From: a virus
Virus record (IMG/VR): IMGVR_UViG_3300029258_005088
Reading direction: 5' to 3' (one strand)
DNA length: 64,000 nucleotides
The notes below the pieces were generated by a model. The model was not told where the DNA came from. It saw only the letters and a list, made by a program, of their open reading frames with translations, and searched no databases. Shown here piece by piece: positions 1 to 64,000 of the stretch (its first letter is position 1; each line of letters begins with the position of its first letter). Both the position numbers and the translations under genes were made by a program.

Positions 1-304
1 CCGTCTGTATCCTTCTGTGTTTTATTCCGTCGCCCAGGCTTACCGGGTATACTTCGTGGTGACCCTCCACTATTGTCCAAGAGCCCGTGGTCAGGCCTAT
101 CACGGAGTAACCGCTTGTACAGGGTACGCCAGTGAACAGCTTGAGTTTGTTGACGAGCTGTTCGTCTATGTCCGGTTCCTCGGGCTTGGGCTCGTCCCAC
201 TTCCCGTAGCTATCGTGGAGGTAGGTCTCGAGATCATCCGCATATAGAAAGAGCTGGGGGAAGTCTCCCGCCGTCTGCAGCTCTTCCAGTCTTACTCTAT
301 TCAC
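1..304 (-). CDS. hypothetical protein (3'-partial, runs off window)
   Basis: Manual translation from GTG at 304 (VNRVRLEELQTAGDFPQLFLYADDLETYLHDSYGKW...) stays open to the window edge; absent from ORF track. Confidence 0.5.
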   Translation of the reverse strand, partial: MNRVRLEELQTAGDFPQLFLYADDLETYLHDSYGKWDEPKPEEPDIDEQLVNKLKLFTGVPCTSGYSVIGLTTGSWTIVEGHHEVYPVSLGDGIKHRRIQT

Positions 305-349
305 GTGGTCGGTCTCTCCGTTTTGACTGTGTGACAAGACCCGTCGTCG

Positions 350-682
350 CTAAGTTTGAATCTTTGCATCGTCAGATCGATCTTCCTCTATTCGTTGATC
401 TATTAACTGCATCGCCAGGAAGTCGTAGGTCCACCTGATCGGGTAACCATGACACATCCTGGCGAATGCCGTTCGAAGACGCCTGCAGTCGATGTAACCT
501 CTCGCCGCGAAAGCGTCTCTATACCATTTGGGGTTCCGGGATACCGCCACACGGACCTGATGCATGCAGTGCATGGGCTCCGGGGCGGGGACGAGGACCA
601 CCTCAAGGCGTTGCTCGCACATCTCCTGCAGGAGAGTGTAGGCAACCGCCTGTTGATCGAAGGTAGGTTCCTCGTATTCCAT
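350..682 (-). CDS. hypothetical protein
   Basis: ORF coupled to upstream gene (shared base 682). Confidence 0.7.
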   Translation of the reverse strand: MEYEEPTFDQQAVAYTLLQEMCEQRLEVVLVPAPEPMHCMHQVRVAVSRNPKWYRDAFAARGYIDCRRLRTAFARMCHGYPIRWTYDFLAMQLIDQRIEEDRSDDAKIQT

Positions 683-1185
683 CAGCTTTCCAACAGACTG
701 ACGTGCCTGGCCTTCTTCCGCTTCTTCTTGATGGGCTCCTCGGTCTTCTCCACGACCTCGTGCTCCACCTCTATGGGACCGGTTCCGTACTGGGCCTCGA
801 ACTCCGCCGCTATCTTGTCGTATTCCGCCTTCATCTCGAGGAACGGGATGATCTTCTTGGAGAACGCCTGCTTGGCCGCGTCGAGCTTTTCGTACTTGCT
901 CGGAGGATACAGCTCGTCTTCACTGCCCTTGGGCCAGAAACGGCCGTTGTAGCTGTAGCGGCCGACGTAGTCCAGGCCCTTGCCCGATACCTCGAACACC
1001 ATACCGGTGACGGGTCCCCAGTTTCCTCCTCCGAGGTTGTGCTCGTCTCTGTACCATACAGCCGCTTCCCGGAACTCGTCCTCCCAGTCCTCGCCGTCAT
1101 AGGCATAGTTCAACGGATCCATCACGTCGGCGAACTGCCCATGATCGGGGTTGCCGTATGCCTTCAGGGTCATTATATGCCTCAT
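682..1185 (-). CDS. hypothetical phage protein
   Basis: ORF with GGAG RBS; YGNPDHGQ and GGGNW..YNGRFW segments resemble small phage proteins. Confidence 0.75.
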   Translation of the reverse strand: MRHIMTLKAYGNPDHGQFADVMDPLNYAYDGEDWEDEFREAAVWYRDEHNLGGGNWGPVTGMVFEVSGKGLDYVGRYSYNGRFWPKGSEDELYPPSKYEKLDAAKQAFSKKIIPFLEMKAEYDKIAAEFEAQYGTGPIEVEHEVVEKTEEPIKKKRKKARHVSLLES

Positions 1186-1186
1186 G

Positions 1187-1372
1187 CTACTCTCCTTCCA
1201 CCAGTTCGTATTCCTCGCCTTCCCACTCGATGAGATCGATGACGCTGTCGCTGTCCTTCACGCACAGGACGTCTCCGTTCTTTATGAGGCAGACCTTGTC
1301 TTTTAAGATCCTCACGATCTCGAGCGTGCCGGCGATGCCTTCGTATCTCTGTCCTTCTTCCAGCTTGGTCAT
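1187..1372 (-). CDS. hypothetical protein
   Basis: ORF with GGAGG RBS, tiles with neighbours. Confidence 0.7.
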   Translation of the reverse strand: MTKLEEGQRYEGIAGTLEIVRILKDKVCLIKNGDVLCVKDSDSVIDLIEWEGEEYELVEGE

Positions 1373-1381
1373 GATGACCTC

Positions 1382-1588
1382 CTACTGTGATTCGTATGCG
1401 TAGTCCACGAGCTCGTCGGTATCACCCGTAAGCTCCACTTCACCCACCACTTCCACTTCCTTGGCATCAGCCTGGAAATAGTCCTTCGGCGAGTGTCCCT
1501 CACTCTCCATGTCTTCTTTGTTGATGAGCACCGTCGAGATCCTTTCGTAAGGACTTCCGATCAATGCCCGTGCTATGACCATAATCAT
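1382..1588 (-). CDS. hypothetical protein
   Basis: Start re-called to ATG 1588 behind AGGAG RBS. Confidence 0.6.
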   Translation of the reverse strand: MIMVIARALIGSPYERISTVLINKEDMESEGHSPKDYFQADAKEVEVVGEVELTGDTDELVDYAYESQ

Positions 1589-1644
1589 TTTAACTCCTAA
1601 AATCAGGGGGGTAAGACGGACTTCGACTGGAAAATCATCCATGG

Positions 1645-1671
1645 AAAAAAGCAGGGCATCCCGCCCTGCTT
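1645..1671 (-). terminator. intrinsic terminator
   Basis: AAGCAGGGC-gggat-GCCCTGCTT followed by TTTT on minus strand. Confidence 0.7.
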
Positions 1672-1681
1672 TGGACAATAC

Positions 1682-1710
1682 ATCCTACGTCAAGTCCGCG
1701 TACAAGTCAA
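1682..1710 (-). promoter_or_regulatory. sigma70-like promoter candidate
   Basis: TTGACT-N17-TAGGAT on minus strand in an intergenic gap. Confidence 0.4.
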
Positions 1711-1727
1711 GTTTCGATGCGAAAACC

Positions 1728-1979
1728 CTAGCTCAGAGCCCTCGCCTCCTTGGAGATCAGAACCACTCTCGGAAGCTTCCACAGAGCGATGCCGACGTCT
1801 CCTCGGACGTCTCCTTCTCCACCGCACTCCCTGTTCAGACTGTCGAACTCCGGGGTCTTCATCACCTTGTCGTAGGCATCTCTCTTCGACATGCCCTCGG
1901 GAACGAAGAACGTCAGCGCGGTATCCAGCTTCATGTCATAGCTGTCGTAAATGCCTATCACACGGTCGTATCTATTCAC
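1728..1979 (-). CDS. hypothetical protein
   Basis: Start re-called to GTG 1979 (GTGA overlap with upstream stop). Confidence 0.65.
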   Translation of the reverse strand: MNRYDRVIGIYDSYDMKLDTALTFFVPEGMSKRDAYDKVMKTPEFDSLNRECGGEGDVRGDVGIALWKLPRVVLISKEARALS

Positions 1980-2197
1980 TTCTTTCTCCTGAATTTGAAC
2001 GCATCGCACAGTCCCAGAGGATGCGTGCCTATCCTGTGATAGTCGGCATCGCTGGGCTCTCCGTGTATTTCGCATGCGAAGAGGTATTCCGCGCTCTTGG
2101 GCTCCGCGAGGTCTTCGCAGAACATACAGTTGGCACAGCACTCGACGTGCTCTTGAACTCTGTAGCCTCTCGGCTGGTTTCCGCCGTTCTTAGCCAT
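1976..2197 (-). CDS. small Cys-rich protein (putative metal binding)
   Basis: CCANCMFC, CEIH, GLCDAF; coupled ORF. Confidence 0.65.
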   Translation of the reverse strand: MAKNGGNQPRGYRVQEHVECCANCMFCEDLAEPKSAEYLFACEIHGEPSDADYHRIGTHPLGLCDAFKFRRKK

Positions 2198-2703
2198 CAG
2201 ACGTCGATCCCGAGCTCTTCCTTGAACTTCTCACGGAGGAAATCCGTGACTGCATCCTCGAAGCCGTAGTAGGCCCACCACGGAACGCTGGTCCGGTTCA
2301 CGGCCTCTACGTCGACCACGAACTTGCCGAGGTCGTAGAGCAATGGCTGTATCGGGCAGGGATCCTCGTCATGCTCCCCGCACCTGTGCCAGGCACCTGT
2401 CTTGGCACGGACCTTGGTACGGACGTTATATTGCTTGACGCCGTCCAGAAGACTGATCCTGTCAAGCATGATGGTTCCGTCACACAACGGACACGCGCTC
2501 TTGTAGACGTCGCTCAGTCCCGTGCATCCCCATTTCACCTTGAGCTTGCGCTTGATGATCGGGGCCTCGATTACAGGACCTCCCTGCAGTGGGTGATCGG
2601 TCGACTGTTCCTTGAACTGGTGGGGCTGCCCGGATGGACAGCTTATCTTTCTCCGGCCACCGATCTCTACCGGCGGCCCGTCGGGAAACATACTTCCTCG
2701 CAT
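2197..2703 (-). CDS. hypothetical protein with Cys pairs
   Basis: CPLC and C..H.EDPC; coupled ORF. Confidence 0.7.
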   Translation of the reverse strand: MRGSMFPDGPPVEIGGRRKISCPSGQPHQFKEQSTDHPLQGGPVIEAPIIKRKLKVKWGCTGLSDVYKSACPLCDGTIMLDRISLLDGVKQYNVRTKVRAKTGAWHRCGEHDEDPCPIQPLLYDLGKFVVDVEAVNRTSVPWWAYYGFEDAVTDFLREKFKEELGIDV

Positions 2704-2704
2704 G

Positions 2705-3142
2705 CTACTCTCCTTTTAGCTTGTCTACGGGACTCTCACCGTGAATCACGAATGCAACGACGAGCTCGTCCATTTCCTGCAGGCCCATCATCTTACCATA
2801 GCTGTAGTAACCGATGTAGTTACCGCTCACCACCACTCGGAAGGTCTCGCCGTCCTTGGAGCTTATCGTCAGCTTGGGCGGGTACTGATCGTGGCCGTTG
2901 CCCGGGGGATGTCTCTTGACCTCACAGTACTCCGCAGGCCCCGTCCATACCTCGCAACTGACGCTGTACTCCCTCTCCGTCTTCTTCCTCGGGGAGGTCG
3001 GCAGGTCCTTGTAACGATCGAAGATCCATCTCGCATGTTCCAGCGCGGTCTTCCGGTCGCTCTCTTTCTTCTCTTCTTCGTACTTCTTCCTCAAATCCAC
3101 CATGTCCATAGTGGCTGCCAACGCTTCCGATACGTCGCTCAT
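2705..3142 (-). CDS. hypothetical protein
   Basis: ORF tiling with neighbours. Confidence 0.7.
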   Translation of the reverse strand: MSDVSEALAATMDMVDLRKKYEEEKKESDRKTALEHARWIFDRYKDLPTSPRKKTEREYSVSCEVWTGPAEYCEVKRHPPGNGHDQYPPKLTISSKDGETFRVVVSGNYIGYYSYGKMMGLQEMDELVVAFVIHGESPVDKLKGE

Positions 3143-3315
3143 GATTCCTCTCTTCGTTGTTTCTTCAGAAATTTCCTGTACTGCTTGCCGGTCATGCCGA
3201 GTGCCTTGCGCCGTCTACGATCGTCGTTGACGTCTGCCCTGCGGTATACCGTAGGACCTTTCCTGGAGCCGTACGGCACTCCCGCTCTTAGATATACGTT
3301 GTCGCCTTCGTGCAT
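3139..3315 (-). CDS. small basic hypothetical protein (58 aa)
   Basis: Manual translation MHEGDNVYLRAGVPYGSRKGPTVYRRADVNDDRRRRKALGMTGKQYRKFLKKQRREES; GGAGG RBS; ATGA overlap; below ORF-track cutoff. Confidence 0.65.
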   Translation of the reverse strand: MHEGDNVYLRAGVPYGSRKGPTVYRRADVNDDRRRRKALGMTGKQYRKFLKKQRREES

Positions 3316-3324
3316 ATAACCTCC

Positions 3325-3358
3325 AAGGGCCCCCGTAGGGGGGCCCTTTCTTTTCTTT
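3325..3358 (+). terminator. perfect 10-bp hairpin with T-tract on plus strand
   Basis: AAGGGCCCCC-gtag-GGGGGCCCTT followed by TCTTTTCTTT. Confidence 0.55.
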
Positions 3359-3371
3359 AGCTATGACTCGG

Positions 3372-5213
3372 CTACTTCCGGAACATATCCAGATTGGCCG
3401 TCTTCCTGGGTTTCTTCTTCGGACGCATCCGTATCGCCTCGGCGGCGGCCAGCTTGGCCTCGACCTTGGAGGTATCCACCTCTACATGCCTATGGCCCTT
3501 GGCCGCAAGAACCAGCTTGCTGAGATCCTCGAAGGCCTCTCCGGCAAGCTCGGCGCTGTCTTTCTTGTCCAGTAGCGAGTTCAGGTTCTTCGTCGTCTTG
3601 GCCATCTCAGCCTTTACGTCGTTCTCCAAGTTGGAGAATACGTCCTGGACGAACTTGTCGACCAAACAGTGCTGGTCGTGGAAACGCTCGTAGAACTCAG
3701 GATCGTGATTAGACGTCTCCTGGGAGTCTTCCTCGTGACATAGCTCGTGCAACATCAGTCGGCCGAGCTTCACCACGTCTCCGATCTTGGAGTAGCTGAG
3801 GTTCTTCAGGAAGTCCCGATTGATCGCTATGTACGATCTGCCGTCCGTCCATCCGTTTACGCCCTCGGCTATTCCGACCTTGAGCTTGCGCACGGTGTCC
3901 AGTCCCTGATCCGCCGCTTCCTTATAGGACAGCGGGGTGCCGAACCGCGAATACCGGGCATACCCCTGCGGGAACCTGCGAGCAAGCCTCAGCCACAACC
4001 GCTCCCGCGGACGCAAGTCCTTGTCGGGAACGATCTGGGTGTCGTTGAACAGCTTGTCGGTCAGCGTCTTCAGCAAGCGGACGTCTGGAGTCAACACGGG
4101 GCCGCCGGCAGTCTTCACCAGATCGCACAGCTCCTGTATGGAGTTGACCTCGAACCTCTCCAAGGTATCCTCGGAGAGGACGTAGGCAAGGCCTGTCGTC
4201 ATCACCCTGTCCGCCATGCGATCGCCTCGCTTGGCCAGGCTTATCGGTCCCTGCCTCATCTTGTTGACGAAGGACTGGAACGTGATGTGCTTGCCTCTGC
4301 AGTCCGTGATGATGCGCTGGTCCCTTACCTTCCGATAGACGTTCTCCTCTTCGGCCCATCCATGCAGACCCATGGCCAGACGGCGCCGTGCGGCATCGTC
4401 CAGAGGCTTCTTTCGGATAACGTCGGACGCACGCTTGTCGACTATCTTGCGGACCTTCTGCCAGACCTTGCAGGAACTCAGTATGTCGTTCCTCGCGAAG
4501 TTGACGTCCAGCTCCTTAGTCGACACCACGGTACCGCCCGTACCCCACTGCCAGCTGTCGTAGCCACGGACGAATACGCCCATGTTGTATACGTCCAGCG
4601 TGCCGGAGTCCTTGAACTTGACTAGGCAACTGTCGTCCTTGTGATCCCACTTGGCATGGGATCTGTCGACCGTGATGCGCTCCGGCTCGTCCGGGTGATG
4701 ATACCAGTAGACCGGTATCTCCAGATACTTCAGACCCCTGGTGACCTCGCGCTTCAGGTTCTGCAGGCCGAGACGGGTGAGGCGGTCGTACAAGGTAACG
4801 ACGATCTTGCAACCCTGGGCGTCCTTCTCCTTCTCCTCGAGCTTGTACTCCAGGCCCTTGGTCTTGACGTCGACGGTCATCGCCCACTTGCCGGTACGCC
4901 AGTGGTTGTGGCCATAGGAGAAGATCTGGCCACGGCCCATACGGAACTTGCCGTAATGGGCATCTCCCTCTTCGTGAGGCTGGCCAAAGACCTCGAAGAA
5001 CGTCTCCACCTCCTCCCGGCTGACGAAGCCCTTGCCGTTGTCCTCCATGATGACGGTGTCGTCATCCACGGAGATGTCGAACCTGGTGGCACCTGCGTCC
5101 ACAGCATTCATGGCACCCTCCATGATCGCCTTGGACAAGGTGCCGGCCTGCTTCTGGATTACGTCCAGAAGCAACTTAGGGTGCATGATGAATCTTCTAG
5201 TCTCTTGCTTCAT
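3372..5213 (-). CDS. GHKL (Hsp90/MORC-like) ATPase with C-terminal HExxH metallopeptidase-like motif
   Basis: N box EGAMNAVDA, G1 DNGKG, G2-like GKFRMGRG; C-terminal LHELCHE...NHDPEFY. Confidence 0.8.
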   Translation of the reverse strand: MKQETRRFIMHPKLLLDVIQKQAGTLSKAIMEGAMNAVDAGATRFDISVDDDTVIMEDNGKGFVSREEVETFFEVFGQPHEEGDAHYGKFRMGRGQIFSYGHNHWRTGKWAMTVDVKTKGLEYKLEEKEKDAQGCKIVVTLYDRLTRLGLQNLKREVTRGLKYLEIPVYWYHHPDEPERITVDRSHAKWDHKDDSCLVKFKDSGTLDVYNMGVFVRGYDSWQWGTGGTVVSTKELDVNFARNDILSSCKVWQKVRKIVDKRASDVIRKKPLDDAARRRLAMGLHGWAEEENVYRKVRDQRIITDCRGKHITFQSFVNKMRQGPISLAKRGDRMADRVMTTGLAYVLSEDTLERFEVNSIQELCDLVKTAGGPVLTPDVRLLKTLTDKLFNDTQIVPDKDLRPRERLWLRLARRFPQGYARYSRFGTPLSYKEAADQGLDTVRKLKVGIAEGVNGWTDGRSYIAINRDFLKNLSYSKIGDVVKLGRLMLHELCHEEDSQETSNHDPEFYERFHDQHCLVDKFVQDVFSNLENDVKAEMAKTTKNLNSLLDKKDSAELAGEAFEDLSKLVLAAKGHRHVEVDTSKVEAKLAAAEAIRMRPKKKPRKTANLDMFRK

Positions 5214-5770
5214 TAAGATTCTCCTTGCGTTGTGGGCGCCAGAGAGGCGGCCGCTTTTCTGTATGCCTCAGCTGCAACCTCCTCATCATCGAAAGTCCCA
5301 AGGTACCTGGTATCTCCAGAGACATGTATTTGAGCACACCACCTACCGGAAGGCTTCAGACACACTCCTGGGTATTTCGATGTTTGCTTAAGCCGCTTCA
5401 GCCCACTTACTACGTTCTCCCGCTGAGAGCATACCTTCAGCATCTTCCTGCGGTTGTCCAAACCATTGCCGTCGACATGATCAACGGTTTCTGAGGACTT
5501 TATGTCAGGAAATATGAGCCTGTGGATCTTGTGAGCACTTTCTCTATAATAGACACAGGCATAAGTGGTCCTAGCCCTTGAGTTTCTATGGCCATAGACC
5601 TTTCCTATGCCAAGAGATTTCAAGTACTCCCAGTCTTCCTTGTCTATGAGCATTACTGCATCTGGGTACTTCGGAGTGGATACGTCGACCTCCAAGTACC
5701 CGGCGTGCTCCTTTAAGATCTTGTTTGATCCCTTGGGCCTTCCTCCTTTATTCTGTCTGTTCTCTGCCAT
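5213..5770 (-). CDS. HNH endonuclease with AP2 DNA-binding domain (homing-endonuclease type)
   Basis: HKIHRLI...VDHVDGNGLDNRRKML, then SKYPGV...GRWCAQI...YLGTFDDEEVAAEAY; start re-called to ATG 5770 (GGAGG RBS); ~45% GC in sampled lines. Confidence 0.9.
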   Translation of the reverse strand: MAENRQNKGGRPKGSNKILKEHAGYLEVDVSTPKYPDAVMLIDKEDWEYLKSLGIGKVYGHRNSRARTTYACVYYRESAHKIHRLIFPDIKSSETVDHVDGNGLDNRRKMLKVCSQRENVVSGLKRLKQTSKYPGVCLKPSGRWCAQIHVSGDTRYLGTFDDEEVAAEAYRKAAASLAPTTQGES

Positions 5771-5778
5771 TGTTCCTC

Positions 5779-6243
5779 CTAGGTCTTTCTTCTCCACGTG
5801 CTATGCTTCTCGGCGCGGTCCGTACGACGGATGATGACGACTTCGTGCTCTGACTCGCGCTTGGCGGGCAGTGCCTCGAGCATCTCTCCGCCAACGACGA
5901 ATTCACCCCTCTCGGGGATGCGATAGTCGACGAACTCCCAGAAGTAATAACCCGCTTTGTTGTCGGCATCCTTCGGAAACCATATCACCCAGGGTATGTC
6001 CCACGACGTGCCGTCGTGATCTATCTGGATGGTCTCTCCGTGCGAGACGCCTTCGTTGGAGATCCCTCTCCTGGCCTCTCGCACGCCACGGTCATAGGAC
6101 TTCTTCCGTATCTCCGCCGCCTCGTCGACGATCTCTTGCGCCATGGAACTCACGTCCCTGGAGGAAGGATTGCCGACGATGGCTCGCTGGATGACGTCCT
6201 TGACCATCTTCTTGAAGGCTCTGGTCCAAGTCCTACCAGGCAT
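5779..6243 (-). CDS. hypothetical protein
   Basis: ORF tiling with neighbours. Confidence 0.65.
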   Translation of the reverse strand: MPGRTWTRAFKKMVKDVIQRAIVGNPSSRDVSSMAQEIVDEAAEIRKKSYDRGVREARRGISNEGVSHGETIQIDHDGTSWDIPWVIWFPKDADNKAGYYFWEFVDYRIPERGEFVVGGEMLEALPAKRESEHEVVIIRRTDRAEKHSTWRRKT

Positions 6244-6499
6244 GGAAACCCACCTCCTTCTTCGGGACGTGCTTATGAACGAACGCCATCATCTTGTCCG
6301 CCCAGTGGACGGTGCTGATGCTCTCGAGATGGTTCCACAGTCTGTTGTTGTTGGCATCGTCCTTGGTGAACGTGTCGGTCTGGCGAACCTTCCTGGTATA
6401 CCAGTCCATGCCGGTCACCACGATCGCTTCGCCTTTGATCTCGATTTTCCAGCGACCGTAGTAGCTGTACTCACCAATGTTAAAAGTCTTCTGGGGCAT
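6233..6499 (-). CDS. hypothetical protein
   Basis: Start re-called to MPQKTF behind GGAGG. Confidence 0.65.
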   Translation of the reverse strand: MPQKTFNIGEYSYYGRWKIEIKGEAIVVTGMDWYTRKVRQTDTFTKDDANNNRLWNHLESISTVHWADKMMAFVHKHVPKKEVGFHAW

Positions 6500-6773
6500 T
6501 GTCTTCCTCCAGTGCTTCGAATTCGAACGTGAACAGGTCTTCGTCATGCGTCGGGCAGTATGCCGCGTAGCCCTTGTCGGAGCAGGACTTCGTCGGGTAG
6601 ACGTACCCGCCGCATCGACTGCAGTGACCTATGGGTTTCGAGGTGGATAGGATCACGCGATCCTCTCCTGCCTGGTTGACGATATGGACGATGTCTTCGC
6701 CCTGCTCGGTGGTCACCCTCATCTGCGAGGGATACACCGCTATCAATTCTCTGAGCTTACCTATATCAAGCAT
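6480..6773 (-). CDS. hypothetical protein with zinc-ribbon-like CxxC...C..H
   Basis: CSRCGG...YCPTHDED; start re-called to MLDIGK. Confidence 0.65.
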   Translation of the reverse strand: MLDIGKLRELIAVYPSQMRVTTEQGEDIVHIVNQAGEDRVILSTSKPIGHCSRCGGYVYPTKSCSDKGYAAYCPTHDEDLFTFEFEALEEDNAPEDF

Positions 6774-7329
6774 CGCCGGCCTCGTCAAACTTCTCACGCC
6801 ACTCAGCGCCTGCCTTCTCCAACTCACCGGTACACACGTTCTTTGGAACGTCGCCGTGATCCTTTACCATATCCTCGAAGATTGCCAGTGCCTGCTTCTC
6901 GGACATCGCCAGTACCTCTTCTCGCTCGTCCTCTGCATCGGTCACCTTGACGTAACCCGCTGCATGACGCATGGGCCAGAGGATATTCCACAGAGTGGCA
7001 TCTATCACGTCCCAGTTGATGCCGATCGTGGCATCATGGTTCCTGTCCATGGTGTGAAGGACGTATCGTGCAGCCTCGTCGCTCATCTCGGGATACTTTC
7101 TGTGGAAATGTCCCTGGACGTCTTCTATGCACCATCCGCTCTCGATGCGATCATGAGGTTTCATGTTCGCGATGCTCTCCGCGGTATAGCCGGCATCATT
7201 GAGCTTGAACGCTACCTGCGCCGCCGTTTCGAACGTCCAGTCCTTACACGCCTGTTCGAAGGAGAGTGTCTTACCGTCCTTGGTGTACAGAACCGTGAGT
7301 ATGTTCTTGATCAGTTCCTGATCGGTCAT
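6766..7329 (-). CDS. hypothetical phage protein containing HDAxIGINW domain
   Basis: SDEAARYVLHTMDRNHDATIGINWDVI; coupled ORF. Confidence 0.7.
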   Translation of the reverse strand: MTDQELIKNILTVLYTKDGKTLSFEQACKDWTFETAAQVAFKLNDAGYTAESIANMKPHDRIESGWCIEDVQGHFHRKYPEMSDEAARYVLHTMDRNHDATIGINWDVIDATLWNILWPMRHAAGYVKVTDAEDEREEVLAMSEKQALAIFEDMVKDHGDVPKNVCTGELEKAGAEWREKFDEAGDA

Positions 7330-7826
7330 GCTTCTATCCTTGCGGGTTCGATGACTTCGACCGTGATGTCTCCGTCATTGCGTTCTTGTTCAGGGGGCGT
7401 CGAGAAGTAGGTGGCCGCGAGCTTGGCCTGATCCCACAGCTCCTTCACCCGCTGCCTGTACCATGACGACGCATGATTGTATGCATCCTGGGTGATGCGC
7501 CACGCCGTCGCGTTCTCGTCTTTGTGCTTCCAGTCGGCTATTCCGATGGCCATGACGATGAAGCCGCTGGGAGTTACCTCCGGACGGATCCAGCACTTGC
7601 GCAGCCTACCGTCAAGACGGCCCTGCCTTATGATCTCGACTACGAAGCTCATCGGTACGGCGTCGGAGCACACCCCGAATACCAGCCTGGTCTCTTCGCT
7701 ACAGCCTTTCTTGAAAAATTCCTTCTCCGGACGAAACGCCGGGAAGTACAACGTCAGGCCGAAGCCTTCGTTCTTCAGCCAGAACGGGGCATTGCCCTTG
7801 AAGTCCATTTCTGGTGCTACTCTCAT
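7326..7826 (-). CDS. hypothetical protein
   Basis: Start re-called to MRVAPE. Confidence 0.65.
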   Translation of the reverse strand: MRVAPEMDFKGNAPFWLKNEGFGLTLYFPAFRPEKEFFKKGCSEETRLVFGVCSDAVPMSFVVEIIRQGRLDGRLRKCWIRPEVTPSGFIVMAIGIADWKHKDENATAWRITQDAYNHASSWYRQRVKELWDQAKLAATYFSTPPEQERNDGDITVEVIEPARIEA

Positions 7827-7828
7827 AT

Positions 7829-8092
7829 CTAATCTTCCTTCTCTTCTGTTTTGTGCCAGAAAGGCTTGTTCACCATTACGCTCGTCAGCCACGACGCATC
7901 CAGGATGATCTCCTGATCGTTGCAGGCATCGACGAATTCGGACAAGGTATACGTCTTTATGGGGACGCCCTTGTAGTACTTCTCGAAATGTGCGTAAACG
8001 TCCTCTACCGTCTTGAAGACCCTCTGCTCCATATCCTCCAGGAACTGCCGGGTAACCGGCGTCACCGGAGCCATTACCATACATGTCGTCAT
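7829..8092 (-). CDS. hypothetical phage protein
   Basis: Start re-called (ATGA overlap); YTLSEFVDACNDQEI motif. Confidence 0.65.
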   Translation of the reverse strand: MTTCMVMAPVTPVTRQFLEDMEQRVFKTVEDVYAHFEKYYKGVPIKTYTLSEFVDACNDQEIILDASWLTSVMVNKPFWHKTEEKED

Positions 8093-8454
8093 TCTTCTTC
8101 CTCGATGGTTCCGAAGTTCCTGATGTGGTTCAGGAGTTCTTCCAGTTCCTCGTATGACGTCTCCAGAGGAGCGGAATCCCGTTCGCTGCAGAGGATCTCG
8201 ACGGTGTCCATTATGGACGTACACTCGATGCCTTCGACATCCTCCAACTGCGATACGAGCTTGCGCGTCTGCAGGTAGTGGTACATCAGATCTCTGACGA
8301 TGACGTGCTCCCGCTTCTGCTTGAACACTTTCTCCAGCTCGAAAGGATCCTGCTTCGCGCAGTCCCTCTCAGCCTGTTTGAGGCAAGAGGATTCCATCAT
8401 GTAACGGAACCCTCTGCCGTCCTCCGTTTTCTTGACGATTATGAATCTGTCCAT
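8089..8454 (-). CDS. hypothetical protein
   Basis: Start re-called to MDRFII. Confidence 0.65.
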   Translation of the reverse strand: MDRFIIVKKTEDGRGFRYMMESSCLKQAERDCAKQDPFELEKVFKQKREHVIVRDLMYHYLQTRKLVSQLEDVEGIECTSIMDTVEILCSERDSAPLETSYEELEELLNHIRNFGTIEEEE

Positions 8455-9032
8455 GGTTTGATCTTGTATCCTTTGTACTCGAACTCTCCTTCGTCGTTCT
8501 CGTCTGCCCATTTCTTCAGAGCGTCCTTCACGTCCTCGGGAATGTCTATGCACTCGTCCTGCCAGCCCCAGTCGAAGTAGTTGTCTCCCGGAGGGCCATC
8601 AAGATACCACCCGTCACCCCCGGGCTTCAGGTATGTCTCTATCCAGCCGTTCCAGTTGTACTTCTCCGACTTGCCTATAACGGAGTAGCCGATGAACTCT
8701 TCGTTCTCGGACTTGCACTCCAAGGCATCGTCCCAGGCCTTGTTGATCGCCTTGCGGATCTCGTCGAGGTCCTGGGTGTGGGGTATGAAGGTCTGGCCAT
8801 AGCCCTCTGTGTCGAAGTCATCCGATACGGAAGCCTCTATCCCGAGCATGCCTGACCCGCTGCAGGTTATTTTACCGGACGCTATCTCGTGCTTGCTGGC
8901 GTACCAGCCCGTGGTCCATTCGAACGACGGCCCCCGGGCGAGTGCCTTGACGATGTTCTCTTCGAGATCGCTGTACCAATCACCCAGACCCCGGTGGGAT
9001 CCGTCGCATCCGCTGTGCTTGACTACGTACAT
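8439..9032 (-). CDS. acidic hypothetical protein
   Basis: ORF with GGAG RBS, coupled. Confidence 0.7.
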   Translation of the reverse strand: MYVVKHSGCDGSHRGLGDWYSDLEENIVKALARGPSFEWTTGWYASKHEIASGKITCSGSGMLGIEASVSDDFDTEGYGQTFIPHTQDLDEIRKAINKAWDDALECKSENEEFIGYSVIGKSEKYNWNGWIETYLKPGGDGWYLDGPPGDNYFDWGWQDECIDIPEDVKDALKKWADENDEGEFEYKGYKIKPWTDS

Positions 9033-9343
9033 CAGGAGTCCTCCTTCTTGAGGGAGGGCGCCTTCAGCTCCGTCTCCAGCTCCAGTGCGTCTCTGTCTTC
9101 GAACGACAGGATGGTATGACGATGTCCCAGTGGTCGATCATAGATCAGCTGAACATAGGACTTGAGGTCGTGCTCGTTGTCGACGGTAGAGCACCGGAAC
9201 GAACCGGTAATCATCCTGTCGACGTCTACATAGTGAATGTGGGTGCCGTCCCAGAACGCGCCCATTCTCTGGCCGTGCTCCGTGTACATGCATCCCGTGT
9301 TCCAAAAGAACCGCTCATCGCGGATTGACTTGAACCCAAACAT
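9032..9343 (-). CDS. hypothetical phage protein
   Basis: Start re-called to MFGFKS behind AGGAG; WNTGCMYTEHGQRM...DVDRMI. Confidence 0.7.
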   Translation of the reverse strand: MFGFKSIRDERFFWNTGCMYTEHGQRMGAFWDGTHIHYVDVDRMITGSFRCSTVDNEHDLKSYVQLIYDRPLGHRHTILSFEDRDALELETELKAPSLKKEDS

Positions 9344-9460
9344 TCTTATCTCCTTGTGGGCTGGCCCCACTTGGAGCGGACGTTGCTGTGTTCGCCCGTT
9401 TAACTGGTCCACACCGGCTCAGGCCGGCAAACCAAACCAGACCCCTTGCGGGGCATAAGA

Positions 9461-9718
9461 TTATTCTTCGATTACGTCTACGTGTCGTTTCAGTTCTTCA
9501 AGGGACCCATAGGTCAGATCCCCGTCGGTGTAGGACCCGTCTTCTTGCCGGGTGAAGGCATAGCCATCCTCGGTCCGGATCTTTTTCGGGCACGTCGGGT
9601 ATGCGACTTGCCGAATCTCGCTGGCTAGGTCAGGCAGGTACCCTTCCTCATCGAGCTTCTCAGCTACCTCGTTCAGCCAGTCACGGTCTACGACGACCTC
9701 GTGCTTATCAATGGTCAT
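9461..9718 (-). CDS. hypothetical protein
   Basis: ATGA-coupled ORF. Confidence 0.7.
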   Translation of the reverse strand: MTIDKHEVVVDRDWLNEVAEKLDEEGYLPDLASEIRQVAYPTCPKKIRTEDGYAFTRQEDGSYTDGDLTYGSLEELKRHVDVIEE

Positions 9719-10101
9719 TCTTCTTCTCCTACGTATTGCTTCTGGAGATCCTCTAGGGATATCCTCAGGTGATTACGGTCTCTCAGCAGGCACCTACGAT
9801 CGCGTGTGTCCAGGAAAAGAGCTATGTATTTGCAACGCCGATTCCTGGTCCAACTCCAGTCCTTGTGCTGGATAAGCTCCAGGATGGTTTCGACCGGCTG
9901 CCATTCGACGGGCGGCTCGAAGAACTCGGCGCGTTTGTCGCTCCAGTCGTCGAGCATGTTCAACAGGCCCTGGAGAGCGTCTTCGCACTTCTTTCCCATG
10001 GCCTTACACACGTCTGGGTTTAGCAAGGCTTCCACCAGGCGGAGCCTCTGCTTGTCCAGCATCTCGGTGTCGACGTTTTCGATTACGAGTAGATCACTCA
10101 T
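9715..10101 (-). CDS. hypothetical protein
   Basis: Start re-called to MSDLLV (ATGA overlap). Confidence 0.7.
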   Translation of the reverse strand: MSDLLVIENVDTEMLDKQRLRLVEALLNPDVCKAMGKKCEDALQGLLNMLDDWSDKRAEFFEPPVEWQPVETILELIQHKDWSWTRNRRCKYIALFLDTRDRRCLLRDRNHLRISLEDLQKQYVGEEE

Positions 10102-10622
10102 GTCACAAGCTCCTCGGGTTCCCATCTGTACTGCTCATTGGAGTATTTCCACTCCTCTTTGCTGATGAAGAACTGATAGCGGTTGACGAAGTGAAGTCCT
10201 GCGATGATGTGAAGACCATTGCCGGTCTCCACGATCGTCCAGACAGTCTTCCTGTTCTTCTGGGCTTGTACGACCACGGCCGAGAGCTCGTCTCCGTATG
10301 TTTCCTGGATACCGTCCATGTCAGATGACTCCGAACGGAAATCCGGGTCCCCGTGATACTTCTTGTCGAAGTCGTCCGGGCTTCCGGTCTCCCATGGCTC
10401 CGGGGACTCCTCGTCCATCTTCCAGTCTTCGTCTCCGGGGAACGTTCCGTCGTCTTCCATGACGTCCGAGCCTACCCAGCCATCGTGCTCGTTCAAACAC
10501 AGCATAAAAGCTGCGAGCTCATCAGCAGTGGCGAACTCGTATGTGTCGATCGGACGCTCTTCCTTCGGCCACATCTCGCCCCAGCGGACGGTGATGCTGA
10601 ATGGTTTATCTTTCTCTGACAA
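10098..10622 (-). CDS. acidic two-domain hypothetical phage protein
   Basis: TTG start behind GGAGG; C-terminal VWTIVE...GLHFVNRYQFFIS segment. Confidence 0.7.
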   Translation of the reverse strand: MSEKDKPFSITVRWGEMWPKEERPIDTYEFATADELAAFMLCLNEHDGWVGSDVMEDDGTFPGDEDWKMDEESPEPWETGSPDDFDKKYHGDPDFRSESSDMDGIQETYGDELSAVVVQAQKNRKTVWTIVETGNGLHIIAGLHFVNRYQFFISKEEWKYSNEQYRWEPEELVT

Positions 10623-10935
10623 CTAACATGCCCTCCGCTATCGCTGCCGCGATGTCTCTCGCGAGCTTGGCCTGACCACTTCCCGTGGACAGTTCGTACT
10701 CTTTCGTCTTTATCGTATAAAACCTAGCCGGACGGGCAGCGCAGTAGACCTCTGCCACATCTCCGTCACTCTCGTCTCCTGGCTTGTACACGGCCACCAA
10801 CTCTTCAGGATTCCCATACCGAGACGGTCCGCACCAAGCATCTCCGAAGATACTCCGGTCATTGTCCGAATCGTAAAGGAATGCCAAGGGATCATTCTGG
10901 TTCGACACTTTCAATCTCCTTTTCCGTGCATTCAC
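10606..10935 (-). CDS. hypothetical protein
   Basis: ORF tiling; true start may be GTG near 10905. Confidence 0.6.
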   Translation of the reverse strand: MNARKRRLKVSNQNDPLAFLYDSDNDRSIFGDAWCGPSRYGNPEELVAVYKPGDESDGDVAEVYCAARPARFYTIKTKEYELSTGSGQAKLARDIAAAIAEGMLVVRER

Positions 10936-11425
10936 GGTTCTTCTTGATTGTTTCTATCTGCTCCTTCGTGAGCTGCTTCGAGTAGGGGAAGTTCTCCAAG
11001 GTAGGCACCTCTCCGGACATAGCCGAATCGCAGACATAACTCTGACAAGTCCAGGGACGAGTCCAGTAACACGTGCAGTTCCCGGTCTCTTGATCGAATT
11101 GATCACAGGTATAGGGGTACTGCGTTATGTAACCTCCTTCTCCGACGGGCTTTCCGTCTTCGTTGACAACGCCTTCCACCGGCTTGAAATGGTCCATTCC
11201 AAACCGAGCGCTCTCCGTTGCCTTCGCCTGCTCGGATATCCTGATCAGCAAGCACATGCTCGGATCCTCCGTCTTCGACAGAGACTTCAGCAGGCCCCTC
11301 AACTCGGACAGGGCCTCTCTGTATACCGACTCCATCTCCCCATGTTCTACGGGAAGAAACATGAGCTTGCAACAGAATCCCGGACATTCCCTACACACGG
11401 ACACGCCGCTTACCTGAGGCATCAA
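10892..11425 (-). CDS. YkgJ/CxxCxxCC family cysteine-cluster (putative Zn or Fe-S) protein
   Basis: CRECPGFCC at N-terminus; CDQFDQETGNCTCYWTRPWTCQSYVC at C-terminus. Confidence 0.75.
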   Translation of the reverse strand: MMPQVSGVSVCRECPGFCCKLMFLPVEHGEMESVYREALSELRGLLKSLSKTEDPSMCLLIRISEQAKATESARFGMDHFKPVEGVVNEDGKPVGEGGYITQYPYTCDQFDQETGNCTCYWTRPWTCQSYVCDSAMSGEVPTLENFPYSKQLTKEQIETIKKNRECTEKEIESVEPE

Positions 11426-12072
11426 CGACTCTCCTGCAGATAGTTGGACGGCCTACGAGGACTGTCCGTCTCGTGCTGCTTGTTATACTCCTCGATCGCT
11501 GTCTTGATAGCGTCGTACTCCCTCTGGTCGATGATCATCGGGATGTTGTCGAGCTTTCCGAAAGCGTTCTGGACGTTGAAGTGGACGTCTCCCTTGGAGT
11601 CCGTCCAGACTCTGGGAGTCGCCGATTCCACGTTGGTGCCGCTGTGCAGGGTGACGTCTTTCTTCTCCACCGAGGTGGTGAACGAGTCTCCCATGCTGTA
11701 ACGCCTGCTCTTGTTCCTGTCGGCGAACTCCACGCCTCTATGCGACTGCATAACGATCTGGATCACGTACCAGGTGTCATGAGGCTTGTCCGGGCGGCTG
11801 CCCTTCATCCTCACGAGGATCTGCAGGTACCGTCCGTTTCCTACCTCTGCAGGTATGAGTTCGTTGACTGCTTCCGAGAGCGCGTTCTGCACTCCAGGCA
11901 GGTTGGTGTTCATGATCATGAACGAAGGCTTCCTCTCGGCCGCCTTTTGTCTGCAGTACTCCTCGGCCTCCGGATCGTTGTCCAGCATATACTTCGGGCA
12001 ATACTTCGTATCCAGGACGTCGTCCACCGTAGTCGCTTTCAGTCTTCCGCACTCAGGACATTCCTTACTCAT
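11422..12072 (-). CDS. hypothetical protein
   Basis: Start re-called to MSKECPECG (ATGA overlap). Confidence 0.65.
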   Translation of the reverse strand: MSKECPECGRLKATTVDDVLDTKYCPKYMLDNDPEAEEYCRQKAAERKPSFMIMNTNLPGVQNALSEAVNELIPAEVGNGRYLQILVRMKGSRPDKPHDTWYVIQIVMQSHRGVEFADRNKSRRYSMGDSFTTSVEKKDVTLHSGTNVESATPRVWTDSKGDVHFNVQNAFGKLDNIPMIIDQREYDAIKTAIEEYNKQHETDSPRRPSNYLQESR

Positions 12073-12608
12073 GAGTCCTCCAATTCTGAACACGTATTCA
12101 GTTTTACGACGGCATACGCGATGTGGTTGATTCTACTGGTTCGGTAGCCCTTCTTCTCCAGTGCTTCGCCGAACTTCCTGACGTTATCCGTCTCGAGGTA
12201 GTTGTGGTTCAGCAGAGGAGCGAAGTCCCCGCCGTCACACATCACCACGCAACGCGCCTCTTCCGGAATGGGCAGGCAATTGTCGAGGAACGCCTCAAGC
12301 TCCAGCTCCTTGTACTGGTCGATGGTGAAGAACGCTTTGCATCCTCCCGTCCAAATACCCTCTTCGCTAATGGATTCGGCGGCCTCTCTTGTGATGAGCG
12401 CCGCTGTATTGGCCTCGGCATCTCCGATGTTACAGCAAAGATCCTTCTCGTTGTCGATCTCCGACATGATCCGTGCGACGTCATCGGTATGAGCGAACAG
12501 CTTCTGATCCGTGGTGATCTTGAACGGGATCTTATCCTTGGTCTCCAATTCCACCAACATGTAGTCGACGGGCTTGAGGTCCCTATACGTCAACAGAACG
12601 TACTTCAT
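12069..12608 (-). CDS. hypothetical protein
   Basis: Start re-called to MKYVLL behind GGAG. Confidence 0.65.
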   Translation of the reverse strand: MKYVLLTYRDLKPVDYMLVELETKDKIPFKITTDQKLFAHTDDVARIMSEIDNEKDLCCNIGDAEANTAALITREAAESISEEGIWTGGCKAFFTIDQYKELELEAFLDNCLPIPEEARCVVMCDGGDFAPLLNHNYLETDNVRKFGEALEKKGYRTSRINHIAYAVVKLNTCSELEDS

Positions 12609-12837
12609 CTTGTAGCTCCTTGATTCGTGCGTCACGCACTTCGTTGAACAGTCTGGAACTGCAGTGGCCCGAGAACATCGGGAACTCGCAGTCCTTCTCC
12701 ACCTCCACGATCTGGTCGTGGATGGCACACATGTTGTCCTCGGTCAGTTGCTTGCATCTCTTTCGATCGATATCCCACGTCCCATAAGGACATGCGCAAC
12801 GAGTACAACACCATCCGCAGTTCACGCACCCAATCAT
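12583..12837 (-). CDS. second CxxCxxCC (YkgJ-like) cysteine-cluster protein
   Basis: MIGCVNCGWCC...RCKQLTEDNMCAIH; ATGA overlap with upstream ORF. Confidence 0.65.
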   Translation of the reverse strand: MIGCVNCGWCCTRCACPYGTWDIDRKRCKQLTEDNMCAIHDQIVEVEKDCEFPMFSGHCSSRLFNEVRDARIKELQDEVRSVDV

Positions 12838-13067
12838 CTTCTCGTCCTGGGTATCTCCCCCGTCTTCAGGAACTTGTCCAGATCTTTCTGGGCCTTGTTC
12901 TCGTGGGAGTAGTAATCCGTTTCTCTGGTCCACGGCCCGCAGTTGTCGCAGTAGTATCCAAGGTAGTATCCCGCGGAACTCCTGCACACCTGCAGAGGCA
13001 TCATGCCTTTGCAATCCATGCATTCCACCTCCTTGTGGAAGCCTCCTGTATCTCCTGGTATCGCCAT
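12834..13067 (-). CDS. conserved small phage protein
   Basis: VCRSSAGYYLGYYCDNCGPWTRETDYY motif. Confidence 0.65.
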   Translation of the reverse strand: MAIPGDTGGFHKEVECMDCKGMMPLQVCRSSAGYYLGYYCDNCGPWTRETDYYSHENKAQKDLDKFLKTGEIPRTRR

Positions 13068-13068
13068 G

Positions 13069-13380
13069 TCACTCTCCTTCTTCGGTATGCTGCTTGGCGA
13101 CCCACTGCCAGTAGCCGGTGCTGGTGTCGTTTTTCTGGACAGAGTGTACCCAGTCCTCTCTAGGAAACTCCGGGTGTGCGGCCCACCATCCGTACTTCTC
13201 GATAAGCTTCAGCTCTTCGATGCGTTCGCGGACGCCGTCCATGATCCTGTCGATATCTTCCTCGTGCGGCGTCTCCTTGACGCCTGGGTGACAGGGCATG
13301 CGCTCCTTCAAACTCTTGGAAGCATAGCTCTCCAAATAGTCCCGTACATAATCAAACACACCTTGGGGTATGTCCATCAA
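13069..13380 (-). CDS. hypothetical protein
   Basis: Coupled ORF. Confidence 0.7.
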   Translation of the reverse strand: MMDIPQGVFDYVRDYLESYASKSLKERMPCHPGVKETPHEEDIDRIMDGVRERIEELKLIEKYGWWAAHPEFPREDWVHSVQKNDTSTGYWQWVAKQHTEEGE

Positions 13381-13577
13381 TCCACCTCCTCGTAGTCAAG
13401 TCCGTCTTTCTTGGCGGCCAACCACGCCGGAATGCGACACTCGTAGGAGTCGTCTGCATCCCTGCGCTGGTAGCTGATCTGTGATTTCGGGAGCCAGAAC
13501 TCCCCTTCGTCCTGCTTGATGAGGACGGCCGCTTCGCTTTCTCTCACGAAGCGGCCTTCGACTTTTGCCTGTGCCAT
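13377..13577 (-). CDS. small phage protein (ESEAAVL...WLPKSQI type)
   Basis: Motif recalled from small phage proteins; coupled ORF. Confidence 0.7.
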   Translation of the reverse strand: MAQAKVEGRFVRESEAAVLIKQDEGEFWLPKSQISYQRRDADDSYECRIPAWLAAKKDGLDYEEVD

Positions 13578-13909
13578 CAGGACTGGAGGTACGCCACGTC
13601 TTTCTTGTGACGTAGTTGGAATGCTTCTTCACGGGTGAGTCCGACGAACTCACTGGGGCTGAAGCTGATTTCATCCGGATAATACTGGAAGAGCTCTTCC
13701 TTCTCCCCGTCTTCATACACCACCGTCACGCGAGGCATGGGGCCGAACATCGACTCAGGCATCTTGCCTGTGTCTGCCGACACGATCTTGCGATCCTTGC
13801 GGAGCTGCTCCTGTGCCGCTTCCACGGCTTTCTTCGTGTCTTCCAGAGAACCGCCCACGAACGCGTCATGGATCTTGTCGATGTGTTTTTCTGCTTCTGC
13901 TCTTGTCAT
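13577..13909 (-). CDS. hypothetical protein
   Basis: ORF with purine-rich RBS. Confidence 0.7.
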   Translation of the reverse strand: MTRAEAEKHIDKIHDAFVGGSLEDTKKAVEAAQEQLRKDRKIVSADTGKMPESMFGPMPRVTVVYEDGEKEELFQYYPDEISFSPSEFVGLTREEAFQLRHKKDVAYLQS

Positions 13910-13925
13910 GGTTCTATCCTTCTGG

Positions 13926-14102
13926 TTAGTCTGTGTGGCAGCACTTCACTGCCTTTCTCTTGTCCTCGTGCCACGTACTGCAGTGAGCACAGGCCCATCC
14001 CTTCTGGATGCGCCAGGCACAACAGCGCATGGCCTGGAGCTTGGTGTTCTTCTGTTCCATACAGCACGCGCAAAAGAACACTCGCTTAGCCCTGCCTTTC
14101 AT
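13926..14102 (-). CDS. 58-aa Cys-rich protein with two CxxC-x12-CC units
   Basis: Manual translation MKGRAKRVFFCACCMEQKNTKLQAMRCCAWRIQKGWACAHCSTWHEDKRKAVKCCHTD; GGAGG RBS; missed by ORF track. Confidence 0.7.
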   Translation of the reverse strand: MKGRAKRVFFCACCMEQKNTKLQAMRCCAWRIQKGWACAHCSTWHEDKRKAVKCCHTD

Positions 14103-14121
14103 GGGTCCTCCTGCTTAAATT

Positions 14122-14140
14122 AAAAAGGGCGCCTAGCCCT
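14122..14140 (-). terminator. short intrinsic terminator overlapping stop codon
   Basis: AGGGC-taggc-GCCCT-TTTT. Confidence 0.5.
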
Positions 14141-14369
14141 CGTCGCCGATCAACTCGGCTAGTTCGTTCTTGGCGGATTCGATCTCGTCACGCTTCTCTT
14201 GCAAGATGTAGACGTTCTCTTCCATTTCAGCCGCACGTTGCTCCATAGATTCGGGAACGTTGTCTGCGGCTTCCTGCTCTTCATCAGCGATCTCGTCCAA
14301 AGCCTGGTAGGCCTCGTCCAGATGTGCGATGACTCTCTTACGGATTTGGGCGCGTCTTTCGTCGTTCAT
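14133..14369 (-). CDS. acidic coiled-coil hypothetical protein
   Basis: AGGAG RBS; helical E/D-rich sequence. Confidence 0.7.
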   Translation of the reverse strand: MNDERRAQIRKRVIAHLDEAYQALDEIADEEQEAADNVPESMEQRAAEMEENVYILQEKRDEIESAKNELAELIGDEG

Positions 14370-14387
14370 ATAATCTCCTAGGGGATG

Positions 14388-14414
14388 AAAAAAGACCGGC
14401 CTAAATAACCGGTC
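14388..14414 (-). terminator. intrinsic terminator
   Basis: GACCGG-N9-CCGGTC followed by TTTTTT. Confidence 0.6.
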
Positions 14415-14447
14415 CTGGATATGGTAGGGCTTATCGCCCTATGCTAG

Positions 14448-14476
14448 ACAATACTCTTCTTGTCGGCCGTAGTCAA
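14448..14476 (-). promoter_or_regulatory. sigma70-like promoter
   Basis: TTGACT-N17-TATTGT immediately after the stop of 14479..15792. Confidence 0.6.
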
Positions 14477-14478
14477 TA

Positions 14479-15792
14479 TCAAGGCTTCTTTATTGACGAC
14501 GACAGCTCTCCTGACAACGGCCGCAGTACGTCGGTTATGTCCTTGAACACCTCGTCTCTGTCTTTCAACGTCTTCGCAATCTCGGGAATGATGGCATACA
14601 TGCCTTCGAACCTCTCGTGGATGGTTCCGAGACACCTCATGTCCTCGTCCGAGACAGCGGGACTGTCGACGACCTGCTGCAGAGCGTCTACCACCTTCTG
14701 CTGCTCGGCCAGTTTCTTCTTTTCCTCCTCCAGCATGGCCGGAGCCTTGGAGTGCACCTCTACGTCATGCGCTATCTCGTCTATGAATGCCTGGCATGCG
14801 GCATGCTCCTTCTTGAAAGAAGCCATGTCCGAGGGAATAGGCTTCGTCAGATCCAGTCCGTCATATGGCTTCTTCTCTTCCGAAGTCTCCTGCGCCTCTC
14901 CGTTCGCGCACTTCGCCGCTATCTCCCGGGAGACGACCTTGCTCAGGACGTCGGAGAAAGGCGTGATGTCTTTCCATATGAAAGAACTGCCGACCCTGTT
15001 CCTGACCATGGGCTTGAGCCCTTGCATCGTCTCGACGTCGAGAACGAGATCACCGCCGGGATTCACCTCCCTCGGCTCGTCCGAAGACACGTTCCATGCT
15101 TTCTCGGCTATCCTTTTGGCTTCCTTTGAGTGCCCGGAGGGATGCTCCCCTACGTTCAGTCTCCACAGGTAACGGTCGGGTACCCGGAACTTTCGGGTAT
15201 CTTCGGGAAACAAGGTCGAGTACAGTTTCTGGAGATTCCCAGGAGTGGCGTAAGCCCCCTCGAACCTGGGACTCACAACCATGAGAGCCTCGTTGCTAGG
15301 AGTCGACGCGCCTACCAAGTTCGCCTCCACTACCTCGGCTACGTGGAAGTACTGACCATCCGTTATGTAGATCTTCACTCCCTTTCCCGGGAACCGGTAG
15401 TTTATTCTTTCCTTCTCATACTTGCTTATTGCCTTGCCGCCTTCCTTGAACGACAACACTATGGCGGAAAGGACGCACTTCGCCCTGCCCTCGGAAACCT
15501 CGTTGTCCGAGAAATAACTCCGGATATCCTCGAGTATGGCAAGGGCACTCTTCAGGCGCACGCCTATAAGAGACAGGAACAATCCCTCTCCCAGAGGTCC
15601 TTCCTCAATTTCCTCTATGCGCTTGTCCAGCTTCCCGGTTCTCTTACCGGTTATCGTATGGACGCATACGTCGGCGAAGTCCCTGAACGTCTTGTCCGCG
15701 ACTCCGCCATCCACGCAACCGGCCACGTACCCGGCTATCTGGGTCCATAGTTCGCTGCACCTCTGTGCCTTCTGTTTGTCTACCTCAGTCAT
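14479..15792 (-). CDS. hypothetical protein, C-terminal coiled coil
   Basis: 437-aa ORF with AAGGAG RBS. Confidence 0.75.
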   Translation of the reverse strand: MTEVDKQKAQRCSELWTQIAGYVAGCVDGGVADKTFRDFADVCVHTITGKRTGKLDKRIEEIEEGPLGEGLFLSLIGVRLKSALAILEDIRSYFSDNEVSEGRAKCVLSAIVLSFKEGGKAISKYEKERINYRFPGKGVKIYITDGQYFHVAEVVEANLVGASTPSNEALMVVSPRFEGAYATPGNLQKLYSTLFPEDTRKFRVPDRYLWRLNVGEHPSGHSKEAKRIAEKAWNVSSDEPREVNPGGDLVLDVETMQGLKPMVRNRVGSSFIWKDITPFSDVLSKVVSREIAAKCANGEAQETSEEKKPYDGLDLTKPIPSDMASFKKEHAACQAFIDEIAHDVEVHSKAPAMLEEEKKKLAEQQKVVDALQQVVDSPAVSDEDMRCLGTIHERFEGMYAIIPEIAKTLKDRDEVFKDITDVLRPLSGELSSSIKKP

Positions 15793-15809
15793 GTTTTCTC
15801 CTTTCGATT

Positions 15810-15840
15810 AAAAGGGCCGCCGGCACTGAACCGACGGCCC
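15810..15840 (-). terminator. intrinsic terminator
   Basis: GGGCCGTCGG-ttcagtg-CCGGCGGCCC-TTTT. Confidence 0.65.
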
Positions 15841-15865
15841 CTCGGATGGTGGGACGTAAAACGTC

Positions 15866-16537
15866 TTATGCAAGTGCGTCACGCAACCGAGAAGCTACCT
15901 CCGGATGCGTCTTGGTGATGTCGTCCACGATCGTGTGGACCTTCTTGAGCTTTTCGCAGGCCTGGACGGTTTTCCGCATATCCATGACTTGTATCGGATG
16001 CTTCTTGCGGTAGTACAGCTTCAACAGATCCTCTACCGTGTCCTTTCCGTAGGCCATACGGTAGTCGGTGTTGATCCACTCCGGATTCTCCATCAGAGCG
16101 TCGGTAAGCTGCTCGCAGAACTTCATGACCTCGTCCAGAAAGATCCTGCTCATCCAATAATCCGGATCCTTGCTGTAGTGGTGCCTCGTGAACAGGCCGG
16201 CGGCGTCCATGAAGAAGCCCTCGACAAATCTGGAATCCTCGACTGCCAGGTTCTTCTGCGGGGGTTGGTTTCCCCACAACGACTCGGACATTTCCCGAAC
16301 GAGTACCGTCAGTACTTCGTAGTCGATGACCTCGTGCTTTCTTCCGAGCCATGCCGGCTTCTTCACCTCCAGATCCGCAAGAGGACCGAGGTCTTCTAGC
16401 AACGCCTCCATCGCCGTACTGAGAGCGATGGTTACGGAAGAATCCTTCGCATCGCTCTCCTCGAGGTGCTGTGCCCTTACCAGGCTCTTTGCCGCCTTTT
16501 CTATCGCTTCGTTTATCGTTACCATACTTTTATCCAC
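15866..16537 (-). CDS. hypothetical protein
   Basis: ORF tiling with neighbours. Confidence 0.7.
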   Translation of the reverse strand: MDKSMVTINEAIEKAAKSLVRAQHLEESDAKDSSVTIALSTAMEALLEDLGPLADLEVKKPAWLGRKHEVIDYEVLTVLVREMSESLWGNQPPQKNLAVEDSRFVEGFFMDAAGLFTRHHYSKDPDYWMSRIFLDEVMKFCEQLTDALMENPEWINTDYRMAYGKDTVEDLLKLYYRKKHPIQVMDMRKTVQACEKLKKVHTIVDDITKTHPEVASRLRDALA

Positions 16538-16734
16538 TCCAGTGGGTTTTCTGTCATCTGTTTGATGGCCTCCTTGGCCTGCTCCTCGCTGTGCCCGTAG
16601 CTCACCAGCTCATCCACTACGGCGCCCACGCTATGGCGGACGACGTAGGTATTGAACGGAGGAACCACGGTGGCACTGCGAATCTCGGTGTCTCCGTCTT
16701 CGTGGACGTACACCAGATATATATCTTTGCTCAT
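16519..16734 (-). CDS. hypothetical protein
   Basis: ATGA-coupled to PP-loop gene. Confidence 0.65.
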   Translation of the reverse strand: MSKDIYLVYVHEDGDTEIRSATVVPPFNTYVVRHSVGAVVDELVSYGHSEEQAKEAIKQMTENPLEWIKVW

Positions 16735-17810
16735 TTGGACTCCTTCATTTCCATCAGCTCTTCGTACCTTCCGATTATGTCTCGAGGAAGGAGGTATTGG
16801 CAGTTCAGCTTCAGAACGGTATGCAGCATGGCGCGCATTCGGGCAAGCTGCCCTGCCTGCTCCATGGTCGGCACCTGGGTGGGCCAGCCCTTGGTATACT
16901 GCATCTCGACTGGAATGGCATCGGACGCTTCCCTGCGCATGGAGGACTTGTGCTTAACCTCCGCTATGATCTCATGGGAGAACGGGCCCAGGAAGGACGG
17001 CTGCCTTTCACAGAGCCAGTCGTTCGGCTTGAAGCTGAACGAGGATCTTATCTCCAGATCTATCAGCCTCTTGTACGAAGCGTGATTTCCCTGACAGGCC
17101 AATGCCGCCAAGTGGTCGGAGTTAGTGGCCAGTACGCAGTACGCACAGCTCAACCGATCGGATCCGTACTCCGTGTACGCCGGATGAAGCGGTAGACCGG
17201 CCTCCTTGTGAACTTCGAATACGTCGTCAACCGTATAGTCCAGTATGGGATTCCACTGCCAGCCACGCGTGCCTTTGGTCTTCACTTTCAGTGTCGACAT
17301 CTCGCTCAGGACAGGCTTCTTCGCCCTTCCCGTGCTCTCCTGCTTCCGAATTCCTACCAGGTTCAGTATGTCCCTTCCGGGAAACATCTTCTTCAGGGCG
17401 GCTACTATGGGCGCTACCTTCAGTTCTCCCGTGCAGAAGCGCCACTGAGAGTTGGACCATGGCGTGATAAGCTTGACGCAGCTCATCTCCTCGAACCGCT
17501 TCACGTTGTCTTCCCATCGCTGCTCCCACCTGTCCACCATATCGCCTTTAGTACGACGCACGATCTTCAGCTGGGTGCCTGCATGGGCGTTCTGGAGCCT
17601 GACCCACTCCGGGGTCTGCGGCCAGTCTATTATCCCTAGATCCGCATGGAAGCATATCCTGCTCTCCATGGGATGTCCTACCTCGTCCAGCCATTGCGAT
17701 ACCTCGTGCACCATAGTGCCCGAGTCCTTGCCTCCGGATATTCCAAAAGCGACAACGGCGTTGTTTCGGACGAGCTCTATGACTTCAGGCGTCAGACTCA
17801 GCTTCCTCAT
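16731..17810 (-). CDS. PAPS-reductase-family PP-loop protein (paralog 1, SGGKDS type)
   Basis: VAFGISGGKDS, FCTGELKVAP, GIRKQESTGRA, WNPILDY, HPAY...RLSCAYC; start re-called to MRKLSL. Confidence 0.85.
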   Translation of the reverse strand: MRKLSLTPEVIELVRNNAVVAFGISGGKDSGTMVHEVSQWLDEVGHPMESRICFHADLGIIDWPQTPEWVRLQNAHAGTQLKIVRRTKGDMVDRWEQRWEDNVKRFEEMSCVKLITPWSNSQWRFCTGELKVAPIVAALKKMFPGRDILNLVGIRKQESTGRAKKPVLSEMSTLKVKTKGTRGWQWNPILDYTVDDVFEVHKEAGLPLHPAYTEYGSDRLSCAYCVLATNSDHLAALACQGNHASYKRLIDLEIRSSFSFKPNDWLCERQPSFLGPFSHEIIAEVKHKSSMRREASDAIPVEMQYTKGWPTQVPTMEQAGQLARMRAMLHTVLKLNCQYLLPRDIIGRYEELMEMKESK

Positions 17811-18132
17811 CGAGGAGCTCCAGCATGTCGTCTTCTTCGTTCCAGTCGCAATAACCATCGAGCATCAAGGACACCGCCTCGTCTGCGTCGATCTCCATCG
17901 CTCCTTCGAAATGCCTCTCGGCGGATTCCAAGAGACTGTCGAACTCCAGAGCCTTCCCCGATTCGTCCGTGCGCTCGGCACAGAATATCATCAGGTCGGC
18001 AAGAAAGTCCGATACGGTGGCCTTGACGTCATTGGGATCCCCTCCTCCGTATTCCGCCAGGAGAGCTTCTATCTCCTCGGCTCTTTTCGCGTTCTTGGGA
18101 TTCCCTTCGAAGTTTCTCTTCACTTCGGACAT
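17785..18132 (-). CDS. acidic hypothetical protein
   Basis: Start re-called to MSEVKR; VSDFLADLMIFC...FDSLLESAERHF. Confidence 0.65.
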   Translation of the reverse strand: MSEVKRNFEGNPKNAKRAEEIEALLAEYGGGDPNDVKATVSDFLADLMIFCAERTDESGKALEFDSLLESAERHFEGAMEIDADEAVSLMLDGYCDWNEEDDMLELLDEEAESDA

Positions 18133-18356
18133 AAACTCTCCATGCAATGTTCTTCGTAACCACAGGACCACAGACCGTCGCCGATGTATTCACATCCGCA
18201 CGCCTTCTGATCGTGTCCTTGCTTCAGGCCCTTCAGGACCTTGTCCAGCTGCTCTTCCGCCAGACAGTCCAGCAGGACGTTTATCGTTGGATGGAGTCTC
18301 CCTTTCTCATCTGTCATGAGCTCGCGGATCTCCTCCTTCTTCTGTTCGCTAGTCAA
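18120..18356 (-). CDS. hypothetical protein
   Basis: Coupled ORF, C-terminal Cys. Confidence 0.6.
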   Translation of the reverse strand: MTSEQKKEEIRELMTDEKGRLHPTINVLLDCLAEEQLDKVLKGLKQGHDQKACGCEYIGDGLWSCGYEEHCMESLCPK

Positions 18357-18579
18357 GGGGCACCGCCTTTCCGTCCTTCCAGACGTAGTTCACGGGATCC
18401 TCGGAGGGCTCGACTCTGTACTCTCGTACGGAAGTCCAGCGCCATTGCAGATCCTTGGCGTATCCCTCGGCCTCGTCTCTAGTCAGAAAACGCAGGGTGT
18501 TTCGGCACCAGTCTCCGTTTCTTTCCGCGATTACATCCACCGCATAGCTGCGGGCCTCTTCCATAATCGGCTGCGACAT
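18349..18579 (-). CDS. conserved small phage protein
   Basis: GGAGG RBS; WCRNTLRFLTRDEAEGYAKDLQWRW motif. Confidence 0.75.
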   Translation of the reverse strand: MSQPIMEEARSYAVDVIAERNGDWCRNTLRFLTRDEAEGYAKDLQWRWTSVREYRVEPSEDPVNYVWKDGKAVPLD

Positions 18580-19414
18580 CCACTTCCTCCACTTTTATCT
18601 GGTGGGGGTTTTCTTTAATTACGGCCTTTTCGATAATATCCATTAGCCCTTCTTCCTCGAGGAACTTGCGCCAGCTTCCCGGCCGCTTGCTCTCAGGCTT
18701 CCGCGTTCCCTTGACGCCATTGCGCCACAAACCCTCTATGGCTTTGAGGTTAGGTCTCGCGTTGTCTTCCATCTGGACGGCTCGCAGTGCGAGATCCGGA
18801 TGTTCGTGGACCATTCTTATCAGCTCGTGCTTCTGCGTACTGGGGCAGTAGAAACACGCGGATTTCACGGGAACCGGCAGACCAACCGCCGCTACCTCTT
18901 CCGCGCACCTGTCTCTGTCCCAGTGCCACTCTCGCAGAGGATACCTGTACTCGTACTTGGGATCCTCTTTGGTGGCTCCTCGCTTGGAGTCCTTGGGCCC
19001 GTCGTCATACCCGATGAGGCGCGTGATGCGTCCTCCTCCCCGTATCCATTCCTGGAACGGTTCGTAGGTATCGACGTACTTGTCCATGGGACCTGCCTTC
19101 CATTTCAAACTGCAGCTCTTGCGGCCGAAGGCCAGGCTGGGAAGGGTCTTGTTCATCAGACAGTTACCTTCTAGGGTACTGTATGGTCCGTACTTGAACC
19201 TCTTCGGAACGTACCTCACGACAGTGACCTCCGGAAAACCATGCTTCCGGAGGTACTCGTTCATGATTGGTATGTAGGCATAGGTCTCCGGCCACTCGTC
19301 TCCGACGTCTGCGAAGAGTATCAAATCCGGGCGCCACGCCCTATTGATCATCCCCACCAACATGGCGGACGAGTCCAGTCCTGCGCCGTAGCTAACTACC
19401 ACGGGCTGTTTCAT
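18479..19414 (-). CDS. PAPS-reductase-family PP-loop protein (paralog 2)
   Basis: VSYGAGLDS, FADVGDEWPETY, CSLKWK, YPLREW, VKSACFYCP. Confidence 0.85.
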   Translation of the reverse strand: MKQPVVVSYGAGLDSSAMLVGMINRAWRPDLILFADVGDEWPETYAYIPIMNEYLRKHGFPEVTVVRYVPKRFKYGPYSTLEGNCLMNKTLPSLAFGRKSCSLKWKAGPMDKYVDTYEPFQEWIRGGGRITRLIGYDDGPKDSKRGATKEDPKYEYRYPLREWHWDRDRCAEEVAAVGLPVPVKSACFYCPSTQKHELIRMVHEHPDLALRAVQMEDNARPNLKAIEGLWRNGVKGTRKPESKRPGSWRKFLEEEGLMDIIEKAVIKENPHQIKVEEVDVAADYGRGPQLCGGCNRGKKRRLVPKHPAFSD

Positions 19415-19620
19415 ATATAGATTTCCCAGGTGTGGTCGTCGTACACCTTGAGCAACCAGATGGATCCATCCGGAAGCTGCCAGCTCGTTAGCCTGAATGA
19501 CTTTCCACGAACCGGGTGGTGGTACCCGCCATCCACTCTCTGGGTTGCCTTATGTTCAATCAGGAGCGCCTTCAACTGGCTCCGCCCCGTCTTCTCCGTA
19601 GTCTGGGTCTTCGCCTTCAT
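19411..19620 (-). CDS. hypothetical protein
   Basis: ATGA-coupled ORF. Confidence 0.6.
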   Translation of the reverse strand: MKAKTQTTEKTGRSQLKALLIEHKATQRVDGGYHHPVRGKSFRLTSWQLPDGSIWLLKVYDDHTWEIYI

Positions 19621-19984
19621 TGAGTTGCTCCTCTATCCTATTTACGAGGTTGTACGTCACGGTGTCGTGACTCTCCGAGATTATCGCCTCTATAGGATCT
19701 ACCATTTCTTTTCTAATGATCGAAGCCTCTATCCTGAGAACTTCCTTCAAAGTCTCGACCTTTTCTTCTTTGGTCAGACTATCGTACTTCTGCCTGGTCG
19801 TCGCCTCGGTAACCGCAGACAACAACCTTCCGCGTATCTGCATGCCAAGAACGACGCGCCTCTGTGCAACGGTCTCCGCTGCCTTGCGGTCCATGCCTTT
19901 CTTCGTCAAGCGCACTACCTCTGCGGCGACGTCCATCTTCGTCTGCTGGGACATCGCCTCGACCCAGCTATCCGTATCGCTCAT
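19556..19984 (-). CDS. helical hypothetical protein
   Basis: Start re-called to MSDTDS. Confidence 0.6.
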   Translation of the reverse strand: MSDTDSWVEAMSQQTKMDVAAEVVRLTKKGMDRKAAETVAQRRVVLGMQIRGRLLSAVTEATTRQKYDSLTKEEKVETLKEVLRIEASIIRKEMVDPIEAIISESHDTVTYNLVNRIEEQLNEGEDPDYGEDGAEPVEGAPD

Positions 19985-19986
19985 GT

Positions 19987-20208
19987 CTACTCCGGGGGTT
20001 TGTAGTTCACGGTACACAAGCTATAACCCTTCCTGGACGCGACTTCAAGAACGTTGTCGTAGTCTTCTTCGTCAAACCCCAGATCTCCCCAGAGTTCTTT
20101 CAGAAGCTTTCCGCTCTCGTCGTCATCCGCCATGAAGGAACGTCGAATATGCCGGACCTTGATCTCCGGAGAGAAGAACTTCTCCATTCTATCCGTCATG
20201 GTCGTCAT
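19987..20208 (-). CDS. hypothetical protein
   Basis: ORF with GGAG RBS. Confidence 0.6.
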   Translation of the reverse strand: MTTMTDRMEKFFSPEIKVRHIRRSFMADDDESGKLLKELWGDLGFDEEDYDNVLEVASRKGYSLCTVNYKPPE

Positions 20209-20608
20209 GCCTGAGCTCCTCTATGGTTCTTCCGCAGACGTGGGGAAGAAACCCGTCGCACTGCATCTCGTCCGCCGTTTCCATCTCCTCTTCGGAAGTT
20301 GTCTCATGCCCTTGGGCCGCAAGCCAGTGATCCACCTGGATGAGGTAATCTCCATAGGCCATATCGCATACGTCCTGCTCCAGCTCTCCGCCTATCCACT
20401 CCTCAAGGAAGCCGACGGCAACCGTTCTGACGTACTCCTCGATATTGCCTTTGTCGTCCTTCACCTCGAACAGCAGAGGCTGATCCGAGAACTCTATGAT
20501 TTCGACTAGCGTGCTTAGATCGTCGACTTCGCAGTACTTCCTCGCGAACGCGTCGATCTCATGCATGCTCTGCCGGCATCTATCCAGCAATTCTTTCAGT
20601 TTCTTCAT
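20189..20608 (-). CDS. acidic hypothetical protein
   Basis: ORF with GGAG RBS. Confidence 0.65.
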   Translation of the reverse strand: MKKLKELLDRCRQSMHEIDAFARKYCEVDDLSTLVEIIEFSDQPLLFEVKDDKGNIEEYVRTVAVGFLEEWIGGELEQDVCDMAYGDYLIQVDHWLAAQGHETTSEEEMETADEMQCDGFLPHVCGRTIEELRHDDHDG

Positions 20609-21056
20609 CGGACTCCTTCGCTACGAAACACCACCCGTCGATGGTCCAGTACTCCGTACCGTCTATCTCGCACTTCCTGGCTTCGTACGTATTCAATTCT
20701 CGCTGATCGGATCCGGGCTCGGAACCGTCGTCGTAGAAAAACTGAATACGGTGTTCAGTTTCTTCCTCCAGGGTGAAACCCTCTGCCTTCAGGAATCGGA
20801 GCATCTCCGGCTTCTCGAAGTAAGGCTCTCTCCATCCGTTCCAGTAGGAGTTGTGATCCATCATGCAGTCGAACCACTCCTCCGTGTTGATGGCCACCTT
20901 TGCAGGCGCCCAGTCCATGCTATAGGTGGTCTCCTCCGCGGCCGTCTTCGGAATGCGGCACTGGAATCCCCCGCCAAGAGGGAAGCAAATGTAATGATCA
21001 CGCTCTTCTTCGCGTACGTCATAGTACATCTCGTCTACTTTAATCAATCGACTCAC
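20580..21056 (-). CDS. acidic hypothetical protein
   Basis: Start re-called to GTG 21056 behind GGAG. Confidence 0.65.
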   Translation of the reverse strand: MSRLIKVDEMYYDVREEERDHYICFPLGGGFQCRIPKTAAEETTYSMDWAPAKVAINTEEWFDCMMDHNSYWNGWREPYFEKPEMLRFLKAEGFTLEEETEHRIQFFYDDGSEPGSDQRELNTYEARKCEIDGTEYWTIDGWCFVAKESDEETERIAG

Positions 21057-21567
21057 ACTGTATCTCCGCTTCGTATTCGGGATCGGACTCCGATACCTGG
21101 TTGAAATTGAGACCACCTGCCTTCTCCAAGGCCTTCTCCTCGGCTTCCGCAACGGAGCGGGCCTTGACGATGACCTTCATCGTACGGGTGGTCGTTCGCT
21201 TGAGCTCTCCCGAGAACTTCCGCTCCCGTGGGGGAAAGTCTATCCGAATGCCAAGCTGATCCGCAAGCTCTCCGGACTCCAGAGCCTCTCTGACGATAGC
21301 TTCATGGAACTCTCTTCCTCGGGATGCTCTCATCTTCTCCAGCCTGCCGTCGTGCTTCTGTCTGTAGCAGGGCAGGTCTCTGACGTCGAACTCGTGACCG
21401 GCCTCGGGATCCCACAGGTCTTCCTCGTTCTCGAAGACCTTGTACCAGTCTGACAGGGCAACTCTCTCGGAGAGGTCGGTCTCGTCGTTCTTGTAGACGT
21501 GGTAAATCGGATAGCCTTCTACTAGGAAGGCCAGATCCGGCTTGACCCAATCACTTACGTATGGCAT
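21040..21567 (-). CDS. hypothetical protein
   Basis: IYHVYKND...FDVRDLP segment; tiles with neighbours. Confidence 0.7.
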   Translation of the reverse strand: MPYVSDWVKPDLAFLVEGYPIYHVYKNDETDLSERVALSDWYKVFENEEDLWDPEAGHEFDVRDLPCYRQKHDGRLEKMRASRGREFHEAIVREALESGELADQLGIRIDFPPRERKFSGELKRTTTRTMKVIVKARSVAEAEEKALEKAGGLNFNQVSESDPEYEAEIQCESID

Positions 21568-21712
21568 CGTCTTGCTTCCTGGCCTCCGTGGCCTTCAGGG
21601 TTACCGTAGCGAGCCATCGCACGCAAGCGATGACCATTCGGAAAGCGGACAGCAGACAGTTCTTCAACTCTTCCAATGCCTCTTTGCCCTCAGGCTGTTT
21701 CTTTTTCGTCAT
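21551..21712 (-). CDS. small hypothetical protein (53 aa)
   Basis: Manual translation MTKKKQPEGKEALEELKNCLLSAFRMVIACVRWLATVTLKATEARKQDDAIRK fills the gap. Confidence 0.45.
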   Translation of the reverse strand: MTKKKQPEGKEALEELKNCLLSAFRMVIACVRWLATVTLKATEARKQDDAIRK

Positions 21713-21902
21713 TCTCGAATTCCTCCTTTCCTTTTCTGCACGGCCTGCAGAGACCGTCTTCTATGGGACCGAACGTGGTCCAGCCCTCTTGTTCGAACAG
21801 CAGCATATCGTAGCTGCCTTCCGGCTCGTCGTCGGCTTCATGGCCACACAGCCTGCAGAACTGGTCTACCACTCGATCTTCTTCTTTCTCGGTACTTTCC
21901 AT
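21690..21902 (-). CDS. small protein with CxxC pairs
   Basis: CRLC ... CRPC. Confidence 0.6.
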   Translation of the reverse strand: MESTEKEEDRVVDQFCRLCGHEADDEPEGSYDMLLFEQEGWTTFGPIEDGLCRPCRKGKEEFENDEKETA

Positions 21903-22171
21903 TTCAACTTTCCGTGCTTTTCTTCGAACTTGTCCATCGCCTCATTTCTACTGGAGGCTCTGACGAAGTCCTGGAAACCGTGGTCGTTCATGGCGCAATA
22001 CAAGTTGGCCGGCATGCCCCAGAAGGCACCGCCCTCGTCATAGCAACCATCTATGAACCGTACGTAGAAACAACGCATCGGCTTGTCCTTCCCGTCGGTG
22101 CATCTCGAACGCCCCATGGGGGCTCCGTACCGACACGGAACCGGGGGAAGCTGTGGGTTTTTCATCGACAT
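21866..22171 (-). CDS. conserved phage protein (YGAPMGR...YDEGGAFWG type)
   Basis: Motif recalled from large-phage hypothetical proteins. Confidence 0.7.
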   Translation of the reverse strand: MSMKNPQLPPVPCRYGAPMGRSRCTDGKDKPMRCFYVRFIDGCYDEGGAFWGMPANLYCAMNDHGFQDFVRASSRNEAMDKFEEKHGKLKWKVPRKKKIEW

Positions 22172-22449
22172 CAGGCACCTGCCAGACGGGATCCCGCCAT
22201 GAATTCACGAACATCTGCTGGGTGTATCCGTAGCTGCTGTCCGATTTTAATGATCGGGATGCTTCCCGCGTTTATGAGTCTTCGTACACTCGTCGAGGAT
22301 ATGTTCAGGAAGTGGGCCACAGATCCTTCCGTAAGCAGCTCTTCAAGAGGAAGTTCCTGCTTCACAGATTTAGTGTTGACCTCTATGCTTCCGGTTATCT
22401 CCGCACGGAAAACCATCAGGTTAGCTTTCTTTCTTTTCTTACTCTTCAT
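22171..22449 (-). CDS. excisionase-like/MerR-type helix-turn-helix DNA-binding protein
   Basis: LLTEGSVAHFLNISSTSVRRLINAGSIPIIKIGQQLRIHPADVREFM. Confidence 0.85.
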   Translation of the reverse strand: MKSKKRKKANLMVFRAEITGSIEVNTKSVKQELPLEELLTEGSVAHFLNISSTSVRRLINAGSIPIIKIGQQLRIHPADVREFMAGSRLAGA

Positions 22450-23345
22450 CAGTAACTACTATTGTTGCAATGGCCGTGGCTGAAGCGGTACTCTCTGAGT
22501 TCCTCCGCAGTCATGTGGCCGTATTTCTCTTTGGCAACCTCGAGCATCTCGGGGAGCGTCTTCTCGTTTCCCCAGACACCGACGTTGCGCTCCTTGTCCT
22601 TGCTCTTTTCCATCTTGACGCGCTCCTGCCTTACCCAGTCTTCGTATACCTCCGGGAAATCCGTTGCAAGCCACAGGAGCTCCTGCAGGTTCGCCCACGG
22701 ACACTTCAGACAACAGCTGGGCCAAGGGACTCTGTCTCCATGGCTACGCATGTAATCCTGGCACTTCTGCCTGTCCATACCTCTGTCTATCAAGGGATAG
22801 GACTTCTCCAGACAAAGCTCCTGCCACTTGGCATGATGCCGGGCCTTGGCTACGCGCTTCTCCTCGCCGGCGGCTATGCCCAGCAGGATCCGGATCTTAC
22901 CGAAGCTTCTGACGAACGCCACGATCGGCGCCTTGCCCCGGTACTTCTTCTCGGGGTTCTCTATGTCGTAGTGCTTCTCGATCCAGTACGCGAGCCAACG
23001 ATAGATCACCTGCACCTTGAGCTTGTCCGTACAACTCTTGGGAAACGCCTTCGAGAAGACAGTCCCGTGAGTGTCCATCTGCTCGTCCAGGCTATGCCAC
23101 TTGGGACTATGGAATCCGAGATCCGGTGTCAGCCACCAGAACTCGATTCCGTCCCTCATGCATATCTCGTTCACCTCTTGCGCGTACTCATACGTCTGTG
23201 GAAGCTCGTTGCCCGTATCGCTGAAGACCACTGCGAACTGGTTAGGTGCATACTCCTTCCTGAACTCGGGATCGTGCCGGTACATCGACAACAACGCGCC
23301 GCTGTCCTGGCCCATACCCATGCTCAGTATGGTAAGTTCAGACAT
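22449..23345 (-). CDS. PAPS-reductase-family PP-loop protein (paralog 3)
   Basis: LSMGMGQDS, FSDTGNELPQTY, CTDKLK, SYPLID, PSCCLKCP. Confidence 0.85.
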   Translation of the reverse strand: MSELTILSMGMGQDSGALLSMYRHDPEFRKEYAPNQFAVVFSDTGNELPQTYEYAQEVNEICMRDGIEFWWLTPDLGFHSPKWHSLDEQMDTHGTVFSKAFPKSCTDKLKVQVIYRWLAYWIEKHYDIENPEKKYRGKAPIVAFVRSFGKIRILLGIAAGEEKRVAKARHHAKWQELCLEKSYPLIDRGMDRQKCQDYMRSHGDRVPWPSCCLKCPWANLQELLWLATDFPEVYEDWVRQERVKMEKSKDKERNVGVWGNEKTLPEMLEVAKEKYGHMTAEELREYRFSHGHCNNSSY

Positions 23346-23616
23346 CTCTGTACTGGGGGTTCTCTTCGTTGTCCTTGCGTATGGCCCGGAAAAGCTCTAC
23401 GAGAGCTGCCCGGGTGTGAGGGGATCCCCCTCCACCGGAGCTCAGCTCGCAGAACTCCACGGACTTGGTATAGCGCATGATCTCCGAAGGATCCGGATTT
23501 ATGTAGACGATGATGTCTCCGTCTTCCTGAACCACAAGGCCGAGACGGCCTCTGTGAGACATGTCTTCGAACCTCTCAGCAGATTCGTTCGGTTTTATGT
23601 CGGATAGGTCTATCAT
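23338..23616 (-). CDS. conserved small phage protein
   Basis: QEDGDIIV...SVEFC...GGGGSPHTRAAL. Confidence 0.7.
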   Translation of the reverse strand: MIDLSDIKPNESAERFEDMSHRGRLGLVVQEDGDIIVYINPDPSEIMRYTKSVEFCELSSGGGGSPHTRAALVELFRAIRKDNEENPQYRDV

Positions 23617-24017
23617 CTAGACTCCTTGCTGAACGGGACCATGTGCGGATCGCATCCGTACGGACACATGTAGGCTCTGTGGAAGTCGTTGGTGCACGTG
23701 GCGTATGCCTCGGCCCGCTCCCATATCTCATCTGCGAGGGCTTCCTTGCCCACACGTTCCATGATGACCTTGGCCTCTTTCAGTTGCTCTTTGTAATAGT
23801 CCTGGTCAAAGTCATGGCTCTCCAGAACGGAATCGGGATCGAATGTCCAGCCGTTCTCTTCGGCTTCCTTCCGCTCCTCTTCCCGTTTCTCGGCCTGAGC
23901 CTTCTGGTGTGTCTTCCACTCCGCCCAGATGACCGCGATCTTCGTCTTGGCCAACTTATGGAGCTTGTTTCTGGCGTACTCGTGGCCGTCTCTGGTGTGT
24001 GACCAACTCATTGCCAT
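23613..24017 (-). CDS. hypothetical protein
   Basis: Coupled ORF; CTNDF...CPYGC. Confidence 0.7.
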   Translation of the reverse strand: MAMSWSHTRDGHEYARNKLHKLAKTKIAVIWAEWKTHQKAQAEKREEERKEAEENGWTFDPDSVLESHDFDQDYYKEQLKEAKVIMERVGKEALADEIWERAEAYATCTNDFHRAYMCPYGCDPHMVPFSKESR

Positions 24018-24487
24018 CAGCAGGGTATCCTGTATTTCTTGGCGTTACACGCCCGTTTACGATTCAACTCGGCTCTGACGTCGTCCGGGTGCTCCGTCTG
24101 GAAGCGCTGCAGGTTCCTGTTCCAGAACCACGCGCCCCAGTTCGTTTCTCCGAATACGTTCTGGTAGCCGTAGTACTGGAGCATGGTCGATACCAGGTGC
24201 TTGATGTCCTGGGACAGGAAGTCCTCCACGGACATCCCCGCGAAAGAGGCTACGCCTCCCCAGTCATCGACCCAGTTCCATTCCTTCTTCGGATCCACGT
24301 CCCTCTTCAGAGAGCCGTTGTCGAATGCCACATAGTTTCCGGATTCATCCGTTCGGATACCGTAGAAGAATTCGATCTCGTCACTGTCCGGATCGTCGAA
24401 CCACGCCAGGCCATACTCCTCGAGGGCTATGTCCAGCGTTGCATCGACACCGGCCAGGTGCTTGTACGATCTTACCATATCGGACAT
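24017..24487 (-). CDS. acidic hypothetical phage protein
   Basis: Coupled ORF; DATLDIALEEYGLAW. Confidence 0.7.
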   Translation of the reverse strand: MSDMVRSYKHLAGVDATLDIALEEYGLAWFDDPDSDEIEFFYGIRTDESGNYVAFDNGSLKRDVDPKKEWNWVDDWGGVASFAGMSVEDFLSQDIKHLVSTMLQYYGYQNVFGETNWGAWFWNRNLQRFQTEHPDDVRAELNRKRACNAKKYRIPC

Positions 24488-25209
24488 TCGTGGTAGTCTC
24501 CGCGCACTTGGTCGAGAAGCTGTTTATAGGCTTCCTCGTCCTCGTACATATCTGTGTTCAAAGGCGTAGGACGCCACTGATTCTGGTCGTCTATGTACTC
24601 CATATACCGACTGCACCTGACGTAATGGATCTCATCCACGGGACTGGACATGATCTCCATGTCCGCTTCGTCGGTGATCTGCTCATCCGGGTCCTCGTGC
24701 TCCGCAACATACGTGATGTACCAGAAGCAGTAGTTCCTCTCAGCTGAACAGATGGTCGTCGTCTCGTTCTTGTCTACGAGATAGACGTTGCTGATCTTCT
24801 TGATCTTGTGCTTGCTGAGGAAGCCCTTGTTCCAGTACTCGGTCTCATCGACCTTTACGACCCAGAAGTCCGGGGCGTTCTTTCTGCTACCGTCCTCAGT
24901 ATCCTCGAGATACATCGACTCGATGTCATCAGCAAGACCTGGCCAGAACGTAGGTCCTCGGCCGCCGTCGTGATTGTTCTGTACGTGCTCGACAAGATAC
25001 TCCAGCTCGTCATCGGCCAGCACAAGCTCCATCTCCTCGGCAACGTTAAGAATCTCCCTGGGAGACACGACGTGAACGAGGAATTCCTTGAAATACTCGG
25101 TCATCACGTCCTTTACCTTCTGCCTGGTTATAACGACTTCGTCGCCATCCAGGGCATGGCCCGTGAGATCTCCTGCTATCTGGTTAATCATCGATGCGTG
25201 TAAAGGCAT
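24472..25209 (-). CDS. acidic hypothetical protein
   Basis: Start re-called to MPLHAS behind GGAGG; contains HD..G..W segment similar to 6766..7329. Confidence 0.7.
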   Translation of the reverse strand: MPLHASMINQIAGDLTGHALDGDEVVITRQKVKDVMTEYFKEFLVHVVSPREILNVAEEMELVLADDELEYLVEHVQNNHDGGRGPTFWPGLADDIESMYLEDTEDGSRKNAPDFWVVKVDETEYWNKGFLSKHKIKKISNVYLVDKNETTTICSAERNYCFWYITYVAEHEDPDEQITDEADMEIMSSPVDEIHYVRCSRYMEYIDDQNQWRPTPLNTDMYEDEEAYKQLLDQVRGDYHECPIW

Positions 25210-25558
25210 TATTCCTCCTATCGAAAACGGGAAGGCCCAATGCACAGGCCGTCTCGTACATGTTGTCGGTTCCAGGCCCACCGGGGAACACGACTAGGGC
25301 TCCGACGCCCTTGACGTATTCCGCCATCTGCCTGTTTCGTATCGGGCCGGCGGCGTTTCCAAGCTCGCGCCAGTTCGGAGGGAACCTCTTCACGGAGATG
25401 CCTCGGCTCACGGCCCAGTCCTCCCCGCAGGTGTCCACTCCACTGGCCGTACCACTTACGACCTCGGTGACGGGCACCTCTGCATGGATCCAGTCCAGCA
25501 AGGCATAGTCCTCGTCATCGAGCATGACGTCCCGGCCGCCTGCGATTATTAGTCTCAC
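25184..25558 (-). CDS. SLOG-superfamily (YspA/DUF2493-like) nucleotide-binding protein
   Basis: RLIIAGGRD, VVSGTASGVD, AAGPIRNRQM, VVFPGGPGT; GTG start in GTGA overlap. Confidence 0.85.
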   Translation of the reverse strand: MRLIIAGGRDVMLDDEDYALLDWIHAEVPVTEVVSGTASGVDTCGEDWAVSRGISVKRFPPNWRELGNAAGPIRNRQMAEYVKGVGALVVFPGGPGTDNMYETACALGLPVFDRRNNAFTRIDD

Positions 25559-25761
25559 AGGTACAGGTCGTTGAGGTCTCTGCCGCCCGGAAGGTTGACC
25601 AAGGCCTCGGATATGTTTCCACGCCACCAACCTCTCTCTACGAGCCTGCGTCCGACGTTACGGAAAATCTCCCGCTGCCTCTCGGTTACTTCCGAAGTAT
25701 CGATCATGGTGTCGAGCCACTTGCGGATCCTCTTCGGAGAGTTCCATGGTTCGCTAATCAT
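25555..25761 (-). CDS. hypothetical protein
   Basis: Coupled ORF. Confidence 0.65.
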   Translation of the reverse strand: MISEPWNSPKRIRKWLDTMIDTSEVTERQREIFRNVGRRLVERGWWRGNISEALVNLPGGRDLNDLYL

Positions 25762-26342
25762 ACGATCTCCTCGGTCCTGTGCACGACGTACATGCCGTCA
25801 TTGTCCGGAAGCTCGTCCAGACGAGCCTGAGCCTCCGCCCTTGTCTTGAAGGACTGCTCTTCTTCATTCCAGACCACGGGGGTGTTCCTGAAGTTCTCGT
25901 CGAAGCAGATCGTATAATCCTCGAGGACCTTCGACAGATCCGGGCCGGTGTACATCCAGTTTCCGCAGGCGACGATCCGTTGCCGGGGAATGTCTATGAT
26001 CGGCTCGGTGTACGGATTTCCGCTCTTTCCGTTGCTGTCCAATGCAAGCTTCCTGGCCTTTGCCACGGATCCCTTCAACAGAAGATCCCTGATCTCGTCT
26101 CGGAATGCCTTGCCGTTGTTCACGAGGATGAAGCAGTGGATGGCTTTGTCCGTCTTCGCGAATATGTTCTTCTCCTTGAGCAGAGAAGGGGGAACCGAGA
26201 ATCCGGTAGCCCGTAACGTACCGCTCTCCACCTCGGACACGCGGATGTATCTGTAGTGGTAGGAGAAGCCTCCGTTGCCACCGCCAAAACTGACGATGAG
26301 ATGAGGAGTCTGCTCCAGCTCCTTGCCGTTGAGTATGAGCAT
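25758..26342 (-). CDS. hypothetical protein
   Basis: Coupled ORF. Confidence 0.7.
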   Translation of the reverse strand: MLILNGKELEQTPHLIVSFGGGNGGFSYHYRYIRVSEVESGTLRATGFSVPPSLLKEKNIFAKTDKAIHCFILVNNGKAFRDEIRDLLLKGSVAKARKLALDSNGKSGNPYTEPIIDIPRQRIVACGNWMYTGPDLSKVLEDYTICFDENFRNTPVVWNEEEQSFKTRAEAQARLDELPDNDGMYVVHRTEEIV

Positions 26343-27109
26343 CAGTACCCTCTCCTTGGACTGCTCTTCCAGTCGTCGCTACGTTGTAGCGCGTCTTTGA
26401 TATCCTTGATATCTTCCCAGTAGAACGCACGTCCTACCGCTCCGGTACCCGGACATCCTCCGTGGAACGTCACCACGGGCTCCACGAACCTGTGCCTGAC
26501 GTTCTCCGACCTGACGTCGTTTCTCGCGGAACCGTGGTTCGTACGGTACTCACACCTATACCTGACCCATTGCTGGGTGTGGAGTACCTGCGCCTTCACT
26601 CGCATGACGATGTCTCCGCCGTCCGCGTGCGTGTCTCCGTCCTCGATCATCTCCGACACCTTGGTGTACCACTCGAAGTACAGGTACGTGGAGCCGCCGT
26701 CAGCCACGTGAGAAGCCTGTGCCCACACCGGACAGATCGAAATGATCTTTGTGCGTTCGCTCTCGTAATCGTGATCGTGTCCTTTCTCCCGGTGCCCGAC
26801 GGGTTGTACCCAGACGCAGCTGGACACGACTCGTTCCACGGGTTCCGGAGGCAACGCCTCGAAGTAATAGCCGAGTTCTTCGACTACCTGTTCCGCATCT
26901 CCGTCCAGCTCGATGTTTATGGAACCTTCCGATCCGAAGAGAGGGTACGTGCTGACCCCCGTCACGACGAGGCCCGGAGGAAGAGACCGAAGGATGCGCA
27001 GCTTGTTTTTGCGCTCCCTCTCGATCTTCTCCATATCCAGCCTATCTTTCTCCACCTTCTCGATCAGATCGGAGGTGGTGTACGTCTTGCTCTTGTATAC
27101 CATGTTCAT
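26342..27109 (-). CDS. hypothetical protein
   Basis: Coupled ORF. Confidence 0.7.
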   Translation of the reverse strand: MNMVYKSKTYTTSDLIEKVEKDRLDMEKIERERKNKLRILRSLPPGLVVTGVSTYPLFGSEGSINIELDGDAEQVVEELGYYFEALPPEPVERVVSSCVWVQPVGHREKGHDHDYESERTKIISICPVWAQASHVADGGSTYLYFEWYTKVSEMIEDGDTHADGGDIVMRVKAQVLHTQQWVRYRCEYRTNHGSARNDVRSENVRHRFVEPVVTFHGGCPGTGAVGRAFYWEDIKDIKDALQRSDDWKSSPRRGY

Positions 27110-27507
27110 GTCCAGATTATATCCAGTGCTCCGACCGACTTGGCGTGGTCCGCTATCTTGTCGATGCGCTCCGCGTCCGTGGTCATTCCTTCGTAGGGTA
27201 CGCTCTCCCGTTCGAGCATCAAGCGCTCGAGCTCGGAATCCGGCTCCGAAAGGACGTAGGTGCCCTGGAAGTTCTTTACCTCATCTGCGTTTTCTACGTA
27301 ACGATAGAACGGCTTCTTGCGCTCCTCCTCGTTACGGTTGATGATGCAGACGTACGCATGGCCGTGTACCTTGATCACGGCCCGTATGATGTCTCGGGAT
27401 GCGTCGTTTATGCTTTCGCAGGCTTCCGGCAGGTTGCACCCATCGTAGTGGATTGCGAATTGCCGGTTGAGCTCTGCGACTGCTTCTTCGATGATGTCTT
27501 TGCCCAT
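27106..27507 (-). CDS. hypothetical protein
   Basis: Start re-called to MGKDII behind GGAG. Confidence 0.65.
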   Translation of the reverse strand: MGKDIIEEAVAELNRQFAIHYDGCNLPEACESINDASRDIIRAVIKVHGHAYVCIINRNEEERKKPFYRYVENADEVKNFQGTYVLSEPDSELERLMLERESVPYEGMTTDAERIDKIADHAKSVGALDIIWT

Positions 27508-28028
27508 AGGTTCTCCATTCTTTCGGCGAAGTCCTCGCCCCATTTGTCAGTTACGAAGCTCTGCATACTTCCGTGCGTGTCCTCGTCGTATCCGTGTTCC
27601 TTGTGGAGATGGTCGTCGAACTCGAGAATAGGAAAGCAGAACAGACCATATGCCGTCATCATGTACGATCCTTTGTACACGTCGAAGCCGGTCTTCTCTT
27701 TGATGATGTCCAGCATCTCCGGATCCCGGCAATTCTTGGCGATGACCATATATACCGGGACGCATATCTCCGCACAAGTAAGGTTGTCGCAACAGTACTG
27801 ATACGCTACGTGCTTTCCGTAGGTATCCCACAGCCTGCGGATCTCCGCATAGGTCCAAGGAACCTTGGCCTCTATGTCGAGTACCGACGTGTTATTCTTC
27901 AGGATCTTGACGTATCCCTTTCCTTTGACGAAGATCTTGTAGTACCTGGTCGTTTCTTCAGAGGACCAGTCGTGAGCGTAATACTCCGTTTCCTTCCCTC
28001 TGTTTTTCTTTACTTCATAGATTTTCAT
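27408..28028 (-). CDS. hypothetical protein
   Basis: GAGGA RBS; last ~33 codons overlap the next gene. Confidence 0.65.
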   Translation of the reverse strand: MKIYEVKKNRGKETEYYAHDWSSEETTRYYKIFVKGKGYVKILKNNTSVLDIEAKVPWTYAEIRRLWDTYGKHVAYQYCCDNLTCAEICVPVYMVIAKNCRDPEMLDIIKEKTGFDVYKGSYMMTAYGLFCFPILEFDDHLHKEHGYDEDTHGSMQSFVTDKWGEDFAERMENLWAKTSSKKQSQSSTGNSQSTTMGATCRKPAKA

Positions 28029-28344
28029 TGAATCCTCTTTCCGGAACGAAGATATACTCTATGTGTGAATGCACAAAGAAATACACCCTCTTTCCTCTGT
28101 ATTTTGACCGGTAATATCCGATGTGCCAGTCGCTGGCCATGGTCAGTCCTCGAGACGGATGTCTCTCGTAGCCCATGTTCTCTGCGATAGCCACAAGACT
28201 GTCCGTATCGACGTGCCTTAGGAACGTGCGCCTGGTGATCTCGATCTTGTCGTCGATCATGTCCATAAGCCCTCGGTGTTTCGGGCCCGAGGTCGGAAAG
28301 TCACAGCAGCACTTCCAGTACTGGTACCTAGACATCTTCAGCAA
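28015..28344 (-). CDS. conserved phage protein
   Basis: EITRRTFLRHV...GLTMASDWHIGYYRS...HSHIEYIF. Confidence 0.75.
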   Translation of the reverse strand: MLKMSRYQYWKCCCDFPTSGPKHRGLMDMIDDKIEITRRTFLRHVDTDSLVAIAENMGYERHPSRGLTMASDWHIGYYRSKYRGKRVYFFVHSHIEYIFVPERGFNENL

Positions 28345-28546
28345 GGTCCGCAGGCTCTGCGAAATCGTCCTGGAGGCCCAGCTCGCTGTTGGACACCCAG
28401 ATGGAGGCGACTACCCGAGCGCCGCCTTCGGTGTCCAAGTCTATGTCTCCCTCGTCGTCGTACACGTCGATCTCTCCGTCGCCGAGTACGGCCGCCTTCG
28501 CTTTGGCGACCTCGTACGCTTTCGCTTTGATCTCTTCCAATTTCAT
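28328..28546 (-). CDS. acidic small hypothetical protein
   Basis: AAGGA RBS; I.VYDDEGDID...GARVVASIWV. Confidence 0.7.
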   Translation of the reverse strand: MKLEEIKAKAYEVAKAKAAVLGDGEIDVYDDEGDIDLDTEGGARVVASIWVSNSELGLQDDFAEPADLAEDV

Positions 28547-28555
28547 ACCTATATT
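28527..28555 (+). promoter_or_regulatory. sigma70-like promoter for a probably leaderless mRNA
   Basis: TTGATC-N17-TATATT ending 5 nt before ATG 28561; no SD between. Confidence 0.55.
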
Positions 28556-28560
28556 CCTTT

Positions 28561-29217
28561 ATGATTGATTCTTGTCGAAAACAGATAGCGGAAGAGGATG
28601 CCGACGCCATCGCCGACATCCTCTGCAATGACGAAAAAGATCGGGCACCTCTACTTGATCTTCTTCGCAACACGCCCGATATCCGGGACGATGTCCTTGA
28701 CGATCCACGGCTTGTCGCATCCGTAATGGAGATAGCGGACAAGTCCACTCTGCCTCCTCGTCTATACTTCTACGTAGGCGTCCGACACTTCCTGTCCAAA
28801 AAGGGCATGAACGACCGTGAGCTCGCAGATTATCTGAGTACGATGTGCATACACTTCCTGTTCCATACCCCGTGGGGAACGGACAATCCGATGATGCACC
28901 CGGATCTCTACATAAGCCGCGTCGTCGAAGTTTTGTCGGACGCCGTGGAGACTGAGGACTGGAACAAAGCTCACTGCCTCCACAGCCATCTGGGGCACTA
29001 TCTCCTCTTCTTCACCGGGCTGTTGCACAAGGTGCTCAAGTCGATGATACGACAAGGAGGAAGGCCCATGGAGAACTACGAGGAAATAGGCAGAGCTCAT
29101 TTCAAGCACGCATCGAACTTCGACGTTCCGATCGCGGACCTCTACGAGAAGCTACACAAAGACTTCCCGACCATACGGCTCTGTCTGAACGAACTCTCCA
29201 TAAGCTCTTTCCTCTAG
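28561..29217 (+). CDS. host-like conserved hypothetical protein
   Basis: Only convincing plus-strand gene in the first 57 kb; LYFYVGVRH...ADYL, HLGHYLLFFTG, YEEIGRAHF...RLCLNEL recall an uncharacterised bacterial family. Confidence 0.75.
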   Translation: MIDSCRKQIAEEDADAIADILCNDEKDRAPLLDLLRNTPDIRDDVLDDPRLVASVMEIADKSTLPPRLYFYVGVRHFLSKKGMNDRELADYLSTMCIHFLFHTPWGTDNPMMHPDLYISRVVEVLSDAVETEDWNKAHCLHSHLGHYLLFFTGLLHKVLKSMIRQGGRPMENYEEIGRAHFKHASNFDVPIADLYEKLHKDFPTIRLCLNELSISSFL

Positions 29218-29585
29218 GCGAGCTGCAGATTCGAATCTTCCGGCCAGAAGTCGGCCAGGCTGTTGAGCTTGACTTTCTTCTTGTTGCACTTCTGGCAGCG
29301 CTTCCTACGACGGAAATCACCCGTTCCTCCGCAGACCTTGCAAGGCTTGTGGGTACGGCGCCATTCCCAGCGAAATCCCTTTCCGGCACATCTGTTGCAC
29401 TCGCGTACGATGAACTTGTGCTTCGAAACCTTCCGCACGTACCTGCCTTCGGAGCAGGCTTTGCAATCCTCCCTCACCTTCTCGAAACGCCTTCCCGTCC
29501 CTTTGCACTCTCTGCACTCCTCCGTTCCCTCGATGAACTTCTTTCCACGACAGGCACTGCATTGCTCTACGCTTTCTTTGGACAT
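29214..29585 (-). CDS. stand-alone DnaJ-type CxxCxGxG zinc-finger protein
   Basis: Six CxxC units (CSACRG, CRECKGTG, CKAC, CNRCAGKG, CKVCGGTG, CQKC); start re-called to MSKES behind GGAGG. Confidence 0.8.
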   Translation of the reverse strand: MSKESVEQCSACRGKKFIEGTEECRECKGTGRRFEKVREDCKACSEGRYVRKVSKHKFIVRECNRCAGKGFRWEWRRTHKPCKVCGGTGDFRRRKRCQKCNKKKVKLNSLADFWPEDSNLQLA

Positions 29586-29611
29586 TGTAACCTCCAAGAC
29601 CTTTAAAATTG

Positions 29612-29651
29612 AAAAGGCCTCCCGGCGCTCGGTCGGAAGCGCTAGGAGACC
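29612..29651 (-). terminator. intrinsic terminator upstream of zinc-finger gene
   Basis: GGTCTCCTAGCGCT...AGCGCCGGGAGGCC-TTTT. Confidence 0.6.
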
Positions 29652-29655
29652 TGCT

Positions 29656-29731
29656 TGGAGGCAGAAGCATGCCCATTGCTCCTGAAGGGTCCGAAACCCT
29701 CGCAGTTACTATAGGCATACGACCACCTCCA
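29656..29731 (-). ncRNA. candidate structured RNA / riboswitch-like leader
   Basis: Nested stems TGGAGG/CCTCCA, GTATGCCT/GGGCATGC, AGGGT/ACCCT directly followed by a terminator. Confidence 0.35.
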
Positions 29732-29738
29732 GACAAAC

Positions 29739-30212
29739 CTATTCCCGTGTTATTGCATAAGATATGTCGCCATGGAGCCGTAACCGGTCCCATCGGCGGA
29801 CGTCGACGCGGGAATCTCCGTATAGCCCTCTGTAGTTGGCCAGACTAAGCCAGTTCTCCTCCATCTCAACCACGAGGGCTGCGTGATTGGTGGCCTCATC
29901 GACTTGGATAAGAAGCATGACAGGGATGTTTTCCCGTACGATCTCAATATCCGATTCGATAGGTGTCATTCTCAGGTTTAAGTGTTCCGCCGCCTCCCGC
30001 ACCCGGAACATCTCCGGCATGCAGTAGCGACACTTGGTCATTGCCAGCAGTTGCATCCAGCCGTATCCCTGTACAGGCACGCTCTTCTCTCCGAAGAAAA
30101 TGAGCGCGTTCAACAGAGCCAGTACGTGACAACAGTAGCCGTGATGCTGACGCTGCTGGACGTACCTCAGGCCGCCAAGGCGTCCAGGCAGTGCAATATC
30201 TGGGCCCGGCAC
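29739..30212 (-). CDS. putative C39-like (papain-fold) cysteine peptidase
   Basis: QQRQHHGYCCHVLALLNAL (Q...C), NHAALVV (H), LANY; start re-called to GTG 30212. Confidence 0.45.
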   Translation of the reverse strand: MPGPDIALPGRLGGLRYVQQRQHHGYCCHVLALLNALIFFGEKSVPVQGYGWMQLLAMTKCRYCMPEMFRVREAAEHLNLRMTPIESDIEIVRENIPVMLLIQVDEATNHAALVVEMEENWLSLANYRGLYGDSRVDVRRWDRLRLHGDISYAITRE

Positions 30213-31675
30213 AAGTTCCTTGCCGTCTGCACGGGAACCGCGTTCCCTATCTGCCTTATCTGATCTCCCTTGTTTCCGCAAAAGGTATACTCCTTCGGGA
30301 AGCTCATCGCCGCGGCCAGTTCATGCGGCTGAAGCATTCTGTAGTAGATGTCCAGACCTACCTGAACCAATCCGTACTTGTTGCTGCTGGCCAATATGGT
30401 CGGGATCGGGTAGTCGACGGAATGTGGCTTGGTGTTGCCGTAGTAGTCGATCAAAAACCCGCTCTGCACCATTCCGAAACGACCCTTGGTAGGAATCGTG
30501 GCCAACGGTTTGTCCAGGCTGTGAGGAACTTTCCCGGATCCCGACCCATAGTACTGGATCAGGAAACTCTCCACCAGAGAGATCGCACCTTTCGTCGCGA
30601 TCGTCGGAAGAGGGTTCTCCACAGGCCTGGGTGCGCTGCCTCCGTGCTGGCCTATGATCATCGGAGTTGCCAGGCCGAATCTGTTCCCACCTGCCGTCAC
30701 AGTGTGCAGCGGATGGTTCAGGTCTCCCGTCCTCGGCGTCACTCCTCCATAGTACTCCACCAAATACGGCTCCACGAGCCCGTGGTGGGTCCCTCCTGCC
30801 GTTATTCCGTTCAGAGGGAGGTTTACGTCGCGAGCGCCTCCCGTGCCTCTCAGAATCGTTAAAAACGGCTCCATGAGATCTCCGCCGTATCTCTCGAGAC
30901 CTGCGATGATCTTGTTCATGGTGTTTTCGGCAAGAGGCTTCTTGCGATCGAAGATGGACTGACTCGGGTATTCCCAGTCGATGATGTCCCTGGCAGGTAT
31001 CCACGGCTTGAGACCGAACCTGGCCTCCTTGTCGTGACTAAAGGCCGGAAACGCGGGAGCGTCGGAACGACGAGCGAGAAGGAAGAACCTCCGCCTCGTC
31101 GTTGGATCTCCGTAGTCGGCGCAGTTCACGACTGCGTAACTCACGTAGTATCCACATGCCCTCAGTGCGTTCATCCATGCCTGGAAGATCTCACCCTTCT
31201 TCTCCGGATCGGGAATCATCCAGGGATCCCCGCCTTTGTTGTACATCCGCTTGCCCTTGGCATCTCTCTTCTGGATCAGAGGTCCCCAGTCCTGGAACTC
31301 GGGGACGTTCTCGACGATGACGACTTCCGGACACAAGGCTTCCGCCCATCGGAGAACGTGCCAGGCCGTAGCCCGACTTTGATCGTCCGACGGCTTTCCG
31401 CCCTTGGCCACGGAATGATTCGTGCACTCCGGACTGGCGATCAGCATGTGAAGCTGCTTGCCTTTGTAGATCTTGCGAGGATCGACGTTATCCAGCGAGT
31501 CGCACACCGGAGTTACGTGAGGGTGATTGGCGCAGTGCGTCTTCAGCGCCTTTTCGTTGTGATTGAACGCATGCATTCTGATGTCTACACCGACGTCCGC
31601 TCCGGCCTGGAAACAGCCCTCGGCCGTTCCCCCTGCGCCAGCGAACAGATCCGCGACGTTTATGCATTTACACAT
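30167..31675 (-). CDS. dcm: DNA (cytosine-5)-methyltransferase
   Basis: Motif I DLFAGAGG, IV SPEC, VI ENV, VIII TRRRFF, IX RMLQPHELAAAMSFP, X QIGNAVP; five repeats in the variable region. Confidence 0.95.
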   Translation of the reverse strand: MCKCINVADLFAGAGGTAEGCFQAGADVGVDIRMHAFNHNEKALKTHCANHPHVTPVCDSLDNVDPRKIYKGKQLHMLIASPECTNHSVAKGGKPSDDQSRATAWHVLRWAEALCPEVVIVENVPEFQDWGPLIQKRDAKGKRMYNKGGDPWMIPDPEKKGEIFQAWMNALRACGYYVSYAVVNCADYGDPTTRRRFFLLARRSDAPAFPAFSHDKEARFGLKPWIPARDIIDWEYPSQSIFDRKKPLAENTMNKIIAGLERYGGDLMEPFLTILRGTGGARDVNLPLNGITAGGTHHGLVEPYLVEYYGGVTPRTGDLNHPLHTVTAGGNRFGLATPMIIGQHGGSAPRPVENPLPTIATKGAISLVESFLIQYYGSGSGKVPHSLDKPLATIPTKGRFGMVQSGFLIDYYGNTKPHSVDYPIPTILASSNKYGLVQVGLDIYYRMLQPHELAAAMSFPKEYTFCGNKGDQIRQIGNAVPVQTARNLCRAQILHCLDALAA

Positions 31676-31941
31676 AGGGCGGATGCCCTCCTATTCAGTA
31701 CGTTCGACGGATAGAGCACGCCTCTGTCACTGGTAATCAGCACAAGAGGTACCCTAAGGGCGTTGAGCAGGACGTCCAAAAACGTCAGATTGGTGCTGGT
31801 TCTCCGACACACCACGAGGAGAAGCTTGCCGTCTGCCTTGGCCACGCCTTCGATATCTCTTATGAGATCATGGACTTCGCCTGCAGTACGATAATTGCCG
31901 CTCATCTCTCTGGAACCCTTGGTGGTTATGATTTCGATCAC
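31660..31941 (-). CDS. hypothetical protein
   Basis: GTG start in TAGTG overlap with upstream stop. Confidence 0.55.
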   Translation of the reverse strand: MIEIITTKGSREMSGNYRTAGEVHDLIRDIEGVAKADGKLLLVVCRRTSTNLTFLDVLLNALRVPLVLITSDRGVLYPSNVLNRRASALCVNA

Positions 31942-32573
31942 TAATGCACTCCGTACGAAACATGTTTTACCGTGTGCATCCAGCAGGCTCTGCATTTGCC
32001 GCACGGTGACTTCGTCTTCACCGCCTGACATATGTGAGCCCCCGGGACTTTCTCCTCGGACGTATGTACCGAGGACACCAACATATCCGTATCTGGTATT
32101 TCATTGAAGTTATGACCCGACAATCGGATCACGAGGTTCGTAGGAACGTCCTCGTCCTTGACGACTGATTCCACGAATCTGTACTCCCTCGTCGGCAGCC
32201 AGTGCATGACGTCGGGAGTCTTTCTACACACCTCGAAGATGTTCTTCAGATGTCTGTGGCCCTGCAGATCTCCGCTGTCATGCCAGCGGAAGTGCGTGTG
32301 GCCTTTCTCGTACCTGAACGTAATCTCGAATACCATACACTCGATCCAGCGAGGATCCATGAGAGAATCCAGCCGTCTGTACATGGCCTTGATCACGTTT
32401 GGGAATACGTAACGCCCCTTTAGAGCGTAACAATGCGAGCAGACCGTGTTCTCGTGTCTGCGCAGTCTGGAGCCCACGATACATTTCTCCGCTGGGAGGT
32501 TGTAGCTGTATCCGGGCATCTTCGAGGGATTCGACAGCCCACCTGTGACTGCCTGAGCTTCTTTAAGAAACAT
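31941..32573 (-). CDS. Gp88-like Cys-rich phage protein
   Basis: GLSNPSKMPG, CIVGS...VCSHCYA, HFRWHDSGD, HWLPTRE, VIRLS, CGKCRACW...VSYGVH; start re-called to MFLKEA. Confidence 0.8.
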   Translation of the reverse strand: MFLKEAQAVTGGLSNPSKMPGYSYNLPAEKCIVGSRLRRHENTVCSHCYALKGRYVFPNVIKAMYRRLDSLMDPRWIECMVFEITFRYEKGHTHFRWHDSGDLQGHRHLKNIFEVCRKTPDVMHWLPTREYRFVESVVKDEDVPTNLVIRLSGHNFNEIPDTDMLVSSVHTSEEKVPGAHICQAVKTKSPCGKCRACWMHTVKHVSYGVH

Positions 32574-32623
32574 ATACCGGTCCCTTGTATAGGGGTCCAC
32601 GTTACATGATTTCTTACAAAAGA

Positions 32624-32634
32624 TATTTACAATA
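32624..32634 (-). promoter_or_regulatory. TATTGTAAATA motif, copy 1 (candidate phage promoter)
   Basis: Identical 11-mer at 35223-35233; both intergenic and upstream of minus-strand genes. Confidence 0.45.
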
Positions 32635-32658
32635 AAAAGGCGCCCCCGAAGGGGCGCC
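32634..32658 (-). terminator. intrinsic terminator
   Basis: GGCGCCCC-ttcg-GGGGCGCC-TTTTT. Confidence 0.8.
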
Positions 32659-32732
32659 CCGTGTTCTTGCTTCCGCGTCCGTGACCAGGTCCGGGACGCT
32701 TCCACAACCGTGTTTTCTGCAGATCTCCTAGC

Positions 32733-33893
32733 TTAGGCGTCCACCGCGACTTTCTGTAACAGTTTTCCCGCCACAGTGTCGATTTCCATGCGCTTGTCAG
32801 CCCATGTCTCGCGCTGGGAGATACGGCTCAGCCCGTTTGCAATGCCCCAGGCACTCGTCGGATCGAGATCGCTCTCGAAACGAACGCATGCCTCCCATGC
32901 CTTGCCAGCGAGGTTGCGAGTCATCAACCGCTTGCCGAACAAGAAGTCGAGGACTTCGTCCTTGTCCTGGCCCATGATGAAGGACTTCGACTTGGCTATC
33001 ATCAGTCGGTCGTCTTCGGTCGAAGCGTTCGCGTACTCCGTAAGGCGGCACTGCAACTGGGTGAATGCACGCTCGTCCAGGTCGGCACCGACGTGACGGA
33101 GTTTGATCTCTTTAACGTCGCTGGCGCCCCATACTATGTGATTACCGCAGGTACCACGAAATTTGAATTCCGTATAGAGGAAGCTGGACTTGCCGACTTC
33201 CGAGTTTCCGACGATGAAGCCGCGGCTCAAACCGCCATCGCTCCCATCGTCTATTCTTGCGTCATCGTTGACGAGGAACGCGAACATGTCGCGATCGCCA
33301 CGATACAGCCCGGCGGGGCCGATCATGTCGCCTTCCTTCAACCAAGTACTCTTGGTAAGGTCTTCCGCCGTAGCGGGCCTGGCTCCGGGAGCGTCCGGCT
33401 TTACCGGCCGTGCCGGCGGAACCTTCCACCCATGCTCCTGCAAAGGCAAGAGCCTGTCCAGGATGTCGACGTCGTGGATACGGGAGTATCTCTGACTCGT
33501 GATGGAACGGAGAAGCCCGGTGTCGTCATGATACAGAGACAACCCCGACGACCGTTCGTTGGCGTCGAGCGTCCGAAGACCGTCGGTAAGACATTCCGCA
33601 ACCAGTCCGGAATCGTTCAGCGTGGACAGATAACCGGACGGGGCCTGCACCATGGAGCACAGCTGACCGAACGTCCAGTTGTTGAGATCGAAGCTCTTGC
33701 CACAGGTAGTGTCCAGGGACAAGGAACCTGCATGCTCCCCGACGTGGGCGAGCTCAAAGAGAGGATCGATGTCGTAGGCCTCGGAACGTTCCTTGCTCTC
33801 CCGTGCGTTGTCTCGCATCTCTTCCAGCGTCCAGAAGCGCTCGTCCGAAGGACGGGTGCGCCACTGGTTGTAAGCCATCATCAGTTCGGTCAT
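32733..33893 (-). CDS. DUF932/DUF945-family protein
   Basis: QWRTRPSDERFWTLEE, YSRIHD, DRDMFAFLV, RGFIVGNSEVG, CGNHIVWG, IKLRH; start re-called (ATGA overlap). Confidence 0.85.
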   Translation of the reverse strand: MTELMMAYNQWRTRPSDERFWTLEEMRDNARESKERSEAYDIDPLFELAHVGEHAGSLSLDTTCGKSFDLNNWTFGQLCSMVQAPSGYLSTLNDSGLVAECLTDGLRTLDANERSSGLSLYHDDTGLLRSITSQRYSRIHDVDILDRLLPLQEHGWKVPPARPVKPDAPGARPATAEDLTKSTWLKEGDMIGPAGLYRGDRDMFAFLVNDDARIDDGSDGGLSRGFIVGNSEVGKSSFLYTEFKFRGTCGNHIVWGASDVKEIKLRHVGADLDERAFTQLQCRLTEYANASTEDDRLMIAKSKSFIMGQDKDEVLDFLFGKRLMTRNLAGKAWEACVRFESDLDPTSAWGIANGLSRISQRETWADKRMEIDTVAGKLLQKVAVDA

Positions 33894-34387
33894 GTCAATA
33901 GATCCTTTGCTGCTTGTGGTGGAAGTTCCTCGGCCAGTTTCGCTCTCAACGTGCTCCGCAATTCGCGGACACCGCCGATCACGTCCTTGGTGACCTTGAA
34001 CTCGGTGAAATCGACGTAGTCCGGGCGATCCATGTGGACGAGATCGGTCTCGATCTCCCATCCCTTGTCGATCCACCCCTTCAGCTTGCCGTAGAGCCTG
34101 ACGAGATCGTCAACGCCGTTGGGCAGCGGAATCGGGGACGAACCGCAGGCATCCAAGTATCCCAGACGCTGGATGAAGTCCACCAGAACGAACTGGTCGA
34201 CTCGGCCCAGCTTGACCGCCAGCATCACCATCGGCAGCTGATACCCGAGGTGATCTCCCTTCGCGTCGGGAGGGAAAGAGTAATCGCTGTTGATCATGCA
34301 GTTGTCGTTCATTGTCAAGCCCAGCTTGGACTCGAGTTCCTTCGGATCGGTGATCACCTCTCCGTTCACGATGTTTTGTACCTTCAT
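33890..34387 (-). CDS. hypothetical protein
   Basis: Coupled ORF. Confidence 0.7.
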   Translation of the reverse strand: MKVQNIVNGEVITDPKELESKLGLTMNDNCMINSDYSFPPDAKGDHLGYQLPMVMLAVKLGRVDQFVLVDFIQRLGYLDACGSSPIPLPNGVDDLVRLYGKLKGWIDKGWEIETDLVHMDRPDYVDFTEFKVTKDVIGGVRELRSTLRAKLAEELPPQAAKDLLT

Positions 34388-34569
34388 GCTTTCTTCTTGT
34401 TGGCTATGGTCACCATGTCCCGGACGACTCCTGCGTCTCCGGAGCTTACGATGACGGGTTCCTGTTTCTTGTCGATCGGAAGACCGACGATTACGAAGGC
34501 GGAGAAAACCTCTTCCAGCTGCCGCTTGGCGGCCTCGGCTCTCTCCCGCAGTATGTTATTGATCTTCAT
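34384..34569 (-). CDS. hypothetical protein
   Basis: Coupled ORF, GAGGA RBS. Confidence 0.65.
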   Translation of the reverse strand: MKINNILRERAEAAKRQLEEVFSAFVIVGLPIDKKQEPVIVSSGDAGVVRDMVTIANKKKA

Positions 34570-34596
34570 GATATCCTCGGGATTGGTCGTCGCCTC

Positions 34597-35202
34597 CTAC
34601 AAGGATGATTTGATGGACTTGGCCTCCTCCTTGTCATAAGGTCCGTCGAGAACGGCGAAAGCGGGAAAGCGGCCGAAGTAGCCCTTGCCTCCCGTCTCCT
34701 TCACGTCCTGCTTGGCGAAACCGTACTTTACCAGATCGACCACGCGGCCGACCATGACGACGAAATATTTCTTTTTCCTGTGCCAGACCTTGGCCCGAAC
34801 GGCCCTGGCTTCGTATTCTTCTCTGGGATCTCTCAGCGACGACTTTCCCACGACGTAGTTCGCGGTCTGTCCGAAGTCTCTGAGTACGTGGACTTCTCCG
34901 GTCTCGTGCCTTCCCACGACGTAATACCCACGGGCGACGAACTTGCCGTCCCTGGATATCCCGAAGAAGCGTATGCTGGGATCATTGGTGCAGTCGCGCC
35001 ATTCCCACTCCCTCTGTCTGAGCATGGTGAGAAGCCCCATAACTTCTCTGTTGTCCGGATGACACTCCTCCAACATCTCCACTGTCGGCTGAATGTACTC
35101 GTATCCTTCTACCTTGGCGACACCTGCCAGTTCCTTTGCCCACTTGCGGGGTTCGTCTTGGAAGTAGCACGATGCGTGCACAAGGGTAGCGTTGTTGTCC
35201 AT
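34597..35202 (-). CDS. hypothetical protein
   Basis: ORF downstream of TATTGTAAATA motif. Confidence 0.7.
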   Translation of the reverse strand: MDNNATLVHASCYFQDEPRKWAKELAGVAKVEGYEYIQPTVEMLEECHPDNREVMGLLTMLRQREWEWRDCTNDPSIRFFGISRDGKFVARGYYVVGRHETGEVHVLRDFGQTANYVVGKSSLRDPREEYEARAVRAKVWHRKKKYFVVMVGRVVDLVKYGFAKQDVKETGGKGYFGRFPAFAVLDGPYDKEEAKSIKSSL

Positions 35203-35222
35203 AAGGATCTCCTTTGGAAAGG

Positions 35223-35233
35223 TATTTACAATA
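35223..35233 (-). promoter_or_regulatory. TATTGTAAATA motif, copy 2
   Basis: Identical to 32624-32634. Confidence 0.45.
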
Positions 35234-35242
35234 TAGGGGGGA

Positions 35243-35416
35243 CTACCGGCCGCAGCAGCCGCGGCGGCGTTTACGAGTGGACCTCACGGCCTCTTTCGTG
35301 ATTCGATCCTTTCTGAGGTTCGAGGATCCGCACCGCTCACAGATCGATATGTGCCGTGCGTTGTAGGTATACTTCTTGCAGGCTCTGCAGAAATACCTGA
35401 ATACCTCTTGTGTCAT
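35243..35416 (-). CDS. 57-aa zinc-ribbon protein with RRRGCCGR C-terminus
   Basis: Manual translation MTQEVFRYFCRACKKYTYNARHISICERCGSSNLRKDRITKEAVRSTRKRRRGCCGR; ATGA overlap; missed by ORF track. Confidence 0.7.
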   Translation of the reverse strand: MTQEVFRYFCRACKKYTYNARHISICERCGSSNLRKDRITKEAVRSTRKRRRGCCGR

Positions 35417-35784
35417 GTCGCGGCCTCTACCGCCGGCTCCGCTTCCGGAACCGGCTTTGTCGCCGCTTTCCTTCTGGCCTTGGGCTTGGTCTTCGCCTTC
35501 GGCTTTGCCTCCGCCTTGGCCTTTCTCTTGGCCGCGGCCTCCGCTTTCTTGCGTACTCTCTCCTCCATCTCCGACATAGCCTCCCGGCTTTTCCCTATGA
35601 GACTGAAGATTATCTCAGACACAGGGTGGTTGTGGGGGACTTCCCGTATATCCTCCATCCAGAAGTCAAGGAGTCTATGAACGTCCTTCTCCGGGATGCT
35701 GAGGTTCACGTAGCGATCCGGATCGTAATGATCGGACAGCTCTTCCTCGTAGGTTATGGGTTCTGTTCCGTCTAATGATGACAT
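35413..35784 (-). CDS. hypothetical protein with K/A/P-rich histone-H1-like tail
   Basis: KAKAEAKPKAKTKPKARRKAATKP; perfect TATAAT 6 nt upstream of ATG. Confidence 0.7.
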   Translation of the reverse strand: MSSLDGTEPITYEEELSDHYDPDRYVNLSIPEKDVHRLLDFWMEDIREVPHNHPVSEIIFSLIGKSREAMSEMEERVRKKAEAAAKRKAKAEAKPKAKTKPKARRKAATKPVPEAEPAVEAAT

Positions 35785-35790
35785 AGTTCT

Positions 35791-35796
35791 ATTATA
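35791..35796 (-). promoter_or_regulatory. -10 box for a probably leaderless transcript
   Basis: TATAAT-agaact-ATG(35784); no consensus -35. Confidence 0.45.
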
Positions 35797-35821
35797 CCTC
35801 TGATTTCAAATATAGGAAGAC

Positions 35822-36943
35822 TTATGCCTCCCTGCAAACCAAATCTTCTCCGAACGAGGAACAAAACATCTGTATAACCTCCCGGCAGAGAGCCGATTTA
35901 GCCGAATTCTTCCTGCGTTTCCTCAACCACTCTCTGTAGTCTTCCGCTGTCGCCCCCACCGCATCCAGTTCGAAGAACATCTTCCGCATCTTCATGTGGA
36001 ATCCGTTCTTTCCTGCAAGCTGATCAGGTGTCCTGGACATGAGAAATTTCATCTTCATGCAAAAGTTGAAGTACTGTACGTCCCCTCTGGCATAGCTGCT
36101 GTTGTCGGGATTGCCGTATCGCATCGCGAACCAGTTCTCTATCTTCAACGCCGTCTCTTTGGAGCAGAGGTCTGGTGTGTGCGCTCTCATCTGATGCAGG
36201 TACAACTGCTCGTTGACGAGAGCGGTAGCCACTACGTCTACGTCGGATGACGGAGAGAAGAACTGGGGAAAGTCCCTCATATACCGGGTAAGGCGTTCCT
36301 TTACGAGAACTGCCGCGGGAAGAGTCTCCTTCTTCTCTAAATAACGAACAAGCGTAGCGCAGTCCTCTTTTTCCTTTTCCTTTTCAGTTTCAGTTTTCTT
36401 CTCTGTAGTTATCTCTGTTGTTATCTCTGGTAATGCACGTCCATTTTGAACGTTGTCATGTTCAATATGAACATTGGGAGGACCGTTTTGAACCATGCAT
36501 TGTTCGGCTTTTTCAGGCAGATCATACCCTTCCAGAGGATACCCCATAGCCATGAGATCGTCACGAATCTTGACCAGATTCACTCTGTACTGGAGGGTTC
36601 TATCCCTCCTGTCTCTCGGGTTGTTTCTTTTGTCGACCCACTTATTTTCTACAAGGTCCGACAGCTTTCTCTCCGCCGTCTGTCTGGAGGAAGTTATCAG
36701 AGAATCCTTTATGAGTTCGGACTGAGTCTTGTACACCCAGCCGCTCGTCAGGGGAGGCATGTCCGGCTCCTCTCCGTGCGCGGCCGCTCTTCTGCGCTCC
36801 TCTTCCATGAACTCGTCGAAGTCCCGGCGCATGCCCGTCAGGAATATCAGCTGTTGCAGTATTATCGCCGATATGGTGTCCCCGGTGAGTTCCACCAGTT
36901 CTTCCTTCAACGCCACTCTCTTAAGTTTCCTCGGTTCTCTCAC
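35822..36943 (-). CDS. winged-helix phage replication-initiator-like protein
   Basis: ELVELTGDTISAIILQQL...GWVYKTQSEL...LVENKWVDKRNNP..DRTLQYRVNL, then an EITTEITTE linker. Confidence 0.75.
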   Translation of the reverse strand: MREPRKLKRVALKEELVELTGDTISAIILQQLIFLTGMRRDFDEFMEEERRRAAAHGEEPDMPPLTSGWVYKTQSELIKDSLITSSRQTAERKLSDLVENKWVDKRNNPRDRRDRTLQYRVNLVKIRDDLMAMGYPLEGYDLPEKAEQCMVQNGPPNVHIEHDNVQNGRALPEITTEITTEKKTETEKEKEKEDCATLVRYLEKKETLPAAVLVKERLTRYMRDFPQFFSPSSDVDVVATALVNEQLYLHQMRAHTPDLCSKETALKIENWFAMRYGNPDNSSYARGDVQYFNFCMKMKFLMSRTPDQLAGKNGFHMKMRKMFFELDAVGATAEDYREWLRKRRKNSAKSALCREVIQMFCSSFGEDLVCREA

Positions 36944-37569
36944 TCGGGTACCTCCGATGCATATACGGCCATGGCCAGAGCCGGCCAGGCATGTGATGAA
37001 ATTCCGTAGAGCGGCCCGGGAGGATATTCCCAGGTCGTTCCGTTACAGGCCGGGCAGGTGTCCTTGACGGGCATCTCGCCGCAGCATTCCTTGTTCTTGT
37101 TCTTGCCGCAGATCCGGCACTTCGACCGACCGACGACTCCGTTGCCGTTGCAGTTCTTGCACCGCTTTCCGCCTATGGCTACGTCTGCATAACCCCATCT
37201 CTCTATCAAGGCGGCGCGGACGTTGCTGTCCTTGCCCCTGGGAGAGCCTGTGACGTGCGTGACGTAGTTCTTGCGGTACACCAGACGGAAGGGCAGGCCG
37301 GAGTCCTTGCAGACGCGTCTAAGCTCCCCTATCCATATGCAGGTGGAGAACACGTCGTCTCCCACCGCCATGCCGTACGACTTCACTCCCTCGACCACCA
37401 CTACGGATACGTCGTGCTGGGGAAAGGGCGGTGCGCAGGATCTCACGAGATTTATGAGACCTTCGTTGTCGTCGTCGAACGTGTTTTTGTACGGCACCTC
37501 GTTCTTGTCCGAATCATAGATGACGACCCCGCTGTACCTGTTGCCCGGGTCTATGCTCAGTATTCTCAT
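36940..37569 (-). CDS. RuvC-like Holliday junction resolvase with zinc-finger insertion
   Basis: ILSIDPG, VVVEGVKSYGMAVG, W.ALAMAV; inserted CKNC/CRIC/CC/CPAC. Confidence 0.75.
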   Translation of the reverse strand: MRILSIDPGNRYSGVVIYDSDKNEVPYKNTFDDDNEGLINLVRSCAPPFPQHDVSVVVVEGVKSYGMAVGDDVFSTCIWIGELRRVCKDSGLPFRLVYRKNYVTHVTGSPRGKDSNVRAALIERWGYADVAIGGKRCKNCNGNGVVGRSKCRICGKNKNKECCGEMPVKDTCPACNGTTWEYPPGPLYGISSHAWPALAMAVYASEVPE

Positions 37570-37584
37570 GACATCCTCCTAGGT

Positions 37585-37616
37585 AAAGAGGTCGCCGACC
37601 GCGAAGGCCGGCGACC
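37585..37616 (-). terminator. intrinsic terminator
   Basis: GGTCGCCGGCC-ttcg-CGGTCGGCGACC-TCTTT. Confidence 0.6.
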
Positions 37617-37627
37617 GGAACAGGGCA

Positions 37628-38953
37628 TCAGTCCATCAACTTCTTCAGAAGATCTTCCTTGGTCATGAGACCATCGGTGGATGCCTCTGCGGCGCCTACC
37701 TGGTCCTTGGCCTTGGTCAATCCTCCGATGAGGTTTTCAAGCATGTTGCCGACCACTCCGAGACGTTCCTTGAGAGTGAGCGCCTCGCCCGTGGACTCCG
37801 CTTTCTCCACGATATACCCATGGGAGATGAGAATTGTCCTGCAGAACTCTTCGAGCCTGTCGCAGACGTCCTCTTCTTCCTGTTCGTCCGTCAGCAACTG
37901 GAACGCTTTGTCCAGCTTGTCCGCACGGATCTCCTCCTTGGTTCGCCTGGCGGGCTTCTTCGACTCGGGCTTTTCCGCGTCGGTACCAGGCGCTTCCTCC
38001 TGCGTACCCTCTTCCGAGGGGGTCAAAGGTGGTTTGGTCGTTGCTTCCGGTGCCGGAGCGGGTGCCGGAGGCTCCGGCGTGGGTGCCGGCGTGGGCTCTG
38101 GAGCTGGAGCCGGGGGTTCCGGCGTTGTCTTAGCCGCGCACACGCAAGGACCGCCCTTGCTGTTCAGTCCCGTATCTCCGCAGGCCTTGCAGTTCGGCTC
38201 GGGTGTCTCCGTTTCCGGGTTGGTTTCCGTCTCTGGTTCCGTGATGGCCGGGGGTGCCGGTGCAGTTGCCTGTTTACGTCCTCGTCTTGCCTTTGGCATA
38301 ACGTACGAATCTCCTTCTATTGTTGGTGCGCGGTCTCTCTCGAGGCTTCCTCGCAGATTGTTGAGCTCCTCTATGGAGCCTGGTTCGTGAAGCTCGGTCG
38401 CTATCCAGTACTCCGGCACCCTGTTCGAAAAGAACAAGATCTTCTCGGGGTGCTTGGAGTTGTACATGACCTCCGCTTCTTCGTTGTTCGTGTCGTAGTA
38501 GTCCGGTACCGGTATGATGCCGTCCACTTCCTCCACTTCGAAGCTCTCCATCGAGCCCTCCGACGTCGAAGTCCTCAGTATGAATCTCGCGGACTCGAAC
38601 AGCTGCTGGGTATTGTTGTTGAATACCTGCAGCTCCAGCTCGTCCCGTTTCTTGAGATCCACCAGGCGTGTGTGCGACTCGTTGAACTTGTCGCGTCCGA
38701 CGACCTTTATCATACGAGCCTGGTTGCAGTGCATGCCGGATGCATTGGCGTACTTCTTGACCGGTAGCTCCGCACAGGCATGAAGCTCGTAAGACCTGCC
38801 GTCGTTCGTCGTGAACGGCATATGCAGATCTGTCACCAGCTTCTTCTTGTGGAGCTGTATGAAGAACGGATGATCCTTCACTCCGGGAAGAGCGCCTGTC
38901 TTGGTGGCTATGCGGAATTCCTCCGCTTTCGTTTTGAAACAGAACGTCGTCAT
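37628..38953 (-). CDS. hypothetical protein with Pro/Glu/Thr-rich linker and CxxC...CxC knuckle
   Basis: PETETNPETETPEP, CKACGDTG...PCVC, PAPEPTPAP. Confidence 0.75.
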   Translation of the reverse strand: MTTFCFKTKAEEFRIATKTGALPGVKDHPFFIQLHKKKLVTDLHMPFTTNDGRSYELHACAELPVKKYANASGMHCNQARMIKVVGRDKFNESHTRLVDLKKRDELELQVFNNNTQQLFESARFILRTSTSEGSMESFEVEEVDGIIPVPDYYDTNNEEAEVMYNSKHPEKILFFSNRVPEYWIATELHEPGSIEELNNLRGSLERDRAPTIEGDSYVMPKARRGRKQATAPAPPAITEPETETNPETETPEPNCKACGDTGLNSKGGPCVCAAKTTPEPPAPAPEPTPAPTPEPPAPAPAPEATTKPPLTPSEEGTQEEAPGTDAEKPESKKPARRTKEEIRADKLDKAFQLLTDEQEEEDVCDRLEEFCRTILISHGYIVEKAESTGEALTLKERLGVVGNMLENLIGGLTKAKDQVGAAEASTDGLMTKEDLLKKLMD

Positions 38954-39576
38954 CGATCAAGTATCGCGGACCACAGTGCCTGAAGCATGTAGACCGTCCT
39001 CTCCAGTTTTGGGGTGCTTCCCGTTAGGTATGCGTCCGGAGTGTCTCCGTCTATGCCGGGGATTATCCTAGCGCATACCTCTTCGAATTTATACCCGCCC
39101 TTCACCTGGAACGTCGCCTTTCGCATACGCTCGCTGAGTTCGGATACCGTGAGGTCGTCCACCGGAAGCTCCATCTTCTGCTCCAGGGCCTTCACCAGCG
39201 GAGCCGCGTCGAGCATCTCCTTGCCGATGAACAGGTCCGGAAGTACGTACTCAAGCCAAGACTTCGAGTACTGTGCGTACCAGATCACGAGAAAGTCCGC
39301 GTCTTCCACGAGAGGGGTTATCTGCTCTTCCACCGTGTTCAGGGGCAGAGCGTTCCTTTCGTAGTCGTCCACGGAAACACCGGTGATGTCCTTTACCTTG
39401 TCTGCATCCGCTCCCGCCACGAAGGCGGTACCGAAATCCGCCCCGGGCCAACAACCGGTGATGCTTATGGACAGGATATTGTCTCTGTCCTTCTTGAACC
39501 CGTCCGTCGCCGGATGGACAATCAGCACCTTCCCGTGGGGGATGCCTTTGTCAGTCAGCCATTGTCTTATCGTCAT
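38950..39576 (-). CDS. DnaQ/DEDDh-like fold protein, catalytic acids apparently lost
   Basis: LIVHPATDGF...DNILSISI, LVIWYAQYSKSWL, MLDAAPL align by eye with ExoI/II regions but lack D/E. Confidence 0.45.
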   Translation of the reverse strand: MTIRQWLTDKGIPHGKVLIVHPATDGFKKDRDNILSISITGCWPGADFGTAFVAGADADKVKDITGVSVDDYERNALPLNTVEEQITPLVEDADFLVIWYAQYSKSWLEYVLPDLFIGKEMLDAAPLVKALEQKMELPVDDLTVSELSERMRKATFQVKGGYKFEEVCARIIPGIDGDTPDAYLTGSTPKLERTVYMLQALWSAILDR

Positions 39577-39601
39577 GTAATCTCCAATTGTGAATACGTG
39601 T

Positions 39602-40399
39602 TCACCTTTTGAATTCCATCTGATCGCTCGAGTCGTCGAACGTCCTCATCGGAGTCGAATACCAGGTACCGAACGGTTTGCCGGAATCCGACGCATCGGC
39701 CGCCAACACTCCTCTTCCGTAGAAGAAAGCGAAGGGGAAGCCGACCTGTCCTGCTCCTGCATCGATCACTATGTCCTCTCGCATAGCCTTGGCGTTCTGA
39801 TCCGACGACAACAAGGAGTCGTACGAATCGAACCCTCTGAGAAACTCGAGGGTGCTCTGGTTCCTGCGAAGCCTTGGCATATGCGTGTCCGTACGCTTCT
39901 TGCAAGTGTAGAAGTCCGGTGCCGTCGCTCTCGGCCTTATCACCAGTACCCTCCTCTGCGTGCAGAAGTTCTCCAGAAGATCTATCACTATCTGATCTCC
40001 CTTCCTGCGAGGAGAGAAGCAATCCGGCTTGTTGCCGGCTTTCAGCCACTTCTTCAGGCCTGCGTCTCTATAGCGTTCGTCTTCCCGTACGTCATACGAA
40101 GGAACGACCTTGCCTCTACGCGGTCCGTCCACGACCTTGAAGACCGCGGACAGGCTGTACCGGATGTAAGGTTCCTCATGTCCTTCTCCGCCACCACCGC
40201 ATATGCATGCGGGACAACGAAGGAACATAGGCGGTTCGTCCTTTGCAAAGGGCCTGCGGAGTATCACGTTCAAGAACGTTTTGTCCGCACGCACCAGTTT
40301 ATGTTCAAGATCGAAGAAGACACCCGACCAGCAGTAGGCCATATGGCCCTCCTGCAATCCGTCCAGCTTCTCAGTACTTCGATCCAAGATGTTCTTCAT
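39602..40399 (-). CDS. hypothetical protein
   Basis: ORF in replication operon. Confidence 0.7.
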   Translation of the reverse strand: MKNILDRSTEKLDGLQEGHMAYCWSGVFFDLEHKLVRADKTFLNVILRRPFAKDEPPMFLRCPACICGGGGEGHEEPYIRYSLSAVFKVVDGPRRGKVVPSYDVREDERYRDAGLKKWLKAGNKPDCFSPRRKGDQIVIDLLENFCTQRRVLVIRPRATAPDFYTCKKRTDTHMPRLRRNQSTLEFLRGFDSYDSLLSSDQNAKAMREDIVIDAGAGQVGFPFAFFYGRGVLAADASDSGKPFGTWYSTPMRTFDDSSDQMEFKR

Positions 40400-41297
40400 G
40401 AAACAATCCTTTCATTAGACAGGAGAAACAGTAGACGTCCGACGCGCTCTGCATCAGGCCTACGTGTCCGTTGCGGCAGTCGCCGTCCCTGTCGAATGCT
40501 TTCGAAAACCGCGACCTTGGACAACTGTCCCTGGCCACGGGGCATGGGGCACAGGTCTTTCCACGCATATAGGCGCAGGGACCCGTGCATATCTTCGCTC
40601 TCGCTTGCAACAGACGACGGTTGTAGTCCTGGTGACAGTGATCGAACCGTATCTCGTGAAAGACCAGCCTGGCTTCTACGAACTGAAGCTTGGCTATGAA
40701 ATACATACCGGAGATATCGTCGTCCCGGTACTTCTTGAACTTGGCCACTCCGGTTTCCCGTATCATCTGCTGTATGCGGCCGCCCGTAAGCTCGGAGCTC
40801 CACTTCGTACCCGCAGGCACTCCGGTGAACGCTTCGAACTCGACGTAATACCTGCGGCCTTTTGCCGGCTTGCGCCTAACCTCGTGGACGAACAACAGAG
40901 TCTCGACCACCTGATCGCCTCCCCACCACTTGATGGGCTCGGCGGCTCGCAGCTCGTCGTATCTCCCGGACACGACGATGCATAGCTCACGCAGCTTGTC
41001 GGTATCCAGCTTCAGACCTTCGAACGGAATGAGCAGCAGTTCGACGGAACGCTTCCTGCGGATGTAGAACTCTTCATGCACGAACTCGGAATCGACTCGG
41101 GACGCATCCCCGTATTCTTCGATTCCGGGCTCGAAGTCTCCGGCCTCGTGGACGAAGCGCATGATGAGATCTATCGCGATCTCGCGGTTCCTGCCTACAA
41201 GGTGGTTTCCCGCGAGACCCCGACTTATGAACGAGTCCTTGAGCTCGTTATTCCGCTTCTTCAGCGCCTTCAGCGTTGGTAGTTTCTTCTCCTTCAC
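40371..41297 (-). CDS. hypothetical protein with C-terminal Cys cluster
   Basis: CTGPC...CAPC...C...CRNGH...CFSC. Confidence 0.7.
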   Translation of the reverse strand: MKEKKLPTLKALKKRNNELKDSFISRGLAGNHLVGRNREIAIDLIMRFVHEAGDFEPGIEEYGDASRVDSEFVHEEFYIRRKRSVELLLIPFEGLKLDTDKLRELCIVVSGRYDELRAAEPIKWWGGDQVVETLLFVHEVRRKPAKGRRYYVEFEAFTGVPAGTKWSSELTGGRIQQMIRETGVAKFKKYRDDDISGMYFIAKLQFVEARLVFHEIRFDHCHQDYNRRLLQARAKICTGPCAYMRGKTCAPCPVARDSCPRSRFSKAFDRDGDCRNGHVGLMQSASDVYCFSCLMKGLFHEEHLGSKY

Positions 41298-42072
41298 TGA
41301 ACGTATCCTTCAATGGGATGATGTAGTGCTCGAGCTTCTCGCGGAGAGTATCGGCCTTACCCGACACGATAACGGCCATGGGATCCTTGCCCTTGGACTC
41401 GTCGCCTTCCACGATCGCGTTGTAATCCTCGTCGGGCGTGCGATCTTCATCGCCAACGAGCTCGAGCATGGGTCCGAGATCCTTCAGAACGTCGTCCACC
41501 GACGATATGGCCTTGTCCAGCACCCTGTCCATCTTCATGAAGTACGACAGAGCGTTCGGTCCACTGCTCTTCGGAGCCTTGTCCTTGGGCTTGTTCTTGC
41601 CCTTGACCTCGTTCACCGCTTCCTTGACCTCTCTCACGGTCATGTTCTCGGCCTCCGCCCGTTCCTCCAGAAGCAGTCTCTGTTGAGGATCCGGGATGCG
41701 CTGGATCTCCCGTATCGACGACCACTCGATCGCCCTGGTCTCGATATCCTGGAAGGTCGGATGATCCTTGTAGAAGTTGTGCGCATTGTACAGAAGGCGG
41801 GGATCCGCCTTGCCCTGGGCCTCTGCCACACGCTCCACGGCCTTCGAACCGTACTTTCCTTCGTCTTCCTGGATTCGTGAAATCATCTTTCCGATGTTCC
41901 ACCAATATACGAGTGCGACCTTCTGGACGCCTTTCTTGTTCTCGTTGATCCATTCCGCAATGCCTTCCACGGTATCCGGAATCTGATCGTCTGGGATCTC
42001 GAGAGCCGCGTTATACAGGGCCAGCTCGGTGCCCTTCTTGTCTTTCTTCTTCGCAGAGCTTTTCTCAGCCAT
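41248..42072 (-). CDS. DUF1016 N-terminal-domain (YhcG-N-like) protein
   Basis: YWWNIGKMI...KYGSKAVERVA...RLLYNAHNFY...IEWSSIREI...R...ENMTVREV. Confidence 0.7.
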   Translation of the reverse strand: MAEKSSAKKKDKKGTELALYNAALEIPDDQIPDTVEGIAEWINENKKGVQKVALVYWWNIGKMISRIQEDEGKYGSKAVERVAEAQGKADPRLLYNAHNFYKDHPTFQDIETRAIEWSSIREIQRIPDPQQRLLLEERAEAENMTVREVKEAVNEVKGKNKPKDKAPKSSGPNALSYFMKMDRVLDKAISSVDDVLKDLGPMLELVGDEDRTPDEDYNAIVEGDESKGKDPMAVIVSGKADTLREKLEHYIIPLKDTFSEGEETTNAEGAEEAE

Positions 42073-42610
42073 TTTCTCTTTCCTTGATAAACGTTTCGAT
42101 TGATAGAATCACCGCGTTCCTTCCGTCCTGGGCCGTCGGTATGACGATGGTCGGACGAAGTGTCGCGGTGTGTGATAGATCATCCAGCATGAGTACCCAG
42201 ACGTCCTTTGGCTTCGTCTGGAAGAGTATCTTCGGCGAGGAATGCTCTCTAGCAGACCTAACCAGATACTTCCAGATCTCCGCCTCGAGGACGCTCTCGG
42301 ATCCTATCAGCCATTTCATAAGGGTGTTTCGCACGAGCAGCCGAGGGTACACGGAGTACTCCGGACAGTCTAGCGACTCTTTCAGGACTTCCTCGTAGTC
42401 GTCGTCCACGTACTCTCTGTGGATCCTGCTTATCTCGGCAGGCTCCACGCCAAGAACGGGGGCCAGGCGTCTGTAGATCTCTTCGCTACGACGCCACGCA
42501 CTGCGATCACCCCTCTCCTTCTCCCTCTTGTCCACCGCTTGGCGGAACGCTTGGGCTCGCATCTGCGCCTGGGGGGACATAGGGCCGCTTCCGGAGGATT
42601 CCGAGGACAT
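42065..42610 (-). CDS. hypothetical protein
   Basis: ORF in operon; start uncertain (overlaps RecA 3' end). Confidence 0.6.
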   Translation of the reverse strand: MSSESSGSGPMSPQAQMRAQAFRQAVDKREKERGDRSAWRRSEEIYRRLAPVLGVEPAEISRIHREYVDDDYEEVLKESLDCPEYSVYPRLLVRNTLMKWLIGSESVLEAEIWKYLVRSAREHSSPKILFQTKPKDVWVLMLDDLSHTATLRPTIVIPTAQDGRNAVILSIETFIKERENG

Positions 42611-43850
42611 CCTGCAACTCCTTGGTTATTTGAGGATCCGCGTGAATGGCGGCTCCGAGTTCCTGCCTCGATACCTTGGACAGCTTCAGACGAGGACATC
42701 CGACTTGAGAACCCGTTCCCGTTATGCCGTTCTGTCCTCCGAGTACGTCGGACAAGGCTTTGACGGGGAACAGATCGCTCGTCAACAGATCGATCAAGGC
42801 CGTATCCCAGTCGAAGTAGACGTAGTATCTCTGGACGTCGTCTTCCGTTTCCAGATCTCCCAGCGTGTCTCCCTCGGGATAGCGGGTGTTCAGCGGACCT
42901 ATGGTACGCATGAGAACGTTGATCTTCCGGCCAGTTTCCGTCAGCGATGCCTTCAAGGTCCTCATGATCACTTCGGCCCGCATCTCGGACTTGACCGAAT
43001 TGGTCGATTTCTTGATCATCTCGATGGTAGCCGTATTGAGGTAGTCCTTGTGGACGCCTCCGGGCGACACCTTTTCCGGGGGCCCCTTTTTCGGAGGACC
43101 TCCGGCTTCCGCGATCTTCTCCTTGATGTGGTTGATATAGATCAGAACGAACGGTTTGCCGGCCTGCATCGGAACCCAGGAGCGGAAATGCTCCGTGATA
43201 AGAGCCGCGGTACGGGCACGGTCGAAACCAGCTACGTCGCCTACGTTCCCGGTCTTCTCCATTGCGGCCTGTGCAGCCGCCGAAGTGAGAGCGCCGATAC
43301 TGTCGGTCAGATAGCAGATGGGTACGTTCGCCTCCGGTACGAGCTCGTCGTACTTCTTCGAATAGAACACCATCGTCTCTATCATCTCCTGCACGTTATG
43401 GACTTCGGTAGTGAAGATGAAGTCCAGGAGATCGTCGTTCTGAATGACGCCGCGGATCTGGTCGTCGTTCGTCTTGAACTCCGCGTCCTCGAAGAACACC
43501 ATCCCAGGGTAAGTATACCGCAGGAACAGTGCGCAGAAGTACCAGCTCATCACCGACTTCAACGAACCCTTCTCACCTACCAGAGATAGCGTACGCTCCA
43601 TGGGAAGTACGCTCACCCCGAGCAGATACTGCATGGGTAGGTTGTTGACCAGTGGTATTCCGTAGACCCTGTCTATGAGGGAGTTCTGCGGAACGGCTCC
43701 TATCTTGGCCAGATCGGTTGCCGCGGAGTTCCGCAGGGAAGTGGCCAATGCCGACATATCAAGGGGACCCGATTTGCCCGCAGGCGCCTTCTTTTTCTTC
43801 GAAGGCGCCTTTGGACTCACGGATACTCCCTTGGCTCTTTTCCGAGCCAT
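42507..43850 (-). CDS. recA: RecA/UvsX-family recombinase
   Basis: P-loop-like GEKGSLKS, FFEDAE, Walker B YLTDSIGAL, IYINHIKEKI, SPGGVHKDY. Confidence 0.8.
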   Translation of the reverse strand: MARKRAKGVSVSPKAPSKKKKAPAGKSGPLDMSALATSLRNSAATDLAKIGAVPQNSLIDRVYGIPLVNNLPMQYLLGVSVLPMERTLSLVGEKGSLKSVMSWYFCALFLRYTYPGMVFFEDAEFKTNDDQIRGVIQNDDLLDFIFTTEVHNVQEMIETMVFYSKKYDELVPEANVPICYLTDSIGALTSAAAQAAMEKTGNVGDVAGFDRARTAALITEHFRSWVPMQAGKPFVLIYINHIKEKIAEAGGPPKKGPPEKVSPGGVHKDYLNTATIEMIKKSTNSVKSEMRAEVIMRTLKASLTETGRKINVLMRTIGPLNTRYPEGDTLGDLETEDDVQRYYVYFDWDTALIDLLTSDLFPVKALSDVLGGQNGITGTGSQVGCPRLKLSKVSRQELGAAIHADPQITKELQDVLGILRKRPYVPPGADASPSVPPSGGQEGEGEG

Positions 43851-43853
43851 GGG

Positions 43854-45641
43854 CTATCCTCCGTTTTGTTCTTTCAGTTTCTGGACCGTGCTCTGGAACT
43901 TGGCTACGTCATCCGCACCCGCCACTCCTGGAGGGATGTTGACGTTCGCCTGGTTCTGGACGTCTATCGGAGGCTGAAGCCCCGGTATGTCGTCCTGTTG
44001 TTGTACGGGATGTGCTTCCTGGACCGGAGCCTCGGCTTGAGGGGGCTGGGCGAATACCGACATGTCCGGTTGCCTACGGCCTCCCGTAGCCTGCGGAGCC
44101 GGCGGTTGTGCCGGTGGAGGCGGTGCCGCAGTCGTCTGCGGAGCGTTGTTTGGCGGGAGCCCCGGAGGGGGCGGTGGAGGCGGAGCCGCAACGCTCGGAG
44201 GGGCTTGATAGCCTCCCTGCGGAGCTGTCATGGCAGGTGCCTGCTGCGCCGGTGGCGGGGGCTGCTGAGGCATCCCTCCCGCTGGAGGCGGGGGAACTGC
44301 CGGAGCGGCCGGTGGAGGCGGTGCCGCCTGTTGCTGTGCCTGTGTGTTCCATGGCTGCTGTTGCGCCGGTGGGGGCGGTGCCGCCGGAGCAGGTGCCGGT
44401 GGCTGTTGCGGCATGCCTCCATGAGGCGCTGCCTGTGGCGTGAACGGCTGCTGTTGCACGGCCGGTGCCTGTTGTTGCTGATACCCTTGCTGCTGGTACC
44501 CTTGCTGCTGGTACCCTTGCTGAGGCGGGGGCGTCCAAGTCGGTTGATGCGCCGGAGCGGCACCTACCGGAAGGATGTGCGCCGCACTGTTCAAGTGGAC
44601 CTCGGGCACCAGATCTGCGTACTTCGTCTCGCGCAATGCGAACGCTACCGCTTGCCAGTTGTAAGCCTCGGCAAGCCATTCCATTACGTCCTCTACCTTC
44701 GGAGTGACGATGACCTGGTCCCAAGGACGCCACACGCTCTGGATGTATTCCGCTGGGAACGGCGTCGGCTCCGGATCGAGATCCGCGCCATACTTCCAGG
44801 AAGAACGACCATGGGATCCCTGATCGAACTTCTGCACGTACAGAACGCGACCGCCCTGGCTAGTCACTATGTCTCCCAACATATTGTTGTGAATGCCCAG
44901 AGGCTGTTCCGGAGTGCGTGGCGTGTTCATCTTCGTGAACAGCTGGTTCTGCACGCCCGAAGGCAGCATGAAGACGACGTTGTTCTGCCACGTCGGATTC
45001 CCGTTGGTGTCCATGATCGGAGTGCCTTGATAGCGTCTTACGGCCACCTGCATGAAAGACGTCACCGTGGGATTCGGCAGACGGCTCTTCCGGCGCTCCT
45101 GATACTGGTTGTCCTTCCAGAACCCATTCCAATCCGCCCACTGCGGAGGAATGCTCGTGAGATGCGCCTTACCGTTCGGCCCCATGGCCAGGATCTCGGA
45201 CTCTGCCTCGCGGAGTTTATTGAATATCTCCTTTACGAAGCATCTCGCCACAGACCAGTTGTCTTCGATGACCGAGCCATCGCGACAGGTCCAGGTATCC
45301 GTCACGAACGACATCATCTTGGGTCCGGCTTTGTACATGATCTCGCCCTGCCAGGCGAAACTGCCTACCTCGGCGATGTCGTAGCTGTCACTGGGCCCGG
45401 ACTCCGCTTCCACCGTATTCTCCGAATCGATGGCGTAGGGATCGTGCTCGTAACCCCCGTCGAAGCAGGGAAGCACACGGATCTCGGTCTGTCCCTTGGG
45501 GACGTCGTTCTCCGTGGGGATGTAGTAGTCCAGAAAGAGGAATCCGGATTCCGGTTTCAGGAAGTGATAGACATACTCCCGTGGTTCGTTGCTGTTCCCG
45601 CCGGAATTGCTCTGGCGGGACCGGCGTGTTCTATACGCCAT
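43854..45641 (-). CDS. putative ssDNA-binding protein (gp32-like N-domain) with ~240-aa Pro/Gln/Ala low-complexity tail
   Basis: TEIRVLPC motif, position between Pol and RecA; tail composition visible directly. Confidence 0.55.
   Translation of the reverse strand: MAYRTRRSRQSNSGGNSNEPREYVYHFLKPESGFLFLDYYIPTENDVPKGQTEIRVLPCFDGGYEHDPYAIDSENTVEAESGPSDSYDIAEVGSFAWQGEIMYKAGPKMMSFVTDTWTCRDGSVIEDNWSVARCFVKEIFNKLREAESEILAMGPNGKAHLTSIPPQWADWNGFWKDNQYQERRKSRLPNPTVTSFMQVAVRRYQGTPIMDTNGNPTWQNNVVFMLPSGVQNQLFTKMNTPRTPEQPLGIHNNMLGDIVTSQGGRVLYVQKFDQGSHGRSSWKYGADLDPEPTPFPAEYIQSVWRPWDQVIVTPKVEDVMEWLAEAYNWQAVAFALRETKYADLVPEVHLNSAAHILPVGAAPAHQPTWTPPPQQGYQQQGYQQQGYQQQQAPAVQQQPFTPQAAPHGGMPQQPPAPAPAAPPPPAQQQPWNTQAQQQAAPPPPAAPAVPPPPAGGMPQQPPPPAQQAPAMTAPQGGYQAPPSVAAPPPPPPPGLPPNNAPQTTAAPPPPAQPPAPQATGGRRQPDMSVFAQPPQAEAPVQEAHPVQQQDDIPGLQPPIDVQNQANVNIPPGVAGADDVAKFQSTVQKLKEQNGG
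44478..44522 (-). repeat. 3 x 15-bp coding tandem repeat (QQGYQ)
   Basis: CTGATACCCTTGCTG, CTGGTACCCTTGCTG, CTGGTACCCTTGCTG on plus strand. Confidence 0.9.
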
Positions 45642-45650
45642 AGTTTTCTC

Positions 45651-47531
45651 CTATGCTGTTTGAGGTTCCCATATCAATAAATTACCCTGCTCGTCGTGAA
45701 CAGGTACAGCGTCCTTGTACCACCTACGCATCAAGGCTCCTTCCACCTCGATGTTGACGTGCGGTATCGCCTGCTGCATGCCGAGCACCATCAGTTGGTT
45801 GATGTGCTGTATCCGGGTCTGCAGGTATTCGTCGTTCTTGAGTTCCGTGATGATCTCGTCATGCACGAAGTTCACCATCCGGTAGCTCGCAAGCCACATA
45901 TACCACAAAGCGATCCGGGCGCCGTCGGCGGCCAGTCCCTGGAAGTGGTAGTTGCATGCGCTGCAGAAGCCGGCATTCCGTCGAATGCGTCCGGTTATGG
46001 TCTGTGCTATGTAGCGATCCTCTTCTTTGGTGCTGAACGCGGTATCGACCTGTTGCTTGAAATGCTTGTGCATCTCGGGGAAGAAGTCGATCCACAGCTT
46101 CTTCAGCTCTCTGCATCTGTCCTCCGGCAGGCTTACCCCGTACTGGTTGAGTGCGAGATACTGGAAAGTCTTGATTCCAAGACCTCCCGGGAAGCCGAAG
46201 TTGCATGCCTTGGCCATCTGCCTCTCTTCCTTGGACACGAGATCGATGTCGTGCCCCTTTCCTACTACCTGTGCCGCAAACCACTTGTGTACGTCCAGCC
46301 CGTTGTTGATGACTTCCGCCATCTTGCTGAAACCGAACCGTATGAGACAACTCTCGGCCAGGGCGCAAAGCTCCAGCTGGGAATAGTCCGCGGCGTAAAA
46401 GAGATATCCCGGCGTCGGTATGTAGATGCCTCGGATGTTCTCCTTTCTGGGAAGATTCTGCAGGTTGGGGCCCCGACAACTCGTACGACCCGTCCTCACC
46501 AAAGGAGTGAAGTACGGATGAACTCTGTTGTCGTCCCTAACCAGGTTTTCGTTTAGATACGTGGACAGGATCTTCTGTTCGTGTTCCGAGTCCTTGAACG
46601 CGGTTATGAACGGATGCTCACGGTTTCCCATGGGCGCAAGACTCTCGTCCGTTATCTGTATGTCGCCTTTCTTCTCGGTCCTCTTGAACCTAAGGTCCTT
46701 GTTTCCCTCCAGGGCTTGTAGCTGTTCCTCCACAGTGAGCAGAATACTCTGCAGCACCTTCTGGTTTCCGGCCTCTCCGGTATAATACCCGAATACGGCA
46801 AGCGTTTCGTCGTTCGCCATGCGCCTCTCCGTGAAGTCCTTGTGAAGGGTCTGCATGTAGTTTCTGTCCACGTACATGCCGCGCCGTCCTATGTCGGACA
46901 ACGCCACGAAGCCCACGGTCTGATGCCATTCCGTGGGATAGGGTTCGTTCATTCCGGTAACTTCGCGGAGCTGTGCCGTGGCGGCGGCATCCGCGGCCAT
47001 GTACTTGAGATGTCTCTCGGTCACGGCCATTCCCGGACGGAACGTCAGTCGGATCTCCTCGTCCTTGTCCAGCTCCAGTCTCAGCAACTGTCTGCACACC
47101 AGGTCGAGATTCCACTTCTTGGCGACTCTTCCCACGCTCAGTTGCCTGAGCATGTATCTTATGCCCGTGTCCGTTACGCGCTCCTGTTGAAGCGCCCGGA
47201 GCATGGGCTCGTTGTAATCATTCTTGATTCCGATCACGTCCAAGTCGAACGGCGCGTTGTGGAAAACGGCCTCGAACTCCGGATTCATGGAATAGAACTC
47301 GATCAGGTACTTACGCATGAGGTGGGCGGGTATGACGTCCACCTGTCTCAGAGCCTGACAGCATACCTGCATGAATGCGGGTATGACGGGCTTGCCCGGA
47401 ACGAGCTTCACCGTCTCCGTGTCTATCGCGTACGGGAGCCTCCTCTCGGGCCCCTGCATAGCGACCATGGACTCGTCGTATACTCTGAGGTTGTATACGT
47501 AACTACCTACGGTTAGATGCATCTGGTCCAA
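45651..47531 (-). CDS. polA: DNA polymerase family A with 3'-5' exonuclease domain
   Basis: ExoI AIDTET, ExoII HNAPFD, ExoIII YMAADA; TGRTSCRGPNLQNLP, motif A ADYSQLEL, B RQMAKACNFG, C VHDEI. Confidence 0.97.
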   Translation of the reverse strand: MDQMHLTVGSYVYNLRVYDESMVAMQGPERRLPYAIDTETVKLVPGKPVIPAFMQVCCQALRQVDVIPAHLMRKYLIEFYSMNPEFEAVFHNAPFDLDVIGIKNDYNEPMLRALQQERVTDTGIRYMLRQLSVGRVAKKWNLDLVCRQLLRLELDKDEEIRLTFRPGMAVTERHLKYMAADAAATAQLREVTGMNEPYPTEWHQTVGFVALSDIGRRGMYVDRNYMQTLHKDFTERRMANDETLAVFGYYTGEAGNQKVLQSILLTVEEQLQALEGNKDLRFKRTEKKGDIQITDESLAPMGNREHPFITAFKDSEHEQKILSTYLNENLVRDDNRVHPYFTPLVRTGRTSCRGPNLQNLPRKENIRGIYIPTPGYLFYAADYSQLELCALAESCLIRFGFSKMAEVINNGLDVHKWFAAQVVGKGHDIDLVSKEERQMAKACNFGFPGGLGIKTFQYLALNQYGVSLPEDRCRELKKLWIDFFPEMHKHFKQQVDTAFSTKEEDRYIAQTITGRIRRNAGFCSACNYHFQGLAADGARIALWYMWLASYRMVNFVHDEIITELKNDEYLQTRIQHINQLMVLGMQQAIPHVNIEVEGALMRRWYKDAVPVHDEQGNLLIWEPQTA

Positions 47532-48568
47532 GCCTCCGTTTGCAACTGGTCGAGGTACGACTTCGGCAGTTTCGCCGGATCATATCCCTCTGGCAGTCTC
47601 AGCTGGGCACATCCCCGTGGGAACACCGCCTCCGATCGGAGACGCTCCACCAGGTATTCGGCCTTGGCCTGTCCTTTGGCGTCGTCGGCGTCGATGCATA
47701 CCAAGCACCTGCCTCCGAAACCAAACAGGAGTTTCAACAGTCGTATCTGATAGGCGTTCAGGTCCTTCCCGAACATGGCCATGGCATGCGGCCCGATGCG
47801 CCAGACGTCGGTGACGCCTTCGCACAGGACTACGTCCAGGCACCTCATCGCGACGTCCCTGTTGTAGAGGCATCTAGATTTGGTGAAGCTCGAGTTCAGA
47901 TACTTGAACGGATCCTTCGGCCTGTCCTCCAGCCTTCTGAGCTGGTATCCGACGAGGTGCCTACCCTGTATCACCGGGATAAGCAACCTGTCTTCGTACA
48001 GGACCTTCTCTTCGGAGCCTTCCGTGGCTTCCTGCCATACCGTGCCCTTCGGAGCGTAATGCACGAAGAACTTGTTGGCGAGGTCCTGCGGATCGAAATG
48101 CCTTCCGTAGAGGTACTGATGCACCTCGCCGGGGACGTCCGCCGACAATATCGGAAGACATCCCTTCGGAAGCTCCACTGACTGTTGTATGATACCTACG
48201 AACTTCGTCGGCTTCTCCACGACTTCCCCTTGCGGGATCTCCATCTTGGATAGCTGCCTGCCGAGGTCGCATCCCTCGTTCTGGCACCTGTACAGCTTGC
48301 CGAAGTAATAGGTCACCGTTCCCTGCTTCGTGGTCTGGCCATAGAGATGGCTGAAGTAGAGACGGTTTCGGGTATCGCCACATAGCGGACAGTTTATGGA
48401 GTAACATTCACCCCAGTGTTCCACGAAGGCATACCTCTTGGTATTTCTGGACAATCTAGTCCTCTTCACCGGAGGGCAGCTGAACATGCCTGGCTGCCCT
48501 TCGTTGCACACCACGGGCTCGTGCCCGAAGTGTCGCTGAAGAGCTATGTACAAGGCATCGTTCATCAT
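47513..48568 (-). CDS. dnaG: DnaG-like DNA primase (Zn-binding + TOPRIM)
   Basis: CPLCGD...CQNEGC, RLLIPV, KYLNS, LCEGVTD, CIDADD. Confidence 0.88.
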   Translation of the reverse strand: MMNDALYIALQRHFGHEPVVCNEGQPGMFSCPPVKRTRLSRNTKRYAFVEHWGECYSINCPLCGDTRNRLYFSHLYGQTTKQGTVTYYFGKLYRCQNEGCDLGRQLSKMEIPQGEVVEKPTKFVGIIQQSVELPKGCLPILSADVPGEVHQYLYGRHFDPQDLANKFFVHYAPKGTVWQEATEGSEEKVLYEDRLLIPVIQGRHLVGYQLRRLEDRPKDPFKYLNSSFTKSRCLYNRDVAMRCLDVVLCEGVTDVWRIGPHAMAMFGKDLNAYQIRLLKLLFGFGGRCLVCIDADDAKGQAKAEYLVERLRSEAVFPRGCAQLRLPEGYDPAKLPKSYLDQLQTEAWTRCI

Positions 48569-50013
48569 ATCTGAACCCCTCCCAGAGCGTCGTCATTGAC
48601 CATGTCGTTGGTTCTCCTAGGGACGTTGCCCAAATCGCTGAATCCCGTGGAGGTGGTCGGCTCTACGGTCTTGAACATTCCTCTGTCGCCGTCGAGCTCC
48701 AATTCGCCCGAGGTTCTTGCAGAGGATCGGGCTTTGTCGCAGTTTATCTTTGTCCTGTTGTCGGAGTCCAGCTTGCCTACGGCGAAACCGAATTCGAACA
48801 GGTTGTTGAGGTTGGAGTCTTCCTGGGCGTCATGCGTCGTTACCTTCGCATTCGCTCCCATGCCGGCCTTGGCGCCTTTCACCTGATGGAGGACGAGCAA
48901 ACGACTGTTCCTGTCCTTTATTCCCTGGATCAGGGTATCGAGCCAGTCCGATGCCGCGTTTCTGTCTCTGGCATCGGAGCTTCTCTGCATCTGCATGAGC
49001 ATACGGCTACGCAGACGGCCCCACCAGTCGAGCACCACGAGGTCTATCTGCTGCCCCATGGCCAGAAGCCTGTCTATGGGTGCGAACAGATCCTCGATAC
49101 GCATGTTCGGTCCGCCTGCCTTCTTCCTGCAGTCCACGAAATGGAAGTAGGTCTTCCACTCGTTCTTCGCCACCTCGAGCCTCTCGAGTACGTCCGGGGG
49201 AGCGGCATGCCTACCCTTCTTGAGAACGGATCTCGGAGCCTGTGCGCCGAGCATCGCCTGACGCATCGCCATGTCTCCCTCGAGAGCCTGTTCCGTGGAT
49301 AGATACACGACGTGCGAATGCCGGGCCACTCTATAGGCCGACAGCTGCATGCCGATGGTTGTCTTCCCGCCGCCACTGGGAGCGACGAGCAGGATGCATT
49401 CCTTCGGAGCGGCGCCGCCGTCCAAGGCATTGTCCATGAACTGGAGTCCGAGCTTCATCCGCTCTTCCTCGTGCATGGCATCCCAGATGTTGTCCCATGC
49501 GGTCTGTTCGTGTAGGTTGACGAAGGGGTCGCCGCGTAGGATGTCTTCGGCCTCTTCCCATGCGTTCTTTATCTCGTCCAGATCGTCGGTGCTCTGCATG
49601 GATCTCGACAGCTTCTGTGCCTCGAATCTCTGCAAGTGATCGAGCAACCATTGTTGGCACCAGGCATCCGCCCACTGCGTTTCCTTGTACCACTCCGTCA
49701 GCTCTCTTCTGTAGGATGCCAGATACTCCTCCGGGAACGGCGGTTGTCCGCCGACGGGAGTCATCTCTATCCAGTGATCGTTGAGCTCTCTACAGAGAAC
49801 GTCCAGCGGCGGAATGCCGTTGAACTCCATGAAGTACATGTGTACCGCATTGAGCAGGAAATGAAGATCGCCATCCTCCGCGAGGAAATCGCTGGCCAGC
49901 ACACGCCGACCGATGGCACTCAACAGGTGAGGCCTGAGGATCAGGTGCTTCACTATTATCTTATTCCGTTGCCGCTCTTCTATTCTAGCGGGGTAGGAAC
50001 TGTCTGGCAGCAT
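48565..50013 (-). CDS. dnaB: DnaB-like replicative helicase
   Basis: Walker A APSGGGKTT, YLSTE, Walker B VVLDW, LHQV, CDKAR. Confidence 0.88.
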   Translation of the reverse strand: MLPDSSYPARIEERQRNKIIVKHLILRPHLLSAIGRRVLASDFLAEDGDLHFLLNAVHMYFMEFNGIPPLDVLCRELNDHWIEMTPVGGQPPFPEEYLASYRRELTEWYKETQWADAWCQQWLLDHLQRFEAQKLSRSMQSTDDLDEIKNAWEEAEDILRGDPFVNLHEQTAWDNIWDAMHEEERMKLGLQFMDNALDGGAAPKECILLVAPSGGGKTTIGMQLSAYRVARHSHVVYLSTEQALEGDMAMRQAMLGAQAPRSVLKKGRHAAPPDVLERLEVAKNEWKTYFHFVDCRKKAGGPNMRIEDLFAPIDRLLAMGQQIDLVVLDWWGRLRSRMLMQMQRSSDARDRNAASDWLDTLIQGIKDRNSRLLVLHQVKGAKAGMGANAKVTTHDAQEDSNLNNLFEFGFAVGKLDSDNRTKINCDKARSSARTSGELELDGDRGMFKTVEPTTSTGFSDLGNVPRRTNDMVNDDALGGVQI

Positions 50014-50548
50014 TGGGCATCTCCAAGTAAGCGTTCAGCTTCGGTGAATGGTTTATGAACTCCGGCATCCCTCTCAGGACGTCTCCGGCGCTCGATGAGT
50101 ACTTCTCCACGACTTTGCCGGGAGCCTCGAGATGTAGCGCCGCTTCCACGCGGGCCACCGGACCGATCTCGAGCATGTCGTCCATGAGCACGTCTTCCAT
50201 GTCTCGCATTCTGGCGGAGGTCTTCGCCTCGTCCATGTGAATGTCCATCTGTACTCTGGCATATCGATCGCAATCCGTCTTCCATTCTAGAAAGTCGTGC
50301 CAAGTACCGTCCTTCGTCAGGAAGTTCAGCTTCTGCAGGTTGTCCAGTCTTCCCGGGCCGTTCACGTAATGGATCACCCAGAACGCGAACTCCCAGGAGG
50401 AGTACGGCGAGCTCTTTATTCTATGATCCAACTGAGACCACTGAGATGACATGTACGGTACCCATGCGCCTCCGGTATGGAAGCTTATGGCCGAGATCAC
50501 GTCACCATGAAGGATCCCAGTTGTCCACAAGATACCAGCCTTTTCCAT
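49985..50548 (-). CDS. hypothetical protein
   Basis: ORF between helicases, GGAG RBS. Confidence 0.65.
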   Translation of the reverse strand: MEKAGILWTTGILHGDVISAISFHTGGAWVPYMSSQWSQLDHRIKSSPYSSWEFAFWVIHYVNGPGRLDNLQKLNFLTKDGTWHDFLEWKTDCDRYARVQMDIHMDEAKTSARMRDMEDVLMDDMLEIGPVARVEAALHLEAPGKVVEKYSSSAGDVLRGMPEFINHSPKLNAYLEMPNAARQFLPR

Positions 50549-51923
50549 GATACTGCGCTCTCCTGTTGTGTGATCTGTGTAAATACCAGTCGCCGAAATG
50601 ATCTATGAAGTCGACCAATATCCCCACCGGCTTGTGACCTATCCGGCTGAGCCGTCCAGGTATCTGGGTACATTCGATCGGCGACGTCTGTCCGTCACCG
50701 CGTATCAACACCTTCAAGTGGGTGAAGTCCACGCCCTCGTTCCATACGGGAGTGCAGATCACTTTCTTAAGGTCGTTCGCCTCGAAGCTCTTTCGCATGG
50801 ACTCGACGTCCACTTCTCTGAGATGTTCGTCCTGATCGGCCACTATGCCCATCTCGAGGAACTGCTTCCACTTCGTATTGTCTATGCCTCTGTGCACGAT
50901 CTTGAAATGGGGAAGCAGTCTGTGTAGATGCAGTACGTGCTCGGCCGTCTTCACCATGATGAGCGTCTGAGCGTCCGGAGGGAAGGCGTTCGCCACCTCC
51001 GCTATCTTCTTGTTGCGTGCGACGTGTCTCCAGTAACCGTGCCGCTCCAGTGCGACGTTGGACTTGAACTTGAACTGTCTGCGGCTGGCTACGTTAACCA
51101 GACGAACCTCGATAGGCGATACGATGCCGGCTTTTTCCGCCGACTTGTAGTCCACCTCGATTATGGAAGGACCGAACAGGGCCTCGACCAGTCTGTCGGA
51201 GTTGTTTCCGCGACCCTCCGGAGAGGCGCTGAATCCGAAACGACGGGCCGTGCTGAAGCGTCCCAGCTCATTGGCGACGGCAAGGCTTCCTGACCTGTGT
51301 ACCTCATCGTACAGAACGAGGTCCGGCCAGTCTCCGGGTATCTTGTGGAGGGACTTGTCGGTAGCGACTATTATATCCGAATCCAGCCGCAGGCGCTTAC
51401 TCCCTCCCAGCTCGGATACGGACTGTTTGCAATTATCGGCGAGATCGTCGTGAAGCCTTCCTCGAACCTCCGCGGACCTCGTAGTCACGAGGATCTTCAG
51501 GTGAGGGTATACGCGGCATATCTGCTTTATGAGAAAGGACTTTCCACTGCCCGTAGGACAGTTTATGATTCCGAAGTACGAGTGTATGACCGCGGCCAGG
51601 GACTCGGGCTGAAACTCCCGTAGAGGCTGTACCTGTGAAAGCAGTGCCTCAGGAATGGGTTCCCGCCTGTCGTCCAGCTCGGCGTCGATCTTGTACCGCT
51701 TGCAGGCCCTCAGTATTCTGGGCAGAAGACCTGAATGTACGAGAGCGGTTTTGACGCCATCGTGTCCGATCTCTTCGACGAAAAGATTCTGCCGCGTGTA
51801 CTTGTAACCTTGTTTCGCACCCGGACCTCGCTGCTTGTCCCTCTGGCTATACGAGCACGAGGGGACGAGCTGCTGACTCCAAGGGCGTAGCAATAGCGTA
51901 TTGCCACGAACTGTGATTCGCAT
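50502..51923 (-). CDS. SF2 (UvsW/Rad25-like) helicase
   Basis: CPTGSGKS, YDEVH, GFSASP, WNEGVD, QIPGRLSR. Confidence 0.9.
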   Translation of the reverse strand: MRITVRGNTLLLRPWSQQLVPSCSYSQRDKQRGPGAKQGYKYTRQNLFVEEIGHDGVKTALVHSGLLPRILRACKRYKIDAELDDRREPIPEALLSQVQPLREFQPESLAAVIHSYFGIINCPTGSGKSFLIKQICRVYPHLKILVTTRSAEVRGRLHDDLADNCKQSVSELGGSKRLRLDSDIIVATDKSLHKIPGDWPDLVLYDEVHRSGSLAVANELGRFSTARRFGFSASPEGRGNNSDRLVEALFGPSIIEVDYKSAEKAGIVSPIEVRLVNVASRRQFKFKSNVALERHGYWRHVARNKKIAEVANAFPPDAQTLIMVKTAEHVLHLHRLLPHFKIVHRGIDNTKWKQFLEMGIVADQDEHLREVDVESMRKSFEANDLKKVICTPVWNEGVDFTHLKVLIRGDGQTSPIECTQIPGRLSRIGHKPVGILVDFIDHFGDWYLHRSHNRRAQYHGKGWYLVDNWDPSW

Positions 51924-51940
51924 GAATTCCTCCTAGGTCT

Positions 51941-51969
51941 AGGATAATGCGAGGGATATGAGCGTGCAA
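51941..51969 (-). promoter_or_regulatory. sigma70-like promoter heading the replication operon
   Basis: TTGCAC-N17-TATCCT, then GGAGG RBS and ATG 51923. Confidence 0.6.
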
Positions 51970-51985
51970 GTGGTTTGTGAGAAGA

Positions 51986-52012
51986 GAGGCGGGAATTTTT
52001 TGTTCCCGCCTC
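51986..52012 (-). terminator. terminator-like hairpin after sbcC
   Basis: GAGGCGGGAA-caaaaaa-TTCCCGCCTC followed by TCTTCTC. Confidence 0.65.
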
Positions 52013-52022
52013 CGTAACCTTC

Positions 52023-54077
52023 TTACTGCCGCTCACTTACGTCAAAAGTCCTGCTGAACGCCGGGAACAGCAGGGGCTCATGGGTAGCCACGAGAACGAA
52101 CACGCCCTTCTCCGTGACTTCCTTGGCCTTGGTAAGCACCTCGGCCAGGCGCGGCTTGTTGATCTCGTCCAACCATACGGTGGGCTCGTCCAGCACCAGG
52201 AACGGTACTGACGTGGCGGTGAGATCGCTTACCGCGAACTTGAACGCAAGGGCCAGGGCCACCTTCTGGCCGCCGCTGAGAGCCCTTGACGGCACGTCGG
52301 ACTTCGTCGCAAAGCTGCAGATGAAGTCGAACTCCTCGTTTATATATGCCGTGAAGTTCGTGTCGAAGACGCTCAAGTACTGGTCCAACAAGGAGTTGAG
52401 ACCGAACAGCATCTTCTGCATGACGAGCTTCGGCAATACGTCGCGATGGAGTTTCTCCCTGGCTCTCTCGAACAGGTTCCTTACGTGGCTGACTCCCTGT
52501 CTTTTGGCCTGCTCCTTCTCGAGGCCTGCTTTCTGCTGGGTAAGCGACGTCTTGCGAGATTCGGCCCCGGAGAGGTTGGCGGAGATTTGCCGCCGCTGCT
52601 CCAGGATCTCGTTGTAGTTGGTCATGAACTCGTTGGCGTTGTTACGCGCTTCGTCGTCCGTGAACGGAGCCTGCATCGCGTTCTCCAATGCGGTGGTAGC
52701 CTTGTCGACTCCCTGCTCCAACTGACGTATCTTACCTTCCTGAGCCTGCTTGGCCTGCAGATAGCTCATGTACGCTTGGTAGGCGCTCACGGCTTGCTGA
52801 TAGGCTTCGGCATCGAACGTGGTCTTCGGGATCGCTTCCAGCTCTGCCTGGGCGCTCTGCCACTGAGCGGTATTGGCATCGATCCTTGCCTGCAACGACC
52901 TCGTCGTGCTCTGGTAGGTGTCGAACTCCCGCTTGCAGGTCATGTACCCGGAATGCTTCAAGGTATATGCCTGTTGCTTCGCCTGGTAGTCCTTGATGAC
53001 CGCGTCCCTGGCTTGCTCTCCGCCTTCGAACTCGTATGGACGATTACATGTCGGACATGTCTTGTTCGTTGCGAGATCGTACCGCGGCTTGAGCTCGATC
53101 AGCTCGTTGTTGTCCTTCTCCAGTTCCACGCGGATTGGTTCGGGGTCCTCGACTGCGACGTCGGGCATCTGCTCCTCGAGAGCGTTGCCGGCCTTCTCCA
53201 GAGCAGTCATCGAATTCTGAATACGTGTGCAGTTTTCGCTGTTGGCTTTGGCCTGCTCCATCTCCGGGCTCGGCGGCTGTGCCTCCGGTACCGGTGTCAG
53301 ATTGCTCTCGGCGTTTGCCGCCGCCAGTGCCTTGTTGGCGCTGTCCAGAGCAGTCCGTGCCATATTGACGGACTGGTCGTGCTGAGCCTGCGTAGGCATC
53401 GCCAGTATGCCCTGCACGCTGGTGAGCTGACCTTGGTACTCCTGGAACAGCTTATCGAACGTTTCGTTGCGGCTCCTCAGATCCACAAGGCTCGTTTCCA
53501 GAGCCTGCAGCTCACCGTCTATCTCCGAGATCTCCGTGGTCCGGTCGATGAAAGTCGGCAGCTTGTTTATTCCATTTTCTTGGATGATGCCTCTGATCGT
53601 TTCCGCCTCTCTCGTACCGGCCAGGCGCTGAAAGAACGCCACTCGCACGGCATGGCTGCACGTCAGTATGTCCACTAGCGTTCCTTGAGGAGTCCAGCAC
53701 GTTTCATAGAATCCTTTGAAGGACATCCCGAGAGCCGCTTCCATGAATGCATTGGCATCCCCGGATTTCAGAGGCTTCTCCAGAACGTCGCTCTCGAGCT
53801 TCACCAAGGACGTGTGTACGTTCCTGGTAAGCTTGTAGCTGTTTCCGGCATGCTTGAAGTGGAACACGGTCTTGCCGGAGTCCGCTCCCCAGCGAAGGAG
53901 ATCGGACTTGTTGCAGTCGTGCCCGGTCTGACCCGTTACCGAAAAGAACAGGCCGTCGAGGAACGTGGACTTTCCGGAGCCGTTCCTGCCGATGACCCCG
54001 GTGATTCCCGTCTTGAAATCGTACTCCAGGTATTCATGCTGGAATACGTTGGTGAGTACTGTTTTTACTGGTTGCAT
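52023..54077 (-). CDS. sbcC: SbcC/Rad50/gp46-like SMC ATPase
   Basis: GRNGSGKST, Q-loop TPQG, zinc hook CPTC, LSGGQK, LVLDEP, ATH. Confidence 0.95.
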   Translation of the reverse strand: MQPVKTVLTNVFQHEYLEYDFKTGITGVIGRNGSGKSTFLDGLFFSVTGQTGHDCNKSDLLRWGADSGKTVFHFKHAGNSYKLTRNVHTSLVKLESDVLEKPLKSGDANAFMEAALGMSFKGFYETCWTPQGTLVDILTCSHAVRVAFFQRLAGTREAETIRGIIQENGINKLPTFIDRTTEISEIDGELQALETSLVDLRSRNETFDKLFQEYQGQLTSVQGILAMPTQAQHDQSVNMARTALDSANKALAAANAESNLTPVPEAQPPSPEMEQAKANSENCTRIQNSMTALEKAGNALEEQMPDVAVEDPEPIRVELEKDNNELIELKPRYDLATNKTCPTCNRPYEFEGGEQARDAVIKDYQAKQQAYTLKHSGYMTCKREFDTYQSTTRSLQARIDANTAQWQSAQAELEAIPKTTFDAEAYQQAVSAYQAYMSYLQAKQAQEGKIRQLEQGVDKATTALENAMQAPFTDDEARNNANEFMTNYNEILEQRRQISANLSGAESRKTSLTQQKAGLEKEQAKRQGVSHVRNLFERAREKLHRDVLPKLVMQKMLFGLNSLLDQYLSVFDTNFTAYINEEFDFICSFATKSDVPSRALSGGQKVALALAFKFAVSDLTATSVPFLVLDEPTVWLDEINKPRLAEVLTKAKEVTEKGVFVLVATHEPLLFPAFSRTFDVSERQ

Positions 54078-55138
54078 ACGAATGGCTCTATCTGCGCCTC
54101 CACCACCTGCTGAGCATTGCCCTGCAGACAGCTATGGAGGAAGTCATACAATTCCTTCTCCTTCACTGGATCAACCACCATTTCCAGGGAGTTGGCCAGC
54201 GACAGCTCCTTGAAGCTCTCCTGAGCCTCTTCCAGATCCTCCTTGGACAATATCTTGCCCTTGGCGCTTGGCTTCGTGAAGAAGTGGATCTCTGGAAAGG
54301 CGTCCTCCCAGCGATCTACGATGTCGGCGAACTCCGATACGTACTTGATCTCGACCAACGGGCCAAGCCCATCCTTGCCAAGCTTCTCGATCACGGGAAG
54401 CGCGGCTTCGATGGAGGCTACGTCCCCGTCGGACATCATGGCGAACCGCCTGATCTCTCGTCCGGGAATGTCATGTCGTACCCATTCGGTCGCTCCCTTG
54501 TGCAGGGAATAGAACCCGAACGGGCCCTCCTGGCTGATCGCCGTGGGATGGAGAGCGCCCGGAGAGACGCAGGTCGTTCCGTCGACCGTCGTTACGTCGT
54601 CGACATGGATGTCGCCCACGAGAACGTGCTTGACGTGCCTCGGAACGTCCTCTAGGGAATAGTCCGCGGCCGCTTCAAACCCCATCAGGTGCTCGGTCAT
54701 GCCATGCACGACCAATACCTCGACGTTCTTGGGAATGGTCTTCAGCTCCTCCTGCAGCTCCTCTCTGGTCATCCAGTCCAGGCCGTATATCACGCGATCG
54801 TCCAGGGTGACGGACTTCTTGTGAAGGGATACCGAACCCTGAACCTCGGCGATCGACACGTCCGGATCCTGGTCGTGGTTGCCTTGTATCGCGTACACGG
54901 TTATCCCTTCGTCATACATAGCATCGACGAATTCCGCATACGCCTCCAATGCCGCGCCTTTTATAGCGCACGCATCGAAGATATCCCCGCCCAGTATTAC
55001 GTGGACGGGTTCTTCTCTGTGCAGTTCAAGGACCTTGTCCCTGAAATCGGAAAAGGCCCGGAAGGAATCTCCATCGAGATCTCTCCGAGCCTTCCAGACG
55101 CGCTTCGTCAGATGCACGTCAGCGGCGAATACTATCAT
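54065..55138 (-). CDS. sbcD: SbcD/Mre11/gp47-like metallophosphoesterase nuclease
   Basis: ADVHL, GGDIFD, GNHD, VGDIH; start re-called to MIVFAA (ATGA overlap). Confidence 0.93.
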   Translation of the reverse strand: MIVFAADVHLTKRVWKARRDLDGDSFRAFSDFRDKVLELHREEPVHVILGGDIFDACAIKGAALEAYAEFVDAMYDEGITVYAIQGNHDQDPDVSIAEVQGSVSLHKKSVTLDDRVIYGLDWMTREELQEELKTIPKNVEVLVVHGMTEHLMGFEAAADYSLEDVPRHVKHVLVGDIHVDDVTTVDGTTCVSPGALHPTAISQEGPFGFYSLHKGATEWVRHDIPGREIRRFAMMSDGDVASIEAALPVIEKLGKDGLGPLVEIKYVSEFADIVDRWEDAFPEIHFFTKPSAKGKILSKEDLEEAQESFKELSLANSLEMVVDPVKEKELYDFLHSCLQGNAQQVVEAQIEPFVCNQ

Positions 55139-55494
55139 TCGGTATCCTCTTTCTTTGGCGGAGGGGTCTGCATGGCCTTCTCCACTATCTTTCTCTTGGC
55201 ATCCTCGGACGCCCAATCGAGAATCGCCCCCGCCTCTTCCAGGTGGGGGAAGTTATAAAAATAGAAAGGAGCCTCGGTGGCGCCTCCGTATTTCTCCTGC
55301 TCGTTGGCCGGTATCCGCCGGTAGCCGACGAGAACAAAGTTGGAGAAACCCACCGCCTGGATATGCGGCGTCATCTGTCTCAACAACTTCTGTATCTTCT
55401 CGAAACTGGGCGACTGCGGGGGAGACGGCTTCGACGCGAACTTCGACTGCCGCTTCTTCTGCGGCTGTGTTCTTCTATTCTTCTTTTTCGCCAT
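55135..55494 (-). CDS. hypothetical protein with basic N-terminus
   Basis: Coupled to sbcD. Confidence 0.65.
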   Translation of the reverse strand: MAKKKNRRTQPQKKRQSKFASKPSPPQSPSFEKIQKLLRQMTPHIQAVGFSNFVLVGYRRIPANEQEKYGGATEAPFYFYNFPHLEEAGAILDWASEDAKRKIVEKAMQTPPPKKEDTE

Positions 55495-55942
55495 GGAACC
55501 TCATTATTCCGAACGGTGTCAATACCATTGCAAGTATCAGTAGCGGAACAACCGGCAATATCAACGTGACTATGGAATTGAGTACCAACATCACGCCAAC
55601 GAGCCCGGGGCCTCGCTTTATGATATAGTTCTTGGTAGGGATTATCTGACCCCAGTACCAGCCTATCCAGCATATGAAAAGGCCTGCTATGGTACCGGAG
55701 AATATCCCCCAGCGATTGTCGAACAACCACACAAGACCGGGAGCACTGAACATGCCCCAGAACTGGACGTAAGCCAGTACCTCGTCCACGGACGTGTCTC
55801 TGCGGGGTTTTTCTTTCTTGGTTGGATGCGGTCTGGAGTCAAGCTCTCGGGCTTCCTCCAGCGTGTAGGTGTCTTGGGTCGTCATCCCGAATCCGGGACG
55901 ATCCCAATCATGTTTGACTGTCATCTTTGCGTGTGAGCCCAC
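55475..55942 (-). CDS. putative membrane protein
   Basis: Three to four hydrophobic segments in the C-terminal half. Confidence 0.65.
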   Translation of the reverse strand: MGSHAKMTVKHDWDRPGFGMTTQDTYTLEEARELDSRPHPTKKEKPRRDTSVDEVLAYVQFWGMFSAPGLVWLFDNRWGIFSGTIAGLFICWIGWYWGQIIPTKNYIIKRGPGLVGVMLVLNSIVTLILPVVPLLILAMVLTPFGIMRFHGEKEE

Positions 55943-56090
55943 GAGTACGAGGCGTCTTCACGGGCTCCATATCAAGAGGCCGTTCGACGGGGCGTCTGTG
56001 TGAATGCAGTCTGCCCATGACGTATCGGGAGGTGTTCCTGATCTGACATGGTCTCGACTTCTTTCTACGCGTGTACTCTTCTGGTCTCAT
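55908..56090 (-). CDS. small basic hypothetical protein
   Basis: GAGG RBS; 60 aa. Confidence 0.45.
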   Translation of the reverse strand: MRPEEYTRRKKSRPCQIRNTSRYVMGRLHSHRRPVERPLDMEPVKTPRTRGLTRKDDSQT

Positions 56091-56182
56091 GTTCCCTCGT
56101 GGTTGTTAAAACCTACTTCACACGCTTACAAAAAACAAGTACTAGCTAAAGAAAAGCCGTACCTTGAGGGAAAGGGATTTTC

Positions 56183-56229
56183 AAAAGGGGCGCCCCGGCA
56201 GGCCGTGTCATAAGCCGACACGGCCTGCC
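56183..56229 (-). terminator. double hairpin terminator
   Basis: Perfect 13-bp stem GGCAGGCCGTGTC-N7-GACACGGCCTGCC, then GGGGCGCCCC-TTTT. Confidence 0.7.
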
Positions 56230-56240
56230 AGGACTGATGC

Positions 56241-56507
56241 TCAATAGCTGTGTTGAGCTTTCTTGCTCTTCTGTTTCTCAGGTGCCTTTCGCCGGAACAC
56301 GACGTAAAGCTCCACGTCGCTGTCGGGGTAAACCTCGAACAGCCACGAATAGCAAGTTGGGAGGGGGTGCCTGCGTGTTATCGCAAGCTCCCAACACTCC
56401 GGAACCTCTCGTTCGACTTCCCGCAGAAAGTCCCCGGCATGCCCACCAGCGATCATTTCGCGGGCGGCATCAACGAGATCCGGGTGCGGTCCCATAATGG
56501 TAAGCAC
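56241..56507 (-). CDS. hypothetical protein
   Basis: GTG start in TAGTG overlap. Confidence 0.55.
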   Translation of the reverse strand: MLTIMGPHPDLVDAAREMIAGGHAGDFLREVEREVPECWELAITRRHPLPTCYSWLFEVYPDSDVELYVVFRRKAPEKQKSKKAQHSY

Positions 56508-57001
56508 TACCAGGACCTCATCTGCAGCTCGAACCCACCAAGGCACTTCATGTGCCCGTGGAGCTCGAGTTGCAGGTCGGGTCTTGCGACCCTTGAGTAC
56601 CGTCGATAGGCCTCAGCTTTGGCCTGATCGACGGTGTCCTCCAGCGACTGTGTTTCGGTGCAGTCGCTGGTCGCCAGGGAGCGGAGTCTGTTCATCAGCC
56701 CTTGGTGGGCCGATTCGACTCCGCGTAGCTCGAGCACCTCGCGATCATGCTCGAGCTTCTCCCTGGCCTCCCCGGAAATCTCCAGGGAAAGCAGGACTCT
56801 GACCGAGGCCAGCGCGACCTCGATCTCCTCACAGGCTTCTCTCGGGGGAAGCCCTTCCCCTGCCGACGCCCAATCCGCTTGGGCGGCGTTCTCGGCCTCG
56901 TCTTCCGGCAGTAGTGCTTCATACTGCAGACCGATGGCCGTTTTCACGTACATCGCGGCCGAAGATACGGCCGCTTCGAAGGTATGGGTTGAGGTGCCCA
57001 T
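56507..57001 (-). CDS. helical hypothetical protein
   Basis: Start re-called to MGTSTH behind GGAGG. Confidence 0.65.
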   Translation of the reverse strand: MGTSTHTFEAAVSSAAMYVKTAIGLQYEALLPEDEAENAAQADWASAGEGLPPREACEEIEVALASVRVLLSLEISGEAREKLEHDREVLELRGVESAHQGLMNRLRSLATSDCTETQSLEDTVDQAKAEAYRRYSRVARPDLQLELHGHMKCLGGFELQMRSW

Positions 57002-57232
57002 TGTTTTGCCTCCTGTTGCTGATTTATTGATTCCTAAGCTCCCCAGTGAGCCGTCGGAAACGTGTTCGTCGCCCAGCAACAAATAGCTACGATCACGCAG
57101 TTAATTATGCCAAAAAAAACCCCGAAATTAAGGTGTTTTCAGGGGGTATATCCCGATTTCGTGGGGGTCCTTGCATATGCGATTTACGGAGCTAGTTTAG
57201 ATACAGTGATTGCCCCTCACACACGGTCGGTT

Positions 57233-58993
57233 ATGGAACAAGAATCATTTCATGCAGTAGACAATCTAGGTAGCAGAATAAAGAGCGTAAGGCATCCTGC
57301 GATGCTTACGGCGGCTCTTCCGCTGTTCCGTCTCAAGGGACATCCCTACACCCTAGATGACCATTTCTTCTTCGAAGTCCTGTTCAACGTACATCTACCC
57401 CGCAGAGCCCTGTTCAAATGCGCCCGTCAGGTGGGAAAATCCCAGAACATGACGGTGGCCAAGCTATCCAAGACGATATCCCTGCCATACTACAACAGCT
57501 TGTTCGTATGTCCACGATTCGAGCAGATCAAGCGTATATCCAACAACTACATGCGTCCTCTGATCGAGGAATCCCCGGTAAAGCAGATATTCGTGAGGGA
57601 CGGGCAGGCCAGAGACCAAAGTATCCTGCAGCGCACGTTCAAGAACGGATCCGTTCACTTCTACTCGTTCGCCTTCCTGGACGCCGAGCGTATCCGTTCG
57701 GTATCCTGCTCCGACGTGAACTTGGACGAGGTACAGGACATACAATGGGACTTCATCCCCGTCATAGCGGAGACGATGTCCGGATCCAAGCGGTGGAGGA
57801 ACCAGCTATATACAGGAACTCCCAAGACCCTGGACAACACCATACACCTCCTATGGAACGACAGCACCCAGTCGGAATGGGTGATAAGGTGCTCAGGCTG
57901 CAACTACTGGAACGTGCCGAGCGCGGAACACGATCTGATAAAGATGATCGGAAGCAACGGACCGATATGCGCCAAGTGCGGAAAGAGGGTGGAACCCAGG
58001 GAAGGGAACTGGGCACACTCCTTCCCGGATAGACAAGGCATATTCGTCGGATACCATATACCGCAGACGATCCATCCCCTGCACTACGAATCCGAGGCCA
58101 ACTGGCAGGACCTGCTCTACAAGATGCACTCCTATCCGGAATACCGGTTCATGAACGAGTGTCTGGGTGAGAGCTTCGACTCCGGCATAAAGCTGATGAC
58201 CTTGAAGGATCTGCGCCGCCTGGCCCGTTGTGGACCGAATACCCTGGAATACGCCTGTAACGCACGCAGAGAGTTCGAACTGGTCTCGATGGGTATCGAC
58301 TGGGGAGGAGGCGGTCACGAGTCACAGTCCTATACCGCTATGGTCGTGGCAGGCCTTCGTCCGGGCAGCGACGTCATCGAGGTTTTGTACTACGAGAAAC
58401 TCAGCAGAACGCTTCCCCCGGAGCACGAGACTGTGTGGATCCTGGATATGATCCGAAAGTTCAACCCTCAGTTCGTGGCACATGACTACGGCGGAGCCGG
58501 CAACCTTCGGGAGCTCATGATGATTCAGGCAGGCGTCCCTCTGGAAAAGATCATACCCTATACCTACGTCGCCAGTGCGAAGAAGCCCGTGATCACCTAC
58601 GACGCGTCCAAGGACTCCGGAACCAGATCTTCGTACAGCATAGACAAGGCCCGCTCCATCGTCACGCTGTGTACCATGATGAAGGCAGGAAAGGTGCTTC
58701 TGCCGCTCCGCGAGGAGAAGGACGAGAACGATGCCATGAACGATCTCCTGAACCTCAACGAAGACAGGCAGGAGCGTCCTCGAGGCTCCGACGTCATACT
58801 GGTGAGCAAAACCGCCGGTACGTCGGATGATACGGCACATGCCCTGAACTATGCCTGTGCCTGCCTGTGGTACGCCGGCAGGGGCTATCCGGACCTGGCG
58901 GAGGCCATGCGGATAAAGCTTTCGCAAAAGGACATATCGATGATCTCGCCTAAGAAGATAAGACTCAGCGACTGGAGGAACCCCGATGAATGA
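57233..58993 (+). CDS. terL: Terminase large subunit (GpA-like)
   Basis: Walker A KCARQVGKS, Walker B VNLDEVQD, coupling motif TGTP, nuclease GIDWGGG, C-terminal DDTAHALNY; start uncertain (57233 chosen; frame open from 57062). Confidence 0.92.
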   Translation: MEQESFHAVDNLGSRIKSVRHPAMLTAALPLFRLKGHPYTLDDHFFFEVLFNVHLPRRALFKCARQVGKSQNMTVAKLSKTISLPYYNSLFVCPRFEQIKRISNNYMRPLIEESPVKQIFVRDGQARDQSILQRTFKNGSVHFYSFAFLDAERIRSVSCSDVNLDEVQDIQWDFIPVIAETMSGSKRWRNQLYTGTPKTLDNTIHLLWNDSTQSEWVIRCSGCNYWNVPSAEHDLIKMIGSNGPICAKCGKRVEPREGNWAHSFPDRQGIFVGYHIPQTIHPLHYESEANWQDLLYKMHSYPEYRFMNECLGESFDSGIKLMTLKDLRRLARCGPNTLEYACNARREFELVSMGIDWGGGGHESQSYTAMVVAGLRPGSDVIEVLYYEKLSRTLPPEHETVWILDMIRKFNPQFVAHDYGGAGNLRELMMIQAGVPLEKIIPYTYVASAKKPVITYDASKDSGTRSSYSIDKARSIVTLCTMMKAGKVLLPLREEKDENDAMNDLLNLNEDRQERPRGSDVILVSKTAGTSDDTAHALNYACACLWYAGRGYPDLAEAMRIKLSQKDISMISPKKIRLSDWRNPDE

Positions 58994-59366
58994 GCGTTAT
59001 AAGGATCTGGTGAAAAGGATAGAGGATCTAAAGGCGGAGAAGGAAGGGCGCAAGCCCAAGTACCCGTCTCTGTTCAAGATGGCGAGTAACTTCGTCATGT
59101 CCATGGCCAAGGTAGGGGTCACCGCCATAAAGGGCGACGACATCCTCGTGGACGAAGAGGAATTCATCGATCGATTGGAGATATGCTGCGGCTGTGCTCT
59201 ATTTGATCCGGAACAAGTAAGATGTACCGACGAGAGCTGCGGATGCTTTCTGAAGGCTAAAGGACGCCTGGCCGCCATGATCTGCCCACTGTATCTGTGG
59301 CCGGGAGATATCGAAAAATCAGCACTAGGACTGGAGGTCGAAGATGCCGAAGAAGAAACAGACTAG
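58986..59366 (+). CDS. Cys-rich small protein (RLxIC..C...RC...CGCF...CP...W)
   Basis: Conserved Cys pattern recalled from large phages; coupled to terL. Confidence 0.75.
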   Translation: MNERYKDLVKRIEDLKAEKEGRKPKYPSLFKMASNFVMSMAKVGVTAIKGDDILVDEEEFIDRLEICCGCALFDPEQVRCTDESCGCFLKAKGRLAAMICPLYLWPGDIEKSALGLEVEDAEEETD

Positions 59367-59943
59367 AAAGAAGGTCCAAGAGGCCAAGAAGAAAGAGATC
59401 ACAAAGAAGCAGGACAAGGTCCGCAAGGTCAGAAACATCCATGGTAGTCTGTGGAAGACCTGGGAACGGGCATGGGCCGAGGACGGGGTGATCAAGATCC
59501 AGGACAAGGAAACGGGAGAGATCCAGCACCTGTCCCCCAGAGACGCGGCCCTGAGAGCGCAGGTGATCAATCAGATGCTGGGCAACCCCAAGATGCCTTT
59601 CGACGAAAGACAGAAGGCTATCAACTTCGTGGCCAAGGTCATCGAGATCATAAAAGAAGCCAAGTACCAAAACGAGGCACCTGGCAACAGAAACGAGCAG
59701 ATGGTGGCCAACGTACTGTCAGGCAAGACCGCCGAGGGAGAGGAGATCAAACCGATCACCGACCCGGAGGAGATGCTGAAGTTCCTGAGCTTCAAGTACC
59801 CCATGCTGGCCTTGGATGAGATAAAACAGGTATGTAACGAGAAGATACCTCAACAAGACAAGCTGGGGATACTACAGACCATAAACGCCGACCGGCTTAT
59901 GGAGCTGGTTCAGAAGAACGAGCAGTTCCAGCAGGGCCGTTAG
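59344..59943 (+). CDS. hypothetical protein
   Basis: GGAGG RBS; coupled. Confidence 0.75.
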   Translation: MPKKKQTRKKVQEAKKKEITKKQDKVRKVRNIHGSLWKTWERAWAEDGVIKIQDKETGEIQHLSPRDAALRAQVINQMLGNPKMPFDERQKAINFVAKVIEIIKEAKYQNEAPGNRNEQMVANVLSGKTAEGEEIKPITDPEEMLKFLSFKYPMLALDEIKQVCNEKIPQQDKLGILQTINADRLMELVQKNEQFQQGR

Positions 59944-60338
59944 GCTCCCGACGAACTCATGTATTCTTCTGCGGAGCTGTAGCCTTCTTCCTCGGCGGAG
60001 CTGTAGCCTTCCATTCCGGAGCTACTGATCGGGACGAGGTTGTTGAAGTAGTTCTCGATGTCCACTACGTGCAACTTCCATACGTCCGCGGGTACGCGGG
60101 GGCGCAGGCTTTTACGAGCGAGAACGAGGACTTCGTCCAGAGCTGCCTGAACGGCCGCCAGATCGGCGTAGTCCACGACCTTGTCCCATTTGCACTTGGC
60201 GCGGATGTCGTAGGTAAATCTCACGTAGCCGCCTCCGAGGGCGGTAACGCTGAGGACGGCGTCCCAGAGGTAGGGGGCTTGATGGGCAAGCACCAGGGAC
60301 GGATAGACGGGGAGCACTTCTGAGCTTGATGAAGACAT
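59940..60338 (-). CDS. putative virion protein with Ser/Glu-rich termini
   Basis: MSSSSSE...; EGYSSAEE x2. Confidence 0.7.
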   Translation of the reverse strand: MSSSSSEVLPVYPSLVLAHQAPYLWDAVLSVTALGGGYVRFTYDIRAKCKWDKVVDYADLAAVQAALDEVLVLARKSLRPRVPADVWKLHVVDIENYFNNLVPISSSGMEGYSSAEEEGYSSAEEYMSSSGA

Positions 60339-60354
60339 GTTGGTTTCCTTCTTC

Positions 60355-61035
60355 CTATGCTACTTCCGGTTTGCTTGGCGTTACCTTGGGTAGCCGATTT
60401 CTGATAAAATCCGCGTTGCCTGTTTTCAGAGGCAGCTGGGCGAGCTGTCTCATCAGCAACAAGATCTGTTGGTTGTTGTTCGATTCCAGTGTTACTTTGT
60501 CGTTCTCCTGGGAATCCCAGAAGACCCTGTGCAGGAGCTCGTCGTCGAAGCTCTCGTCGTCTCGGACTTCCTCCGCGACGTCGTATTCGGCGAAGGACAG
60601 GATGGACGGGGGCCTTCTGATGCCGGCCTGGCTGAGAACGAGTCCTACGTAGCGGCTGACGTCATGACCGAACTCCTCGGTGTCGAAGTCGTCACCGAGG
60701 AGTATTCTCGCTTCGGTCACGCCCCACAATATATCATCGAGATCGGCTGGCACGAACAGTTCGGAGGCGACTGCGCCGAAGTTCAGCGCATCGCAGGATG
60801 CGTTGAAGGTCTCGATGCTTATGAAGAAGAGATTGGAGGTGAACAGGGAACAAGCCGCCTGGATCCTGTCCATCAGACCGGGATCGGGCTCCAGACCGAA
60901 ATCAGCCGTAAGCTCCAGCTCTACGGTGATGGGATCCCACTCGATGAACTCCGTTCCCCAGGCATCCACGAGGAGCGCCATGGCGGACGTAGCGAAAAGC
61001 GTGGGATCCTCCAGCCATTCCCTGATATCCTTCAC
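60355..61035 (-). CDS. acidic hypothetical protein (putative virion/morphogenesis)
   Basis: ATGA-coupled ORF near terminase. Confidence 0.75.
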   Translation of the reverse strand: MKDIREWLEDPTLFATSAMALLVDAWGTEFIEWDPITVELELTADFGLEPDPGLMDRIQAACSLFTSNLFFISIETFNASCDALNFGAVASELFVPADLDDILWGVTEARILLGDDFDTEEFGHDVSRYVGLVLSQAGIRRPPSILSFAEYDVAEEVRDDESFDDELLHRVFWDSQENDKVTLESNNNQQILLLMRQLAQLPLKTGNADFIRNRLPKVTPSKPEVA

Positions 61036-62066
61036 AGAACTTCCACTCCTCTGTTCTTGAGATGCGTGGACAGGATATTGGCCCGCCGCTCGGGCATGCT
61101 CTGTACGTAATCCACGGCCTCATCCAGAGATGCGCACTTCTGGCCGAAGTTTTCCTCGAGGAAGCGCATCGAAGATTCGATATCGTCCTTCCTGACCCAT
61201 TCCCCGTTGGGAAGCCTGACAGCCAGTTTGTTGAAGTGGTCGAAGTCGGATAGGGTGACCTCGAACAACTGACGCTCCGGGGGCTGGAAGGTGTCTGTAT
61301 AGCGTGTGTGGAGTCCGACGAAACGGTCGATGGCATCGAGCATGGAAGCGGTCTTCTGCGTCATCTCGTGACTCAGCATGCCGTCCTCACTGGCGAGCTT
61401 GATCATGTCGCTCAGTTCCTCGAGACCTTCCTTGATCGGCTTGTTGTGATGGGCCGTGGCATGCCAGCGTTGGCGAACTGCGTTCAAAGCCGAGCTCTCG
61501 GTTCCAACGCCCATTCCTGCGACCTTCTGCATATCCGATGCGACCTTCATGGTGAGACCATCCCGGAGATCTTCGGGTGCCTGCAGGACCTGCTTGGCCA
61601 CTCCCTGTCTCACGCCCAGAGGGTACTTTCCTCCGTCCATGATGTCGTCGGCTACCTTCTGCAGCTCCTCGGACGAAGCGACCTTGACGAGAACGCCGGC
61701 ACCGATCGGATAGGTGATCTCGAAAGCGTTCGAGGCTTCCTTCGGCATATGCTTCAAGTCGTCTGCCGTTGGCAGGGTGATATCCCAGAACTCCGCGGCC
61801 TTCTCGAAGGCTTGCTCGGCACATACCCGTACGTGCTCTGGTACGTCCGAGGCGAACTTATGGAAGTAGGCGGCTGAAAGCCAGGTGTCCTGCGCGGTGT
61901 GCAGAGGGAACATCCTCTGTGATGGCCACGCGAATCGATCAGAGTCCAACTCCTTTACGTCCTCGGGCGTGGACTGGGATGCTTCCTTGACAAATTCAGG
62001 AAATTCCAGTACCGTGTTTAACTGGAACATACCAGCCTGGTTTGAATCTCGGATTTGGTCCAACAT
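61032..62066 (-). CDS. putative internal head protein with multiple K-x-A-S motifs
   Basis: Start re-called to MLDQIR behind AGGAG; 8 KxAS and 12 KxA among 20 lysines. Confidence 0.75.
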   Translation of the reverse strand: MLDQIRDSNQAGMFQLNTVLEFPEFVKEASQSTPEDVKELDSDRFAWPSQRMFPLHTAQDTWLSAAYFHKFASDVPEHVRVCAEQAFEKAAEFWDITLPTADDLKHMPKEASNAFEITYPIGAGVLVKVASSEELQKVADDIMDGGKYPLGVRQGVAKQVLQAPEDLRDGLTMKVASDMQKVAGMGVGTESSALNAVRQRWHATAHHNKPIKEGLEELSDMIKLASEDGMLSHEMTQKTASMLDAIDRFVGLHTRYTDTFQPPERQLFEVTLSDFDHFNKLAVRLPNGEWVRKDDIESSMRFLEENFGQKCASLDEAVDYVQSMPERRANILSTHLKNRGVEVL

Positions 62067-62067
62067 A

Positions 62068-62745
62068 ATGAGTTTCTCCTTCGATACTGCATCAGAAAAA
62101 GTTACGGCTTTCAGATTCCAATATACTGTAATCAGGAAGCAGTGTCCAGTATGCGGCAAACAAAAGGGCTTTATCTCGGAAATGAGCGAGGGCGGCCCAA
62201 GACCGTGGGGATACTGCTTCAACTGCCGCGCCTCGGGCACTCTTGCCTACCTGGAAAGGGGCGACGATACCAGAATGACGAAAGACTTCGTTCTGCAAGG
62301 ATTCATGTCAAGGGCGAACCAGCAGTTCGTCGCTACCGGCTCCAATACAGACGCTCTGAACGTCCTAGGTATACCGTTCAGGCACTCCGACCCCATACGA
62401 AGATTCTACGAAGAGTTCACTGGCCATGCTCCGATGAGAGCGGTTAGAATGCTCCGACAGAAACTGGGAATACGCCTGGGAGGAGGCAGCAAGGAGTTCT
62501 GGGGGAAGAGCGGTATCGTACTGCCCGTGCAGAACTGGCCCGGGAGGATCGTGGGGTTCTTCTGCATAACCGGTGACGACAACAGGTACGTTCCGGTGCG
62601 AAAGAACGAGGGCCAGGTGATAATCAGATGCCGGCCCACTGAAAGACGCCTGCATTTCTCCACCATAGCGGAAGCCTGCAGGGAAGGCGCTCTGTACGGT
62701 TCCTTGAATATCGACGTGAACATTACCTGCGATCCCGTGCTGTAA
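62068..62745 (+). CDS. primase-like zinc-binding protein lacking TOPRIM (possibly truncated)
   Basis: CPVC...YCFNCRASG, then IVLPVQNWPGRIVGF; start uncertain. Confidence 0.5.
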   Translation: MSFSFDTASEKVTAFRFQYTVIRKQCPVCGKQKGFISEMSEGGPRPWGYCFNCRASGTLAYLERGDDTRMTKDFVLQGFMSRANQQFVATGSNTDALNVLGIPFRHSDPIRRFYEEFTGHAPMRAVRMLRQKLGIRLGGGSKEFWGKSGIVLPVQNWPGRIVGFFCITGDDNRYVPVRKNEGQVIIRCRPTERRLHFSTIAEACREGALYGSLNIDVNITCDPVL

Positions 62746-63222
62746 TCAAGGGTATACGTATGGTAGATGTTTTGCAAAACACGTACCGCTGCCATTCGTC
62801 AGTTTGAACTCTACATGATCTCCGGGAGCCACGGTTATCACGCGCTCTCCGGGAACGGACGCAGAGAAGACGGCGTTCGGTCCAGCAACCCGGATGGAGT
62901 TGACATAGACTTCCCCGAACAACTGAGGACCTCCGTAGCGCAACACTCCAGCTGCTGGGACACTGTCTATTATGGTCGCCTGCACCCCGTTGGAAAAGAC
63001 ACCGGAGTAATACTCCGCCAGCGATATGGCATATTCTTCCGCTGTATAGACGGTCTTTCCGTTGGTGTCTGCTATGTCGTAGGTGACCTCGCTGATGCCG
63101 GTCGTGTCGTCCCCATCAACGAACGTATCCGGAAGTTGTTGTACTTGAGCTACTCTGTTGTAAGCTACTCCGTTTATTACGACGGCCTCGCCGTAATCTT
63201 CCTGAAGGTATATGGTTGCCAT
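62746..63222 (-). CDS. putative virion structural protein (beta-rich)
   Basis: AGGAGG RBS; V/T/G/Y-rich composition. Confidence 0.7.
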   Translation of the reverse strand: MATIYLQEDYGEAVVINGVAYNRVAQVQQLPDTFVDGDDTTGISEVTYDIADTNGKTVYTAEEYAISLAEYYSGVFSNGVQATIIDSVPAAGVLRYGGPQLFGEVYVNSIRVAGPNAVFSASVPGERVITVAPGDHVEFKLTNGSGTCFAKHLPYVYP

Positions 63223-63231
63223 GGATCCTCC

Positions 63232-63591
63232 CTAGGGCAGTGCCGCTGTTTCGTATTGATATGAATATACCGGAGATACCGTGTTTACTGCGGACTCATA
63301 CTGGTAAGAGTATACCGGAGATACCGTGTTTACTGCGGACTCATACTGATATGAGTATACCGGAGATACCGTGTTTTCTGCGGAATCATACTGGTAAGAC
63401 AGCTCGGCGGAACTGGATTCCTCCTGTGCCGAAGAAGCGTTCTGACAGATCTCGCAGGACTGATGCACGGAATCAACGGTCTCGTGGGTTCTTGCTCCCG
63501 TGGTCTCAGAAACCACGTCATAGCATACGCCGTCTATCTCTATGACGTCTCCTATAGAAACTCCGATGTTCGATGGTATCACTATTTCCAT
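63232..63591 (-). CDS. putative virion protein with 15-aa tandem repeats
   Basis: (YQYESAVNTVSPVYS) x3; N-terminal IGDVIEIDGVCY. Confidence 0.7.
   Translation of the reverse strand: MEIVIPSNIGVSIGDVIEIDGVCYDVVSETTGARTHETVDSVHQSCEICQNASSAQEESSSAELSYQYDSAENTVSPVYSYQYESAVNTVSPVYSYQYESAVNTVSPVYSYQYETAALP
63250..63400. repeat. 3.3 x 45-bp coding tandem repeat
   Basis: TATACCGGAGATACCGTGTTTACTGCGGACTCATACTGGTAAGAG units at 63266, 63311, 63356; contiguous, no spacers. Confidence 0.92.
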
Positions 63592-63600
63592 AATATGGTC

Positions 63601-64000
63601 CTATGCAAAATCCTGACAGCAGCAAGTATACTGCCACTTTCCTCCACCTAGCTGGTTTACGATGAACGTACCGCACCAGTCACCGCAGAAAGACTCGGGA
63701 GGAGTACACTCGGTAGCGCAGTTGGATACAGCCGCATCATAGGCCTCCTGGTAAGTATCGTACTCGGTTGCCCCGGGGAAGGTGGTGCAACCGAGGCATC
63801 CCGTGTAGGTACAGGTAATGACATCGAGGTTCTCCGCGGAGCTTTCTTCCTCTTGAGCCGAGGAAATCTCCTGTGCGGAGGACACCTCTTGCAGAGGACT
63901 CGGGTCTCCGGGATCAGACGGGAACTGCGACGGATCTCCCGCGCTAGGAGCTACCGCGCTCGGAGCCTCGTCACAACTGAGAGTCACCACGGCTTCTCCG
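63601..64000 (-). CDS. Ser/Glu/Pro-rich, Cys-rich protein (probably 5'-partial)
   Basis: Frame open to window end; SSAQE x2 plus SSAEN; C-terminal CTYTGCLGC...C...C...C...C...CCC. Confidence 0.6.
   Translation of the reverse strand, partial: GEAVVTLSCDEAPSAVAPSAGDPSQFPSDPGDPSPLQEVSSAQEISSAQEEESSAENLDVITCTYTGCLGCTTFPGATEYDTYQEAYDAAVSNCATECTPPESFCGDWCGTFIVNQLGGGKWQYTCCCQDFA

Follow-up and report, generated by a model that had tools for sequence, protein, structure and literature searches.

Three PAPS-reductase-like PP-loop proteins of an uncultured phage and their kinship to DNA-backbone sulfur enzymes

Results

The window analysed here is a 64,000-nucleotide stretch of viral DNA, part of a 201-kb record of an uncultured phage that carries three PP-loop genes, termed A, B and C. 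All three are intact minus-strand ORFs lying where the earlier note had placed them, and their translations show every motif it had quoted. Gene A (16731..17810, 359 aa) encodes an A-type PAPS-reductase-like protein, gene B (18479..19414, 311 aa) an SspD-like protein and gene C (22449..23345, 298 aa) an SspD-like paralog of B. The longest ORF of gene A (375 aa) reaches to 17858; the public collection calls a form of 359 aa with its start at 17810, in agreement with orthologs of 359-362 aa. The PP-loop reads SGGKDS in A and takes variant forms in B (SYGAGLDS) and C (SMGMGQDS). The central Cys-x3-Lys motif is RFCTGELK, KSCSLKWK and KSCTDKLK, and the C-terminal CxxC motif SCAYC, SACFYCP and SCCLKCP, in A, B and C, respectively. 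Family alignments of 40-42 members each show these residues to be invariant or almost invariant, and the PP-loop, R-x-C-T-x-x-x-K and CxxC motifs line up with their counterparts in SspD, DndC, BrxP and CysH references. Gene A further has a C-terminal helical extension of about 130 aa. In the B family C85, C101, C170, C187 and C190 are invariant and the C-terminal tail is poorly conserved; in the C family C105, C195, C212 and C215 are conserved together with a C-terminal SHGHC tail.

A whole-window HMM sweep found exactly three genes of the PAPS-reductase-like kind. All match phrog_424, ‘PAPS reductase’ (A, E 1e-25; B, 1e-21; C, 1e-25), an unspecific profile with matches in 14 of 14 control bacterial and archaeal genomes. 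With Pfam PAPS_reduct, A scores 44.9 bits, above the gathering score of 22.5, which B and C miss narrowly (19.8 and 18.5). An ortholog trio is present in a related 55-kb contig at 67-79% amino-acid identity. Against these orthologs every gene has a dN/dS no higher than about 0.09, with synonymous sites saturated; this indicates strong purifying selection, and thus that A, B and C are all maintained.

The three proteins had been called too divergent for a recent duplication, and the comparisons bear this out. BLASTP detects no similarity of A to B or to C, and B and C are 25% identical (E 2e-15). Homology between A and B becomes visible only when profiles are compared (hhalign 93%, E 3e-7); hhalign joins the B and C families at 99.9%. 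The A family has at least 993 homologs, the B family at least 1376, most of them unnamed, and the C family 99. Each of the three proteins belongs to a large family of its own, borne by mobile elements (phages and conjugative elements), and none is orthologous to a named family.

Profile comparisons place all three families nearest to SspD, which ranks first by hhalign in each case. For the A family the E-values are 4e-15 (SspD), 9e-14 (BrxP), 1e-11 (DndC) and 3e-10 (CysH); the B family reaches 6e-18 with SspD and about 1e-5 with other families, and the C family 3e-18 with SspD. The PADLOC matches are likewise SspD, DndC and BrxP, with SspD at E 3e-12 for B and 2e-13 for C, and BrxP and DndC at 1e-8 to 1e-9 for A. 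In a maximum-likelihood tree, the A, B and C families group with BrxP, DndC and SspD (SH-aLRT 88), B plus C are sister to SspD (84) and CysH is the first to branch off; the tree is built on a small sampling that leaves out tRNA thiolases and QueC, and its deep branches have moderate support. Together with the shared Fe-S-type cysteine pattern, the profile matches uphold the kinship to DndC and SspD proposed earlier. SspD is similar in size (250-290 aa), has the R-W-C-T-x-x-x-K and G-C-x-x-C motifs in common with A, B and C and, like C, bears cysteine in its C-terminal tail, but it lacks the inserted S-x-G-x-G-x-DS loop of B and C, and the PADLOC SspD scores of 45-48 bits for the three proteins compare with 285-455 for genuine SspD. 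DndC and BrxP share with A the canonical SGGKDS loop and the same cysteine pattern. However, the DndC model TIGR03183 gives 31 bits against a cut-off of 290, below ortholog level, and BrxP is a multidomain protein of 786 aa, compared with 298-359 aa here.

The same data bear on a metabolic reading, in which the three would be auxiliary cysH genes raising assimilatory sulfate reduction in the host. In its favour are the usual database label and the fold of gene A, whose AF2 model (pLDDT 95) has as its best match the APS reductase 2goy (TM 0.65, target-normalised), so that A is predicted to share the core fold of CysH. The label ‘PAPS reductase’ (phrog_424, JGI names) is the usual one in databases for proteins of the A, B and C types, and is usually a misnomer. 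Scores fall far under the cut-offs, at 21 bits against 154 for the CysH equivalog and 19 against 235 for the APS reductase model. The CC...CxxC of CysH references aligns to the cysteine motifs of A, B and C, but where CysH has a CC pair they have a single cysteine, and the C-terminal CGLH cysteine, the catalytic tail of CysH, is absent from all three in an alignment with CysH references. CysH forms its own clade, and an AU test rejects a tree uniting it with the A, B and C families (p 0.02). A Pfam sweep found no sulfate-assimilation family (cysD/N/C/I/J-type) among the 82 other window ORFs, and one metabolic step in three copies would be redundant. We therefore give the metabolic reading almost no credence, in agreement with the earlier judgement that metabolic CysH was unlikely.

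The AF2 model of gene B (pLDDT 88) matches the folds of TtuA, PAPS reductase and LarE, and the predicted folds of A and B are PP-loop/APS-reductase/TtuA-like. This raises the question of whether the enzymes thiolate, or modify in another way, something other than DNA: tRNA or other RNA (as for TtuA, NcsA and TtcA), free nucleotides (YcfA) or protein (as for the QueC-like Cap9 acting on CdnD). The best fold matches of gene B are the [4Fe-4S] tRNA thiolases TtuA and NcsA, with LarE, YcfA and Cap9 further among its matches; the A-family profile matches TtuA at E 3.5e-5 across the PP-loop region; and, SbcC apart, neither an SMC-type ATPase nor a nickase was found in the window as a DNA-handling partner. 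Yet the TM-scores to TtuA reach only about 0.37, other families rank well below SspD, BrxP and DndC in sequence profiles, the neighbours and fusions that recur are DNA-acting (C5 methylase, ParB, ArdA) and the sole genetically tested phage case concerns a DNA phosphorothioate-based defence. On balance we regard a target other than DNA as rather unlikely, if still worth some weight. Solved entries of YcfA bind ATP and GTP.

The gene neighbourhood was also surveyed. A 92-aa HTH_17 DNA-binding protein (22171..22449, minus strand; PF12728) has a start codon that overlaps the stop of gene C; no homolog of it lies beside 30 other C-family genes, and it is therefore not a conserved partner of C. A C5 cytosine DNA methyltransferase (30167..31675, minus strand, 502 aa; phrog_116 E 6e-78, PF00145 E 1e-34) lies 6.8 kb upstream of gene C. 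The window sweep also returned a GP88 match (PF17338, E 2e-28), which we put on the minus-strand ORF 31941..32705 by gene order in a relative (L006), where GP88 lies just upstream of the methylase.

It had been suggested that the trio, the C5 methyltransferase, the GP88-like protein and the CxxCxxCC proteins form a single multi-step DNA hypermodification pathway. All members do lie in one co-directional block, conserved in the 55-kb relative, and in a distant phage (L003) a stretch of no more than 10 kb brings together B, C, an A-like gene and a C5 methylase. Homologs of the methylase directly follow the B gene at L013, L014 and L082, and one lies in the same block as B in L003. However, of the 80 viral loci that have a homolog of B, three have a C5 methylase and none has GP88 or any other window neighbour, so that B has no conserved neighbour. 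The full trio was seen only in near relatives and the one distant phage, and one or two phrog_424 matches are present in other viral contigs about 200 kb long. Co-occurrence lends no support to the idea of one pathway: we consider it improbable, and within our best explanation the trio does not supply three steps of a pathway shared with the methylase and GP88.

What does recur is a pairing of types. A second gene of another type is found at 9 of 80 B loci, 8 of 30 C loci and 2 of 25 A loci, and since one A locus and one B locus share a contig, this amounts to 18 distinct, otherwise dissimilar viral contigs. The pair consists of a canonical SGGKDS A-type gene and a variant-loop B/C-type gene; in five pairs the stop-to-stop ORFs abut or overlap, and the A-type partners keep their motifs in all cases in which these are readable. 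B stands alone at 70 of 80 loci. Two ‘cysH’ genes were reported in only 3 of 7,334 phage genomes (PMC10914622). The recurrent pairing suggests that A may cooperate with B and/or C, or that their specificities are complementary. Like the methylase directly downstream of B, two further contexts are of a conflict type: a Pedobacter homolog of the C family has ArdA on one side and a ParB protein on the other and adjoins a conjugative element's relaxase and coupling protein, and a 1504-aa ORF fuses a B-like domain to a ddrB-ParB domain.

Discussion

Stand-alone phage ‘PAPS reductases’ have appeared before (PHROG 424, PptA, p0018), and like A, B and C they lie among variable accessory genes, with DNA methylases adjoining; here, in contrast, there are three separate genes of three families. 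A phage fusion of a PAPS domain with Dam, p0018, together with its neighbour p0019, confers escape from Dnd on Vibrio crassostreae podoviruses (bioRxiv 10.1101/2021.05.05.442762); A, B and C are not fused to a methylase. For phage PAPS reductases regulated by Aca, an anti-defence role has been proposed (PMC13551039). BrxP is required for phosphorothioation, and the established phosphorothioation systems need partners such as an ATPase and a nickase (PMC12914056). Among the 82 other ORFs of the window, there was no match to a Pfam family pointing to DndD/SspC-type ATPases, DndE/SspB nickases or ParB. SbcC is the only SMC-type ATPase found in the window, and no nickase was found there. Unlike the SspABCD system of single-strand DNA phosphorothioation, the phage-encoded A, B and C have no neighbours in the window with a Pfam family suggesting SspA, SspB or SspC, and, unlike in Dnd and BREX type 4, no DndBDE or BrxCZL genes lie near them.

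Host IscS had been proposed as a possible sulfur donor, and PDB entry 21fy lends this indirect support: it holds the SspD-like PptA with a chain that has the sequence of 1p3w, named cysteine desulfurase IscS. Similarity of PptA to A, B and C is undetectable with sequences or profiles. The same phage record also encodes, 43.6 kb outside the window, a divergent IscS/NifS-like Aminotran_5 protein whose matches to SspA, DndA and NifS have E-values of 1e-41 to 1e-46. Its gene lies among glycosyltransferase genes, the conserved catalytic His appears by eye to be missing, and a homolog is absent from five other large viral contigs carrying a B gene.

Entry 21fy would also suit proteins that act as decoys or hijackers, binding the host partners of DndC, SspD or BrxP, or IscS, and modifying nothing on their own. 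Phosphorothioate defence would then be blocked, or host machinery drawn to phage DNA, with three paralogs set against three host systems. The missing ATPase and nickase fit such a role, as does the published case in which a PAPS-domain gene of a phage, together with the adjacent gene, overcomes Dnd and no other Dnd-like gene is reported in that phage. A pure binder would nevertheless have no need of the PP-loop, cysteine triad and lysine that are kept across homologs, and the three families have a far wider distribution than Dnd and Ssp, each of which was found in only 4 of 300 sampled genomes. We thus hold decoys or hijackers to be unlikely.

Our best explanation, held with middling confidence, is that A, B and C are stand-alone proteins of the SspD/DndC/BrxP branch of the PAPS-reductase superfamily (PP-loop ATP pyrophosphatases) and may sulfur-modify DNA against host defence. 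We envision that each would bind a [4Fe-4S] cluster via three cysteines and would receive sulfur from a cysteine desulfurase, either host IscS, as in the PptA entry, or the phage’s own divergent IscS/NifS-like protein. The target would be adenylated with ATP and an oxygen then swapped for sulfur; the likeliest target is DNA, which would acquire phosphorothioation or a related mark. From homology and context, a DNA-modification or anti-restriction role is probably the best-supported reading. Given the kinship to DNA-backbone sulfur enzymes, the most likely benefit to the phage is not sulfur metabolism but defence escape, in which the three proteins would serve to evade host restriction or phosphorothioate-based defences such as Dnd, Ssp and BREX type 4.

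Three maintained PAPS-reductase-like genes in one phage genome

The window is a single long block of phage genes, almost all on the minus strand, with an even GC content of 53–61%, and its 35–55 kb portion holds a replication module comprising an initiator, a DnaB-like helicase, a family A polymerase, a UvsX-like recombinase and SbcCD. It corresponds to the final 64 kb of a metagenomic contig of 201,176 bp (ENA ERZ27256770 k141_1722295), such that a window position equals the record position minus 137,113; contigs of this phage derive from ENA ERZ27256770 and from SRA run SRR6963311. Megablast of the 16–24 kb segment against 50,697 phage records returned no match, and a promoter and terminator scan of 14–32.8 kb gave site counts not above those of shuffled sequence. 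Elsewhere in the window, a 613-aa protein encoded at 3372–5213 (minus strand) weakly matches a GHKL ATPase (HATPase_c_3).

The earlier note had described three PAPS-reductase-like PP-loop genes, A (16731–17810), B (18479–19414) and C (22449–23345); each is present at these coordinates, on the minus strand, and every motif quoted for it was observed in the translation. An HMM sweep of the window finds exactly three such genes. For A, the 359-aa form starting at 17810 is the one called in the public collection and is consistent with its orthologs. The quoted motifs are invariant or nearly so in the family alignments (40–42 sequences): A carries the canonical PP-loop SGGKDS, and B (SYGAGLDS) and C (SMGMGQDS) share an expanded S-x-G-x-G-x-DS loop, the G, D and S of which are at least 90% conserved in both families. 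Against the Pfam PAPS_reduct model (PF01507, gathering threshold 22.5 bits), A scores 44.9 bits, and B (19.8) and C (18.5) fall just below the threshold. The score of A, the profile evidence and the fold of A and B place all three in the PP-loop ATP pyrophosphatase/PAPS_reduct superfamily.

The AF2 models, built for A and B only, are confident, with pLDDT values of 95 and 88, respectively. The A model best matches the APS reductase 2goy (target-normalised TM 0.65) and has an additional C-terminal helical domain of about 130 aa, while the B model matches TtuA, PAPS reductase, LarE and NcsA over the core only (TM about 0.37). Sequence searches of solved structures gave nothing useful for B or C, and no match for the "PAPS reductase" of a lambdoid Klebsiella phage.

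All three genes are kept in a related 55-kb contig at 67–79% amino-acid identity. Since synonymous sites are saturated in this comparison and dN/dS does not exceed about 0.09, A, B and C are all under selection. A small YAcAr protein (YspA-related SLOG family; 25184–25630, minus strand) is also kept in this relative, and its homologs are absent near other B genes; nucleotide binding is a property of SLOG domains. The plus-strand ORF of 336 aa at 22470–23480, which wholly overlaps C (298 aa), is an ORF-listing artefact, not a gene; by tblastn it matches the antisense strand of C homologs.

The suggestion that the three are too divergent for a recent duplication is borne out. BLASTP draws no connection between A and either B or C, and B and C share 25% identity; at the level of family profiles, hhalign joins A to B with 93% probability, in an alignment that spans the entire domain and keeps the three motifs in register, and B to C with 99.9%. 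Each gene also belongs to a family of its own, with at least 993 homologs for A (many in Burkholderia, Ralstonia and Pseudomonas genomes and in viral contigs), at least 1376 for B (nearly all unnamed metagenomic proteins) and 99 for C. The three are therefore old lineages brought together in one phage, not products of local duplication. Among A-family matches in bacterial genomes, the best segment lies in a Tepidisphaeraceae MAG of the Planctomycetota (JASGJJ010000006.1), at 46% identity over a partial alignment (residues 2–274).

A, B and C group with phosphorothioation enzymes and not with CysH

Phage genes of this kind could be read as metabolic CysH, and the A model does resemble an APS reductase; the profile scores, protein tails, phylogeny and gene content all speak against that assignment, which we rule out. 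On the CysH model NF002537, A reaches 21.4 bits against a cut-off of 154, and on the APS-reductase model TIGR02055 18.6 bits against 235, with B and C unmatched by both. The C-terminal catalytic CGLH (ECG[LI]H tail), present in all four extracted CysH references, has no counterpart in A or B, and C ends in SHGHC. In the CysD-rooted maximum-likelihood tree, with small sampling and long branches, CysH forms its own clade (SH-aLRT 98) and is the first to branch; A, B and C families fall together with BrxP, DndC and SspD (88), B and C are sisters (93), and SspD is the sister group of that pair (84). A tree constrained to unite the three families with CysH is 19.6 lnL worse (p-AU 0.02), for a group named after the tree had been seen and with the same small sampling and long branches. 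The paralogs thus do not group with bona fide CysH. The earlier note had also seen no sulfate-assimilation partners (CysD/N/C/I/J) in the window, and the Pfam sweep agrees: none of the 13 families found in the 82 other ORFs belongs to sulfate assimilation. Its view that the genes are unlikely to be metabolic CysH, and its placement of them near DndC and SspD, both hold, and there is good support for an identity that is DndC/SspD-like and not CysH.

In hhalign comparisons each of the three comes closest to SspD (A 4e-15, B 6e-18, C 3e-18). For A, BrxP (9e-14), DndC (1e-11) and CysH (3e-10) follow, and for B and C every family besides SspD lies at about 1e-5 to 1e-7. The motifs correspond as well: the central Cys-x3-Lys of A, B and C is the R-W-C-T-x-x-x-K of SspD, DndC and BrxP, with which the CC-x-x-R-K stretch of the CysH references aligns, and the terminal Cys pair is the G-C-x-x-C common to SspD, DndC, BrxP and CysH. 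A conserved C...CxxC triad is therefore present in all three families. In APS reductases the corresponding CC...CxxC residues bind a [4Fe-4S] cluster, and DndC is an Fe-S protein. With a single central Cys, A, B and C would have a site of three cysteines, as in the [4Fe-4S] thiolases TtuA and NcsA. The C-terminal SHGHC tail is conserved in the C family, at a position where the aligned SspD sequences carry a CxxC tail, and we infer that it could possibly supply a mobile Cys carrying persulfide.

We considered whether the genes might be outright orthologs of DndC, SspD or BrxP, and reject this because their scores are far lower, their sizes differ and the partners are absent. On the SspD model, which is also the best PADLOC family, B and C reach 44.9 and 48.4 bits, compared with 285–455 for genuine SspD proteins; on the DndC equivalog TIGR03183 (cut-off 290) A reaches 31.4 bits and B and C are unmatched, compared with 342–377 for genuine DndC. 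The BrxP references are multidomain proteins of 786 aa (PAPS domain plus DUF4007), whereas A, B and C have 359, 311 and 298 aa, and their PADLOC BrxP matches span the PAPS domain only. BREX type 4 phosphorothioation requires BrxP, and all four known phosphorothioation systems combine a PAPS-reductase-domain protein with an NTPase (PMC12914056). The brxP neighbours brxC, brxZ and brxL do not accompany A, B and C. The Pfam sweep of the window matched no family of the DndD (SMC-like ATPase), DndE or DndB partners, the only SMC-like protein being the SbcC-like one that adjoins an SbcD-like metallophosphatase, and none for sspA, sspB (DUF4007) or sspC. As judged from their sequences, A, B and C are thus relatives of SspD, not orthologs.

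The PDB entry 21fy includes PptA (chain C), which a genuine bacterial SspD matches at E 9e-6, and an additional chain that shares its sequence with 1p3w, an entry named cysteine desulfurase IscS. Neither the A, B and C sequences nor the three family profiles match PptA at E values up to 1–10, and a literature search for PptA found no publication.

A desulfurase-like gene on the same contig

Walking 44 kb along the contig from the window start, we found a gene for a 356-aa Aminotran_5 protein at record positions 92,423–93,493 (15995–17065 of locus L147, an extracted upstream part of the contig), about 43.6 kb before the window. In PADLOC it matches SspA (7e-46) and DndA (2e-43); against NCBIfam NifS it scores 3e-41, or 141 bits compared with a cut-off of 530; and its nearest solved structures are IscS/NFS1-type desulfurases. 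By eye, the sequence retains the PLP lysine (SGAK) and a loop cysteine, but another residue stands in place of the conserved catalytic His. The predicted product is a divergent IscS/NifS/SspA/DndA-like class V aminotransferase. The gene lies in another operon, far from the trio, among glycosyltransferase and methyltransferase genes, and homologs are found in none of five other large viral contigs bearing a B gene. This part of the contig (L146 and L147, roughly 18–48 kb before the window start) is a large glycosyltransferase island (GT2, GT9, Gly_transf_sug, Mannosyl_trans3) interspersed with class I and FkbM-type methyltransferase genes.

Genomic neighbourhoods point to conflict with host defences

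The earlier note had proposed that the trio may form one pathway with the C5 methylase (30167–31675), the GP88-family protein (31941–32705) and two CxxCxxCC proteins of the same region. Co-occurrence across 80 IMG/VR loci with a B homolog, taken with 10-kb flanks, does not bear this out: GP88 and 19 other window neighbours occur at 0/80 loci, the C5 methylase at 3/80, and no neighbour of B is conserved. Only near relatives share the HTH_17 protein (22171–22449), GP88 and the small ORFs that surround the trio. The largest seeming cluster of B neighbours proved to be an out-of-frame ORF overlapping within the B gene itself. The methylase link is real but occasional: the C5 methylase gene stands directly downstream of B at three loci (L013, L014 and L082), and a distant phage (L003/L004) carries an A-like gene, C, and B with a C5 methylase within 10 kb.

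In Pedobacter chitinilyticus (SAYW01000002.1; L091:8001–10818), a C-family gene lies between ardA and an immediately following gene for a 616-aa ParB_N/HTH_ParB protein, with further on a primase-like gene, MobC, a relaxase and a coupling protein, presumably the leading region of a conjugative element. An A-family gene in a P. aeruginosa island (L089) accompanies ssb and a gene for an NA37 nucleoid-associated protein. In an IMG/VR contig, a 1504-aa ORF (L021:335–4846) combines a B-like domain (around aa 350–606) with a ddrB-type ParB domain (aa 1078–1207) and looks like a polyvalent-type protein. These ArdA/ParB/relaxase, ssb-island and ParB-fusion contexts point to conflict with host defences. 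DUF5983 proteins are encoded within a few kb of two such genes, namely the B homolog of a viral contig of 202 kb (L001:11329–11898) and the A homolog of the P. aeruginosa island (L089:1031–1333).

A-type genes tend to pair with B/C-type genes

Two co-occurring PAPS-like genes almost always differ in type. A canonical A-type second gene is found at 9/80 B loci and 8/30 C loci, and a B-type second gene at 2/25 A loci. One A locus is the same contig as one B locus, so the heterotypic pairs amount to 18 distinct contigs, and shared ancestry, which is uncontrolled, inflates these counts. In five pairs (L153, L157, L168, L173 and L215) the stop-to-stop ORFs abut or overlap, leaving no room for an intervening gene. 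The A-type partners with readable motif regions retain SGGKDS, R-x-C-T-x-x-x-K and C-x-x-C, and the pair contigs have almost nothing in common with the window beyond these genes.

For comparison, in a published count of 167 "cysH" genes across 7,334 phage genomes, only three genomes contained two copies (PMC10914622). In other viral contigs of roughly 200 kb that carry a B gene, phrog_424 (the PHROG family "PAPS reductase") matches once or twice; as this family matched all 14 control genomes too, its use as a copy counter is limited to viral records. The window trio is accordingly one A-type and two B/C-type genes, and the two types may therefore cooperate or have complementary specificities.

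Discussion

Genes of this kind are known; the new elements here are that three copies are maintained, that the pairing pattern is heterotypic and that the genome also contains a desulfurase-like gene. Phage "PAPS reductase/cysH" is one of the most commonly reported viral auxiliary metabolic genes and is cited as an argument for viruses driving sulfur cycling; to our knowledge, no stand-alone phage PAPS-like member has a known substrate. The sulfur-metabolism reading is still held by other authors (PMC10914622). Others propose that phage PAPS reductases under Aca regulation are anti-defence genes (PMC13551039), and in a Vibrio podovirus a PAPS-domain/Dam fusion gene and its neighbour bring about escape from Dnd (bioRxiv 10.1101/2021.05.05.442762). 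Judged by homology and genomic context, A, B and C most plausibly serve DNA sulfur modification or anti-defence.

A bolder joint reading would make the A-type and B/C-type proteins the two subunits of a phage-autonomous DNA sulfur-modification enzyme, operating without a DndD/SspC-type ATPase or nickase and fed by the phage's own divergent desulfurase, in a complete viral phosphorothioation pathway or a new thio-modification pathway. We hold this to be improbable as a whole. Ncs6/Ncs2, the eukaryotic paralog pair of tRNA thiolation, offers a loose parallel to such a two-subunit enzyme.

The present case adds to the evidence that many phage "cysH" genes lie in the DNA-phosphorothioation branch, amid anti-restriction genes, and for these families the branch and the setting together make the metabolic reading probably wrong. 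Carrying three maintained, divergent copies together with a desulfurase-like gene of its own, this genome makes a good test bed. If phages do put sulfur into their own DNA without the ATPase and nickase of the bacterial systems, they would be using a new route to phosphorothioate DNA, and their enzymes would form a new anti-defence class.
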